Shown here: positions 1 to 64,000 of the stretch, piece after piece | Layout of the letters: each line of letters starts with the position of its first letter | Position numbering within the stretch: position 1 is the stretch's first letter | DNA from: Oculina patagonica | Lineage: Eukaryota | Direction of reading: 5' to 3' | NCBI RefSeq assembly: GCF_052425735.1 | Contig: NC_135760.1 | Span: 8,990,001 to 9,054,000 of the forward strand | DNA length: 64,000 bases | The notes under the pieces: generated by a model | Databases searched by the model: none | Told to the model about the DNA's origin: nothing | Seen by the model: the letters and a program-made list of their open reading frames with translations, nothing else | Made by a program: the position numbers and the translations under genes

Positions 1-3000
1 AGAACCTATACTTACTGGCGCCCTCATTCCCTGTCAAACAGAAATGGGTCACCTCTTTGGAGTTTGTGCTGGATGAGATAAAGAAGAAAAACAACAATGG
101 CGAGGATCAGGTATGTAAATTGCAGTGGAACGAACGTGTCAGTTAAAGAAGGAATTAGTTAGATTTCGTATTTAACATAACCACATCAAACCCCGTGTCA
201 CGAATTTTAGCCAAATTTAGACATAAGAAAAAAAGGCCATCAAATTAAGTGAAAAAATAAATGAAATATGAAAGTAGCCACCTAACGCAGTGAAAGAACA
301 TTTCAGTAACACAGCAAATACAAAAGAAAGTACGGATGGAGAAAAAACGAAGAAGATTAAAACGTATTGCTTTGTGGGTTTTTGAAAAACTGTTAGGCTG
401 GAGCTTTTGCAAAGTCAATTTCGTTTGTTTGTAACTTTTGAGTATAACTCCCGGGAGACATATTTGTTTGTAATGGAAGTAATTTCTTCGCTAACAGAAA
501 GTTTCATAGCCAGTATTTTGCAAAACTTAATGACTAAACTCAGCCGTAATACAATCCCTTTAAGTCGGAAGGTGGTCGCTACTCATCAACAGCGAGACAA
601 CAACCTCGTTTCCCAGGGGTAGAGAGAAGGACAACTTCCCAACGTGCCGTTCCTTTAACCTTTAACTGTTGTTGTTGCTTTGCAGAAACTAATGGGCAAC
701 GTGTTACTGCATTTAGAGGAAGGCGAGCGCCTTGATATTAATTGTACCAAGCTACTAAATGACGAGGTAAGAAGCACAAAAAAATATACATACAGTCGAG
801 ACAACATGGATGTCTCAGCGGTTAGAATATTGAACTGTTTTCTTGCAGGCGTAGAAACAAGTGCTATTTTCGGCTAATTTTCGTAGAGATACCCGACAAA
901 TGTCCGATTTTTATTGTCCAATCAGAAAAGAGCACGAGTACCCCGAACGGTTTACGACATCTTGTCGTCAAGTGATACACCATATGACGTGGTCTCGTGT
1001 AAAAAACAGTCTTGATCAGGCACGGTCAGTTTATATGTAAAAAAAAAAGTAAATTGTCTTTGCTTGACAGTTCTACCTACCTATTTTTATTCAATTTCAA
1101 AGCATTTTTTCTTTTCTTTTGCCTTGTAGTTGGTTCTCCTGGGTGCCGAAGAGGGTCTGTATTCCTTGTCTCTTGAGAGCCCAGGCAAAAACTCGCCACG
1201 CGCCATTCCTGGAATAGAGAGGGCCTTTCAAATCGATATCCTTAGTGATCTGAACCAGGCTATCATGATTGCAGGTACAGATATAAATGTCGCACAATAA
1301 CAGTAGTTTCCTTGGAGCCATTGTTTTAGATTTGATTCTTTTAATGGCAGCCTGGCCGAGTGGTTAGGGACAGACCATTATTTTCTTTGGGGGAGGGGAA
1401 GTTATCACCAACTGCTCAAGATCGATGGTGCAAAGAAAAAAAATCTTGCAGAGGGTTTAGAAAAATTCTTACTCAGAAAAATTCCCGCACCCCCGTCAAA
1501 AAGATAATGGTCCGTCCTTTTGGGCGCTGGACTTGAGTTACGGAGGTTTTCGGGTTTAAATCCTGTTCTGACACTAGATGGCTTTGTTCCCGGTAGTCCG
1601 GAGCTTAAGGTCATTGCCCTGAAATAGAACTGAACACAATTTTTTAACCAAACTTCGCCTATTGGTTTATTACTTTAAGGGAACTTAAATTTTGAAATAA
1701 AAAAGGGGGGTCACCAGATCCGTTTAAGAGCAGGAAGACCTTGTATCTTCCATATAATGCCTTTAAAATTCCTCTGCGAGTACTAGCAAAGTACACGTTT
1801 TTAGCGATAATTTATTTTTTAAACACAAGAATTGATCTGTTTTCATTTTACAGAAAGAACTTGATCGCTACACCCAAAATATGAGAAAAAATCGATAGGT
1901 CACCAGACTCGTTTACGAGAAAGCGACAATTTACTTCTCTCGCGGACTAAGCCACATAGAAAAAAGCCGTTTATGTTTATGTGCGCGCGCTCGCGCGCGC
2001 TTATTACGCGTAAAATTCTGCGCAGTAAGGATGCGCAATGCAATACAGGGCAATGACCTTAACTTCTCGACACGCTTTGGTGTTCCGCATGCCGGTTATC
2101 CATGTTTAACTGTTATTTAATTTACAATATTCGATTCAGCGTTTGTTTACATTGGACCTGAAAAGCCCCATAAGGGGAGTTGTCAACCTCGTTTCCAGGG
2201 TCTCTCTCTCCCCGCCCCGGGAACGAGGTTTGGGAGTTGTCAATCAAGTTTCTTTCTCCTTTACTTTGTTGAGCTTATGTCTTTTGAGAGTTTTACAGGC
2301 TTTGCCATTATGGAAGGTCAAGCTGAAAAACTTTTTTTCTTGTACTGCATACTAAGACAGAAGCAAACGAAACCAGTGAAGAGATGCTGGACTTGTAAAA
2401 CTTCCTTACATTTCCTTGTTTTCTTTCCTTGAAGGCAAAGACCGCCAGTTGTGCAGTGTGGATCTTAAACAGCTTACGACCCGAGCGCGTCAAGTAAACT
2501 CTGCTGTACCACTCACTACACTGAGCTCACAGGGAATAGAAAAGATCACAAACTGCCATTTGTTCGCTGTCGGACAGGTTTGTTCATGATTAATAATGGT
2601 AATAGAACTGAGTGGAATCCGATTCGGTCTGTAATCATACCAGTGATTAACAAAATCGGACGACCCCGTAGCGAGAGTCCGATTTGTTTAATCACGAGTA
2701 TGACAACAGACAGAATTCGACCACACGAAGTCCTATTACCAATTCATCATAAGTATAACAAAATTCGATGAAAAAATTTACACAAGCAAATCCTGTTGAG
2801 GATTTATCCTGACCTCACTTTGACAAAAAAGCAATTTTTAAAACTGAAGGATTTAAGAATATCAAGGCGTATTCAGTCACAATAAGGAACCAAATAAAGA
2901 GTGCGCGCAAAAAGCGAACTTTGTTATTTGATACCTTGTAATCGGACATCTGGTTTATTGGACACTTAAACTGCACGCGCTCCAATTTGGTGAAAAAAGA

Positions 3001-5128
3001 ACGTGCTAAGAACCAATGAGATTCGAGAATTTTGTTATAGTTATGATTAAGAGTGCAATAAAAACCGTTTTACCGTAAATCACGTTGGATTTACTGTTGT
3101 TTTTTCATCTTCTTCAGTGTGAGGATAATTACTACGTTTGCGCTGCGACACCTAACAGCATCCTGTTATTGCGATACAACGCCAGCATTGGGACGTTTTG
3201 TACCCGCAAGGTAAGGAAGCACAACTTTCTGTGAGCGGATTAAACTACAAGTATTCTTTCGCTAATATTTTTTGTACACATTGCGTGCCTGTTTCTATTC
3301 GCAGGAGATCGAGACCAGCGAGCCATGTAACTGCATTCATTTTAGCAAGAGTCACGTGATCTATGGAACTGGCAAGTTCTACAGCTTGGATATCAAGCAA
3401 CACACTGTTAAAGGTTTGAAAATAAAATGATAATATGTAAATAAATAAATGATACATTTCCACGAAATTACAGAGTGATCGAGCATTTATTAATTCTTTT
3501 CAATTTTTTTCAGAATTTCTTGACTCCAAGGACCCTTCATTAGCGTTCGCAGTGTATGGAGCCTCGCAGCTGAACATCTTTCCTATTGCAGTGCTGGATG
3601 TAACCACTGCAGGCTCAAACAAGGAAGAGCTGCTACTTTGTTTTAACGGTAAGCTATCAACAGCATACCGCTGAACATTGCTGACGGGCCAAACAAGTTT
3701 TGATGTTTTGTAAAATATCTTGCGTGACCGAAAAAAGAAAAAAAAGGTCGGATAGAATTGGTTGTTGGAGTACCACGCCATTGCGCGAAAAGTTACAGTA
3801 AGTAGACATCCGTTGAAATTGTACCGCACAACAGCCTCAGGAATTCAGAAGTGAACACCCCGGCGGTGTTATTCAGACGGCATTGCGCGCAATTTTCCAT
3901 GAACTGTCCAGGTATTGAAGCAAACCACCTTTCCGTTAATTTAGCTTTTTACGCGAAATTCAACTTCTCGTAGTTATTTCCAAAACGGACCCCATCAATA
4001 CCATTTATAACCTAACACGATGCTGAAGAAAATTTGAATAAATCTTTTGTGTTTTTAGAGTTTGGCGTGTTTGTGAACAGCTCTGGTTGTCACAGCAGGA
4101 AAAAGCCTTTGATGTGGTGCAGACTGCCGCTTGCTTTTGGTGAGTTCCACCGGTCCCATGAGCAAGATTTCTGCTTTTCCTAATTATTCCTAAGTTCTGC
4201 GTAAACATACTACACCGTTACTTATAATATTTTTTTTTTTGTTCCAACAGCTTACAGTGAGCCATTCCTGTTTGTCACTCATTTTAATTCCATTGACGTC
4301 TGTGAAATTCCACCAAGTACTGCTGAAAATCCCAGGTAAAAAAAATATTTTTTTCCCCTCTATTCCCGCGCCGGCGATTCTCAAGCCTGCAATGCAGGCG
4401 TATTTTAGCGCCGAGAGCACATTTCGATTGGGTGAGCGCCATCTTGGATTCGAACTCGGGAGAGGCTTGGGGAGAGATTTAAAAAGCGTCCTGGGGAGTA
4501 GGAGTAAGGCTGAATGAAGAGTGTGGCGTCGTTCTCTCGTCTCAACCCTCTACGTTTGCGTCTCCAAGACCAAATACGCGAAAAAAATTTTTTATCCAAC
4601 GCTCGCCCATAAAAAAAAGCCTGCATTGCATCCGGCAGAGGGGGATGCCGGATGTATTTTTTTGTCTCCAGGTAAATGGGCTATAACCATTTGGGGCTTG
4701 TAAGCGGGGGGAGGGGCTTATAACCGGAATTTTACGGTATTCCCTTCGCTCTCTCACGTCTTTTAACTCTTTCTTACAGCCGCTATGTGCACAAGTTTCT
4801 GGAAATTCAAAATCCACGGGTCCTTAGTCCAGCGGTATCTCCCGGTGCGGTCTATCTCGCTTCCACGTTACACGAGCAAGTTGAGATGCTGTGTTTCCAA
4901 GGCAACGCAGCTCCCGCCAGTGTCTTCCAACCCGAAGACGACGACGATAGCATGTCGATCATTTCCGAGCTGTCACGACTGTCGAGCCCGAGCCGCCGAT
5001 CGTCGATGTTGGCTCGTTCCCCTTCGTGGAGTCCCGGTTCTGCCCGAGTGAAGTCGTTGAAAGGCATTTGTCCTAAGAAGAGCAGCTCATTTCGCACAGT
5101 TAAACCTCTGACAGAAGAAAACATGTGA
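1..5128 (+). CDS. CIT: Citron Rho-interacting kinase, 3' part (end of PH domain + CNH domain), 10 exons, 5'-partial
   Basis: GT-AG exons <1-110, 686-766, 1130-1274, 2435-2577, 3118-3210, 3305-3413, 3514-3648, 4059-4139, 4251-4335, 4780-5128 join in frame. They give [120 protein letters not shown]. This is collinear with the vertebrate citron PH-CNH region ([49 protein letters not shown]). Confidence 0.93.
1367..1518. mobile_element. MITE, PIF/Harbinger-like
   Basis: Imperfect TIR GGGACAGACCATTA / TAATGGTCCGTCC with TTA on the left flank. Confidence 0.5.
1609..2058. mobile_element. Non-autonomous TTAA-target DNA transposon (Kolobok-like, GG...CC ends)
   Basis: TIR GGTCATTGCCCTG / CAGGGCAATGACC with TTAA on both sides (1605-1608, 2059-2062). 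Confidence 0.75.
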
Positions 5129-5268
5129 CTGCAATAATCTTTTGCTCAATAATTGAAAAACTACTAATAGCAGTTTAATTTTAATCTGCTGATAATAGAA
5201 GCAATGAAAAAAGTAAACTCAACGTTTACCCGTGCACGTTCCAGTACTAGACAGTTTAATACGTTATA

Positions 5269-5529
5269 CAGGGTTCGAAAACCTGGAAAGTCATGGAATT
5301 TTTTGAAATTCATTTTCCAGGCCTGGAAAGTCATGGAAAGCGGTATTGATTGTACAAAATAAATTAGGCAGGTTATTTTTGTCAAGAAAACGGTAACAGC
5401 GTACCCGAAATCAAGATGATTTCTGTTCCAAGAAAAAAATTCAAATTAGGTCATGGAAACTTTGAAAAGTCGTGAAAAAGGTCATGGAAAGTCGTGGAAT
5501 TTCAGAAGCTCAAAAGAGTACGAACCGAG
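5269..5529. mobile_element. hAT-like MITE downstream of the CIT stop codon
   Basis: CAGGGTTCG start, GTACGAACC end, and repeated subterminal GTCATGGAA motifs. Confidence 0.55.
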
Positions 5530-5798
5530 TGACATTTGATATGCTATTGGGTAATAGCTTTAGTGTGCACACTTAGAATTTACAATAATTTGCCTACCAG
5601 TATTTTAGAAGTCGAACCTTTGATTACTTTACGGGTCACTCGCACCGCAAGGCAGTATCGAGTTTTGCTAGAAAATACGGCGTTTGTGCCCATTAGTCCG
5701 TAAGTGACGCGGTCTCAAAGAAGCTAACAGCTAGAGATAGCAAGTCAGTAACTGAGACACTTGTAAATCAATTTTAATAAGCGGGGAGTTTTTTGTTA

Positions 5799-5948
5799 CA
5801 GTAGAATCTCGATTTCTCGAACCTCTGTGAGAAACAAAAATTGCTTGAAGAAATCTGGGGTAAAATTACCTTAAAAGTATTATCCAACTGCTTCGAGAAA
5901 TCGGGAGTTTCGAGAAACCGAGGGTTTAAAAAATCGGGATTCTACTGC
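5799..5948. mobile_element. Tc1/mariner-type MITE
   Basis: TA-CAGTAGAATCTCGATT ... AATCGGGATTCTACTG TIRs. Related copies at about 30560 and 63220. Confidence 0.65.
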
Positions 5949-7180
5949 AGTTTGCAAGGGTTTCAAACTACTGATCGGTCAGTCATTCCTAGTACAGGAT
6001 TTCCGGAAACCCATCAGATTTATTTTGTTTAGTACTATGTGCTACGGAGAAAAATTGCTGAAACTCGCTTCATTTAAAACCCGTGAATGGTATTTGCCTT
6101 GAAAGAGGGGCGTTTAGTTTGTAGATAGGAAGATTGAAATGTCTCTTGTTGTCTACTTAGAGAGTATAAAATCACTGTACTTTCGAGAGAAAAAGAGTTA
6201 ATTACTCTTGGTTTACTTAACCAAGAAATGTATATATAGTAAATCACTGACAACATGAAAGTTATCCGTAAACTTTCGAACCTCGTTGAAGCTCTTTTAA
6301 ACGAGAGAAACATATGGGACAGATCCCAGTCGATTATGTAGTATAGAAGTAAAATTAAAAATTAACTTTTGGTTAATGCTGCACTCACCGTGGTAGGCAT
6401 ATTGCCTCTAGCTTTAGTGTTAAAGCGCACCAGCGTGGGAAAAGGTTCCTTCTTGTCCGTTTATCATTTGAAGGATTACGTGGTTCTAGCCCCAATTCAA
6501 GATCAAATGCGTTAAGCAAGTCGTGCCCCACTCTTTTCAGTGTCTCTATGCGATTATAGTCTTAAAGTACAAGAAAGACACAAAGAAATCCTTCACCTGT
6601 AGTATGGTAGTTTATTGATAATTTTTAATACAGAAAATAAATAACAGATTTTTGATTTGTGTTGCTTCTATCTGTTATCAGTACACTGTTTACAGACCTA
6701 TTTTCTCGTATTTTTTCTTCAGTCGTTGAACACAGAAAAAGTATTGAGAGAGCACTGGACGCCAGCTCGCGCTCGCTGTTTCTCTCGTATTCTTTTGCGT
6801 TGGATAAAAAAGAGAGACGCTGTGAACAGTTTAATAATTGTATCGTGATTTGTATAATCAATGATTTCGCACTGTTCAATTTGTGAAATACCGTAAACGT
6901 CCAAAAAACAAGCTCGATAAACCTGCATGACCAAAAAACGTTGCTATCCAGTTGTAAGGCCTCGCCTTTTTGACTGTGCTCCTCAGCCGTTTGCCTTATC
7001 AGTTGCAGACGTTTACTTAACGTAGAGTCTGTGGACAGAACCTCTCCACCATTTTTGTTCCGAAAGACCGCGATTCCTGGCCAAAAGGATCGCAGCCTCT
7101 GCGAACGAGAATGCCTCTGGCTACAGGCTGCAAGATCCAGTATTTGAACTCCCCGGGTCTCACAGGACGTGAACACTCCA

Positions 7181-7354
7181 CTTGGGTTTTCCAAACGGAC
7201 AAATACCATGTCAGCCCCTCTGTGGATGTGAATACCCTGATGATAAGTAACAATGCCCACAGTACACTGGTTTAAGCGTGATTCTCTTGAATCACGTGTC
7301 ACTCCACCCAAGATATCTTGGGTTTTCCAAACGGACAAATACCATGTCAGCCCC
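7181..7354. repeat. 38-bp direct duplication of the last coding segment of the methyltransferase into its 3' UTR
   Basis: CTTGGGTTTTCCAAACGGACAAATACCATGTCAGCCCC at 7181-7218 and 7317-7354. Confidence 0.9.
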
Positions 7355-10300
7355 ATCACAGTCTACGGGTTGAGAAGCACGGGACCAAACAGTGAGTGAG
7401 TCCATGTGACCTGGCCAGTTTGGTAGCTGAACACGTGACACGCAGCGAAAACGTTCTCCAAGTTGAAGCTGAAAGGCACGTGATGTAGTTTGTCCCCAGG
7501 GATTGGCCGAGAGTGTCTCGCCGAACAGTTCACCAATATGAATGATAGTATTTCCTTTATAGTGCTTCAGACAGTCCAGTGAAAATGAACAGTCCTCTGA
7601 CAGACAAAAAATAAAACACCACAGATTTCAGTTCCTTCCTTTTTATGTTTTAAAAATCAGTGAACAGCAAAAGGATGCCTCCTAGCTTGTGAATACAGCC
7701 CTTTTTTCATCACTTGCTGCTGTATATGCAGGCTAAAATAGATTCACAGTAGCAAGTGTTGCTGTACGAATGAAGAGTTTTCCACGCAAAAATTGGGGCA
7801 GGGGCAAACCCCTCCTCTTATTCGGTGTTCCCTTACTCAATTTTTGGGCACACAAAATGCAGGAACGCTTGCAGTGCACTTACCATGCCTATCATCAACA
7901 GCTTGCAGTCTTCCATTAGATAGTTATGACTGTGGACCCCCTTTTAATGCGAAAGCGGTTTTGAACAACACTTTGCTTTATGGAGACTTATGCCCACTCC
8001 CTATTTCTTTGATTTTCAGAACTTTGATGCCAGTATGGGTTTTTATGTACCTTATTGTTACTTTTTTTGCGGGACTTAATTTTCGCAATATTTTCAAAAA
8101 ATCGCAAAATTAAATACCAGCGAAAATTTATTTTAAATGTTTTCTATTTTTTTATGTCTCATTTGCCGAGAATGTGTTAAGTTGATCACAATAGTTATAG
8201 GATCCTGGGTCCGCAATGCGTACAAAGGAATAGATTATTGTCGGCTATATAAGACATGTACTTCCAGTTTGGACTCTAATCAGTAAAAAACCGGAACTTA
8301 CATGTAAAAGAAGTGAGATTAACTGTATATCCTTACCTTCATGATCAGGCCAGCTTAGTAGCAAAGCCCTGTCTTCATGATCACACAAAATGCTTGGGCT
8401 CCCATCCTGGAAAAACAACAAGAACAACATGAAAATGTCCCTGGACTAATGCAAGACAACTTTCAGAAACATTGTTTTAAATTGTTTAAAGCTGTTCCAA
8501 TTTTTGCAATAAATTGACACCAAAGAAAAAAGGGTCACCAAATGTCACAGGTGAAATTTCCACTAAACCTGCCATTGGGTAATTCTGTTTTTTATTTTAG
8601 GTAGACTGGAAATAAAGAACACCTGATTGTAGGTTAAATTTTCTTACAAGAACTCATGGGTCATCAAAAACATAACAATGTATCAAATCAAGTTTAATTT
8701 ATCAAGTACAAATCCAGTGTACAGCATAATATATTATTGCACAGGTATCCTGAATTGTTTTTGAATAAGGAAATATAGTTGTGTTTATTTGAGGTTATCA
8801 CTTTCAGGGCCTCATTACTTTTGGCAACCTCATTCCCAGGGGCTCCCCCCCCCCCCCAGAGTAAGAGAGAGAGGGGTGTGGGGTTGTACTTTTGGAACTT
8901 TACAGTAAACATATGCAACCAAAAAAATACCATAATCTCTATGTATCTCATATCAGCTGGGTACACTGTGTTCTGATCAAATGCTATGATGTCTGCTCCC
9001 CGCTCTTGGAGAAGAAACTCCCAATACCCATTTCCCTAAAAAACATGATAAGCAAACTGAGTATGAAGCTTGAATTTACCAACGGGCTGAATTTGAGGGG
9101 GAGGGGTGAGTTCAAACCAAAAAATTCTTCCGTAGGAGGGGTTTGGATGTTTTGTGGACCAATATTTTTAGCAGTGGAGGTCTCGTTTAGGGTTGCATGT
9201 CAAGAAAGGAACAGGGATGTTTGTTGTCTTGCTTAGGGGTATAAATATTATGGAATGGCGATATTTGTTGGCTGTCATGGTCTTGCTTACCTCACCTGTT
9301 GCATGTGATGGGAAAAAAGAAGTACTGTGATACTGTTTTAATAGTCTGTACCAATTAGGGTCGTGGGAGGCACAGTGTCCTAATGGTTGGCACGCTAGAC
9401 TCCAAGTCAAACGGCCGGCGTTCAAACCCTGGCTTAGACTTGCCACAAGTCGACCTCACGAGTTTTCAGAGTAAATAAGTGAGCGAAGCAAGCCTTTTAG
9501 GCCGCGAAGCGGCCGTGCGAGTGACGAAGTCGAGAGAGGTCGACTTGTCTTGCTTGAAGGGTTTTCGTTTGCGTTTCGCGCCAAAAATGGGGAGTATCAA
9601 TTTCCAAGGGGGTGGAGTTTAGCTGTTGCGTGACTTACGCCTGGTATCTCGGATTTCGCGTTGCAAGTCCTTGACTCGCTATCCACACCAAGAAAGGAGT
9701 CTCCAGAAACCCTGTTCGCAGGCTACGGTTGGAGCAAAAACAAAAACATCTCTCCCAGAAAGATAAGCTTCTATTGTTTTCGCTGGTAGTCACGCAAACC
9801 TGAATAACTGGTGGCCTTGACAGCATCATCTATCGCTTTCGAAATTGACCCCATGTTAAATGTTTGACCGCAAGTCACGTTTCACTGCGCTTAATCCCTT
9901 GTGATTGACACTTCTGTCCTAAGGGCTTCTCTGATTGGTCTACGCTCAGCGACCCGTTTTTGGATCGCTAAAAGTGGCGCGATTCAAGTATGAAAAGTCC
10001 TTCGTCCCGGCGCGCCATAATAAACAAGACAAAGGACTTTATTGAAAGTCTAACCCTGGCTGGGATGCTGCGTTGTGTTCTTGGGCAAGATACTTTACTC
10101 TCACAGACAGTACCTCTCTCCACCCAGGTGTATAAATGGGTAACAGCCAATTTACATGCTGGGGGGTTTCCCTGCAATAGACAAGTTAAGCATCCCATCC
10201 AGGGGAGAGTAGCAATACTCCTAGTTGCTCAATGCTACAGAAACCAGAATAAGCTCCGGCTGTATGGGCCACTTGGCTCAGACACAGACTTTACCAATCA

Positions 10301-11395
10301 GGCTCAGAAAAATGGTCTCTTTTGGGATCAAAATAGCTTAAGACACACCCAGATTGGTGGGGGTCTCCTTTAGGGTTTAGTTCAAATTTTCCAATAAGCA
10401 CCCCATCTCTTTCATATCGAAGTACTCCTACCTGGCCACATTTTATGTGATAATTTCTAATAAAGGTTGTACTACCCAGAGCACAGAAATACTCACAGCA
10501 CCTGCAGAGATGAGAGGAACTTTTAAGTTCAAGATGTGTTCAAGTGCCTGCTGGCAAGGCACAGAAAAAGAAAACAGGATCTGCAGTGTCTGACATGAAC
10601 TCCTGTCATCTACATTCCTAAAACAACAAAGCAACCATATGTAATATAATGAAATTATCCATCTTTATTATATTACAAGCAAGAAAAAGACAACTGATTG
10701 TCTGCAAGAACAAGCTGTAAATGACTTGAAACTGCAGGAAATTCCATAACTTGTAGTCACTAAGCCATTATATAGGGCATACGTGTATGTGTATGGTTTT
10801 GGCTTACGGTAGCTAGCTTTTGGATGAAAGCATCAATAATCCTGCTGTGTTTTGCCGTGGTGAATTCGTTAGCTCTCCCTCAAATCAAGGGACTTCCCTT
10901 CATCACCCCCCTTCCCCAACCGAAGGATAAAATTGATTCCTTCCGGTCTGATTTTTTTTTTTTTTTTTTTTTTTTTTGGGGGGGGGGGAGGCGAACCCTT
11001 TGAGAAAACTTCTCTACCCTCCCTGCGCCCTGCCACACCCCTTCCCCCCTTTCTTTAATATCAGCTTTTTTGACAAAAGTCTTGACCGGTCGTATTTCAA
11101 TGAATCGGTACGGGATTGGACGGATCATGAATGGAACGTTCCATCAGGACTAGCTACAGTAAACCATTAAATTATTTTGAAAGTTTGTTTACCTTATCCA
11201 AGAATTTAAAACCCTTCTCACTTGGTCGTCCATTGAAACGTCGCAAAAACGGTGAACTTCACTTGGAGCGTATTTCATTTTCCACTTGAAAATTTCGTAG
11301 TAGATTATTTCTCCATTTCTTTTTCTCTGTTGAAGCGTTCTATACGATAAATGATCTGGTATCTTTGAAGGCGACGGAGACGAAAAAGCCGCCAT
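7292..11395 (-). CDS. Uncharacterised class I SAM-dependent methyltransferase-like protein, 5 exons, 267 aa
   Basis: GT-AG exons 11395-11193, 10617-10497, 9035-8931, 8406-8337, 7596-7292 total 804 nt and join in frame (phases 2,0,0,1) from ATG to TGA. The protein has motif I LISAGAGNGYW, an acidic beta-2 end GADIIAFD, then RALLLSWPD, TIIHIGE and LPNWPGHMDSLTVW. Confidence 0.85.
9360..10295 (+). mobile_element. tRNA-derived SINE with CORE-like domain, split by an insertion
   Basis: tRNA-like head GGGAGGCACAGTGTCCTAATGGTT...GTTCAAACCC, then CORE-like TTGGGCAAGATACTTTACTCTC...GTATAAATGGG. Other copies at 50643-51190 (+) and about 24590-24700 and 29200-29420 (-). Confidence 0.7.
9435..10052. mobile_element. 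Non-autonomous DNA transposon with TAGAC...GTCTA ends and perfect 9-bp TSD (Mutator-like)
   Basis: ACCCTGGCT duplicated at 9426-9434 and 10053-10061; TIR TAGACTT / AAGTCTA. Confidence 0.8.
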
Positions 11396-11667
11396 ATTGG
11401 TAACATGAGTCATCGGCACTGATGGCCAGCGTCCAACCACCGTTGCGTGGAAACCACGTCACGTGATCAGACTCGCTTGGGTGCAACTCTTTTGCAAGCC
11501 GCCATTTTGAAGAGTACGACGCGAGGATTGCGTTGTGTATCCGTGTTTTACTTGCAATCAGACGCTTTTTATTGATTGCAGTAACTTCAGCCTCGTTCAA
11601 AACAGGCCCACATTCTTCTGCTTGGCTTTTAATATCGTTGTAGTCCAACATTTTTGCGTTTTAAACC
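11396..11667. promoter_or_regulatory. Bidirectional promoter between the methyltransferase and SRSF genes
   Basis: Divergent ATGs are 272 bp apart. Contains E-box GTCACGTGAT (11458-11467) and YY1 consensus GCCGCCATTTTG (11498-11509). Confidence 0.7.
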
Positions 11668-14600
11668 ATGAGCTGCCGTGTTTATTTGGGAAGACTGCCG
11701 TACGGCACGAGGGAACGCGACGTCGACAAATTCTTCCGCGGCTACGGAAAACTGCGAGAAATCAACTTAAAGAACGGATATGGATTTGTGGTAAGGTGTT
11801 TCAATCTGCTTTGTTCGCTTTTTTACTGGTTTAAAATCAGTGGATAGTGTTTTTTTATCAGGAAAATGACAGTTCTGGAGGGAGAGCACATGGTCGAAAA
11901 GCTTCATGAATAAATTATGTTGATTTTGGTCATTGAATGACAGGACGTAACAAATCGATAATTCCGATACTCGATAAAAATCAATAAAAATCGATAAACA
12001 TCGATAAGTAATTAACTAATTAGTATCGAAAATCGATCAAAATCGATGACCCAATTCTTTGTGATTATCGATTTTGATCGATTTCACTAATTAAAGTTCG
12101 ATTAGTATCGATTGCGTTCGAAAAGTATCGATTGTGTTCGATTAGTATCGATTTCAAACGATTTGTATCGATTTCGATCAGACTATTGGAGAAGAAAAGC
12201 TACCGTTTTTTTGTGTGTGTGTTCAATCAATCCTGAAGTGTGACACTGAAAGAAATGCAGTCGCTTAGCCTACAAGTTTTGCTAACGGCCAGTCAGGTCA
12301 GTTCGGCAACGTTTATTTTCGAACGAAGAATAAAACATGGTCAATCTTATAAAACAAAGAATATCAGAATATGTCATGAGTACACGCGACGTAACCTACG
12401 ACGTTCGTCAGCGACACAATTTATAGACGAAACAACCGGTTAAATACCCGCAAACGATTCCATTTTACACTTCATATTAATTACGTTTGTTTGAACAATC
12501 TTTTATTTACAATGATCAGATCACAGGAACCGATCAGATCACTTTCAGACTTGACGTTAATTACTACAGTACCGCTCGCAAATAAGCGTCCCAAAACATA
12601 CGCGAAAAACGCGTATGCTTTTGCACATATGCGCATATGCGTATCTGCGTATATGCGTCTGCGTATGTGTGTATACGCGTATGCTCATCAGTATGTATGA
12701 GCAAGCTTATTGTTTTTTCTTTTGTCCATAGTTTATTGTTCTTTCGATGGCTTGCTATTTCTTCTTTTAGAGATCGCCGATTTATGCAAAATAGAAACGG
12801 AGAAATAACTTTTTCGTTACTTGACTTACCGGCCTTACCTTTATGATAAATGTTGACGGCGCATCATATAAACTCTAATAGAACTTAGTTTCTACTCATT
12901 GGAATCACTTTTCCAGTTTGAATCGCCCATTTACGCCAAATAGAACCAGAGATATTTTTTTCGCTTCTAAGCCGTGTCGCTTCAATAGGCAATTAATTCA
13001 TAAACAGTCTCGCCGGCGCGTGCGACCCTTGTGAAGAGACCAAAAGTTTATGTTGTAAGAAATGTTAAAAAACAAGATCAATGTTGACGGCGCATCATAA
13101 ACTCTAAACTCTAAACTCAAGTCGGCAAACGAAACATTCCACATGAAAAACATCGGAGCCGTAAAGCCTTCCCGTGAATATTAAATTGAAAGGCAGACTT
13201 GTGACGCGCCATCGCGTCTAGCTTGAAATGAACTTGTTTTATTTTTTTGTGAATTTAGCATAAAATTCCCAGAACCTAAATTCTTCTTGAATGAAACTTG
13301 TCTTTATTACTAACACAGATAACGGCATCAATTGTTATTACAGCTTTAGAGGAGTTAAACAAATTTTGCTTTTTTAAAGCGGCCCAGCTAAAAAGAGTCC
13401 AAAAGTTGGCAAAATTTGCATATGTCAAAAGTAATTTGAAACCTTTCGAATAAACTCCATCGTAAATAAATGTAACACAACGCCGCACGCAAGTATCCGA
13501 TTTAGATTCTTTCATACACATTTAACTGCGTTTTTCTAAAGAAAACTAAATGACAGATTGAACTTTAAGGTTTAATATTTGCGTCTTAAGTCATAACACA
13601 AACAATTCGTACGCGTGACATTACACACGTGCTTCATGTTTTGTCGGAAGATTGCCTGATCGCAGGTTATGTTTGTCCTGATTCGGCGGAACCGAGCTAA
13701 CTCCAACTCGGTTTCTTCTTAAAGTTAAGAAGAAGAACACTAAAGAAACTTCCTCGTCTTTAACCTGATGTGGTCAAAGAGTCGAAAATATGCAACAGTT
13801 ATTTTACATCTGCAGCGAATTCTGCTTTCGATGTCAGCGAGATATTTCCGTGAATGTTTCGGAAACGCACTGTTTTATACCATTATGAACTTGGAACTTT
13901 CGGTAAGTAATAAAGATTTTATCATTCGATCGACCAACGCTGTTTTATAATTTTCTCGCAAAGAAACTTTATTTGTTTTCTCCAACAATACAACACAATG
14001 AGAACCAAGAGCAATGAATAACAAAGAACTGCGTATGTGCTTACGCTTCATTGCATAAGCGCGTCTGCGTATGTGCGTCTGCGTATGTGCGTATAAGGTG
14101 CGTATACGATGGACGCTTATTTCTGAGCGGTACTGTATCTTCATTGTGTTTTATATCTCAATAACAGTAACTTCGTGTGATTATCGATTTTGATCGATTT
14201 TCGATACTAATTAGTTAATCATTTATCGAAAAATATCGACTAATATCGATTTATCGATTAGGTTTCCGATGATCAATTTCGATCGATTTGTTACGTCCTG
14301 GTATCAAGCAATTACTAGAGGTGGTTGAGCATGTTAAATTTTAGCAAAATTAGCTGTATAGTATACTACAGTACCGCCCGAAACTACTTACCCATTTGCC
14401 GCGGTTATACCTCGGTCAAACTGCAGATTGATACTGCATTCTTGCCTCGGCATAGACGCGGCGTGCCGCGAAAAATCGCCGGTTTTACCGGGGTTTTTTG
14501 CGGTAAGCAATACCGCGGTAAACGGTTAGACGCGGTAGAGTTGAATAGGCTTATTTACCTTTTGTTTAGAGTTCATTAAGAACAACAGGCAAGATTTCAC

Positions 14601-17600
14601 GCTTTCACGCTTCGATGATATATCGCACATCTCTCAAATCCAAAGAAACCACCGCTTCAAAGCAGAAATGCAAATACATGTAGCCGGAACGTGACTTTTG
14701 AGTTCTTTAAACGTTTAAATGGTCTTAAATGAGCAAAACATCTTTTAGAATAATGTTAGAGCTGCATCGCCACTAGTAAACAAATGTTTCGTGTTCATGT
14801 CGTACATAACATGAGTCGGATCAAAGACATGCTGCCCATTGCGCGCGTAGACTGATCTTGGAACTTGTCATGAATGAGTTGCATCGTCTTTAAGCAATAT
14901 TTTAATAAATAGTTTCTTTGGGTTTTGTTCGTCTGCAACGCAGGCTGTGGTTCAGTGTGAGCACTTTTTTCTTCGCTATAATTTTCACACAACACGGCGG
15001 CACGTGCTGCCGGTTCGGAAGCGACGAGCGACGTAAAAATTATATTCGTTCGCCTTCTTTGATTTCCTCGGGCTTCTTTCCATAGTACTTTCAGTTTGGA
15101 CTCAACGAAACTTTCCGTCGATATTCTCGCTATAACACAGTTACTTTTCACAGCTCTTAGTAAACAAACTCTGAACAGGAGCTGGAGCATGCGTTTAGAA
15201 TGTTGACATTACATGTAGTCGGCTGTCAAAAAGTTATGCAAATTTCTCTTGAAATTTGACCCGTGCATCGGAGAAGTGAATTTTCCTTTCGACACCGCTT
15301 AGTTCGTCTACAACGCAGGCTACACCGCTTAGGAACGCTTCTCCTCGGGTTATTCTTTACCTTCGAAGCAAAAAAAACGAGAACTTTCGTTCACGTATTA
15401 AAACAAGATTTCTCAGCCTAGATTCTTTCGGCACGCTCCGAGACTTGTTTGCTAACTGATTGTCAATTGTCGATATTATTGTCGGTGGCGTCACGGCGTA
15501 GTGATAAAATGATAACTCCGGTTTTATTCGGCGTAAATCGGTCATTTAAACGGTGAAATGATCTCTATAGGGAGAAACAATGTTCTATGAAAGTTTTTAT
15601 GATGCGTTTTGGACATTTATTAACTTTTTTGCAAGATACAGATTCTGTGTTTAGAACTCGCCGGAGAGTCTCGTTTGCTGAAATGTCCTTTGTTATGTAC
15701 CCGGGTTTTGTCGAGTCACGGCAAGTTAAGTAGCGAAAATAATGATATCTCTAGTTCTGTCCGGCCTTATTCGATGATTTAAACAGTGAAATGATTTCTG
15801 TAGGTAGAATTTATGTTCTGTGAAGTCGTGAACATTTTTGCAAGTTCAAGTTTCGCTCTGGCGAGCGCCGGCGGCTTGTCTGCTGATTGCCAATTGTAAA
15901 CATTATATCTCTGGTTCTATTTGGCGTAAATCGGTTATTAAAACGGTCAAACTACACTGAAACTAGCAATATGAACATAGTTAGTAGAAGAAAAGGTGTT
16001 TTATCGAAGTTTCTATGAACATTTTATCACTTTTTGCAAGATAAAGTTTTGGTCTGAGCGGTACTGTATCCGTAGTTGAGAAGTAGTTCCGTCGACGGAT
16101 TGTTAAACTTGAATGAATTACTTTTCACGACTTGAGGGAATTAAACCGAAAACAATGGCTTGACATTCCCTATCAGTAACTATTGTTTCTTCACCGCGGT
16201 ATAATGCGTCTTGCTTACCGCGGCGTTCGGTCACGTTCGTCCAAGACGAGGTTGAGCTTTCTGCGGCACCGCGGCGGATTCGCGGCACAACCGCGCGGCA
16301 AGGACGAGGTTTCACTGCGTGCTAATGGGTAAGTGGTTTCGGGCGGTACTGTATATGTTTACGCTGAGCTATGTATTTTCTAGGAATTTGAAGACTCGAG
16401 AGATGCTGACGATGCTGTTTATGAATGCAATGGAAAAGAGATGATGGGAGAAAGGTGAGCATTCAATTGCAGAAATGAAAATTTGAACTGCTTGAAAAGA
16501 ACCATTCTTCTTTAAATGCACAAAGTAAATACTTATGTCTGTAATTCATTATAAAACTGTACTACGCAGGGTGAGACAAAAATAAAAAAGGCAGCTTGCC
16601 CTTCGGGCAAGCTGTTATTTTATCTTACTAGCCCAAAGCTCTGAGAAGCTAGCCCGAAGGTAATTTGCATAATTAATTATATGCAAATTTAAAATTGTTC
16701 TTCGTTTGGAGACAATAAATACATAAATATTCAAAAAGAAAAAGAAAATAATCTTACCACAAGAATTAAAACAAACACATAACGATTTTGTGGCAACTAA
16801 CTTTGTAGTTTAATGTAGAGGATTGCAAATATGAAGGATCCTGAAGGATACATTTCAAGAGACATAATTCATATGCATACATGACGTACCCAATGCCTGC
16901 AATGCATTTTGGGGCATTTTCAAAAACGGTCAGCCATTTGCAAGTTTTACGAAGTGATGGAGTACTTTACGGCAAAGCAATACCATGGATTGGAGAACTA
17001 TGACTTCTTTTCTTATTGTGAATGCTTTAGAAGCAAAGATCTTCCAATATAATTTTCTGGAAAGACACAATTCCTCAGAAAATGGCGGTTACTCATCTTA
17101 TCAGAGAGAAATATAGTCACCACGTTCAAGTTGGCGACTATAAAACCAGGAGTTTTTGTCTCCAAGGATGCATTGAGTCACATTTTCGAGCCCCAAATTT
17201 TTCCCTCTAGTCTAATTTGTCTGATGCACATTTATTTTTGAAGGTTGTCATAAAAAAAACAATGTTTCTTGCCCGTGTGTTGCTTGTCCGTTGGGCAACT
17301 CGTGATCAGAATATACTAGCCCGACAGATATTTCCACTAGCCCCGGGCTATCGGACAGCACTTTTGTCACGCCCTGCTACAATTTCCTGTTGAGTGAGAC
17401 GCGAACAAAGTTTGGTGACGAGGTTTCAACATAACAACGGCATAATTTATCACAGCATTTCTCCCCCACGAACGTCTGCTCAACTGAGCTGCCACTTCCG
17501 TTCACTGGTGTTTAGCCAATCATGGCTCGTCTTCCAATGTCTGGTAAGTGGGACTTTGACTTTAATGCTCCAAAAGCTCAAGTGACAAAACGCTCGATCA

Positions 17601-20600
17601 AAATAGTGCAGGAAACATAAGCTTTACGCATTATACAGCACAGAAATCTCAAACAAACCTGTAGCTTTCTCATAAATATGTCACAGATATTCATCCGTGA
17701 TAAGATGTAACGCATCTGACGCCGTCACAGATATTTAAATGCAAGTAATCAATAGCTCACGCAAAGTTTAGACCTTGCCCTTCAGAACGAAAATTTTGAG
17801 TGCTTTAGACATGTCTTTTAAACAGAAATGAGCCAAAACAAACTGCTCAGGCAAAACACAAAGCAAATTACAGATTGCTAAAATCTACAAACAGGAAACA
17901 AGCAGACCCTCACAGACTTGCGGCTCTATTCAACTTCAAACGCCTGCTAGAAATACAGCATATAGTGCCTTTCAAAAACAAGTAATAATTAAGAAAAAAT
18001 AAGTCGGAAAACGAAAGAGAACGGCAAATGTCGCGAATGTTTATAGTCGTGTAACCTAACGACGTGAATCGTTTTGCGGAAATTGCCCCGCGGGTGAGCC
18101 GCGTCTGTCGAGTTCCATAGACGGATGCTGATTGCCGGCGAACGGAAGTGGCAGCTCGGTTGAGCAGACGTTCGTGGGGGAGAAACGCGTGCAAGCCCAA
18201 AGAACGTCTGCGTAGGAGGCTAGCCACCAACCAACTCTCCACCAAAACTGTGTGTATTCCTCATTCTTTTATCCATGAGCCGAGGTGACTTTGTTTGGTG
18301 ACAAGGTGACCAGCATTTGTAGCTGCAAATGTATGTAACTGTATAAGAAATTCCCTAAGTTTTGTTTAAAGCCTGCACTTAATTGAGTTCTTACTTGTTT
18401 CAGAATTCTTGTTGAACATTCTCGTGGGACAGCCAGAGGCTTCAGTGGTGGTCGCAAGTCAAGGGCCAGGGATAAGTAAGTGCAATAAAATTTAAGACAT
18501 AGTTTTGTTCTACTGCTTGTTTATCATTTTTTTATTACGCTTCATCAGTACGGTCAGATCTCAGTTACACGAGGGTTTGACTGAATAGAGTTCCCCCCCC
18601 CCACCCGTTTTCAGATAACGCAATTCTTAGCAGCAATAGTGATATTTGGATAGGCAAAATTTTGTCTGTTACACCCCCCCCCCCCTCCCACCACCTTCCA
18701 TCAAACAAGGACATGGTTCTCCTTAGTGCTATTTAAACAGGAATTTCAACTCAATATATGATTGTGCAAAGCGTTCTTTTGTCAAAATTAATACAAACAA
18801 GTAAAGGTTTTTGTTGTTTGTCTCAATTTTAGGTATGGCCCTCCTGTAAGAACGCCATGGCGAATCACTGTTGAAAACTTATCAACACGCATCAGTTGGC
18901 AGGTTAGTTGGGGATAAGGGAAGTCACTTTCTTATTACAAACTGTTTTGTTATCTCAGTGAGCCAGTAAAAACAGCTCACTACATTAATCAACTTGAATC
19001 ATTTGAGTTAATTAGAGCACAAAAGAGCACATAATTAAATTAAAAAGAGCTTAGTTGGTGAAGGGTTTTTTACGTGCATGTAAGAGTAAAATTGATTTTA
19101 TTTTTATTTCATTTGTAAAAAGTGTTTGTAAAAAAATGATTCAGTTGCTGTTAACTTGAATTACAGAACAGTGTAGTTCTCTTTTCATTAGTTCTTATTG
19201 TAAAATTAACTTTTCACATGTAAATTGTGCAGTCAGAGTTCTTGGGGTTTTGCTGTATTTTTTTTCCAGCTCCCTAGCTCTGCTCGAGTTTTTTTTTCTA
19301 TGGGAGAATTGTATGTTTGAACCATTCTTATTTAGAAGAAATCTTGGAACGTGCAAAAAAACCCTTTAAGTATGGTTTGATAAGTATTCACTGGATTGCC
19401 TTCAAATATTTTCAGTTGCAAGACGCACTTATCATGAGGGTTGATGTGAGGGTAGTCACAGATGCTTAGATGATTCAAACTAGAAGCGTTCCCCTCTGAT
19501 GGATGAGTGGTTTTGATGCTCAGATGCCATCAGAAGTCAATACATACAGTCATGACGAGACAAGTTTTCACAAAGGCATGACGCAAAAACACTTCTTGGC
19601 CAATGACGATTGACGCGTGCGCCCCTGTGCATCGTAAATCAAAGATGCTGGACCCCTCTGAGATTTGAACTGTAGTATTTAAATTTTTCACAGTAAAACA
19701 CTGTATGGTGACCCTGTTAATTCTTGATGACTGGTTGGGAAAAGCAGAATTTTAGTCTTTGATGCGGATGTTGTGTTACAACATAAATATTTGTTAAAAT
19801 GAAAGTTAAACCAAGTTATAAAGTAAGGCCAAGTTGTTTGCACTGCTCTGATTGTAAAGAAAGCAAAAGTTCCCTGGTCAATTTTGGCAGCTTTGCAATT
19901 AAATAAGACAAGTTAATAATGCAATTGAGTGGCAGCAGGAAGTAAGCCTTTAGAATGGACTGCATTGTTTAACGAACTGGAACTGTTATTATTAGGACCT
20001 GAAAGATTATGCACGCCAAGCTGGAGAGGTGACGTATGGAGATGCTCACAAACAACGGCAGGGTGAAGGGTAAGTTCTTCTCGCATAAAGTAATGACAAG
20101 ATAAGTTTACCACCATCATTCTGCACAACTATAATAGTGTATATACCGTAGTTATTCGATTAAGCACCCTAGGTGCTTATTTAATTTTTGGCACCTGAGG
20201 TTGGTTGCTTATTCGAGACTGGGCGCTTATTAAATTTTTACCATTTTTAGCAAGTAGTAAGTTTATTGTGAGACAAAACAGTGAATACCGTATTTATTCG
20301 GCTATAAGCCGAGCGATTTTTTCACCAAATTTTACTGAAAACTGGTCAAAACTCAACGAAATTGGGGGTTCGGCTTATAGCCGAGTATTTCGCCGAAAAA
20401 ATAATTCGATGGTACTAGAAAAGAGTTGAATTTGAATAAAATATTCATCTATAAGCCGAGCGATCATCGACAAAGAAAATTAACAAGCATTTGTAATTAA
20501 TTCTTGTTCATTACCTTTTATTTAAGTGGCGGCTCCTAAAAGCCATTTGGTTTAGTGAAGCAACGTTAAGAATGAAGTTTAAATAGGTCTTTTCTTCGCT

Positions 20601-23600
20601 ATTTAGGCTGGAACTACTGTGGCCGTCCATCGGGTCGCTCTGGAATATTTTTTGTCGGCGTACGTGATCGTCTTTTGAACGATCGAGAGTATGCGAAATC
20701 CTGCATGTATTGAACAACGCAATCTCTTCCACAATTAAATTTTCTTCATGAGCTTGTTTCTGTTCCTTCAGCTTTTAAAAAGTTTTAGGCAGAATCGCCG
20801 CTAACGTGACACTTCAAGAGAAGAAAGATTTGATTGTTTTGACTTGCTTTGGCGACGTCAGAAACTGACCAATCAGAAGCTGCTGTTCCCACGCGTTTGG
20901 TAAACATTGTAACACGATCTGACAGACGGCGGCTGGATGTAATATTTTTGTTCAAAACTTAAAACTTTTACATGTAATACCGCGACTTCTTTGCTAAGAG
21001 AAACCACTTCAGAAGAGTTTGATTTGATTCAGAATACTCGACAAATACCAGGAACAACACAGCGTTTCGTTTTGATGACATCCAAAGTTCACCCGCTTGA
21101 TCTGTTCGCTGGCGACTTGCGAATTGCAACGAACTGAAGATTCATCCTGTATTGTCTTGCGATTTTGCAGTTGTTTTGAACGGTCTCTACCTCTGCAACA
21201 ACTTTCAATGTGAAGGTTTAGTTGTTTGAAAACTAGTAGCTTTTGGCATGATGATCGATAACCGCTTAATTCTCAGAAGAATGCGTGATTGTTTGAGATG
21301 GGATTCTAAACTCAGGTAAATTTGTTGTCACGCGTATGTACGGTTCTAAACAAATTCATCTTTTATTAGTTTCTTTTGTTGTTTTTTTCAATTGCATACA
21401 TGTAGTTGCGATTTTACAAATATGTTGATTTGCTGCACGTGGATTGTTTTATGGTTTGAAGGAAAATTTGGGTCTCGGCTTATAGCCGAGTGTTTTGGGT
21501 TTATTTTTTGTCAGAGTCGAACTGGTTCTGAAAACCAAACGTTTAGGGTCTCGGCTCATAGCCGGGGTCGGCTTATAGCCGAATAAATACGGTAATAATA
21601 AAACGTGAAGACGAACAAAAGCAAAACGTTAACTGATCATTGAAAGTTTTTGTAAAATACTTAGAAAACTCGATCTTCGAAGAAGTCTCTATGTAATACT
21701 AAGTCAATTTTCAATTGCAATTTCAATAATCAATACTCCCCTTGTGCACTTCAGGGTTTTTTGAGGGAGGTGGGGTTGAGCGCTTATTCGAGGCTGGGCC
21801 CTTATTAACTTTTCCTACCTTCATGGTGGGCGCTTAATCGAATAAAAACGGGGATGTACATCCATGGAGAAAGGCACTGTACAGTGTGAATAAAATATAA
21901 GGACAGATCAATGTTCTAATCAAAATTTGTTTTCTGGTCACAGTCGCCTGATTTGAAGCAGGCTTTTAGCCAGGTGGTAGTCCAGGAGTCCTATGGACGA
22001 CCACTTTTCAGAGAAAATTTATAAGAATAACTGTATACAGAGGTTTCTTTGGCAAATTTGGAAATTTTTAGTTACCTTTGCACTTATAACTGCAGAAAAA
22101 CACCTTGCATGCTCATCAGGCCCTCCTATGGGGAGGAATCATGCCTCGAAAATATTTTGGACTCCCACTTTTTAAATCCTGGCTAAATGCCTGGTTTGAA
22201 GTAAAGTGAAGGCGAGAGGAATCAAATTTTCTTACAGTCTGTTGCATCTGTAAAATGAGCGCAAACATGTTCAAGTGTGAAGGGCTGTCAGTCTCAGACA
22301 ACATTTTTCACAAGCGCTCACCAAAATGAACTGTCGACTGTAAATTATGTGAAAACTATGTTGTTTGTGCTGTATGTATGTATGTATGTATGTATGTATG
22401 TATGTATTTTATTTATTTATTTATTTTAGTTTTTTCATTGATTCTAATAAGAAATTGGTTTGATTTTATACAGCACCTTAGAATTTGCTAATAAGAGAGA
22501 CTTGAAAAATGCACTCAGAAAACTGGATGGCACTGAGTTGAATGGAAAGCGCATCAAGCTTATTGACGTAAGTGTAGCCATGTAATCTCTGTTAGATACA
22601 GTATTTAACTTGCTGTCTTTTTTAAGCGATGACGTAATCGCTTATTGCCATGGCACGACGGGCTCTTTTAGTCTGTCGCGATCGCACAGAAATCAAAATA
22701 CTCCCGTGCAGTTAAAATGGAACACTACAATGTATAAACGAAGGAAATAAATTATAAATGATGGGATCTATTAGATTTAGTAGACAGAAATTTCTAATTC
22801 TTATAATATAAAGGGCCGCTGTGAGCAAGAGACCGTTTGACCTTTCTTTAAAAGCTAGTGCGTATCGTATGTCGTTCATCAGATGTCACACTATAATATA
22901 ACGCAATCTCTGTTGAGACAACGTAGGGAAATCTAAAAAAATTTAGAATATAAAATAAAATATAACTGTTGTTCAATTGAGCAAATCTACAAAGAAAATG
23001 TATTAATTGCATCTTTTTCCTGTGAATTTATAAGTACTGTATTTATTTAAATTCAATCAGATCCTAACTATGCTATGCTATTTATACAATCACTTACATT
23101 GTTTCTTATGTTTGAAAAATGTAAGCTGCAGTTGGATAACAGTCTTTTTCACGCACAAGGTGTCAGCTTCTTTTATTTACGATACGTTTTTGACAAAATT
23201 TCCTCATAATTATGTAAGACCCCTTGTGAAACGTCATCGCTTCTGCATGCATTGCGTGCCATTTATTTTTTTAGACTGCCTATAATAACAGTTTCTGTAT
23301 TTTAAATGTAGTGGGAAACATTCAATCCAACTCCCAAATTCATGCACTCTCGGTCTCCAGGAAACTATTTTACAGTCTATATTGTATATATTGTATCTTA
23401 TTGACCAACGCAAAGGTCATACCAGGAAAATTTCAGACCCAGATCATCACAATACAGATCAAAGACAGTGAGGTCTGTGCAGAAAAAAACGAAGGGCTGA
23501 TAATCTTCCAGTATGATATCAATCAAAAATTAAAAAAAGAAAAAAATGCATAAAGAAAGATCGATAAAAAGCTGTAGAAACTTTCCGTGGTCGTATACTT

Positions 23601-24074
23601 GAGCCTTCTAACAGACTGATTTCAGTTTTTTGCCCTATTAGCCATTTTAATCCTGTAATAATTATGTGTTCTTATGTCATTATTTTTTTTTACTATCCAC
23701 AGGAAAGCCCAAGATCTCGATCACGTTCTCATTCTCGATCAAGGAGCCGATCTAGATCTAAAAACCGATCTCGTTCCAGGTCTCGTTCTCATTCACGATC
23801 ACGCCACCAGCGCTCTAGATCACGATCACGCAGCAGATCACGATCTCACTCACCACGACGCAACAGATCACACTCCAAGTCGCCCAGGCATTCCAGATCC
23901 AAGTCCCGTTCCAAGTCACGATCTCGATCAAAATCCCCGCAGAAGTCCCGGTCTCGATCACGCTCGCGTTCTGCATCTCGATCACCAAGAAATGAGAAAG
24001 CTGGGTCTGCTGAGCCAGAAGCAGATGAAAATCAGAATCACAATTCAGCAGATGGTGACAATGAGATGCAGTAA
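11668..24074 (+). CDS. SRSF4/5/6: Serine/arginine-rich splicing factor, SRSF4/5/6 (B52/SRp55) family, 7 exons, 291 aa
   Basis: Exons 11668-11790, 16384-16454, 18404-18475, 18833-18902, 19996-20069, 22474-22567, 23703-24074 total 876 nt in frame. RRM1 [10 protein letters not shown]...[21 protein letters not shown], linker KYGPPVRT, pseudo-RRM [16 protein letters not shown]-terminal RS domain. Confidence 0.96.
11941..14300. mobile_element. Non-autonomous TIR element (hAT-like) with ATCGAT-rich subterminal arrays
   Basis: TIR CAGGACGTAACAAATCGAT / ATCGATTTGTTACGTCCTG; dense ATCGAT repeats at 11950-12180 and 14180-14290. No TSD found. Confidence 0.75.
12567..14135. mobile_element. Tc1/mariner-type non-autonomous element nested in 11941-14300
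   Basis: TA TSD; TIR CAGTACCGCTCGCAAATAAGCGTCC / GGACGCTTATTTCTGAGCGGTACTG; GCGTAT subterminal repeats. Confidence 0.85.
14369..16351. mobile_element. Tc1/mariner-type non-autonomous element
   Basis: TA TSD; TIR CAGTACCGCCCGAAACTACTTACCCATT / AATGGGTAAGTGGTTTCGGGCGGTACTG; CCGCGG subterminal motifs; about three degenerate ~200-230-bp internal repeats at 15450-16050. Confidence 0.85.
16567..17376. mobile_element. hAT-like non-autonomous element
   Basis: TIR CAGGGTGAGACAAAA / TTTTGTCACGCCCTG; subterminal TTGCCC/CTAGCCC motifs, related to 50808-51021. TSD not clear. Confidence 0.65.
20146..21851. mobile_element. Tc1/mariner (CCGTA-ended) MITE split by a nested element
   Basis: TIR CCGTAGTTATTCGATTAAGCACCC / GGGCGCTTAATCGAATAAAAACGG. 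Confidence 0.7.
20288..21592. mobile_element. Tc1/mariner-type non-autonomous element (nested)
   Basis: Perfect TIR CCGTATTTATTCGGCTATAAGCCGA / TCGGCTTATAGCCGAATAAATACGG with TA TSD. Confidence 0.88.
21959..22193. mobile_element. hAT MITE
   Basis: TIR CAGGCTTTTAGCCAGG / CCTGGCTAAATGCCTG; 8-bp TSD ATTTGAAG / GTTTGAAG. Confidence 0.8.
22372..22425. repeat. (TATG)n microsatellite followed by (TTTA)n
   Basis: About 8 TATG units read directly. Confidence 0.9.
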
Positions 24075-25739
24075 ACTGAGCAGTCAGCAGGCTTTCTTAA
24101 CCTTTGAAAGAACTCTTGTATAGAGATACTGAATTATTGAGGCCACATAAAAGATTTAACTGTCAAGTTTTTTTCTTGTGAGACACCTTAGGATTTTGAT
24201 CATGCTACTGTATTTATGTTCATGTGTGAGACACTGGCTTAATTGCATTGATAGCTTGTCCTGTTACTTTTAAGGCTGTTACACTGCATGTGTTTTTTTA
24301 GACTATTTTGCTGAAAGCTTTGTTTTGTAAATCCCAATATCCGAGTAATAATTAAACAGGATTTTTATGTGTCACGTTTAGTTGATAATGCGATTTGTTC
24401 AAATCAAATTGCCCAGTTGTCATTCACCAATTTCAGGATACTGGAAAGGCTTACTGCTTTCAATGTGTTTGCACTGGGTCTTATATAAATATCTCACGAG
24501 CTAATCCACTCAACTAGCCCTGAGAAAAACGAGGGTCGCCGCATTGTTTTCGGTTACTTCTCAGCATGGTGCCAGTTTTCCATTATCCATTATTTACGCT
24601 CTTGTGAAGAGAGAGGCACTTTGAGATTAAGTGTCTTGCCCAAGAACACAACCCAGTGATCTACCAAGGGTGTAACCCAGACGGCCCAATCCAGATTCCA
24701 ACTATTGAGTTCTCAGCTGTGATTTGGTTGGTCACACAATGCTTCTCCCCGAGAGCTGCGTGACGACCCGAATAACGCTGCAAAGGATACTAACAATCAG
24801 GGCACCCAACTGATATAGACAAAATGATTACAGAACATGTTATTTTGGAGAAAGTTTATTTCTCTATAATTCAAAAACTTGAACAATTGAGCTTCTAATT
24901 GACTGTCCAAATGTTTTCCTTGCATGTTGTCCATTACAGCCATCAATAAGTGGAACGTATATTTGAAGCTTTGCACACCTTAATGATATTTTATTACCAT
25001 CTAAAATATATTATGGGCAATAATTTATAGGGATAAATATTCTTTTTTAAATAAATACTGAGTTTTCATATAAATATTATAATCTTTCATGTTACATATA
25101 ATATGAAAAGATATTGAATTGACATTTGGAAGCTTGCAATTTGCTAAGAAACTTGTGAAAGACAGGTAGTTATCTCGGACAACAAGGAACTGTCGCAGAA
25201 TGATGCAATAGTATAGTATTGGTGGTGGGGAGTATGTAAAGCATTCTGCGATAGGCATTTGTCAAATTGGTGATTTAAGGGGCCATCGTCCCCTCCCCTC
25301 CCCCGCCATTGCTCAGTCCCAGTTTTGTCTGGGAAGTTAATTTGTCGTAGGAAGTCTCAACCTTTTTCGTCAGTGCAGGTAATAGCACTTTGACGCTTTA
25401 GTTTACAGCCCCCCTCCCTCATCTAAGTTGTGACGCCAACCAGCTGCTATGGCCATGGACCGTTGTCTCTTAATTTCCTGGATCTGCCCTTACTTGGTGA
25501 TAGCCATTTGATAAGTTCATGTCACAAATCTACTGCAGGGCACGCTTTATGCCACTTTAGCTTCTTGTCACGTTAACTTGTGTCACGCATTTTTCATGCG
25601 ACACGGTACGTCACACCGTTCTTTGCCGAGGCTTATTCTTGATAATAAATCCTTGGCAGGTCCTAAGGCAAATAGTGGCTGCACTGCTACTGTAACCAGA
25701 AGCCTCTAATGGGTTTCTGCTGTAACTGCGCGGTGTCTG

Positions 25740-28700
25740 TCAACAATATGTGGTCTTTTCGGTGTCCACCAGTGATGACATACTCACGTTGCTGCTCATA
25801 GTTCTTGATCTTGATGACTTGTGGTCCCCTTCCTGAAATGAAAACTCCATTGTTACATTGTCAAAGGAAGCGTTGCGTGACTAACTGCTAATTATGTGCA
25901 AGGCGATAGGCACACATTCTCGTTCCCAGCGCTCTCGTTTCTTTTGGTCACGTGGTCGGCGAAACAAGGATACGACACAAGGAAAACGAGTAGCTCTGGG
26001 GACGAGAATGAGCGTTGGCGTTACTCCTGGAATTTCTGGAAAATTCCTGGAATTTAAAATTATTTTTCAGGACCAGGGCCCTAGAAAACTCCTTGAAAAA
26101 AACATTATTTTTCCGCCTACTTCTGGAAAACAGTCCTGGAATTAAAAAAGCAAATGAGATTGCTGTCATAACATTTCCGCAAACTCTTGGTAAGTCAGTT
26201 TCTCGAAAAGCACAATTTCTAAAACGTTGACAGCATGAAACTTGTTCCCTAGAAAACTCCTGGAATTCAGTTCCCCTCTGTTACCGAGAAGAGGCTGGAT
26301 CCCAGACTGCGTCAGTTGTGCACGTGATTAAGGCGTGCGTTACCATAGCTACATCAGTGCAAATCTCGTGCAAGTGCTTGACCGAAAAACCATCGCTATG
26401 ATAACTTACAGAGTCAAAACATTTCCGTCACTTCCGCGAACGCTGACGAGACATCCTGGAAGCTGTAAAAGGGAACGTGAACACATTCAACTGACAAAAA
26501 ATCTTCCTTTGCCCACAAAAGGATTAAAAAAAACTGTCTACGAAAAGCCGCAAAACCTGGCTAAGTTTCGAGCGACAAACTAAACTTTTCTCTTTATATT
26601 GGTAAGAAGACAGTTGTCGAGGACATTGCTCGTATCATGTTGAATACTTCATCTTCATTATTTATTACCGAGCTTAAAATTTACCATCTTTATTATTTAC
26701 TACACATTTGATGAATTCGACATTGCTGATCCTAGCAGTAGGACGCGTGTCACTTATCAACCTAGTAAAATGGCCCAGCTCACAACGAGTCTCTCGTAGC
26801 TCAGTTGGTTAGAGCGCCCAACCGGTATCTGGGAGGCCATGGGTTCGATTCCCGTCGGGGACTCAGAATTTTTCTTTGTCCCTTGCTCGTGTCATGTTGA
26901 ATACTTCATCTTCATCGACATTGTGATCCTTTCAATACAGTCAACTCTCTAAAATGGACACCGTTGGGACCGGTTCGAACTGTCCGTCTTAATTAAAGAG
27001 GTGTCCGTCTTATAGAGGCGTCCGTTAAGAGAGAGTTGACTGTATGTAACCAAATTCTGCGAAATAGCCTTAACTCCGGGGGAAATAATCAACACTGAAT
27101 TTTTCAGGCCTGACTAACGTCCTCACCTCCGCTTGCTCCTGAAGTTGTCTAATAGTCTGTTCTTTGATAAAATTTTCTGACTCCAAATCTTTCACTCGAT
27201 GTTTCCATCTTTCAAGTTCTTTTTCCTGCAAAAAGAAATTTGGTAACACTCCGTTAATGATTTGAACGTTGACCTTGTACATACATGTTGTAAAAATTCA
27301 ATTTGATTAAGTGACAACAGAAAAGCGAAACTGCATGGGTTTATTTGTTTTAAAAATGCTTTATCGGTTTGACAATTAAGAGATTGAAAACCTACCGTAT
27401 TTATCAAACGGCTTTTCAAGTGAGAGATTTTCTCGTCTTTTTGTCTTTTTGCTTCTTCAACACTTTTAAGTGCGTCTTTTATTTCCTTTTCCTAAAATGA
27501 GAGGGAGTTAGCGACGCTTGAATGCCGGAAATAGTTACACAACTATTACTTTACACACGCAGCAAACCTGAATAAAAACTTGTCAGTTTTTGGTTTTTGT
27601 TGAGTAATCTTCTTGTAACCAGAAACACCAACGTACTTATTTTAAAAATATTTAAAACAATTAGCTTCCTCTTAACTGAGAACAGTTTTCTATCGACTTT
27701 GTTCTTGACTTGTTTTTATGTGTTTATTATACGTTGGGGCAAAAAACTCATAAGGGTTTCTGGTTGGGGTTAGACGGAGTCTAGTCAGGTGTCAAATTTT
27801 GTAAATCTTTCGATTGTATTACGGTCGGGCACTCAAACCGTTTGGAGTTTTTTTTAACAAAGGCAAACTATCACAAATTAGCGGGATATAATTGGGCCCC
27901 TTTGGACAATTACCCGTTTGCAATCATTTCCTTAATTCTTATCATCCGTCTTGTTGAATATACATGTATGAACCTTGTGCAGAGAAAAGAGATTCTGATC
28001 TGTAGCATAACAGTGTACTAACCAGCCTCTCATCGTAAGCTCTCTTGAGTACATTTAACGCTTCCATACACGAATTACTAAACATCTTTGCTATAGCCTC
28101 GCTGTTGCTGCTTGGCGTTTCCTCTGAATCGCCCTTGCTACAAGTATCTGCAAGCTGTAATACCGCCTCGCTAGAAAGTCTTTTTGATCTGCTCAACTTA
28201 GCTAAAGGAATCGGCTCCAAGACTACACGACCTGACGGCTGCGGTGAAGCAGGAACGAGTGCTAAGCGTGCTAGCTTGTAATGCCCGTTAGGAACACAGT
28301 TTACGGGCGATGTGCTTTGGAGGCGATCTGTTTTCTGGGTGAGTAGATCCCTGTCTGTGTTATCGTTCGTGTCAAGATTCCTGCTTAGATTTTCTCTCCC
28401 ATTGTCGTCTATGTCAACAAGACGTGGATCCTGAGAGCTGTTTTGTCGCTCCAGACGTTTCTTACCATACTCGGCAAGGACGGCCTATCGTAAAAAATAT
28501 ATAAGAAACGGCAATTAAACCTTCGCAGTTCTGCAAGGGGACACCTCAGGGGCCACGACTACATGTACCCTTACAGGTGTCCGTAGTTACAGGGTCCTTA
28601 CAGAAAGTGACCATTAATAGTTACATGGTCTCTTACAGGAGGAGTCCACTCATTCTCGTCTCCAGAGCCGCTTGTCCCTCTTAGCCGGCTGAGCCTGGGG

Positions 28701-31700
28701 CACGAGGAACAAGTGGCTCTGGAGACACATGATTTGATTGGCTAGTTTTTAACAAAGGAAATCTATTTCTAGCCAATCAGATCAACTGATTAAAAATCGC
28801 ATGGTTGTAAGAGATTTTAAAACGGTTGATTTGATTGGCTAGATTTAAATTTCCTTTGTTAAAAATTTAGCCAATTAAATCATGTGTCCACAGAGCCACA
28901 TGTTCGTGTCCCAGGTTTTGTCGGCTAAGAGGGACAAGCAGCCCTGGGGACGAGAATGGATTCTACTAACTGTAGGTTAAAAAATTGTCAGGTTCAAGTT
29001 TCGTCCCCGAGTCAGTGAATGCTTTACCTGTGCTTCGGGATAGTCTCTGATGGCAGCCAGAACATCTTCCTTTGCAAGAACAAAACACTCCACATATCCT
29101 ACTGTCCGCACGTCAGCTGTTCGTCTGCAAAAAAAAAAACACAATTTAACCTCGGTAAAACAAAAATCTTTTGCAGGCGACTTTAAAAGGTCAGGGGAGT
29201 TATTCTATATAGGGAGTTGAGTTATTGCTGCTACTCCTCCCTGGAAGGGTTGTCAGACAATTGCAGGTAACCCACACCCCCCGCCCCACCCCCACCCCAC
29301 CCCCCTGCCTTCGCGCTACATTTTGTCTAATTGTCTCTAGTTCAATTCGCCAGTACCCGATTATACACCTGAGTGGAGAAAGGCACTGCAAGAGAAAAAT
29401 TTCTTGTTCTTGACTACAGCGCAGACTGTGGCCGACTCCATGACTCCAAGTCTTTAATCCTCTGGGCTGGTCTGAAAGTCAGACGAACCAAACTAGCGCG
29501 GCAATGAAAATGTCATAAAACGATTTTCGCGCAAAATGCTTCCATGCATTAAATTATCAGCTCCTCGTATTCCTTACAGGTATAAGAATTCTATTTTAAC
29601 CTGCAATGTGATAGCATCAGTTCTCATCCACAGGGGAGAGGAAATGCTCCGACCCTTTGTCGCATTATATGCTTTCGAAACCAAGGAAAAGCACCAGGTT
29701 TCAATCTTTATGACATTATAGATTGCGCATTAGTTCCTGTACTTGCCTGTTTTGGCCTTCACTCAAGCTGAGAATTCCAATCTCACCGAAGAAATCTCCA
29801 CCAGAGAGAACTTTAAGTACTTGACCTTGATCTCTGTAAATGCAGTGTTAAAATTATCATTAACGATTGTTTGATTTTTCTTGCATAAAAAATGTTAAGC
29901 AGCAGTTTTTGCTCCAGTTCCTACCCTATGACCTCGATCCTTCCGTCTATTATGACGTACATCTCTCGTGCAACCTCGCCTTTTCTACAAACGAGGTCGC
30001 CTGGGGTGAATATTCTCAGTTTCATCTGGAGGACGAGATGGTGCAAAAATTCCGGCTGACATTTTTGCAAGAACGTCACCTTAAAAAATTAAGAAAACGG
30101 AACTGATATCAAATTAATTAATATTAGCTGTGTAGGTAGAGAAGTATTTCATTTCAATTTCAACTCGGAGAAAACCCTACAATAGAACTGGAAAATATGT
30201 GGAGAATATCTATTCAGTTCCTTCATATTTATTTCGTCCCAACGTGTTCAGAGTTAATGAGATGCAGTGTTTCTGCTACCAGCTAAACTTAGTTTGACCT
30301 CATTCAGTCCCAAGCTCAAAATACAATTTCGTCTAACTGGTTGCCATACATTTCTTTTTATTAATGACGGTTCTGTTAACTTGGTGGTGCGTACATCAGC
30401 ACTAAATTTCCTAGTTGATAATTTTCTTTATTCTCATCATGATCACTCGTCTGTTTACCAATGCATTTACACTGTAAGGCCAAATTACATGTTGGACACT
30501 TGCTTTGGGTTTTGGGGGGAAAAAAACTAGCTTTACTAGCGAGCTCGGCTTTCCTTCAATTACAGTTGAATTCCGATTTCTCGAATCTCGGAGGGAAACG
30601 ACACTCACAATGGAACAAGAAATCGGGGGAGGGGGTGGAAGTTTCAGGAAATTTCTCGTACAATAAAGATACGTTTTCACTACTTTTACTAGTTTACCTT
30701 TCGCAGTGTCTCAAGATTCACGTGCAGAGCGATCTCAGTCTTTAGTTTGTTCGGCAGTAGAGTGAGAGAGTTCAGGTCTCCTCCCCCGGTACTCATCCGG
30801 CCTCTAAAATTGAAGACAGACAATACCTCATGAACGCAGCAAAATCCTTCATTGCAATTGGTATAAAAATGTAAGATAATTAGTTTGCGAGTGCACGGTT
30901 TTTTAATAGGCTGATATCGGTTAATCGTAATCATGATCGAAAGCAATGCCGTTGTTAGTTTCAGTAATTGTTGAAAAAATAGCATACACAATCCAGGATC
31001 GATCGATAGAGTGAGACAGTGCTTGCGTAGCTAATCCGATTAAGAATTTGTCATAAATCATTCAATCAGTCAGTCAATCAGCCAGTCAGCCAGTCANNNN
31101 NNNNNNNNNNNNNNNNNNNNNNNNNNNNNNNNNNNNNNNNNNNNNNNNNNNNNNNNNNNNNNNNNNNNNNNNNNNNNNNNNNNNNNNNNNNNNNNNNNNN
31201 NNNNNNNNNNNNNNNNNNNNNNNNNNNNNNNNNNNNNNNAGTCAATCAACCAGCCAGCCAGCCAGTCAGTCAGTCCGTCAGTCAGTCAGTCCGTCAGTCA
31301 GTCAGTCAGTCAGTCAGTCAGTCAGTCAGTCAGTCAGTCAGTCAATCAGTCGTGGTCAGTCAGTCAGTCAGTCAGTCTGTCTGTCACGTCGTTTGAAGAA
31401 AAAACAAATGTATAAAAAGAGATCTGTCTGTCTGACTATGCTTCTGTGAGACTATTTCTATCAGGTTAGAAACGGTAAGTAGCTTGCACGTTCTTCGCCT
31501 GATTTTCACCTCATCCAATTCACTAAATCATCATTTAACCTTTTACCCAGGGCACATTCTCTTCACCTCTTGGGAACAAGTCTGAAGGAAGCTGGAGACA
31601 GTTGAGAGTTCTTACCTTGCCCAAGAATAGTCGTACCACATCACAACGCGTCTTTGTAAGTCCTTTGGCACGTTATGCTTCTTCATGTACTGTTTCGTGT

Positions 31701-34700
31701 TTTCCTGCCGAGATAACACAGAAAAAATATTCACATTCTGCGCTTTGTGATTTCTCATCCGATCAAAAGAAAAACCAAAGCCAATCGTGACCCGCTCGCG
31801 CACTCTTTTCCGCCTTTCGCGAGGCTACATGTATCTGCTTCGAGTTTAAATTGGTTCACTTAAGTAATTGTGACCTTTGTGATTGATCAGAGTGACTACT
31901 TTGGGTCTGATTTTACGACACTCAATTAAAAACTGCTCTATAGAATAGAGTTCAAAAGTACTCACCCTTTGTTTTTCGAAATCCATTCTTACTGCATTTC
32001 TGTTTACAATGATGCTTCCTGCGTTACCTGAGAAAAAAACATAATGAGAACAGTCGTCAGATAACCTTTTTTCAACTGGACATTCCCTGCGCAACCAGTC
32101 TATGCCAATATCACATTGGCTGGTGCATGACACTCCAACTGATCGAATTATCTTTATCGCAATAAAATTATTACGTCTATTTTGTTTTCATTGATGTAAA
32201 ATTAATTAAGTGCAACTTACCAACGATAGTAGCAAACATGAAAACACCGGTTAAGTAGCAAGCGATAGTATAAACATATCTGAAACAACAGGCAAGAAAA
32301 ACAAAATTACAGTTAAACACAGAGAGTTGTACATGTTTTGTAAAGCAGTAGTTTTTTTGCTAAATTTGTGTTACAAAGTTCTAAGGCAAGATCGGACTGT
32401 TGTAAAACCAAAAGTGACAACAACATCGACACATTTGTGTGTCAAAAATATTTCGCGTTTACTTTAGTTTTACATTACTTCGCTTAATGATTGGTTTAAA
32501 AAGCTCGCGCTACTTTCTCAACCCATCAGAAGTAAAACCAAAACCGATCGTGACTCGCTCGCGTATGTTTTCCCGCGCCAGTTTTCGCGCAGGCTACATG
32601 TATATGTTACGAGTTTTGATTGGTTTACTGCATTGTCTGCGCTCTTTGTGATTGGCCAGAGTGATTACTTTGGTTTTAATTCTAGGACTCTCCAGTAAAA
32701 ACTGCTCTATTCTGTTGTGTTATAACCTAGGGGACTGGGGAGGAGCACATGGTCTAGCTATCCAACATGGCGTAGTCGACATCGAGTTGTGCGGCCATTT
32801 TTCAATCTGCTCGCCGATCGCTATCGATCATAGACGTTAGAAGCTTCATTTCTTCGCTCTAGGGGCGACGTTTGTCTCAACTATAAAGGAAATGCCACCC
32901 AAGCCAATTCCAAAACCCTCCGAGGGGGCCAGTGCGAGTCCAACAACAACATCTGGACCAAACCTTCAATTTATTTCTTCTGAAATTGCACGAGTGCCGA
33001 AGCTTGATATTGCAACCTCTACTCCAGACGGATTCCAAATTTGGAAGCAGCGATGGAACTCTGCAGTGACAATTACAGCTTTCTCCGATCTTCCTAGAGA
33101 AACCCAACAAGCTCTATTTACAAACGTCCTGAGCGATGACACCGTTAAAAGAATGAACATCTTAGGGCTACAAGATGTCAATGCTATCATTGAGTCTTTC
33201 CAAACCCAGGTATGTGGAAGTACAAGTATCTTTGTTCATGAATACGAGTTTCACAACAGGTCCCAAGGGACAAATGAGTCTTTTGAAGAGTTTTACATTG
33301 ATTTACAGTCCCTGTTGAATAAGTGCCAGTATGAAGATTGTTGCAAGACTGAAACTAGAATGTCATGTAAAGAGCGTGTTCTTCTTGCAAGATTAGTGGC
33401 TGGCATAAGGTCCAATGAGGTTCGTAAGAGTCTTCTGTGTATTAAAGATCTAACCCTCGAGAAAGCTGTTCAACATGTTCAAGTTGATGAAGCCACTTCA
33501 TTTCAAGCAAACCAATTTTCTTCTCAAATAAACAAAACTGGTGCTTCTGCCTACAGAAAAGGCAAATCAAGCAATAACTCTGACAACAGCAATGCACCTC
33601 CTTCTGACATGTCAGAAGACAGCCCTAGGAAATGCAAATTCTGTATGAGGTTCCATGTATTCCGAAAGGAATTATGCCCTGCAAAAGATTCTATTTGCAA
33701 AGCCTGCAACACCAAAGGCCACTGGGCCAAATCCCTCATGTGTCCCAATAATTCTAAGACTGGTCCAAAGCGACCCAGCGAGGATAGGAAATCAGATGCT
33801 CATGCAGCACAGCCTGGCTCCTCTGGAAATCCTTCTCTTCAATTGATTTCAGCTGATGGAAAGTCTCAAATAAGCCACACTGCATCTGTTAAAACTATCA
33901 ACCTTTCTGCTATTCCTAGTGTTGGAACTCACTGCTATGCTGACTTTGTTATTGGCAATCACAACTGGATTCAGCAGTGCATGGTTGATCCTGGTGCCAA
34001 TATAAACTGTGTTGGTTATGACTGGATCACTCGTTTTGAAACTCCTGAATGGAACTATAACCTAGAGTGTGGTTCCGTTAAAGCTGCTGGTGGTCACAAC
34101 CTTAAAGTTGAAGCACGCGTACTTCTGAAGATTTCCTGGCCCCCAGAAGACCCAGTTCTCTCAGCTAGCCAATGGTTCCACATTATCCACGGTGAGGATG
34201 GAGTTGTCCTTGGCACTCCTGCTTGTCGAGCTCTTGGTGTCATAGATGACCAGTGGCCATTGTCTACTTTGGAAGAAAAAGTCAACCCCTCTTCTTCAAC
34301 TGTAAAAACACTGCAGGCAGACCCTGCCCAGTCTTTACCTGGCAGCACATTACAGGACCAACTACACTCTGACGCCAACAATTTTGAGTCTCTACCTCCG
34401 CCTCCAGATGATGACCTGTTGTCTCACTTGAACTGGATGCACCATGCAGCAGATGACGTACAAGTAAATGTGATTGGAACCTCTTCAGAGCCAACCATCG
34501 CCGAGAGTTCAGAAGACTCTGATTTTTCATCCCTCTTACACGATTATGAAGACATCTTTGATGAGACTTTTCTTCCTGCCATGTCAGGTGAACCATTTAA
34601 GATCAATCTCAAGCCCAATGCTACACCCTATGCTCAGTTAAAGGCAAGAAAAGTTCCAATCCCTTACTTGGAGCAACTGAAGAAACAACTTCAGGAGATG

Positions 34701-37700
34701 GAGCAACTTGGAGTAATCTCACCATGCGAAGAACCCAGCCCATGGTGTCACCCAATCGTAATAGCCCCGAAGAAGGGCACTGATGAACTCAGAATTTGCA
34801 TTGATTTCACTCGCTTGAATAAATTTATTCAGCGTGAATATCATCTCAGTAACTCTCCTTTTGAAGCTGTAACCAGCATTCCTCAAGAGGAGCTTGCATA
34901 CTTCTGCAAGTTTGATGCTCGCCATGGTTACTGGCAAGTTCCACTTCATGCTGAATCACGTCCTCTCACCTGCTTTATTACACCATTTGGTCGATTTGTG
35001 TGTAATCGAGCTGCATTTGGAATTAACAGCATCTCTGAATGGTACAACCGCCGCATGGACAAGGTCGTTGCTGGCCTGGAAGGAGTTCGCAAAATCGTTG
35101 ATGACATTCTGATCTATGCACCAAGTCTGTCTATTCTGAAGATGCGCACCTGTGCCTTCCTTGATCACTGTCGTCAGCATGGTGTCACGCTCAAACAAAC
35201 AAAGTCGCAGCTTGCCGTTACAGAAGTCGAGTTTGGTGGATTTCGTCTGACGAAAACTGGCATCCAGACCAGTCCTGACCTACTAAAATCTATCAGGGAT
35301 TTTCCTCGCCCACAAAACCTCACCGATCTCCGCTCATGGTTTGGGTTAGTAAACCAGCTTGGCAATTTCTCCAAGGAACTCACTGCAATTATGGCACCCT
35401 TCCGCCCTCTTCTTGCAAAGGATACAGTGTTCCAATGGTTGCCTGAACATGAACATGCCTTCCTGGAAGCGAAATCTCGCCTGAGTTCCACTCCTGTGCT
35501 AACATACTTCGCTGTTAACCAACCAACTATTCTTGCTACTGATGCATCTCGTCTCAAGGGACTGGGTTTCGTCCTCCTACAATTGGTAGATGATGTCTGG
35601 AAACCAATACAAGCAGGTTCACGCTTCTTGACTCCTGCAGAAAGCCGCTATGCTATGATAGAACTTGAGGCTCTTGCTGCCTGCTGGGCAATGAAGAAAT
35701 GCAACATGTTTGTTCAGGGTTTACCACACTTCACCCTTCTTACTGACCATCAGCCTTTCATCCCAATACTGAATTCTAAGGGAATTGCAGATGTCGAGAA
35801 TCCCAGACTCCAGCGACTTATGATGAAGATGCTGCCATATTCGTTCACTGCAGAATGGGTGAAAGGCAAGGATCATTTGGCTGCAGACGCTCTTTCTCGT
35901 TTCCCAGTGGATGAGCCATCACTCGATGATGAGCTATGTAACATTCATGCTGAAGCAGCTGTAAAGATCCAATTTGCTGATAAGTCAACTGAAGACCTAC
36001 AACTTCATGAAGTTTTTCAAGCTCAGCAGACAGACCCTCAGATTTCTCAAGTTACAGAGTACATCAATTGTGGATGGCCTAAATCACTAGAAGAAGTAGC
36101 AACAGTTGCAAAACCTTTCTGGCCTATCCGTCACAACCTTTACCTCGTTGCACCAACCACTGGCAGATCTATTCTTGTAATGAATGGACGAACTGTTATT
36201 CCATCCTCTCTACAAAAGAAGATGCTTTTGGTTCTGCATGAAGGGCATCAAGGTGTTGATAAAACTCGCCGCCGTGCCCGTGCTTCCATCTATTGGCCTG
36301 GCATAGATCGCGAAATCGAAGACATGGTGAAACGATGCCACCAGTGTCTGACACATCTTCCAGTAAATTCTAAAGAACCACTGGAGCAGCCACCAATACC
36401 AACAAGACCTTGGGAGAAGCTAGGTGTTGACCTATTTAGCCTCGATGGAAATGAGTACCTCATTACCACCGACTATTTCTCCTTTTTCACTGAAGTGCAT
36501 GATCTAAAGAAGAACAGTAAGGCGCCATTAGTGATCAAGGAACTGAAGAAGACTTTTTCGCGCTTTGGAACACCTGTGGAAGTAGTCTCTGACGGTGGCT
36601 CTCAGTTCACGTGTAAGGCCTTTGAAGATTTCTCACAAGAGTGGGGTTTCCAACACACTGTGTCATCACCTACACATGCGCAGTCAAATGGCAAAGCTGA
36701 GGCAGCCGTAAAAAATGTCAAAAAGCTACTCAAGAAGTGTGGATCAATGAATCATGATGAATTTTGGAAAGGTATGTTAGCAATCCGCAACACTCCACTT
36801 GCCTGTGGGAAGAGTCCAGCTGAGTTGTTATTTGGCAGAGCACTGCATGACTTTCTTCCTCGAGTCCCAAACCCTAAGGAAGAATTTCTAACTCCCACCA
36901 CAAGGAAGAAAATCCTACATGCCAAGAGTAAGGAGAAACTCTACTATGATAAACATACCAAAGTACTACCTCCTCTAGAACTAGGATCCCGTGTCGCAAT
37001 TCGCTCTCGCAATGACACTGACTGGTCCCTTCTTGGGACTGTTATTGAAATTAGACCAAACCGTACCTTTGCTGTCGAAACTGACCGTGGTTCGGTGCTC
37101 ATCCGCAACAGAAAGTACCTGAAGCTCACAATCTGACAATGTGCCTTTTCTACATGTTTGCGTTCCTTTTTTATTATCTCCTAAAGAGGGAGGGAGATGT
37201 TGTACGTTCTCTGATCTCCTCCTGTCGGGGGAGGGAGATGTTGTGTTATAACCTAGGGGACTGGGGAGGAGCACATGGTCTAGCTATCCAACATATTCCG
37301 ATTTTGCGTTTGCGTTCAAGTTTTTTTTAACAAATATGTCAATACGCGTGAACATCGTTGAAGCGAGGGCAATCTGCCGTCTTGGTTATAGACTAATAAA
37401 AGACATCAAATACGCCTGCGTATTCTTACGTTCCTTGGGCTTGCTTTAGACCGTGATACAGGTTTCACTTTCAGGAGAATTCGATTTACAGCCTTTACAA
37501 TACAGAAACGGTTTAATTATAAGTGAAGCGTAAGAAAACAATTCGGAAAATGTTAATTGCCTTGAAAAGGAATCTTTCATAATCCTTATTCGAACAAATG
37601 CCAGTGTTTATATATAGCTTTTAAATAAAAGTGTGGGAGTCCACCAATTTTCAGTTAAGTAGTTTTGACAAAGATAAAAATGTCTGAACAAAACACATAT

Positions 37701-40700
37701 TCGTAAATCATATAAAAGCCTAAAATCCAGTGAGGCAGTTTTAACTTAACTTAATCGCTATCTTTTTTAAAAAAAAATGTTACTCAGAAATATTGTATGA
37801 ATCGGTTGCCCACAGTGTTTCAGTTGTTAGCTTTGACTAAATCCATATGTCAAGAGTTCATATTTAGTTATTTACTCAAGAGCCAGCTTTCGGACAGATT
37901 ATTGTCATATCGCTTATCATGCGTACATGTTTAGGGCTTGTAAATGAACTTTCAGATGGAATCGGGGGCTTGGGTTAATAAAACAACAAACGATGTCAAT
38001 TTGTTTTCTACAACCTGGATGTGTTCGTTAAGGTAAATAGACGCGCATAAGATATTACAAGAATAGTATAGAAAATTTGTATTTTTAATAAAAAAAATGT
38101 CCTTGAGAACGCTTATATTGATTAACTTTCTTTAATCGACTGAGTTAATGCAAAGTGACTTCAACAAGAGCTTTTCAAAATTAACCCTGTCTAAATAAAA
38201 CCCTCCTGCTTGCTCACGCCTAAACTTCAACGTGTTAAAAAGCTGTTTAGCTTTAAACACGGTTTTAAGTTGTTTTTAGTTGCGTGCTGTCGTGTTTAGT
38301 GACATGAACATTTCCATAATGAGCTGATTGCTAGAGAATGCTTCCCGGTGTAAATTTGAATTTGTCACGAGAATTCTGGCTACCACCTGCGCCATTGTGA
38401 ATGCATATTGAATACCATTTTCATTAAAAAGGAGCTTGAATGTGTTTAAATTTAAAATTGCGAAAGGAAATTGATTGACAGTATCTTCCAAGATCTGCCA
38501 TGGCTGAAAATAAGCTTGGGCAAACATCAAATAAATTTATTCAGGGTACTTTCCAGCCCGAAATAACGACTTAAAAAAACGGTTTTTTTTCCTTGTTTTC
38601 CCCTAAAAACTAGCTCCAGAATAACGTTATATTACAAGCACTTGCTAGACTGAAGGCATAGAATATATTAAGTCAATCTTATCTGCAAGGAAAATGCTAG
38701 ATTAATATTAGAAAAGCGACTCCTTATGCTCAAGCAATATCAAGTGCCTCAAAGCAAAAGATGGTTGGAATATATTTCGTCCGTTGAACAAAAAAAAAAA
38801 AGGAAAACTGAGCGAACACTAGCTTTTAAAAATTGATATAAAAAACATCAATTTGTTAAGGCTACGTCGCGACATAAATCGACCACAAGCAAAGAAAACA
38901 AATGATTCTCGCAAGTCACGCCGAAATTTTCATTATTATAAGAATTAATTATTTTTTCAAAAAACCTTCCCGTCTTTTCGGAACCACAGTAGAAATGGAC
39001 AATTTTACACTAAGTTTAAGCGGTCTCTGGCTTGCCTGAATGTTATGGTGATTTTAAAGTGTTTTTTTAAAACGGGAACACGCGCTACTAACGATTCGAC
39101 TAAAAAAGTGTGTTTTTTTGGTTTCGAGTTTCCCCATGCGCTTTTCAAACTAATTGAGTTGCAGCTGCTATATTCCTTAGTGAGACCACATTTTTGTAAC
39201 TCCTTAAATGCTATTGCGGTAAACGAACGTCCCAGCAAGCGCTCATTTAAACCAGTTAACTTTTGACGGAAATGGGAGTTCGTTTGCGCGCTTTTTGCGG
39301 CTTACTGAAAAACAAAAAAAAATCGCATTTCGTTTGTTGTTTCAACTCTTTTAAGAGATTTGTTGTCGCTCATCAACACAAGTGTAAACGAATGGGCTTA
39401 AAATAAAATTCGGAGTCTACTGTGGAACAGTTTACTTTATTATTTTTGTCCGCCTCTTAAGAAACCAGTAAGCCTGAAAGTCTCTATAACCGTTGTTTGT
39501 GAATTTTTTTCAGACGCGGTTTATTTTACTTGATCTTTAAAAAAAAAATACGTATGTATTCTTCTAGCCCTGACAGATGCAAATTAAAATTGACTTCGTA
39601 TATTTAGCTAGCAGTCGAGTCGTCTTCACTGCTATATCTTCCGCTGCTTTTAAAAGCTCAACCCATGGCAGGCTAAGTCTGATAAGTTTCTTAAGGCTCA
39701 CCGCAACATGTGCTTAAATCCCTACGGGTTAAGGCCTTAATGCTAATCGAGGATATTAAAATTATGCAAAATTGAGTGCAAAATTCAACTTCGGCGGAAG
39801 AGAAACATAAATAAACTAAAAATAAAATTAGAGTAGCATGCATGTTCTCTGAAAACAGAAATCTGCACGACCGCGCGGGCGTTCACTGAAAATTTCTTAA
39901 AGCAAAGCTTAAGTTGCGTGGTCAGCTAAATTCACTCGACTCTCTTATTTCGTGATTATCACCTAGCTCTCACGCTAAGCACAGCAAACAAACAGACAGA
40001 CAGATGAATAAACCTGTTGTTTTTCACACAATGTTACAAAGAGCAAAATTTGAACAAAAAAAGACTTTTACTTACTCTAGATTTGAAGTCGGCGCTGGCA
40101 GATCTCCTATGGCTGTAAGAGTCAGGGTGGACCAGTAAAATGACTGGAGATATTGCTGATAGAGAGAGCCGTTTCCCTGATAAACCCATTCATTAGTTCC
40201 GAATCCCTCCGCTCTAGATATCATGTAATAAAAAGCAGCGTTCCAGTGTATAAGAAGAAACATTAGATGCATTAGAAAGAACACGCGTAAGAAAGTCGGA
40301 TAGTTTGCCTGTGACTCCATAACTGCTTTGATACGAAAGCTCTTGTAACCTTTCACAATACGGTTGACTCTTAGTAGCGGAAGCGGTCCAAAAGCGGCGT
40401 ACAAAATATCCGTTGGAATCAAAGACACCACGTCTGCAATAAACTCAACAGATCGTATATACCGCATGTATACTCGTTTCGTATCTGTTACTAGGATTCC
40501 TTCCTCTAGAAAGCCGGTGCGCGCGGCGATCACGATGTCCAATGCATAGATTGCATCGCAAAAATAGTCGAAGAGAAACCATACTATCTTCAGAAAGCCA
40601 CTCTGGGCTTCGGGGAAAGCTATCCTCGTGATTAATGCCCACAAGTTATAGCGAATGGCGAAAACAAGGACATAAAACCACACACAAATGGGCAGTCCAT

Positions 40701-41232
40701 CTGGATCTAAAATAAATTTCTTGTCCTTCCAGCGAATAGCCTGGTCGTATTCGTAGACGGAGCCACTTGCCAACTCACTGTCAATTTCTTTGTCGATTTC
40801 TACAGGAACACGCGGTCCGTCGACGGAGCTTGCCTTTGACAGCACATTATCTGTAGAAGAACTTTTACTCGAAACTTTAGATCTCTTTCGATTTGGAGGA
40901 GTAGCTTTTCGATTATCCCGCGTGCTAAACTTTTGAAGAAACGGGTCTACAGTAACGGATGATTTCACTGTTGAACGTTTCCGCGAGCGAGACGGCTTCA
41001 CGGAGTTTTTCACCAGCACCGCATTACGGATTTGTTTTGTTACGGTCCTCCATTTTCCCAAAGATTCTACGCTATCGCTATCCTTTAAATTGCTTTGTTT
41101 GTGTTTTATTTTATCCTGTGTTAGTGTATTGTTGCTACTGCTATCTTCACCTTGCCGAGGTTTTCTCGTGATAATATCCGCGTCATCGTCGTCTGAATCT
41201 TCGTTGTTCTCGAACCTCACAGATTTTTCCAT
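25740..41232 (-). CDS. Cyclic nucleotide-gated cation channel subunit (CNGA/CNG-like)
   Basis: Exons 41232-40076, 32279-32221, 32027-31966, 31704-31616, 30803-30698, 30079-29925, 29833-29747 (GC donor), 29124-29028, 28484-28023, 27491-27396, 27225-27127 join in frame. The final exon(s) are uncertain (25832-25740 and/or about 26462-26410). Motifs: S4 PLLRVNRIVK, pore FYWSTLTLTAIGDLPAP, S6 GVFMFATIVGN, C-linker, CNBD FTPGDLVCRKGEVAREMY...FFGEIGILS...NRRTADVRTVGY, C-terminal coiled coil. Confidence 0.9.
26624..26915 (+). mobile_element. tRNA-containing retroposon-like repeat with terminal direct redundancy
   Basis: Internal tRNA-like block about 26788-26864 (A box TAGCTCAGTTGG, B box GGTTCGATTCC). 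TTGCTCGT(A/G)TCATGTTGAATACTTCATCTTCAT occurs at both ends. A near-identical copy lies at 63710-63945 (-). Confidence 0.75.
26938..27042. mobile_element. Tc1/mariner MITE
   Basis: TA-CAGTCAACTCTCT ... AGAGAGTTGACTG-TA. Confidence 0.85.
28651..28958. mobile_element. Foldback MITE with long TIRs
   Basis: CATTCTCGTCTCCAGAGCCGCTTGTCCCTCTTAGCCG / CGGCTAAGAGGGACAAGCAGCCCTGGGGACGAGAATG, with inverted similarity over more than 130 bp. Short relatives at about 25915-26010 and 7020-7112. Confidence 0.8.
31063..31385. repeat. (CAGT)n microsatellite containing an assembly gap (N 31097-31239)
   Basis: Read directly. Confidence 0.95.
31740..32709. repeat. Two copies (about 31740-31940 and 32450-32709) of an abundant dispersed MITE-like repeat ending AAAACTGCTCTA
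   Basis: Shared GATTGGTT(C/T)ACT...GTGATT...CAGAGTGA...ACTTTGG...AAAACTGCTCTA. Further copies at about 49970-50233, 53618-53903 (-) and 58310-58540 (-). Confidence 0.7.
32713..32767 (+). repeat. 5' LTR (55 bp)
   Basis: TGTTGTGTTATAACCTAGGGGACTGGGGAGGAGCACATGGTCTAGCTATCCAACA, identical to 37239-37293. Confidence 0.95.
32768..32778 (+). promoter_or_regulatory. Primer-binding site complementary to the tRNA-Ser 3' end
   Basis: TGGCGTAGTCG directly follows the LTR and is complementary to ...CGACUACGCCA of eukaryotic tRNA-Ser. Confidence 0.8.
32892..37136 (+). CDS. Gag-Pol polyprotein, 1414 aa, single ORF
   Basis: Two zinc knuckles (CKFCMRFHVFRKELC, CKACNTKGHWAKSLMC), protease VDPGA, RT (RICIDFTRLN, FDARHGYWQ, IVDDILI), RNase H (TDAS, ELEAL, TDHQP), integrase HHCC and DDE (VDLF, SDGGSQF, SNGKAE). 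Confidence 0.97.
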   Translation: MPPKPIPKPSEGASASPTTTSGPNLQFISSEIARVPKLDIATSTPDGFQIWKQRWNSAVTITAFSDLPRETQQALFTNVLSDDTVKRMNILGLQDVNAIIESFQTQVCGSTSIFVHEYEFHNRSQGTNESFEEFYIDLQSLLNKCQYEDCCKTETRMSCKERVLLARLVAGIRSNEVRKSLLCIKDLTLEKAVQHVQVDEATSFQANQFSSQINKTGASAYRKGKSSNNSDNSNAPPSDMSEDSPRKCKFCMRFHVFRKELCPAKDSICKACNTKGHWAKSLMCPNNSKTGPKRPSEDRKSDAHAAQPGSSGNPSLQLISADGKSQISHTASVKTINLSAIPSVGTHCYADFVIGNHNWIQQCMVDPGANINCVGYDWITRFETPEWNYNLECGSVKAAGGHNLKVEARVLLKISWPPEDPVLSASQWFHIIHGEDGVVLGTPACRALGVIDDQWPLSTLEEKVNPSSSTVKTLQADPAQSLPGSTLQDQLHSDANNFESLPPPPDDDLLSHLNWMHHAADDVQVNVIGTSSEPTIAESSEDSDFSSLLHDYEDIFDETFLPAMSGEPFKINLKPNATPYAQLKARKVPIPYLEQLKKQLQEMEQLGVISPCEEPSPWCHPIVIAPKKGTDELRICIDFTRLNKFIQREYHLSNSPFEAVTSIPQEELAYFCKFDARHGYWQVPLHAESRPLTCFITPFGRFVCNRAAFGINSISEWYNRRMDKVVAGLEGVRKIVDDILIYAPSLSILKMRTCAFLDHCRQHGVTLKQTKSQLAVTEVEFGGFRLTKTGIQTSPDLLKSIRDFPRPQNLTDLRSWFGLVNQLGNFSKELTAIMAPFRPLLAKDTVFQWLPEHEHAFLEAKSRLSSTPVLTYFAVNQPTILATDASRLKGLGFVLLQLVDDVWKPIQAGSRFLTPAESRYAMIELEALAACWAMKKCNMFVQGLPHFTLLTDHQPFIPILNSKGIADVENPRLQRLMMKMLPYSFTAEWVKGKDHLAADALSRFPVDEPSLDDELCNIHAEAAVKIQFADKSTEDLQLHEVFQAQQTDPQISQVTEYINCGWPKSLEEVATVAKPFWPIRHNLYLVAPTTGRSILVMNGRTVIPSSLQKKMLLVLHEGHQGVDKTRRRARASIYWPGIDREIEDMVKRCHQCLTHLPVNSKEPLEQPPIPTRPWEKLGVDLFSLDGNEYLITTDYFSFFTEVHDLKKNSKAPLVIKELKKTFSRFGTPVEVVSDGGSQFTCKAFEDFSQEWGFQHTVSSPTHAQSNGKAEAAVKNVKKLLKKCGSMNHDEFWKGMLAIRNTPLACGKSPAELLFGRALHDFLPRVPNPKEEFLTPTTRKKILHAKSKEKLYYDKHTKVLPPLELGSRVAIRSRNDTDWSLLGTVIEIRPNRTFAVETDRGSVLIRNRKYLKLTI
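37183..37238 (+). promoter_or_regulatory. Tandem polypurine tracts
   Basis: AAAGAGGGAGGGAGA|TGTTGT at 37183-37203 and GGGGGAGGGAGA|TGTTGT at 37227-37244. Confidence 0.85.
37239..37293 (+). repeat. 3' LTR (55 bp)
   Basis: Identical to the 5' LTR and followed by TSD TATTC. Confidence 0.95.
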
Positions 41233-44200
41233 TATTGCCTTTGAGTTATCCGTTTGGCCGCATCCTGATTCTGCTCGTCCGGTCACCCTTGAATCGAAGT
41301 TCTATAAACAATTTGCTGCGTCAATACCAACTAACACAATAAAAGCCACTCGAGAGAGTTCACAAGCACCTCGTCAAATCAATTATGGGTACAATAATAA
41401 AATTTACATGGTGTTATGAGCAAAATAAGCTCAGTGAACTTAAAAGAACCGACGCTTCACAGCCTGGAACTGAACGATTATATATTTCACTAGCATTGAA
41501 TATGTTATTGTTGTACTATTTTCATTAAACACAGGCTCAAACAACAAGCTCCAATAAACGACAAATGAGCGTATTTGCTAGCCTCTCGGTTCAATTGACA
41601 TCTTATGTCTCTAAGGACCAATCGCGTTCTTTTGTGTCAACTATATATTTATTGAAAGCCCTTTCTTGTTTTTAGCGAGTTTATGGATCTCCGCTGTCAA
41701 ATCACATTACCTTTAAACCAATTCCGTCGTGACAAATCGGTGATAATACGCCGGGGAAGAGCTTTTTTAATGAGATGGAAATGCATTTTGACAATTAATG
41801 TTAAGTGGAACTTCGCGAACGTTTTGAGCAAAACTGAGGGATTAACACCTTGCGAGCTCACTAATCACGTCATTTGCACCAAGCGTTTAATTTATCATAA
41901 TTAATGCGACGATTTTACGACCTGCTCTCGACAACGCACCATAGCAACGCACTAACAGACAATTTTGTCTTTTTATGCATTGCAAGATATGGCCCCATTT
42001 TGAACCAAAACAAAAACAATGAATAACATTAACTTATGAACACAGATGGACCTATATATTAGCCCTGTCAAAATCCTTTGGGCAAAACAACATAACAATG
42101 AATAAAGGACCTGCTAATACTTTCAATGCTCGAATTGGGGACAAAAATATTAAACATAAGTAGTAACCATCTAGAAAAATCTCCACACATTCTCATAGAA
42201 TTTTCAGTCGAGGAAACGTTTTGTAATTTTTTTTTCTTAGCGATCGCCCTTCCATTTCTAAACTCGGATCTTTTCCCTTGGTTGTGCACTTAGATTGTAA
42301 ACCGAGTGTTTAAACTCTGTTTGCATTTTTGTCTCCCGATTGCTGTTTCCATGTAAAAAGAAATAGTTTTGCCTTTGCTGTGATGTAACTAATTTGTCTT
42401 TTTTTCTGCTGTATTGATTTAAATACAATTTGCGAAAACATGGTAAATTGACTTTTGCCATTTTCTATCATAGAATAAGGTGCCGAATTTCGTTTTTATC
42501 AATCATTTTCACGTTCGATGACAATTACAGTTGGACGGTGTCTATTTCGATGCTAATTCTCGCGAAATGCCATATCATTTGTCAATTGTATGATAACTTT
42601 AATAATACACTGTCGGTTTGTCAGAACCTATTACAGATAATCAAAATTTGCGTTGCAAATTTCACACTTTTAACAAGGAGTCTCAATTTTTTAGGCTTAA
42701 CAGTAGAAGGTTTTTAGTATAGCAAAAGTATTTTTTAATTGTTTCGTTTTTTTCATGAAAATTAAAACGACACTAGCAAGAATATAATAAAAAAGTTTCA
42801 GCAATTCTTTGAAAAATAGCGACAAATAAAAAGAATATTATGATAAAATATAATTTGCGGGTTCAAGGTTATAAAATATTATTAATAACGCTCGCAGACT
42901 TTCTTCACTGAAAAGTACTTCAAGACAGTGGAATACAGTTGCATTTTCTGGTAGTTTTCCTCGAATAAAATGCATTTCCACAAAGTCACGATTTGTAAGC
43001 TAGTAACATTTTTAAAAAAAATCTAAATGAATAACAGCGCCTTCCAAATATATTGATGGTCGGAGAGAGAGAGAGAGTTACACCTTTTAATTAAACATTT
43101 TGTTCGCGTCCATGAGTTGATCATACTGGAATGCACCTCGATTTCAGGAATAGGTTTTAGACAAAATTTTCTCCTTTTTGAAAACCTGGGCTTTAAATAA
43201 AACGTTGCAAGCTTGCAGCGAACTTAAATTTTTGTATAATTTTTGCAGACAGCACATTAAAGTCAAGACATTAAAATGAAGACAGAGGAATGATTAAAAC
43301 AATTGTTGGTATACGTGCCATAACTAAAACATGTCAGGCTTGTACCGTGTTGAGACTGAAACCCCAAACCAAACGTATTATTGAAACAAGTCTGTAACCT
43401 TTTTTATACAATCTACATTCACGTTTCGCTTACCTGACTTGCTTCCATCAAAATGAATGTACAGAAAGAACCCTACGAATTAACAAGTTGGAGCTTATCA
43501 GACCGGCTCTAAAGTCACTTATCGACCGGTGACGTCACAGCAGGAATATAACACGTTCCATCCAGTTCATATCTCGTGATGCTACGAATAAGTTATTTTC
43601 TATTTTACATAATTCTTTACTTAGGGTTATATTACTCATAACAACGACAGAAGGAAATATCTAGATTATTTTATAACGTCTAAATACATGGTTTGTCTTC
43701 CACGTCGTGCAATACAACACATATTTCTCCGGAACATACTTCAGAAAAACACTTCAGTAATTTGTATTCATTTATACCTCGACAATTGTAGCGTCTGTTC
43801 GCATTTGTAGAGAAAAACAACCGCCTGTTACAGATGTTTTGAAACGTGCCTTCCTGTCGATACAAAATGACAAATTCGTACGTAAGAGATACTATGATCA
43901 CCAACAAAACTGTTACTCGTAATTTTTGACATCACGAAAGTTTCCAACGGGCCTGAAGACGGTTGAGTGTTCTTGGAAAATTGTCATAAAAAATTACCGA
44001 GAAATGCTCCTTCGTGAAGGGCAAGTAATAATACAAGGTAATTAAAACTGGCTAGACTTCTACTTAGACCCGGACGCGTGTATATATCTTATCTCGTTTC
44101 GTATCAGTTGAACATCAACGCTCGTCGGCCGTTTCTTTGATATGGAGATCGACTTTTTTGTAGTCAAAACGTCCAAAACGTGTGCTCGCTCATACCAGTA

Positions 44201-44719
44201 TTTCCCAACAGCTATATTGTAGGAAACAAAATTTCTGTAAACGGCTCTATTAAATTAAGACTCCGGGGAATATTTTTCAAGACCTTTTTAGAGGAGAGAT
44301 TTAAAATAGAGAGGGAGGGGGGGGGGGGGGTTACTACTGACAGAGGGCGGGGCTTATCTCTAATCATAAATGTGTTTAAAGGGTTTTAAAGTTCCCACTT
44401 TAGTGCTTTAATTAACGTCACTTGCTCTTTATGTTTAACCAATTTGCAACTCGAAAAACAAACATAAAGTTTCATTGTTTGTTAAACGTAAACAGTATCG
44501 CTATCGTAACAACAGATACATTTCCTATGTACAAAACGGCAGAGTTGTTTAAGGTGTAAAACTTCTGTTTCTACGGATCATTGCACGTCATTCCGCATGC
44601 AGAGAGACCGAGCCGCTGGCGAGAATTCTCTTTAGTTATTCTGATCTTTATCAGAGTATGAAGGCTACCGACTTCAGCCAACGCATACGCTGTAGTCAAA
44701 ATATGGAGGGGACAGGGGG

Positions 44720-44915
44720 GCGGGAGAATAAGGGCCGGGAAGGGTACGGGAAGGGGCGCGGGAGAATAGGGGCCGGGAAGGGTACGGGATGCGGGAGAAT
44801 AGGGGCCGGGAAGGGTACGGGATGCGGGAGAATAGGGGCCGGGAAGGGTACATGATGCGGGGGAATAGGGGACGGGAAGGGTTTAGGATGCGGGAGAAGA
44901 GAGGGTGGGAAGGGG
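44720..44915. repeat. 33-bp G-rich minisatellite, about 6 copies
   Basis: Unit GCGGGAGAATAGGGGCCGGGAAGGGTACGGGAT starting at 44720, 44758, 44791, 44824, 44857, 44890. Confidence 0.9.
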
Positions 44916-44999
44916 TTTTTCTGGGGGGGGGGGAGGGGGAAAAATAAAAAAAAAATTTGCAAATTTTGGTAAAATAAAATAAATTAAATTTTTTGTTAA

Positions 45000-45215
45000 A
45001 TTGCAATTGCATTTTTTAGCCTGAAAACATTTTAAGGCTACAACGGGATTTGAACCCATGACCTCGGGCGCGATACCGGTGCGTTGCTCTACCAACAAAG
45101 CTATGAAGACTTGATACGTTGGGAACAACTTAATTGTGGGTCCTAATGTCCCGCATGTGGAGTAGATGACAAAGTGAATATATGAAAGACATAGATGTGA
45201 ACTGAGGGGTAAATA
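45000..45215 (-). mobile_element. tRNA-containing repeat related to the 26624 family
   Basis: Minus strand reads ATAGCTTTGTTGGTAGAGCAACGCACCGGTATCGCG...GAGGTCATGGGTTCAAATCCCGTTG, with the same CCGGTAT loop. Confidence 0.6.
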
Positions 45216-45578
45216 AATAAATAAATTTAGTGAAATGTTATAGCAAAATAAAATAGCAAAAAAGGGCAGGGATCACAAAGGAAGGGGAAGCGGAAAATAC
45301 AGACCCCCAGTGGTTAAAAGTTTAGTTATGATCCAAATTGTAGTTCTATGTTGTATAGCACACTACCAATAGTTACCAGACCACAAACAATGTGTTTTGT
45401 GTGAACATTTATTCTGTAGAACTTCCTTTTTTTTACAATTTGAAAAATTTATTTTATACTAAGCTAAATTTTTACCTACGATTCCCGCGGCTTAGTGTAG
45501 TTATTTATTGTCAAGAGAATTCCCTGACTGGAAAGCACGATTGTTAAGTGTGAGTAGATACGGTGCAGTTTGAACTTA

Positions 45579-46082
45579 TAGACCCTTCCACAATATTTTT
45601 TAAACCTTTGATATTTGCCATGTAGCGAAAATCTGACGATACTAAGGGCATCTCAAAAACAGTAAGCTAGCCAAGTTTGCGAGTCCTTTGTTGTAAAATC
45701 GCAAAGTTATAGCTTTCCAAAGTCGGGAAATTTTATACCTTTTTTGCTCGTGGCAAGTATGCGCCCCAACATACAAACGCCTGCAAAATTCCCCGACTTT
45801 GTAAAACCATTACCGGGTTCGACCCTCCACTCAGGACACAGACAGGACAGATGACCCCAGACAAACACGTCGTCGAGTGGACTGAGACAGAGCTAGAGAG
45901 GCAGCGAAAGGCACAAATCCGACTCCAGGCCAGGACCCGACGAACCCGCCATTAGATTTCGTATCTTACAAGATAATGGACTCTCAAACTTCGCCATTTT
46001 AAGGTGTTCTTTCCAGCAGTATCGATAGATCGCTACTTGGTCAGTATCTAAAATTGAAAAAAGAATACCGCGAAAGGGTCTA
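45579..46082. mobile_element. Non-autonomous TIR element (TAGACCC ends)
   Basis: TAGACCCTT ... AAGGGTCTA termini; internal AAAGTCGGGAAATTTT / AAAATTCCCCGACTTT inverted pair. Confidence 0.55.
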
Positions 46083-46835
46083 TTAAAAGATTTATGTCAC
46101 GATATTTTGAGTTTGTTACGAGAAATACAAAATAGTGTCGACTTTGAGGAGGCGTAGAAACGAGAAGGATCCTGAAAAAGAGTTCTTAGAATTAAACCAT
46201 TTAAAGGCGTAGCATTGAGCATTCGAAAAAGTTTGTGATTGACTTTGACATCTTTTTGACAGCTTTCTGATGGGTTCCGTACTTTTTGACCAATCAGAGT
46301 CCAATAAGTATGGGGGCGGAGTCGATCATATGTCGCAGGCGGGAAACCTACGTCCGCCTCACTCGTACACTTAATAGAAGATTTTCTATTGGTCAAATCT
46401 ATATAACAATGATAAAAAATACTTTATCGAAAGGCGCGCATCGCTGTAAGTCGACCCCGTGTAGAGCATCTCGAAACTGGTTAGAAAGTGAGCGAAAGGC
46501 TGTCAAAAATCAGATGAAATATAGATTGTCCTAAACTGATCGGGGTGAACACAGGTTCCAAAATGGAGACGTATGCGTGGGATTATAACGTCGACTAAAT
46601 TTCAAAATCTTAAAATTTCGTACCTTTTCATCGAAATACGCTGAATCTTTCACGAGACTAACCAATTGTTAACAGATGACCGATTTTCTATTAAATTTTG
46701 ATTAGTTTCCAGACGCGATTTGCGTTTCTTAGGTCGAGCATGCGCATGCTATGACATTTCCCCTTTAAACTTAAACGCTCCTTGGCAACATAATGTTCCT
46801 TCACCTTTAGCAACATTTCTAACGCTGACAAGGTA

Positions 46836-49800
46836 CTAGCTTGCTCCAGAGGTCAGCATTTCAAAGCAGACATCACAGACTCGTACGGGTTTAGTTAATT
46901 CGTATTTTATGATGGGGATCTGTTTGGATGAGCACTTGGCACAAAGCAGGCGACCACAATGGCGACTGAAAAAAAAAAGAAAGGAAAAAAAAATGTCAGA
47001 AAGAAAAAGCAAAACAAAATCGAGAAGATAGTTGACTTTAATATCCCAACGGAACTCGAATCTAAAGAGTTAAAAGAGTATTACATGTGCATCTAGTTAA
47101 AAAACATTTAAATTTTGGTTGCGACTGACATCAGTTTTCTATACTTTTTTTTTTTTTTTTTTTTTTCAAAATCACCCCCCCCCCCCCTCCCGCCACCCCC
47201 GCAAAAAATTTCGCTAAACATTTCTTCCAGCCTTCAATGGTCACTACACCATCGGAGGTTATAATTTTAATTTTCCCTGACTTCTTTTCTTCAATATTTC
47301 AATTTTCCCTAGACTCAAAATAAAATTACGCTGAGCTTTTCCCTGACGCTTGCATAATTTCTATTTTAGGGTGCCTGGATGTTCTTAGCGTTTGACTTAC
47401 CAGTGATGTTTTCTAGTTTTGACGGAGAATTTGATAGAGCATTCATGACACACAGCTCCGTCAATCCACTGCGGTTCAGCGCTCAGCATATCTACAAAAA
47501 TACAATCCAAACATAAATCAATCAAGGATGGTTTCACAGTCATAACAGTGATCACTGACCACCATTGAATTTCTCATTAAAATGTCAGTACAAAGCCATA
47601 CATGTGAGGAGAAAAATAAACCAACAGATCATAATTGTCTTAATTTATAATCAAATTTTCTCAACCCCGGCTTGAAAGAGTGACCTTTGCAGTCATGTAA
47701 CTTGGCGGGAAAGGAATTACTTAAACAACCAAATAAACCACAAGCAGTCCGTGTTTTTCTTCATAAGTCGCCAACGGGAAGACAAAAAAAGCGCATGCAA
47801 GAAAAAAAATCTCCCCCCTCCCTCCCCGAAACACCTCTCTCCTCTCTACTTGCAAACAGATTTCGCGCGGGCATAGTTTTCTCTCCCTATTTCTAGTTCG
47901 GCGATCCACCAGGCCGGGAAAAAATAACCACATTAACTACTTACCAAGCAGTGTGTACAGAAGTTTCTTTGTCGGTACTTGCGCGTTAAATATCGACACG
48001 CCATGTCTGTTAATAGTGGCCAGGCTCCCTCCCGCCTTCAGCAACTCACGGCATAATCGAGCCGCGCCGTTGGTGTATGCAAGAAATAACGCTGGGAACA
48101 AAACGAAGAGGATGTCACGATCGCTGCAAGTGGGCATGTTACATGTAATACTACTGATTTACGTTTGCTTAGTTTACAATTCGTTCACGGAACTCCTGGA
48201 ACGTTGTAGTAAACAATCAGGGCACAGTCGTTACCCTTCTGGCCAATCAGGTTAAAACATTCGCGATTTAGGCCATGTATATATTTTTTTCCCATTTCCC
48301 GCGCTTTGGCACAGGTTACAATTTTATAGCTTCACTATCAATACGAGTGTTGGCCTGAGCCGAGAGTATCCGACACAATAAATTGATGTTGCTTTCAGAA
48401 TATCATCTTACGTTACTTTTACATGTTCACTATTGTTTTTTTCTAATTCTAATAAAAACTGATCCGTTGTCTCTCTCTACTGAAATCACCACACCATTCA
48501 GCGCTCTTTCCAGCAGCCCGTCCCGCGATATTAGTTTCAGCTTATTGTGTTCGGCCAAATAATGCCCGATTCCCTCTATGGCGCGCGCCTGCAGGGAATC
48601 TTGGTAGTTGTATTCATCGTTGCTTAGTCTCGCCATAGTTACTATAGCCTCGCGCATGGTTTGATGAATACAACTACCATGATTCCCTGCAGGCGCGTGC
48701 CATAGAGGGAATCGGGCATTCCATAAACGCTCACGCAGATACTCTTGGCCTCCAAGGCCATCACTATTTTTTAAAGGGGGCTATTTTTCCTTTGAGAAAA
48801 AGTGATGGAGTTCAAAAACTCATGGAATTGAACTCACCGATATTCTCGTCCGCATCAAGGGCGTTGATTGGATAATCAGGCATTGACTGGCGAAACAACT
48901 CAAATATGGCCACCGCGTTGTCTTTAGCGTATTGCGCTAGAATGTGAAGTGGATTCTGGCCCCTAAATACACATTTAGAACACAAACGAAATTATTACAA
49001 AATTGTATCAAAGAGTCATTGTAACTCTATACCATAGGCGTACGCGGCGGGGGGGGGGGGGGGGGGGGCGAGGGGGGCTGCAGTGCCGAAATTTTTCGGG
49101 CAACAAGCCTAGAGAAAGAATAGAAAATAAGCCGACAAATCTCAACATTACGTTCGAAACGAATTACATCTATAGAAAAAACGTATTGAAAATATACTGA
49201 ATTTTGTGGTTCAAAAGTCCAAATTTCTCATTCATCTGTTTTCGTTCATGTATCGTTTCATCTGTTTATGTATCGTTTTCTCTTGCAAATTGCTATAATC
49301 ATGGTCAATTTCTCGCGCAAATTTTGCGTGATCCCTCAGTTTGATTTAATTGCAATCACCTTTTCCATAGCTTGCGGACTTTGAGAAAGTCTATTTTTTT
49401 TTCGGGCAATAAGGTGTCCGCCCCCCCCCCCCCCCCCTCAGGTCCGAAGGTGCCCGTACGCCTATGCACTATACAACCTTACTTAAAGGGACTGTGTCAC
49501 GGTTTTTTTTATACCAAATTTAGGCATGGAAAATAACCATCAAATTCGGTGAACTAAAGAATTAACCTCTTTAAACAATGAAGAGATATCTCAGTGACAC
49601 AATAAATACATGAGAAGGTACGGATGGCCAAAAGTAACGAAGATTGAAACGGATTTCTATATGGGTTTTTAAAATGTTGGGCTGAACAGTTTTCAAAGTT
49701 AATCTCGTTTGTTTGTAACTTTAAATAATAACGCCCAGAAGACATATTTGGTTGCAATGAAGCTATGGTTTTGTCATTTAGATCCTGATAGAAGTAATTT

Positions 49801-52800
49801 CTTTGCAAACATTAAGTTTCATAGCGAGTATTTGGTGAAATTTAATGAAATAAACTTAACTCAGCCGTGACACAGTCCCTTTGATTAAATAATATATGAA
49901 AAATTTTACGTTTTGATGCACTAAGCTGATTTTCAATACTTATTGTTAAACTAGAGGGGTTCATTTGAGTGTTGAAAGTAAATTTTGTTTTTTTTTTTTT
50001 TTTTTTTTTATTTTTCTTGGTTGTCTTAAAAAAATCGCGCCACTGTCTCAGCCAATCAGAACTAAAACCAAAACCAATCCTGACTCGCTCGCACACGTTT
50101 TCTCGCGCTTTGTGCCAGCTACATGTATTTGCTTCGAGTTTTGATTGGTTCACTGGATTGTCGGTGTCCTTTGTGATTGGCCAGAGTCATTACCTTGGTT
50201 TTGGTTTTACGACACTCAATTGAAAACTGCTCTAATACTATTATACCATGTTTATATTTGACTTGAGGACATGAATACGGCCTAAAGGAAATCCACACAA
50301 ATACTGCTTCTAGTACTCACCGCGCATTGTAAGCTTCTGCATTTATTGATGACTCAGTGAGTAGCACACGAACAGCCTCCACGTGACCACACTGCACTGC
50401 CACGTGCAGAGCTGAAATGTAACAGTAGTACATTGATGTGAGCGACCGGGAAATGTTCAAGATCCGAAAGTTTGAGTCCAGTAATCTCAGAAAACTGTTC
50501 AAAGATCGTGTAAAATAACTTTTCATCCTAGCCGTCAAGTTTCCACAGTTAACTGAACAATCAGTGTATAGGATAATAAATTACTTTTTGTTTACAAACT
50601 CGTTTTACTGTTGTATTTTTGGGTAAAGCTCCTAACTTTATAAGGGAGGCGCCGTGGCCTAATAGCTATCGCATCGGACTTGAATCAAGCCGGGTCCGCG
50701 TTTGAGTTAGACTCGATTTCCGCCGCCTTCTCGAGTCCGGCCTTTGAGGAGCGCGGGCTCATTTTCCCGGAAAGCAGCTGGAAATCGAGCCTAGGTTTGA
50801 GCAAGGCCTGGGATCGAAAAAAATCCCACTTTGCCGTTCGGACAAGCAGGTCTCAAAGTTTGCCTGCCCAAGGCAGTTGCAACTTTTTTACAGTTAGTAG
50901 GCAGATGACTTGCCATGGCTCTGGCCCATTTTCCATCGGGCAAGTGAGCATAAAAAGTTGCCTGTCCAACAGGAAAATCTACTTGTCCCCAACGACCGGA
51001 CGGCACTTTTTTCGAGCCCTGCAAGTCCTTGCTAGGGCCATTGCGTTGTTTTCTTGGGCAAGACACTAACTGTCACAGCGCAACTCTCCACGCAGAGTAA
51101 ATGGATATCAGTGAACTGTTAGGGAACCCTGACAAAATGCTAGGGAGGGGGAAACCTGTGATGGAATAGCATCTTGTTTTCCAAAGGGAGTGGCCAACGG
51201 ACGTTACCTAGTAACTTTTCACATACATGTAGCCTTTATATGGGCGCTTTAAAAATTCCATACCGCTGTTTTTAAACCTCATAAGAATCCATACCGTGTA
51301 AACCCATAAGAATTCCATACCGTTGTTTTTAAACCTCATAAGAATTCCATACCTTTGTTTTTAAACCTCATAAGAATTCCATACCGTTGTTTTTAAACCT
51401 CATAAGAATTCCATACCGTTGTTTCCTCTCTCATCTACAGCGTCTGGATCAATTCCGTTTTCCAGCAGGACGCTTATGATGGACGCTCTGTTGTTAGCAG
51501 CCGCCATGTGCAACGCTGTTTGACGATGCTTGTCTGGATCATTCACTCGACTGCCGGCGAGAAGCTTAAAGACAAATTAAAATATATCATAAGAGGCCAG
51601 AACGTAGACAAAGAAAGTCAGACAAAGATTTTGTCAGAAGCCCATTTGTGAAGGTACCTATCTTTTCAGAAGATCGCTACAAATCACCGTTGGGAAATAA
51701 TAGACTAGTCTGTAGTGAACTACACATGTTTATTTTCATTATTTCTAAGTTCTTAACTTGAAATTGGCAGAGCAGCAGGTTTTAATTGGTAAATTTACGG
51801 CCACACAACAAACAGGAATGATTTCCGAGCATTATAAAGACATTACATTGTACAAGCTGAGATAAGCTTGAAATAAGCGGCCTGACGTTTCTCAAGTTTA
51901 CCCAAATGCAACCCGCTCTAATCTTCTCCAGTTTTGTCCAACCATGCGCCTTCTTGGCTTTTTTTGTGTTTCTTTTGAGTTCTTTTACAGCTTTAAAGGG
52001 GCTTTGATACGGATTTTAACAGAGTTTCGAACAACCAAAATTTATATTTGTGTCGCAGGAAACCTACAAATAATGGTCAATTTTTTTTTAGCAATTGCTA
52101 CAATGTATATTAGAGCACTGAAACTGTTAACAAGCGTCTCTGGCTGCGGATGACTAGCATGGAAGTGGATTATAACTTCAAAGATTGAGGCTAAACTTTT
52201 CAAGTTGTTTTCGCGCGTCTTCAAAAAATCGATACCTTCAGGTGTTCAAAGATAATGCTTTGCATGAGAAAAGTTGCCTACCATTAATTTCTGAACAGTT
52301 TGAACCAAACATCTGAGAAATCCCTTGAAGTAGCATAAACAACACTTTGTACTGAAAGTAAATTATCAAAGCCTTACCAAGTGTCTGACAATAATTTCTG
52401 AGCCTGCACTAACAGCTAAGTGCAGCGGAGTCCTGTGAGAAGAGTCCTGGATTCTAGAATTGACATTGGCAGACACGCCAATAAGAAACAACACGGTCTC
52501 GACGTCAACGTTTTGGATCGCCAAGTGAAGGAAGTTACGACCCTTAGAGTCGAACTGGAAATTAAAGAAATAAGTATTCATTTAATAGGACAGGGCATAT
52601 TTTGTTAGTAAGCTAAAAATGTAAAATTTCAATAATAAGACTTGCTTAACACTGAAATGTACCACACTGTTGTTACTTCATTAAGCCCCGGTTAAACGAT
52701 CAAACATTTTCGTCCAACATCACGTTGGAACAGCATGTTTGACCGTTTAGCCACCTCACTCAAAATTGCATTTAATGGTTTCCCATCAAACGTTTTCATC

Positions 52801-55800
52801 CAACATTCAACTTCAAAAAATGTTTGATCGTTTAACCAGCTCTGCAAACAAAGCAATCCCAAGTGGGAAAAAGCAATCAATGAGAAACCGAATCTGTGTG
52901 AATCTGATGTATGCTTTAATTTAACTTCAGCGGTATTACGCAGAGAGCGTTGTGTGGGCTCACTTTGTTCAATGTTTGATCAAACACTGTTTGCTCGTTA
53001 AGCCACCCATGTTGTGTGGGACAAACGCGATTAAGTAAGTAAAGAAGCTTCTCACATCACGCGGTGATGGCCTTTTCCCTAGATCGACCCCTCCCCTCCC
53101 CACCCCCAACCATCGCCCTGTAGAAGTGTGAGATTTTAACCTTCTATAAACGGACAACAAGGGGTAGAGCTTGGTGCCCGTATTATGGAAGTGTCCGTAT
53201 TCAAGAGGTACAGATTACATATGAACTATAGTTTCTCAGGGACCAGTTAAATGTCCGTAATATAGAAGATTTGGTATTATGAAGGTTTACGTAAAAAAAG
53301 GTTCGACTTCACTTCCGTCACCTGTTCAGCGGCTCCTGGTTCACGTGCCAAAATAGCTGCCGCCGCCTCGTGATCACGTGTTTTCAAGGCAACAGCGAAT
53401 GGCGTCTGGCCAGAGCGGTCCGTGACGTTCATGTTGAGTTCCGGATGGCTGAGCAGTAGCCTGGTAACGATAGGATGTTTGCTAGTGATGGCGATGTGGA
53501 TTGGGCTGCGACTCTCAGAGTCCTGCAATAGATCAAGATGATAATTGTAAGAACTTTTCATGCCAAAGGTTTGTTCATAAGCTTGATCAAAGTGGAAGCA
53601 AGTGAGTAAACGCAAACAGAGCGATTTTCGATTTAGTGTCGTAAAACCAAAACCAAAGTAATCACTCTGGCCAATCAAAAAGGTTGTTACACAAACAATC
53701 CAGTGAACCAATCATAACTCGAAGCAATCACATGTAGCCAGCATGAAGCGCGGGAAAACGTGCGTGAGCGAGTCACGATTCGTTTGGTTTTGGTGTTACT
53801 TCTGATTGGTTGATAAAGTGGCTCGCGGTTTTTTAAACCAAACACTTTTAAAACAAAACAAACGCGATTTACTTTCGACACACACTTGAAGTGAAAACCG
53901 CTCTATGTGCAAAACGGGATCGCCACTCGACGCAAATCTCTCAGGGCTTGAAACTAAAACCTTCGCATAATTCTATGACATACCTTGCTGTTGACGTTCA
54001 CTTTATGCTCGAGTAATGTTTGTAACACATTATCCAAACCACCATCACAAGCCAAGTGAAGAGGAGTCATTCCATCCCAGGCTTCTACACCACCCTCGCC
54101 ATCTGGGCCAGGACGCCGGGGACTGTGAAAGAACATTTTGTCAGCGAGGTTAGGAGAGACAACTTTAATTCATTCAGAAAAACGACAACCTCTTCAACTT
54201 GTCAGTTTTTTTTGAGTCTACCTGTTGATGTCACAACCACTTCGAATAAGAAAACACGCGGATGGTTCGTCTCGTTCAGCGATGGCACGATGGAGTAGGG
54301 ATTGGGTACAACCATTAGGGCCCAGATTCCATGCGTCTGTGTCGCAGCCGTACAAAACCTAATAGGAAATTGTGACATTTATTATGTACATAAGCACTAG
54401 CTCTTCAATTAACATGAAAAGCAAACTACTCAAAGAGCAACTACGATTTAATGTTGAAAGGGACGGCACATGCGCCTTTTTGTACGGTAGACCTTTTCTA
54501 ACTGCACCATGAGACATTGTCGACTGGCAAATGCTTTCTCTCGAGTTTACACTCACAGACGGTTTGAATAAAGTAGAGAAACACAAACCACAACAGAAAA
54601 TAGCTCCGATTGTAACGAATTTTAAATTTATCTGACCTTGTATGCATGTTGTTTGTAACGGGCTTCAGAAGACGGGCTCAATATCATTTCCGTAAAGCAT
54701 ACTTAAGGTTACTCCCCTCCCCACCCCCCCCCCCCCCAAAAAAAAGGGTGCTTCCTACAACACATTTTGACAAAGAAATTGGGCTTAAAATGTCCTACTT
54801 TGACCACGCCCACTTAAGCTGACCAAGGTCTCGGGGACTGTTGTTTTAAACAAGTTAAAAACCTCTTTTCTTCGATGCATCAGGATTCGTTCACATATAG
54901 ATATTATTTTCATTTTACCATTTGTTTAACTCACCAAGGTGGAGGCGACATCTTGTTGTCCACTCTTAAGCGCCACCCATAATGGACAGTTGTTCTTCTC
55001 ATCACAGCTGTTTAAGTCCGCTCCTTTCTTACAAAGCGCGTCTACGACTGGCTGCAGTCGACACTGGATTGCTAACTGGAGAGGCGTCTTGTTCTCTTTG
55101 GTCCTGAAAGAAAAATCACGCGTCGATGACAAGTGATTCAGCCCAAGTCAGGGTTGGACGTTTTACTTTTTAGGTGTGTTTGGCAGTTGCTTAAAAAAAC
55201 AATTCCTGAACAGGAAAAACAGAGGGGAAATTCGTGCAAAGCGACGTACTAAAAAGAACTTTAATCAAAAATGTACAATCCAATAGAAAAATCTTGTGCA
55301 ACTTCAGGCTCAGAAAAATTGCCTACCTCCCACCCCCTCAAAAATATAATGGTCCATCATTTAGGCAAGTTCACGATTTCTTTGTAACGCACCATAGCGT
55401 GACAAAAACGGGCAAGGCTGGTCTAAGGGAAGGACCATTTTATTTTATTTATTTATTTGTTTATTTTGTGGGGGCCGGGGAGGGGGGGGAGAAAAAAAAA
55501 AAAAATGTTTTGTCAAACACATAAATAAAGTTAAACAAAGGAAATCATAACTGTGAAGGAGGTTTTGATATCAAACACTCGAGACAGTGTTTAATTCGGA
55601 TATCCAAACACCTCGAATTTCGTCAAAATCAACTCTCTTCTCGGTGTTTGGATATCCCTGATGGTTTTTTTTTTTAGAAGATATTTTTAGTTTTTTTTTT
55701 GTAGAATNNNNNNNNNNNNNNNNNNNNNNNNNNNNNNNNNNNNNNNNNNNNNNNNNNNNNNNNNNNNNNNNNNNNNNNNNNNNNNNNNNNNNNNNNNNNN

Positions 55801-58800
55801 NNNNNNNNNNNNNNNNNNNNNNNNNNNNNNNNNNNNATATTACGTCAAAGATAAATATAATCAGCTTGAGACAATGGTGTGACATACTTGTTATTGATAT
55901 CTGCTCCGTGCTCCAGTAGGAACAGTGCACTGGCGTTATCTCCCCTCCTCACCGACTTGTGCAGCAGTGTCAGACCCTTGGTCGTCTGTACCTCTATACT
56001 TGCTCCTGCCTCTAGCAGTCTGCTGGCTACCGACATCTGTCCTGTACACAGGGCTAGTTCCAACGGGGTCTGATCCTCGCTGTCTGACAAGTTGAAGTCT
56101 GGTACGATGGGAAGGCGACCGCCCCTGCCTAGACTACCTGGAAGGTGCATAATATGTTACTTATTTAACGATCGGTCCAACGCGATATTTTTGGGTCACA
56201 TACAAACTATCCTTTTTCCTGTTCCGCTTCTCAGAGCATCCAATTCAAAATTGAAAATGAAATTTAAGCTGGTGCGAATAAAATCTGTCAGTTTTTACGG
56301 GGTGGGGGGCCTGAAGGGGTAAAATAGGAAGTGGGATTTGGGCAAACTTTCACTGGGAAAATGGGATTTGGTTCACGTGGACTGGAAATCGCAAAAAAAA
56401 ACAAAAACAAAAAAAACAATAGAACCGGACCTGGGATTAGAAAATCGGAAAAACAATAGGCTGGGAAATGGGATTAGGTTTATACCCCCCCCCCCCCCTC
56501 CCCTATCTTCAGGACCTCCTTTACGGGGTTGCCGTATCTATGGAGCTTATTAAAACGACTGAGCGCGCTTTCGTTTACGCCGAATGAATGTCTATGTAAT
56601 AACGAGTTTGCGCACTAACGAGGTAGCTGTATTCAAGAGTTTCTTAACTTCGGAGAAAAATGACTGAGTTTTTATTCGCAAAAGAGACAGTCGTAATTAC
56701 GAGGGGAACCGCAAGACGAGGATTTCACTGCAGATCATTAAAACTTTTCACATAATGTTCAAAATTTACACTATCACGCTTTAAACGGCTCATAGGCGAA
56801 TTCCGGGTCTAAAAAAATCCCCTGAATACCCCGCCCTGTTTCTCTAGAAAAACTTGCTAGGCGAAGAAAGAAAGAAAGGGTAACCGACCTTGAAAGTCAA
56901 TAAAACAGTTTACGACATCTTCATGCTTGTCGGCTACAGCAACATGTAACGGGGTTCGTCCATGGCAGTCGGTGATCACAGCTTTAAGGTAAGGATCTTG
57001 ATAGAGTTGGTAGTCTTCGATCAGCTTATGGATCATGTCTTCTGTCGGAGTCTGAGCCGCGTCCGAGTCAGCGGCTGCTCCCACTGAACTTGTAGCTTCA
57101 CTGGGAGAGGGGTCTGGTACTGAGCTGGTCTCTGACAAAAGACAGAAGGCAAAAAGGGTTGGTTAGGGTCGGCAAGGAGTGGGTAGGGCAGTTTTGATTT
57201 ACCTGACACAAGGTACATTAAAATAAAACGCAAGGTCTTGTGAATCACAAGTCAAAATACAATTGACAGCCATACTACACGCTTAAATGTCTATTTCGAA
57301 ATTTATTAACTAACATTTTCTTTTTTTTTTTTTTTAGTTTTCGAATAACTTTCAGACACTGAATCGTTGTTTGTATTGCGCGCAATCAGAGGGACCGAGG
57401 ACTGCAGTATCCTGTATAGTACTTAACAACTATCGAAGGATTTTTTGACTGAGAACCACAATCGCAACTATCAAAACGTTTCGAAACAATTATCTTTCAA
57501 TGTCATCACATAAAAAGGCTCGTCCAATCTCACCTATACTGGGCGCCTCCTCAAAAGGATTTCCACCGAACGATAAAGCAGAAGCGGCAGCTGAAGCAGC
57601 TCTGATGTCGTCTAGGAAAGGATTAGATCCGTCTTCATCAAAAGGATTCGTGCTATGTCCCAAGTCCGCTTCGAAGGAATTCATCTTATTTGAGGTGATG
57701 GCCGACACAGACGGTGCGACTTTCGCTTGAGGTGATGGTAACTTCTGTGCCTTCTTCTGACGTTCAGCTTCTTTTGCTTTCTCTGCAGCCTTGGCGGTTT
57801 GGATTTCCCAGAATTTTTCTGTGGCCTTTTGTCTGGCTTCTTTCTTGGCCGCATCCCTGGCTTGCATTCTTTCTGTGGCTTTTACTTTCATTTCTTCTGT
57901 TTCTGTGGTTTGGGCATTTGGATTCGCACCACTGTTAAAAAAAAAAACGAAAAGATATGATGAGTATTTTGCGTTATACTAGAAATATCTAATCGTATCT
58001 TTTTGGAACGCCTCGGGGCATATCTGGCGAATTTAGTCCGAGCCATGCAACATGCAGATCCTGCAACTAGAGTCAAGCGCAGGAAAACATGTAACCAGTG
58101 CCATGCGCGGGAAAACATGCATCCAGTGCCATGTATGTAGTACGATTCTTCAGTTTTTCTTCAGTTTTTCTTCAGTTTTTCTTCTTCTTAGAATTTAAGT
58201 GTAAATATTTTAACTTTAAATAGCTTAGATATATAATAATGTAAATAGTGTCCACAATTAGTTTTTTTTAAGCTAAATACTTCAGACACTTTAATAAAGT
58301 ATTTCATTCAAGCGCGGGAAAACATGCAACCAGTGCCATGCGCGGGAAAACATGCATCCAGTGCCAAGCGCGGGAAAACATTCAACTACTGTCAAACGAG
58401 CATAAGCCATAAAACGTGTGCATAAATTGGTTAGAGACTATAGAGTAGGTTGCACGGTTTTTTAAAGCCAATCGTAGAGCCAACAAACAAATAACCAAAG
58501 CAAACTACTTTCAACAGTCAATCAAAAACCGTTGTCTAAACAAGATGAAATGCTCTCACTACATTCCAAGTAAACTAACTTTACCTAGTGCAGTATGTAA
58601 CTTGTTTTCATGTTAAATTAAATTTGATTTTTCCAAACTTGTGGATGGGAGCTTACTTGTTAAGCAGTTCAGACACGAGTCTAGCCAGGCCCTTTCTTGC
58701 AGCAACGTGAAGTGGCATTTCGCCATGTTTGTTGGTGTGGTTTGGTTGGGCTCCATGCGACGCTAAAAACAGGCCAGCTTCCTCTCGACCAGACGCAGCC

Positions 58801-61800
58801 GCCATATGAAGCAAGGAATCACCTAAAAGAAAGGAATAGTTGTTTACGAAAACAATAAACTGCAATTCTGATTTCTTGGTCTTGGAGCTTCTGCTATCGT
58901 TAAGATTAAAAGACTGAAGCATTATTTATACACCATTGTGTCCTTGGCTAACTTATACCGCTTCTGTTAAATTTATTAGCTCAGAGTTATTTTTTAGTTC
59001 TCTTTGTAAACCGTTAACCACCGTTTATTTAACCGTAACTGAATTAGTGTCCTTTAGTTCGCTTTAAAAAGTACCTCCAGTTCTAAAATAAATATCCCTT
59101 TCAGCACTTTAAATGGCAATACATGTTTTTTTTTTCCGAGGTTAAACGCTTTTCCATTCAAACGCACAGTTCTGTGTGGTTTGGACAGAGCCTAACAGCA
59201 ACGCACTTGTGACAAATTTCCATCTGTAAACGTCACACATGCAATTTTCGCATTCTCGGCTTCCGAGTGCTGGTCTGGCTGAGATTCCGTTCTGTAGATC
59301 CTTTTGCCCTACAGTCTGGAGCTTGATACAATGAGCTAACCAGGTGATAGTGGGTCATTTTCAATATCAACAACAAACAAACAAACAACAACAGAGATGC
59401 CAGTCACCTGTAATATTGTTGATAGCGTCGGGACTCGCCCCATGCTTCACCAGCTTTGCCGCCAGGCTGTCTTCGTCCATTGGATCAACTCTTGTGTCAC
59501 GTGACAATGCCAGCCACAAAGGAACCCGCCCTTCATTGTCACGCAGCTCAAGATTGAGTCTGAAATTAATGGAAAACGCGATCAGTGACGAAAATTTAAC
59601 TTCTCCTTAAAACATCACTGCACACCGCGGTCGACTTCCAACCTATAAGCACCCTCATTATTACAGAATCCTCTATAATACGGATACCAGCTATTAGCAT
59701 AAGTCAGTGGATGGCTTTTGGCAAGCTTCCAGTCTGATCTGGTGCTAAAGAGCACCCACTATTGAGTGATAAAACGTCCTAAAAGTTTGCATGTTATTTT
59801 TTGTGTGTGCATTACGGCCGAAAAATATATTGTCTTGATGTTCACCAAATTCTCAGAATAACATTAAGTGAAATGATGGGAGTTGGTGAGGAGAATTAAC
59901 ATTTCCAATCATCTTACTTGGCTTTCTGTAGAAGAACACTAAGAACGGCATCATTCTGAGCTTCTATGGCTCTGTGTAAAGCAGTCCTGGAAAATGAATA
60001 GATGTTGCAGTCAATTTTTGATCTCAGTTATTTTGTTATTTTAACTATAGTTTTTTTTAACTACACTAGGTTAATACATAGAAAAAGTAAAACACCTCCC
60101 CACCCTTGATGTCTCATACAATGTTTAAGGCACGCACACACCTCCCTGCACTGTCCTGTGCATCAACATTGGCTCCATTTTCCAGGAGCAGAACTGCAAT
60201 CCTTGCCATGCCCTCTGATGATGTCATTGCTGAAGAATTGCTTGCTCCAATGGAAGCAGAAGAAGCTGACCAAGGCCTGCAGTATAAACAGAGCAACTGC
60301 TATCAAAGGGAGGCTAACACAAGGTTCCAAAAATAACAACACTTTTGCATATATGTGGTTTAACTTTTAAATCTGTGGATGAAACTCTAGTGTCCCACCA
60401 TTCAAATGAAAGTTATTGAGCAGTTCTTTGATGAGGCAATGTTTATTTTATATGCTGTACAAGGTGTTTCTAACATTTAAGTCTGTGGATGAAACCTATA
60501 GTGTGTGACCATTCAAATGAAAGCTATTGAGCAGTACTTTCATCCATGTGGTACTCTTTATTATAAATGCTGTACAAAGTGGTTCTTACTTTTAAGTCTG
60601 TTGATGAAACCCTAGTGTGTAACCATTCAAAAGAAAGCTATTGAGCAGTACTTTCATGTGGTACTGTTTATTATGCTGTACAATGCTGTTCTAACTTTTA
60701 AGTCTGTGAAAAAATAACCTAGTGTGTGACCATTCAAATGAAAGCTGCTGAGCAGTACTGTTTATAATGCTATTTATTATGTTTTCAATACTTTACAAAA
60801 AAAAATAACAACATTTTTTCCTCACTTATAAGAAGCAGTCAGATGAAGTGGTGTCACATGTTCACTGTGTGTTGCAGCACTGCCTCGTGCTCCATTCTTG
60901 ATTAAAAAGGTTGCAGAAAATTCATCTCCTTGAGTGATGGCCTTGTGTAATAAACACTTGCCATCAAAATCAGCCATGTTGACATCACAGCCATGACCGA
61001 CTAGAGTTTTAGCAATGCTCTCTTGCTTCTCTGTAAGTGCGATGTGAAGAGGGACCTGCCCACTGGAAGGCTCCAACTCATTCAGTTTACCAGGTAGCTA
61101 GTAACGGTATTACACATAATAAAATTTAATATGTTAATCATCAAAATAAAATAGACCTTTCCTGCATTCCTTTCAGTGTGTACGCACAATAGCACCCTAA
61201 CCTTGGCGCAGTGCCACATTTGTTAGAATGTGGAAGGTCTTAAAAATTAAATAAGTGACTGATAGTAACGTAATAAATATATAACAACAGTCAAAGCTCT
61301 CACTCTCATCCTCATCGAGCCCATGAGGACTCTTGAGGCCAGAGTCAAATCTCTACCACTTTGGAAATTCAAAACAGTTGTCGTTACTAAAGCTGATAGT
61401 TAACAAGAATGTGCTTTAACTTGTAAGTGACATCACTTTTGTAGCATTAAGGTAGTACCCGCTGCCCTGCCAGGGAGAATGCTGTCAAACATACTTATCT
61501 TAATTGAGTATATTTCATATCCTTTTTGTAATGTAATGTAAATGTAAATGTTGTTTATAGTGGTCATGCACTTAGCTTCATATCTCAACGAGATAGCTAG
61601 TTTACAGGCAGCCACTGAAACAGAGGAAACAAATATTTTCAATGAAAATAACAAGGTTAAAAATCCCAACTGGCAGGAGGCAGACCAGTTGGCTATGTAC
61701 AAAGGTGATCGAGGATTTGAGCTCGGGACAACCGAGAAACAAATCCAGCTGGTGGCAAGGTTGACATGGTTGTGTTATTACCTGTGAGTTAAATTCTATC

Positions 61801-64000: not shown

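Follow-up and report, generated by a model that had tools for sequence, protein, structure and literature searches.

Introduction

Ty3 of yeast, the Gag-Pol of which is the closest solved relative of the element described here, has LTRs of ~340 bp, two reading frames joined by a frameshift and a tRNA-iMet primer, and targets Pol III genes. The LTR of Bombyx Mag is 77 bp in length, and the default lower LTR limit of both LTRharvest and LTR_FINDER is 100 bp. Elements of the Mag lineage, including the Steamer-like elements, are ~4.5–5 kb long and have a single gag-pol ORF, 5-bp target-site duplications (TSDs), TG...CA termini and short LTRs, with a mean LTR length of 174 bp in Mag C and 213 bp in Mag A (PMC3601003), and 153–219 bp in Steamer (PMC8905726). 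The primer binding site (PBS) of the lineage is to tRNA-Ser or tRNA-Leu (PMC3286476), and the LTRs of Mag A start with the motif TGTTRKR (PMC3601003). In the Ty1/copia superfamily, the autonomous FRetro64 from a rice relative has LTRs of 76/90 bp, and its non-autonomous partner FRetro129 (SMART) has an 85-bp LTR (PMC3281118).

Here, we describe an element with 55-bp LTRs at positions 32713–37293 (4581 bp, + strand) of the window, the whole 64,000-nucleotide stretch of Oculina patagonica DNA that was analysed. It very probably represents an autonomous Ty3/gypsy (Metaviridae-type) stony-coral family that is active now or was so very recently, and that belongs to a compact, single-ORF 'K02A2.6-like' (probably Mag-like) short-LTR clade in which its own LTR has been reduced to 55 bp. 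The general features of the Mag lineage given above are shared by the element, and its LTRs, which read TGTTGTG...CAACA, fit the Mag A motif at their 5' end; however, they are three to four times shorter and lack AATAAA, the zinc knuckles are unusually spaced, the protease carries D-P-G, and neither the PBS nor the LTR ends match those of Steamer itself. Judging from the single ORF, the tRNA-Ser PBS, the TGTTRKR start and the short-LTR clade, the element probably belongs to the Mag lineage; the Mag-type features (a single ORF, a tRNA-Ser PBS and short TGTTRKR...YAACA LTRs) are all present, and are typical of but not exclusive to this lineage. The name 'K02A2.6-like' borne by its relatives supports the placement indirectly.

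With Ty3 (intasome 7q5b, RT 4ol8) the element shares the domain order and the 5-bp TSD. FRetro64 and FRetro129 likewise combine a short LTR with the lack of a poly(A) signal, and have a TATA box (PMC3281118) where the present LTR has a TATA-like one, whereas the two plant elements belong to the copia superfamily and another kingdom and have LTRs that are 20–35 bp longer, FRetro129 also being non-coding. No LTR of 60 bp or less, and no autonomous element with LTRs as short as these, was found in a search of the published literature, in which the shortest were 76–90 bp. The LTR length is below any that we found described, whereas the replication route is the ordinary, tRNA-primed one. Terminal repeats of 55 bp are enough for an autonomous LTR retrotransposon to remain fully mobile. 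As this length lies well below the 100-bp default limit, annotation of invertebrate genomes, those of cnidarians included, would overlook such families or label them wrongly.

Overall structure of the element

All of the features described below lie on the + strand. The 5' LTR (32713–32767; TGTTG...CAACA) and the 3' LTR (37239–37293) are identical at 55 of 55 positions and are flanked by the TSD TATTC, which occupies 32708–32712 on the left and 37294–37298 on the right. The PBS (TGGCGTAGTCGACATCG; 32768–32784) lies directly 3' of the 5' LTR and opens a 124-nt leader (32768–32891) comprising the PBS and the 5' UTR. The single gag-pol ORF of 1414 residues (32892–37136) makes up 92.7% of the element and is followed by a T-rich trailer (37137–37238), so that just 102 nt separate the stop codon from the 3' LTR. 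The polypurine tract (PPT; GGGGGAGGGAGA; 37227–37238) abuts the 3' LTR. Within the LTR, a TATA-like TTATAA at positions 8–13 (32720–32725), a candidate core promoter, aligns with a TTATA block at the 5' ends of sister LTRs, and a second block (GGGGACTGGGGAGGAGCACATG; 32730–32751), a candidate start-site region, is common to a 95-bp sister LTR (alignment A1). Both the LTR and the 102-nt trailer lack AATAAA, ATTAAA and any other recognizable polyadenylation hexamer, and a search of window positions 32000–38000 against Rfam at gathering thresholds gave no match. Direct reading agrees in all details with a preceding sequence-only reading of this locus, including the uninterrupted 1414-residue ORF, the TSD, the PBS, the PPT, the identical LTR pair, the 124-bp leader and a TTATAA at LTR positions 8–13 without AATAAA.

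The PPT is duplicated upstream together with the first six LTR nucleotides (AAAGAGGGAGGGAGA followed by TGTTGT; 37183–37203; repeat D2), and this duplicate is a possible second plus-strand primer. A true or ancestral LTR starting from this upstream copy would measure 96 bp, close to the 95 bp of a sister, but this possibility was rejected, if weakly: the 5' ends of the sister LTRs line up with that of the present LTR (TGTTGTGTTATA), the 41-nt upstream segment fails to align and no copy has a 96-bp 5' LTR.

Gag-pol coding region

The Pfam domains in the ORF occur in the order RVT_1, RT_RNaseH, Integrase_H2C2 and rve. These correspond to the reverse transcriptase (34767–35249; also matched by Ty3 RT), RNase H (35436–35840) and the integrase with its H2C2 zinc domain and catalytic core (36198–36674; also matched by the Ty3 intasome 7q5b). 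The protease active-site region, VDPGA (33984–33998), has D-P-G in place of D-S/T-G; it aligns with DSGA/DTGS of relatives, and a 75% identical sister likewise has DPG (alignment A2). With the protease upstream of the reverse transcriptase, the order is the PR-RT-RNaseH-IN of Ty3/gypsy, and in a comparison with the PDB the closest solved relative was Ty3 Gag-Pol (E = 2e-50 across RT-RH-IN), which bears out the description of the locus as an intact Ty3/gypsy element. The twin zinc knuckles that had also been proposed are two CCHC-like motifs in Gag (33633–33743) of non-canonical spacing (CX2CX3HX6C at residues 248–262 and CX2CX4HX6C at residues 269–284); neither was matched by Pfam zf-CCHC. No chromodomain, the mark of chromoviruses, was matched by Pfam at the integrase C-terminus at E <= 0.01, and no envelope ORF, the mark of errantiviruses, is present, gag-pol being the only sense ORF of at least 100 residues.

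Copies in the genome

The genome contains at least 14 full-length copies on eight contigs, every one of which is 4581 bp in length and lies in different flanking sequence. In all 14, both LTRs are 55 bp and the ORF is free of stops, an agreement that chance could not give. Both flanks can be read in 13 copies, 12 of which have their own perfect 5-bp TSD; the remaining one is embedded in a (TACC)n microsatellite, which makes its TSD ambiguous, and the fourteenth copy reaches the end of its contig. A search with the LTR at up to one mismatch returned 36 genomic copies (32 identical and four with one mismatch), and the reversed-pattern control returned none. The full-length copies differ pairwise by 3–13 nt (mean 7.05, ~0.15%). 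They have 42 variable sites, mostly singletons, of which those in the ORF comprise 21 synonymous and 17 non-synonymous; against an expected synonymous fraction of 0.23–0.34, this excess has a p value of 1e-5 to 0.005, and purifying selection thus acts among the copies. The sequence-only reading had suggested a recently mobile element, and this is confirmed by the copies, which are near-identical, have identical LTR pairs and each lie in flanks of their own, with TSDs of their own. The findings that it had named as refuting did not turn up: the length of 55 bp recurs in all 14, and no copy or sister copy of the family has a longer LTR. The different flanks also contradict an origin of the copies by segmental duplication. 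A family with at least 14 open copies that hardly differ from one another is probably still generating insertional variation in the coral.

Contig C1 holds an old sister, ~80% identical, with a 5' repeat of 55 bp, a strongly diverged 3' repeat of 37 bp and a shared GGTGT duplication; its unequal repeats may reflect decay or an aberrant product. The same contig further holds a diverged short derivative of roughly 1.7 kb.

Relatives and the probable shortening of the LTR

The LTRs are 105–289 bp in relatives at ~43% protein identity and 94–122 bp in sisters at 73–80% RT-IN identity, the latter being P0001–P0004 (loci L061, L062, L068 and L069) from other public assemblies. The sisters share the architecture of the element, its tRNA-Ser PBS and its ...GGGAGA|TGT junction between PPT and LTR, which is kept in seven of the eight clade members examined (L065 has ...GGGGAGG|TGT), and the D-P-G protease is shared at least by P0002, the one sister aligned over the protease. 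The upstream PPT duplication, in contrast, is absent from the sisters in which it was checked (L061 and L062). The LTR of the L062 sister contains the same TTATA and GGGACT...CACATG blocks. When the 55-bp LTR is aligned with a 95-bp sister LTR, two internal blocks are missing, and it looks like the sister LTR from which these have been removed.

tRNA priming and the replication route

The tRNA-Ser(AGA) genes of the coral end in ...AATCCTGCCGACTACG. The first 11 nt of the PBS (32768–32778) pair without a mismatch with the tRNA-Ser(AGA) 3' end, and 13 of 14 positions do so overall, and the PBS of the sisters is complementary to tRNA-Ser over 15 nt. An aberrant mini-copy of 619 bp (G000:C8:14525240–14525858), with the TSD GTAAT, reads LTR followed by TGGCGTAGTCGGCAGGAT, that is, the 18 nt A59–A76 of mature tRNA-Ser(AGA) including CCA, and these tRNA-derived nucleotides stop beside tRNA position 58. 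The primer is tRNA-Ser(AGA), and the mini-copy is a textbook trace of plus-strand strong-stop DNA in which 18 nt of the tRNA were copied. From the structure of the element, its priming by tRNA-Ser(AGA) and the plus-strand strong-stop copying, it follows that the replication cycle is of the canonical retroviral type. As a genomic trace of tRNA-primed plus-strand strong-stop synthesis in a non-model animal, the mini-copy is a rarity. One breakpoint in it falls 1–2 nt past the upstream PPT duplicate.

Promoter and RNA ends

As a naturally occurring minimal case, the family lends itself to the question of what length of sequence the promoter, R, U5 and the integrase sites require. The 55 bp would retain both integrase-recognized ends, one TATA-like box (positions 8–13) and the conserved GGGACT...CACATG block. 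Transcription probably starts within this block, near LTR positions 35–39, which would leave ~20 nt or less for R and U5; the leader or gag, further downstream, probably supplies the enhancer functions, and the RNA 3' end is probably formed without a canonical AAUAAA, inside the LTR or just past it in the flank. The TTATAA lies 26–29 nt upstream of CACATG, and the corresponding spacing in the 95-bp sister is 31–33 nt from its second TATA. The TATA-like box is not retained in two degenerate relatives that this genome also contains.

Public sequencing runs were examined as Logan contigs. In run X1, a 55-nt contig is exactly the LTR, with a depth of 316 compared with 122.6 for the interior. In the RNA library X17, a ~98% identical contig runs from the PPT side through a single LTR of the same length to the PBS side, and in run X16 contigs end at LTR positions 30–31 (5') and 28 (3'); DNA carry-over is possible in the RNA libraries, and the X17 bridge could also be given by graph collapse of the two LTRs. 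If the X17 contig is pure RNA, a start upstream of about LTR position 26 is needed, which conflicts with a start at positions 35–39. The polyA-selected run X24 contains only fragments of a 95–99% identical relative.

It is possible, if somewhat unlikely, that a start site belonging to the element is used while its RNAs end at chance polyadenylation signals in the host flank, each copy giving a read-through transcript in which R is used internally in the first strand transfer. The absence of AATAAA and ATTAAA from the LTR and trailer is consistent with such a borrowed terminator, and two more distant relatives do carry a signal of their own near the LTR end (AATAAA 26–31 nt before the LTR end in L063 and an LTR ending with ATTAAA in L062); the same has been proposed for the plant element FRetro129 (PMC3281118), whose 85-bp LTR contains a TATA box and lacks a poly(A) signal. 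However, the signals for 3'-end formation in cnidarians may be less strict than AAUAAA, and the RNA-library contigs, albeit from other individuals or species, end within the LTR and not in the flanks.

A more radical and unlikely reading is that the LTR is essentially all R and att module with no working U3, so that transcription starts at or near its first bases from a promoter within the downstream leader or gag, in the manner of non-LTR retrotransposons, and the 55 bp serve just strand transfer and integrase recognition. The unbroken PPT-LTR-PBS contig of X17 would fit this arrangement, as would the 5'-most contig of X16, which starts upstream of the TATA-predicted start, and the TATA-like box that is gone from degenerate relatives; moreover, just ~35 bp are left for a U3 promoter, and a DPE-like AGTCG inside the PBS makes downstream core elements conceivable, if weakly so. 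On the other hand, DNA carry-over or collapse of the LTRs in the assembly graph explains these contigs equally well, the TTATA block, at its given distance from CACATG, looks like an ordinary TATA-Inr core promoter, and the downstream promoter is putative. If there were indeed no working U3, this would be an LTR retrotransposon with its promoter moved outside the LTR, and the minimum LTR for strand transfer and integration would be ~55 bp.

Origin of the family in the genome

A recent horizontal arrival would explain the star-like burst of copies with their singleton differences. It would also fit the 98–100% identity found in runs that carry the labels of several organisms, including the runs of four coded organisms (A–D), which contain 0.93–0.94 of the 31-mers of the element, and the ~98% identical variant carried by coral metatranscriptomes. 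Nevertheless, we consider it improbable: these four organisms may be closely related species of one genus, and the degraded ~80% identical sister with its 55-bp terminal repeat and the diverged short derivative are found in the same genome, from which we infer a long residence of the lineage there. Collapse of a longer LTR in the assembly, or a one-off deletion in the window copy, is of negligible probability given 14 uniform copies with independent flanks and TSDs, rearranged and deleted copies that also bear the 55-bp LTR, and the 55-nt LTR contig assembled from an independent run.

Solo LTRs were not found in the genome. C12:3824590–3824644 consists of the LTR and 6 nt of the PBS, without a TSD, and at C12:2886352 there is a 614-bp fragment of the 5' part of the element.

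Genomic copies of the element

The Ty3/gypsy retrotransposon at window positions 32713–37293 (4581 bp) belongs to an active, autonomous family with genuine 55-bp LTRs and ordinary tRNA-primed replication, and is an extreme form of a known type of element, not a new type. The interpretation offered by the sequence-only reading, an intact Ty3/gypsy element with 55-bp LTRs that may be recently mobile, is supported. In the window's own genome (529 Mb), 14 full-length copies were found on eight different contigs, every one exactly 4581 bp long, and all 14 carry a 55-bp LTR at both ends, unlike flanks and a stop-free ORF. A perfect target-site duplication (TSD) of its own, 5 bp long, surrounds 12 of the 13 copies whose flanks can be read on both sides; in the remaining one, inserted inside a (TACC)n microsatellite, the TSD is ambiguous, and the fourteenth copy stops at a contig end, so that one flank is unreadable. 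A pattern search for the LTR (up to one mismatch) returned 36 copies, compared with none for the reversed control. They belong to the 14 full-length copies, to two others of which one has an internal deletion and one carries an insertion, to a rearranged mini-copy and to two 5' fragments. No clean solo LTR was found among the 36 LTR copies in the genome, an absence compatible both with youth and with a repeat too short for efficient LTR–LTR recombination. An independent sequencing run (X1) yields the LTR by itself as a 55-nt contig, 2.6 times as deep as the element interior. One contig from an RNA library (X17), about 98% identical, continues from the PPT side across one LTR of unchanged length to reach the PBS. 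Assembly collapse is excluded by the 14 equal-length copies with their own flanks and TSDs and by the 55-nt contig in X1, and a one-off deletion by the 55-bp LTRs in all 14 copies with unlike flanks.

Some of these copies carry individual changes. The copy at G000:C186:2-6524 is split at element position 3775, where about 1.9 kb of other sequence, probably another mobile element, has inserted and 5 nt (3771–3775) are duplicated, and the copy at G000:C1:28215810-28220064 has an internal deletion of 315 bp (element 2536–2850). In the full-length copy at G000:C7:26697172-26701752 (L014), position 12 of the PBS is G where the family has A; G is the base that tRNA-Ser would specify, and may either record a correction of the PBS against the tRNA copy or be a simple mutation. 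A C36G change in both LTRs of two copies (L010 and L014) marks a subfamily.

Element structure

On direct reading of the window sequence, all of the features listed for the element are present. The LTRs (32713–32767 and 37239–37293), bounded by TGTTG...CAACA, are identical at 55 of 55 positions; the repeat finder gave 56 nt, the extra T opening both the PBS and the target duplication of the window copy, and the LTR is taken as 55 bp because the base after it varies among other copies. The TSD TATTC lies on either side of the element, the PBS (TGGCGTAGTCGACATCG) begins at the first base past the 5' LTR, the PPT (GGGGGAGGGAGA) runs to the last base ahead of the 3' LTR, and a single ORF of 1414 aa (32892–37136) covers 92.7% of the element. 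The LTR carries TTATAA at positions 8–13, and AATAAA and ATTAAA are absent from LTR and 102-nt trailer alike. The two zinc knuckles proposed earlier stand as two CCHC-like motifs, the spacing of which is unusual and is unrecognised by Pfam zf-CCHC.

Membership of Ty3/gypsy is confirmed by the Pfam domain order of the ORF (RVT_1, RT_RNaseH, Integrase_H2C2, rve) and by Ty3 Gag-Pol as the best solved relative (E = 2e-50); neither a chromodomain nor an env ORF occurs in the element. At the protease active site (window 33984–33998), D-P-G stands in place of the usual D-S/T-G. The sister P0002 (75% identical) has this form too, and DSG or DTG is found in relatives further away; since the family is clearly mobile, D-P-G is either functional or tolerated. 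A 26-nt direct repeat with 85% identity and 41 nt between its units (window 37178–37244) duplicates the PPT and the first 6 nt of the LTR, the upstream duplicate of PPT plus TGTTGT lying at 37183–37203. This duplicate occurs in the family, in an old sister and in a short derivative, and is absent in the other clade members examined.

Age and selection

The earlier description of the family as recently mobile holds, with near-identical copies, identical LTR pairs within each copy, and individual flanks and TSDs. The copies differ pairwise at 3–13 positions (mean 7.05, about 0.15%). Among 38 variable ORF sites, 21 are synonymous, against an expected fraction of 0.23 for uniform changes or 0.34 for transitions only (p = 1e-5 to 0.005). 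It follows that a large share of the variation dates from lineages in which working proteins were still required, and replication has probably proceeded from several source copies, not as a single burst followed by neutral decay.

tRNA priming and a 619-bp mini-copy

The coral genome contains a tRNA-Ser gene cluster with the anticodon loop CTAGAAA (anticodon AGA) and the 3' end ...AATCCTGCCGACTACG. The PBS of the element is perfectly complementary to this 3' end plus CCA over 11 nt and matches at 13 of 14 positions overall, and in the sister families the PBS matches over 15 nt. Direct evidence that the family uses tRNA-Ser is given by an aberrant mini-copy (L047, G000:C8:14525240-14525858) of 619 bp, with both 55-bp LTRs and its own TSD, GTAAT. 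Beside its 5' LTR, in place of the family PBS, lies TGGCGTAGTCGGCAGGAT, which is exactly complementary to the final 18 nt of mature tRNA-Ser(AGA), A59 to A76, including the non-encoded CCA. The tRNA-derived stretch ends next to tRNA position 58; the methylated A58 of the primer is where synthesis of plus-strand strong-stop DNA halts. The tag therefore shows the family to be primed by tRNA-Ser with a canonical strand-transfer cycle, and the LTR/PBS boundary to be as drawn.

In element sense, the mini-copy consists of the LTR, the 18-nt tRNA complement, element 2885–3336 in antisense orientation, element 4487–4526 and the second LTR. It is a fossil plus-strand strong-stop DNA joined through aberrant template switches, and as such a rare genomic record of strong-stop synthesis. 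Its second junction falls 1–2 nt past the plus-strand start expected at the upstream PPT duplicate (window 37183–37203); a random breakpoint would come that near about once in a thousand. This is suggestive, not proof, of the duplicate acting as a second plus-strand primer.

Relatives and shortening of the LTR

In a search of 5.8 billion proteins, the closest were four with 73–80% identity over RT–IN, followed by a gap to many at about 40–44%, some of them named 'K02A2.6-like' and from barnacle and flatworm genomes. The surrounding DNA was inspected for nine relatives. The five at about 43% identity have LTRs of 177, 159, 200, 105 and 289 bp with 5-bp TSDs, and the four sisters have LTRs of 122, 94–95, about 107–117 and 114 bp with a tRNA-Ser PBS. 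The junction ...GGGAGA/TGT is kept in all but one of the seven relatives examined for it, the exception (L065) being ...GGGGAGG/TGT. From these lengths, short LTRs are habitual in the clade and the present family is its extreme. In an alignment with the 95-bp sister LTR (L062), three blocks are retained in the 55-bp LTR (the TTATA-bearing 5' end, GGGACT...CACATG and the AACA end), and about 30 nt and about 13 nt between them are missing. Because more distant relatives have longer LTRs, the comparison makes deletion in the 55-bp lineage itself the likelier origin.

An old, internally deleted sister of 78–89% identity (G000:C1:48418705-48424915; L018, L021, L024 and L026; TSD GGTGT) has a 5' repeat of 55 bp and a 3' repeat of only 37 bp, strongly diverged from the 5' one. 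With 55 bp already seen at the 5' end of this degraded sister (about 80% identical and in the same genome), the short LTR is older than the present burst. A derivative of about 1.7 kb (G000:C1:3591493-3593213, its 3' part in L030) has a 3' LTR that is 98% identical over 54 nt and a trailer that is 85% identical; as gag-pol cannot fit, this relative is probably non-autonomous and mobilised in trans.

The element shows several features typical of Mag elements (a single ORF, a tRNA-Ser/Leu PBS, a TGTTRKR 5' end and short LTRs) and is probably Mag-like. The LTR of Bombyx Mag is about 77 bp. Mean LTR lengths in Mag clades are 174–213 bp (PMC3601003), and Steamer-like elements have LTRs of 153–219 bp (PMC8905726). 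The shortest documented here are those of a copia pair from a rice relative, the autonomous FRetro64 (76/90 bp) and FRetro129 (85 bp) (PMC3281118). No LTRs of 60 bp or below were found in the full-text literature, Repbase and Dfam lying outside the search, and 55 bp is likely, if unproven, to be the shortest known.

The family offers a natural minimal LTR for dissecting what the promoter, R, U5 and integrase sites need. LTR finders have a default minimum LTR of 100 bp, and annotation with such minima would overlook the family.

Proposed expression of the element

The TATA-like box lies 26–29 nt upstream of CA dinucleotides in the conserved CACATG, and in the 95-bp sister TATATAT lies 31–33 nt upstream of the CACATG block. 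In the simplest model, the core promoter would lie within the LTR and transcription would start near position 35–39, leaving about 20 nt or less for R plus U5. Under this model activating sequences would need to sit downstream, in the leader or gag, and such downstream sequences are known for Ty1 and copia. The 3' end of the RNA would be formed without a canonical hexamer, inside the LTR or in flanking DNA. A 3' end in flanking DNA has been proposed for FRetro129 (PMC3281118), and very short R regions are described for plant Sire (about 10 bp) and MMTV (11 bp) (PMC3601003). The element or close variants occur in contigs of three public RNA libraries from two studies, two of them random-primed coral metatranscriptomes and the third polyA-selected; DNA carry-over is possible in these contigs. 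A less likely but live alternative to the LTR promoter is an LTR consisting almost wholly of R, with an internal promoter in the element: the X17 contig, if pure RNA, needs a transcript start upstream of about LTR position 26, but DNA carry-over could equally explain the contig.

Repeat beside the insertion

Adjacent to the insertion on its upstream side (window 32643–32678) lies a motif, about 35 nt long, whose summed contig depth in X1 is about 25,000, compared with about 120 for the element. Many different contigs continue from it with unlike sequence on either side, and the motif probably forms the core of a short repeat or MITE of very high copy number.

Follow-up and report, generated by a model that had tools for sequence, protein, structure and literature searches.

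The locus examined here raises a simple question: why should a small LTR retrotransposon carry, just ahead of its 3′ LTR, two copies of the polypurine tract (PPT) from which plus-strand DNA is primed, each followed by the opening bases of the LTR? The element, 4,581 bp long and of the Ty3/gypsy type, lies in a 64,000-nucleotide stretch of the genome of the coral Oculina patagonica (the window, whose coordinates are used throughout; all features described are on the forward strand). Its 55-bp LTRs (32713–32767 and 37239–37293; repeat family D7) are 100% identical direct repeats that begin with TG and end with CA, and they are flanked by the 5-nt target site duplication (TSD) TATTC at 32708–32712 and 37294–37298; matching 5-bp TSDs are found in seven further copies. 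The 5′ LTR is followed directly by a primer binding site (PBS; TGGCGTAGTCG, 32768–32778) that can pair over 11 nt with the 3′ terminus of tRNA-Ser(AGA), positions 12–18 being mismatched to the tRNA, and a PPT adjoins the 3′ LTR. A single open reading frame (ORF) of 1,414 amino acids (32892–37136) contains, in the pol order of Ty3/gypsy elements, reverse transcriptase (RVT_1, residues 626–786), RNase H (RT_RNaseH, 849–983), the zinc-binding domain of integrase (Integrase_H2C2, 1103–1154) and the integrase core (rve, 1190–1261). The LTR start TGTTGTG also matches the motif TGTTRKR listed for Mag A elements (PMC3601003, Table 3), and this LTR-start motif may point to the Mag lineage, although we treat it as only a lead.

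The duplication itself is readily defined. A 16-nt core consisting of GGGAGGGAGA followed directly by TGTTGT (GGGAGGGAGATGTTGT) occurs at exactly two sites, 37188–37203 and 37229–37244, the starts of which are 41 bp apart, as the first-pass annotation of this DNA had observed; no further match with up to two mismatches is present in the 64-kb window, dinucleotide shuffling gives a chance expectation of 0.04 hits, and 0 of 100 shuffles produced two. Each core is preceded by a pyrimidine arm of the form ATCTCC(T), at 37176–37182 upstream (ATCTCCT) and at 37214–37222 downstream (ATCTCCTCC); a 3-nt indel shifts one arm relative to the other, and for this reason the repeat finder lists the modules as a 26-nt pair at 85% (family D17). 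The purine runs of the two modules are the two longest in the element. The upstream tract, which we call PPT1 (37183–37197), is the longest at 15 nt and has GGGAGGGAGA as its 3′ end, and the downstream tract, PPT2 (37227–37238), is 12 nt long and abuts the 3′ LTR; the two are identical over 10 nt of tract and over the 6 nt beyond the cleavage point, so that the TGTTGT at 37198–37203 mimics an LTR start. PPT1 starts 47 nt downstream of the stop codon, in the 3′ untranslated region, and the ORF contains no additional copy of the core.

We tentatively favor the reading, to which we give a little less than even weight, that PPT1 is a second, LTR-proximal origin of plus-strand DNA, possibly acting as a displacement primer. 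One observation on its side is that the 16-nt core is identical in the two modules although, by direct reading, the other positions of the putative 41-bp duplication are only about 56% alike. The same observation weighs against the main alternative, which we regard as real if somewhat doubtful, namely that the founder of the family acquired, in its 3′ untranslated region, a tandem repeat of some 41 bp that comprises a PPT and the first bases of the LTR and has since been carried as a neutral passenger, with PPT1 unused or its products lost.

Before these possibilities are compared further, it is worth establishing which TGTTGT sets the edge of the LTR. The first-pass annotation assigned the present edge to the downstream copy alone, and the LTR limits and flanking TSDs of the window element agree with this, as does the genome as a whole: the edge lies at the downstream TGTTGT in all of about 21 5′ LTRs. 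Those with readable flanks all begin there and have a matching 5-bp TSD, and in the others the match to the query begins at the same edge. Because the LTR edge adjoins PPT2 in every integrated copy, PPT2 is the working primer. The 21-mer on the 3′ side of the upstream edge, which begins with TGTTGTACG, has 18 matches in 529 Mb, all in a 3′ context (the 16 full copies of the family, a decayed relative and a rearranged copy, both discussed below), and nowhere in the genome does the upstream TGTTGT stand at an LTR edge. All 37 genome matches to the LTR core can be assigned to pairs or to truncated copies, and none of them is a solo LTR.

These counts bear directly on the model put forward in the first-pass annotation, in which both tracts set edges, a single RNA gives rise to progeny with 96-bp and 55-bp LTRs, and duplication of the PPT thereby shortens the LTR stepwise. 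The logic of this proposal is sound: transfer of a plus strand begun at the upstream tract would produce a 96-bp LTR, the interval 37198–37293 is indeed 96 bp, TGTTGT also follows the upstream tract so that the resulting DNA end would suit integrase, and a junction in the rearranged copy is compatible with upstream priming. But the predicted product is missing. Whole-genome pattern and similarity searches found 0 of about 21 5′ LTRs beginning at the upstream module, and the upstream-edge copies and solo LTRs that the annotation had suggested looking for, starting with TGTTGTACG, were not found in this genome; we therefore reject a 96-bp LTR. For the Oculina patagonica assembly the model is largely refuted, and we consider it very improbable.

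Related families offer a second view of the same question, since the ratchet was meant to explain why the LTR is so short. An integrase search returned more than 1,000 candidate relatives in the genome, which we sampled as three sister families. Sister family B, the LTR limits of which were set from the points at which nine copies diverge, has an LTR of 56 bp and a single tract (AGAGGGGAGA, followed by TGTCATG). The nearest relative, sister family C (44–48% integrase identity), has a 128-bp LTR, with limits taken from 5′-LTR match coordinates, and likewise a single tract. Its LTR starts with TGTTGTGTTA, as does the downstream module of the window element, and so the downstream edge is the ancestral one. 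The 3′ untranslated region of family C contains TGTTGTAAGTTTTC, which is identical at 12 of 14 positions to TGTTGTACGTTCTC in the upstream module of the window element, but has no purine tract ahead of it, a further point against a model in which both tracts set edges. Because a tiny LTR is found with a single PPT, duplication of the PPT is not required for one, and the proposed shortening of LTRs by PPT duplication, tempting as it is as an explanation of a 55-bp LTR, is removed as unsupported. Judged from the families sampled, small LTRs are a trait of the clade, and the differences in LTR length lie in the body and 3′ part of the LTR and not in a shifted 5′ edge.

If PPT1 does not set an edge, the pattern of its retention becomes informative. 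The family comprises 16 full copies in the 529-Mb genome, with 3′ ends that are 99–100% identical and an integrase protein that is 100% identical in 15 copies, and the burst that produced it is, by this measure, very recent. Both modules are present letter for letter in 16 of 16 full copies, and the 33 genome matches to the 16-mer core are accounted for as two in each full copy and one in the rearranged copy. Beyond these copies, a variant at about 96.5% identity is found on three metagenome contigs, the different flanks of which mean that they represent other insertions, in other coral samples, and it too keeps both modules; a decayed relative at about 87% (locus L018) retains both TGTTGT sites and both tracts. 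The first-pass annotation had looked for trouble in two places, a lack of LTRs beginning at the upstream TGTTGT and a duplication private to this one copy. The first is what the genome holds, but the duplication is shared by all full copies, the 96.5% variant and L018. The copy L019/L038 was considered as an independent relative conserving both tracts and was rejected, since it derives from the same sequence by deletions alone. A near-identical element also occurs in assembled read contigs whose runs carry the labels of two other organisms, and coral RNA libraries contain, as assembled contigs, a variant at about 98%; the family is apparently transcribed.

The retention of both modules in the 16 full copies, the variant and L018 may be counted in favor of a second origin, but the family is too young for identity among copies to indicate selection, and a burst this recent suits a neutral passenger. 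The divergent members are ambivalent. In the 96.5% variant the modules differ at two positions, 37182 (T>C) and, within PPT2, 37231 (G>A, one purine for another); two changes in 69 nt make them no better conserved than the element overall, a rate that suits a passenger. In L018, PPT1 is altered by a (GGA)n expansion and by a T two bases ahead of TGTTGT (position −2), and this drift, with a pyrimidine now inside the tract, counts against a second origin and again suits a passenger. On the other hand, comparison of L018 with the window element gives 87–88% identity in the coding sequence, 101 of 108 positions in the stretch from stop codon to LTR and 49% in the LTR body, so that the 3′ untranslated region is conserved at least as well as the coding sequence, which a neutral duplication does not readily explain. 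The twin arrangement is also confined to this family: neither the three sister families sampled nor a scan of the genome for two units of a purine run followed by ATGTTGT, spaced 10–40 nt apart, yielded an example outside it. It follows that the arrangement is dispensable for tiny LTRs, an argument against a second origin and in keeping with a neutral passenger.

It is also possible to view the modules as structures and not as primers. The first-pass annotation had noted that ATCTCC can fold against GGAGAT in each copy, and both hairpins do fold, the upstream one as an 8-bp stem in which the arm at 37176–37182 pairs with GGAGAT at 37193–37198 (−8.6 kcal/mol) and the downstream one with a predicted energy of −15.9 kcal/mol. 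Composition-matched shuffles, however, fold as well in 24 of 200 cases for the upstream hairpin (z −1.3) and in 9 of 200 for the downstream one (z −1.9), so that these energies fall within the shuffle range and the hairpins are not clearly better than sequences of like composition; a purine tract beside a pyrimidine tract will always pair. In the pairing register given by the first-pass annotation, L018 preserves the pair between 37221 and 37231 through a C>T change at the former and a G>A change at the latter, and the 96.5% variant has the one-sided intermediate. This gives a hint, but only a hint, of a conserved structure: the covariation test rests on one compensatory pair in three distinct sequences, and 312 of 500 shuffles did equally well, which is not significant. 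The proposal that the arms and tracts serve as RNA or minus-strand DNA structures, in pausing or termination or in packaging or dimerization, with the likeness to a PPT as a by-product, is accordingly one that we consider improbable, although a pause at the base of the upstream hairpin (37198/37199) would account for the junction to which we now turn.

That junction lies in a rearranged but integrated copy (G000:C8:14525240–14525858) that has an intact TSD, ATTAC. It reads, in order, a 55-bp LTR, the 18-mer TGGCGTAGTCGGCAGGAT, an inverted internal piece of 453 bp running from window position 36049 to 35597 (99.8% identical to the window), and a 3′ segment that starts at 37199 or 37200 and continues to 37293, and which thus consists of the spacer, PPT2 and the LTR. 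The junctions have one shared base each. The 18-mer pairs without mismatch with the 3′ end of tRNA-Ser(AGA), namely its last 15 nt and the CCA, and a 15-mer of it is found elsewhere in the genome only in tRNA genes; the tRNA-Ser(AGA) genes cluster on the element's own chromosome. Eighteen nucleotides is the length at which classical retroviral strong-stop synthesis ends, before the modified A58. The regular PBS matches this tRNA over 11 nt, and the full copies all read ACATCGA where the tRNA copy has GCAGGAT. Because the 18-mer copies the tRNA past the 11-nt match, the rearranged copy is a product of reverse transcription, assembled on strong-stop DNA primed at PPT2; and because the full copies keep non-tRNA bases at PBS positions 12–18, the tRNA-derived sequence is, as a rule, not passed on. 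An inversion and deletion after integration was rejected as the origin of this copy, as it cannot create the 4–5 non-parental bases needed to make up the full tRNA-Ser match. A bipartite PBS of the Ty3 kind, in which the 3′ region would supply another contact with tRNA-Ser, was also considered and rejected: apart from TGGCGTAGTCG the element has no exact match to tRNA-Ser of at least 9 nt, and the duplex energies are unremarkable.

The other junction of the rearranged copy falls 1–2 nt from the edge of PPT1, for which we estimate a chance of about 0.3% (three free breakpoints, ±2 nt, 4,581 bp). A break at this position is not expected of a neutral passenger and suggests that the upstream PPT may be recognized during reverse transcription. 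It is compatible both with the 5′ terminus of a PPT1-primed strand and with a stall of reverse transcriptase at the base of the 37176–37198 hairpin, and, as a single rearranged copy, it could equally reflect such pausing or chance. This fossil of failed reverse transcription nonetheless records three things at once: tRNA-Ser as the primer, 18 nt as the extent of copying, and breakage of a strand at the upstream tract.

How might PPT1 act as a second origin? The first strong-stop DNA, begun at PPT2, would copy 18 nt of tRNA-Ser and so reach a dead end, given a PBS match of 11 nt and an LTR of 55 bp. PPT1 RNA would likewise resist RNase H and prime the plus strand as a second origin near the LTR, and the strand begun there would extend across PPT2 and the LTR. 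En route it would displace a strong-stop DNA begun at PPT2, enabling the transfer of that DNA, and it would itself remain on the minus strand as the plus strand of the right end. Such an arrangement would amount to a hard-wired version of what has been proposed for Ty1 and Ty3, in which priming and displacement are repeated. As PPT1 sets no LTR edge under this scheme, neither 96-bp progeny nor a ratchet is expected. The narrower claim that PPT1 is a dedicated displacement primer, and that the rearranged copy is a fossil in which the dead-end product was joined to a PPT1-primed strand, strikes us as rather unlikely. In a young and apparently transcribed family, the role of an LTR-proximal second tract, in displacement and transfer as opposed to edge setting, becomes a testable matter.

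It is informative to place the twin tracts beside other systems with more than one PPT. One close likeness is to the Sireviruses of plants, which are Ty1/copia elements with multiple identical PPTs clustered near the 3′ LTR, the upstream copies being without an attachment site and inverted repeat; only the terminal PPT defines where the LTR starts, and no role has been assigned to those farther upstream (PMC2829016). Within the Ty3/gypsy group, Athila4 and Calypso have one extra PPT in the linker (PMC2829016). Like the Sireviruses, the coral element has exact copies of its PPT core within 0.5 kb of the 3′ LTR (41 bp apart), at a spacing too short for kinetic competition, and it is the terminal one that sets the edge. 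The differences are that its host is a metazoan, that its pol order is that of gypsy elements and that there is a single extra copy, at 41 bp. Furthermore, the upstream PPT of the coral element is followed by TGTTGT and has an arm of its own, that is, both attachment site and inverted repeat, and in carrying this full copy of the LTR start it departs from the known clusters.

The central PPT of lentiviruses and the tract called PPT2 in yeast Ty1 are comparable in being second copies of the 3′ PPT sequence that define no LTR, and they serve as further origins of plus-strand DNA. However, those tracts lie kilobases upstream, in the pol or integrase coding sequence, and produce a central flap or discontinuity, whereas the coral PPT1 lies 41 bp from PPT2, within the 3′ untranslated region, and its use as a plus-strand origin is something that we infer. 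The Ty3 LTR likewise starts with TGTTGT. The polypurine tract of Ty3 is GAGAGAGAGGAAGA (PMC3185511). In Ty1 and Ty3 the tRNA copy is reported not to be inherited; the first strong-stop DNA, which reads into the tRNA (12 nt of initiator tRNA-Met in Ty3), is a dead end that is displaced by renewed priming, and in the PPT recycling model of Lauermann and Boeke (1994, 1997), repeated firing of a single PPT is put forward as the means of plus-strand transfer (PMC5371799). The coral element resembles these in its short PBS of 11 nt and in the absence of the tRNA-derived extension from its progeny, and the rearranged copy is evidence that its strong-stop DNA does copy into the tRNA and in that form cannot finish the usual transfer; it differs in copying 18 nt of tRNA-Ser where Ty3 copies 12 nt of initiator tRNA-Met, and, by our inference, in that a second tract could carry out the displacement for which one PPT refires in Ty1 and Ty3.

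A final comparison is with retroviral vectors into which two PPTs were engineered, in which, according to the citation of Bowman, Pathak and Hu (1996) in PMC2829016, the strand started upstream rarely transfers and lengthens the LTR, since the natural PPT wins. The block on transfer of internally begun strands that, by the same citation, results when the natural PPT primes efficiently counts in favor of PPT1 as an unused passenger. The twin PPT of the coral element, in contrast to those vectors, is natural and fixed in its family. Extra PPTs close to the 3′ LTR are known from the Sireviruses and a few gypsy elements, and to these the coral case adds a simple, natural two-tract example that comes with a fossil of its own failed reverse transcription.

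Two further loci in the searched genome (529 Mb) carry pieces of the 4,581-bp Ty3/gypsy-type element. The first, L038 (G000:C1:3591487-3593213, minus strand), is an integrated copy of 1,721 bp in total, with near-intact 55-bp LTRs and the target-site duplication ATGCG, and its bases form a perfect ordered subsequence of the full element (1,720 of its 1,721 bases can be placed in order, versus about 1,619 for shuffled sequences). Hundreds of small deletions are therefore all that sets it apart from the element. In the alignment on which these figures are based, they remove about 80% of the A and G residues versus about 47% of the C and T residues, and the CT-rich interior is what is left after this purine-biased loss. 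This copy is the single example of its type (n=1), and it is either an aberrant cDNA or an artefact of the reads or their assembly. The second locus, L024 (G000:C12:3824589-3824644), holds a single 55-bp LTR; of the primer site next to it just TGGCG is present, after which the sequence is unrelated. It lacks a matching target-site duplication and represents an insertion that is truncated or aberrant rather than a solo LTR.

Sequencing data also contain the element. In a coral RNA library (run X17, record 25), a 265-nt contig fuses window positions 37157-37238 to 32713-32893, such that the 3′ untranslated region, the upstream polypurine tract (PPT1), the working tract that adjoins the 3′ LTR (PPT2), one LTR, the primer site and the leader follow in that order. 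The contig could represent a one-LTR circle, a tandem pair with a common LTR, or simply a 55-bp repeat collapsed in the assembly graph. Contigs of runs X10 and X13, which are labelled as two other organisms, contain the element and show just 3 differences from it over about 4.5 kb, and a variant with 96.5–98% identity, marked by a 6-nt insertion after 37156, is present in coral metagenome (contigs L080, L083 and L084) and metatranscriptome data. Either the element was active very recently across close relatives, or these occurrences go back to a shared ancestor.

A short repeat present in very many copies is located just 5′ of the element (32610-32677), with a summed contig word depth of about 15,000 versus about 23 for the element; it lies within a direct repeat (families D4 and D6, 31751-32710) that has two copies of about 765 bp.

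The genome harbours a large radiation of gypsy elements that are related to this one, have a single ORF and carry very short LTRs. More than 1,000 candidates were recovered by their integrase, and in many of them the ORF is intact (1,300–1,435 aa). Among the sister families at loci L067-L079, one has a 128-bp LTR and another a 56-bp LTR in which a TATA-like box and AATAAA both occur and just 7 nt separate AATAAA from the LTR end.
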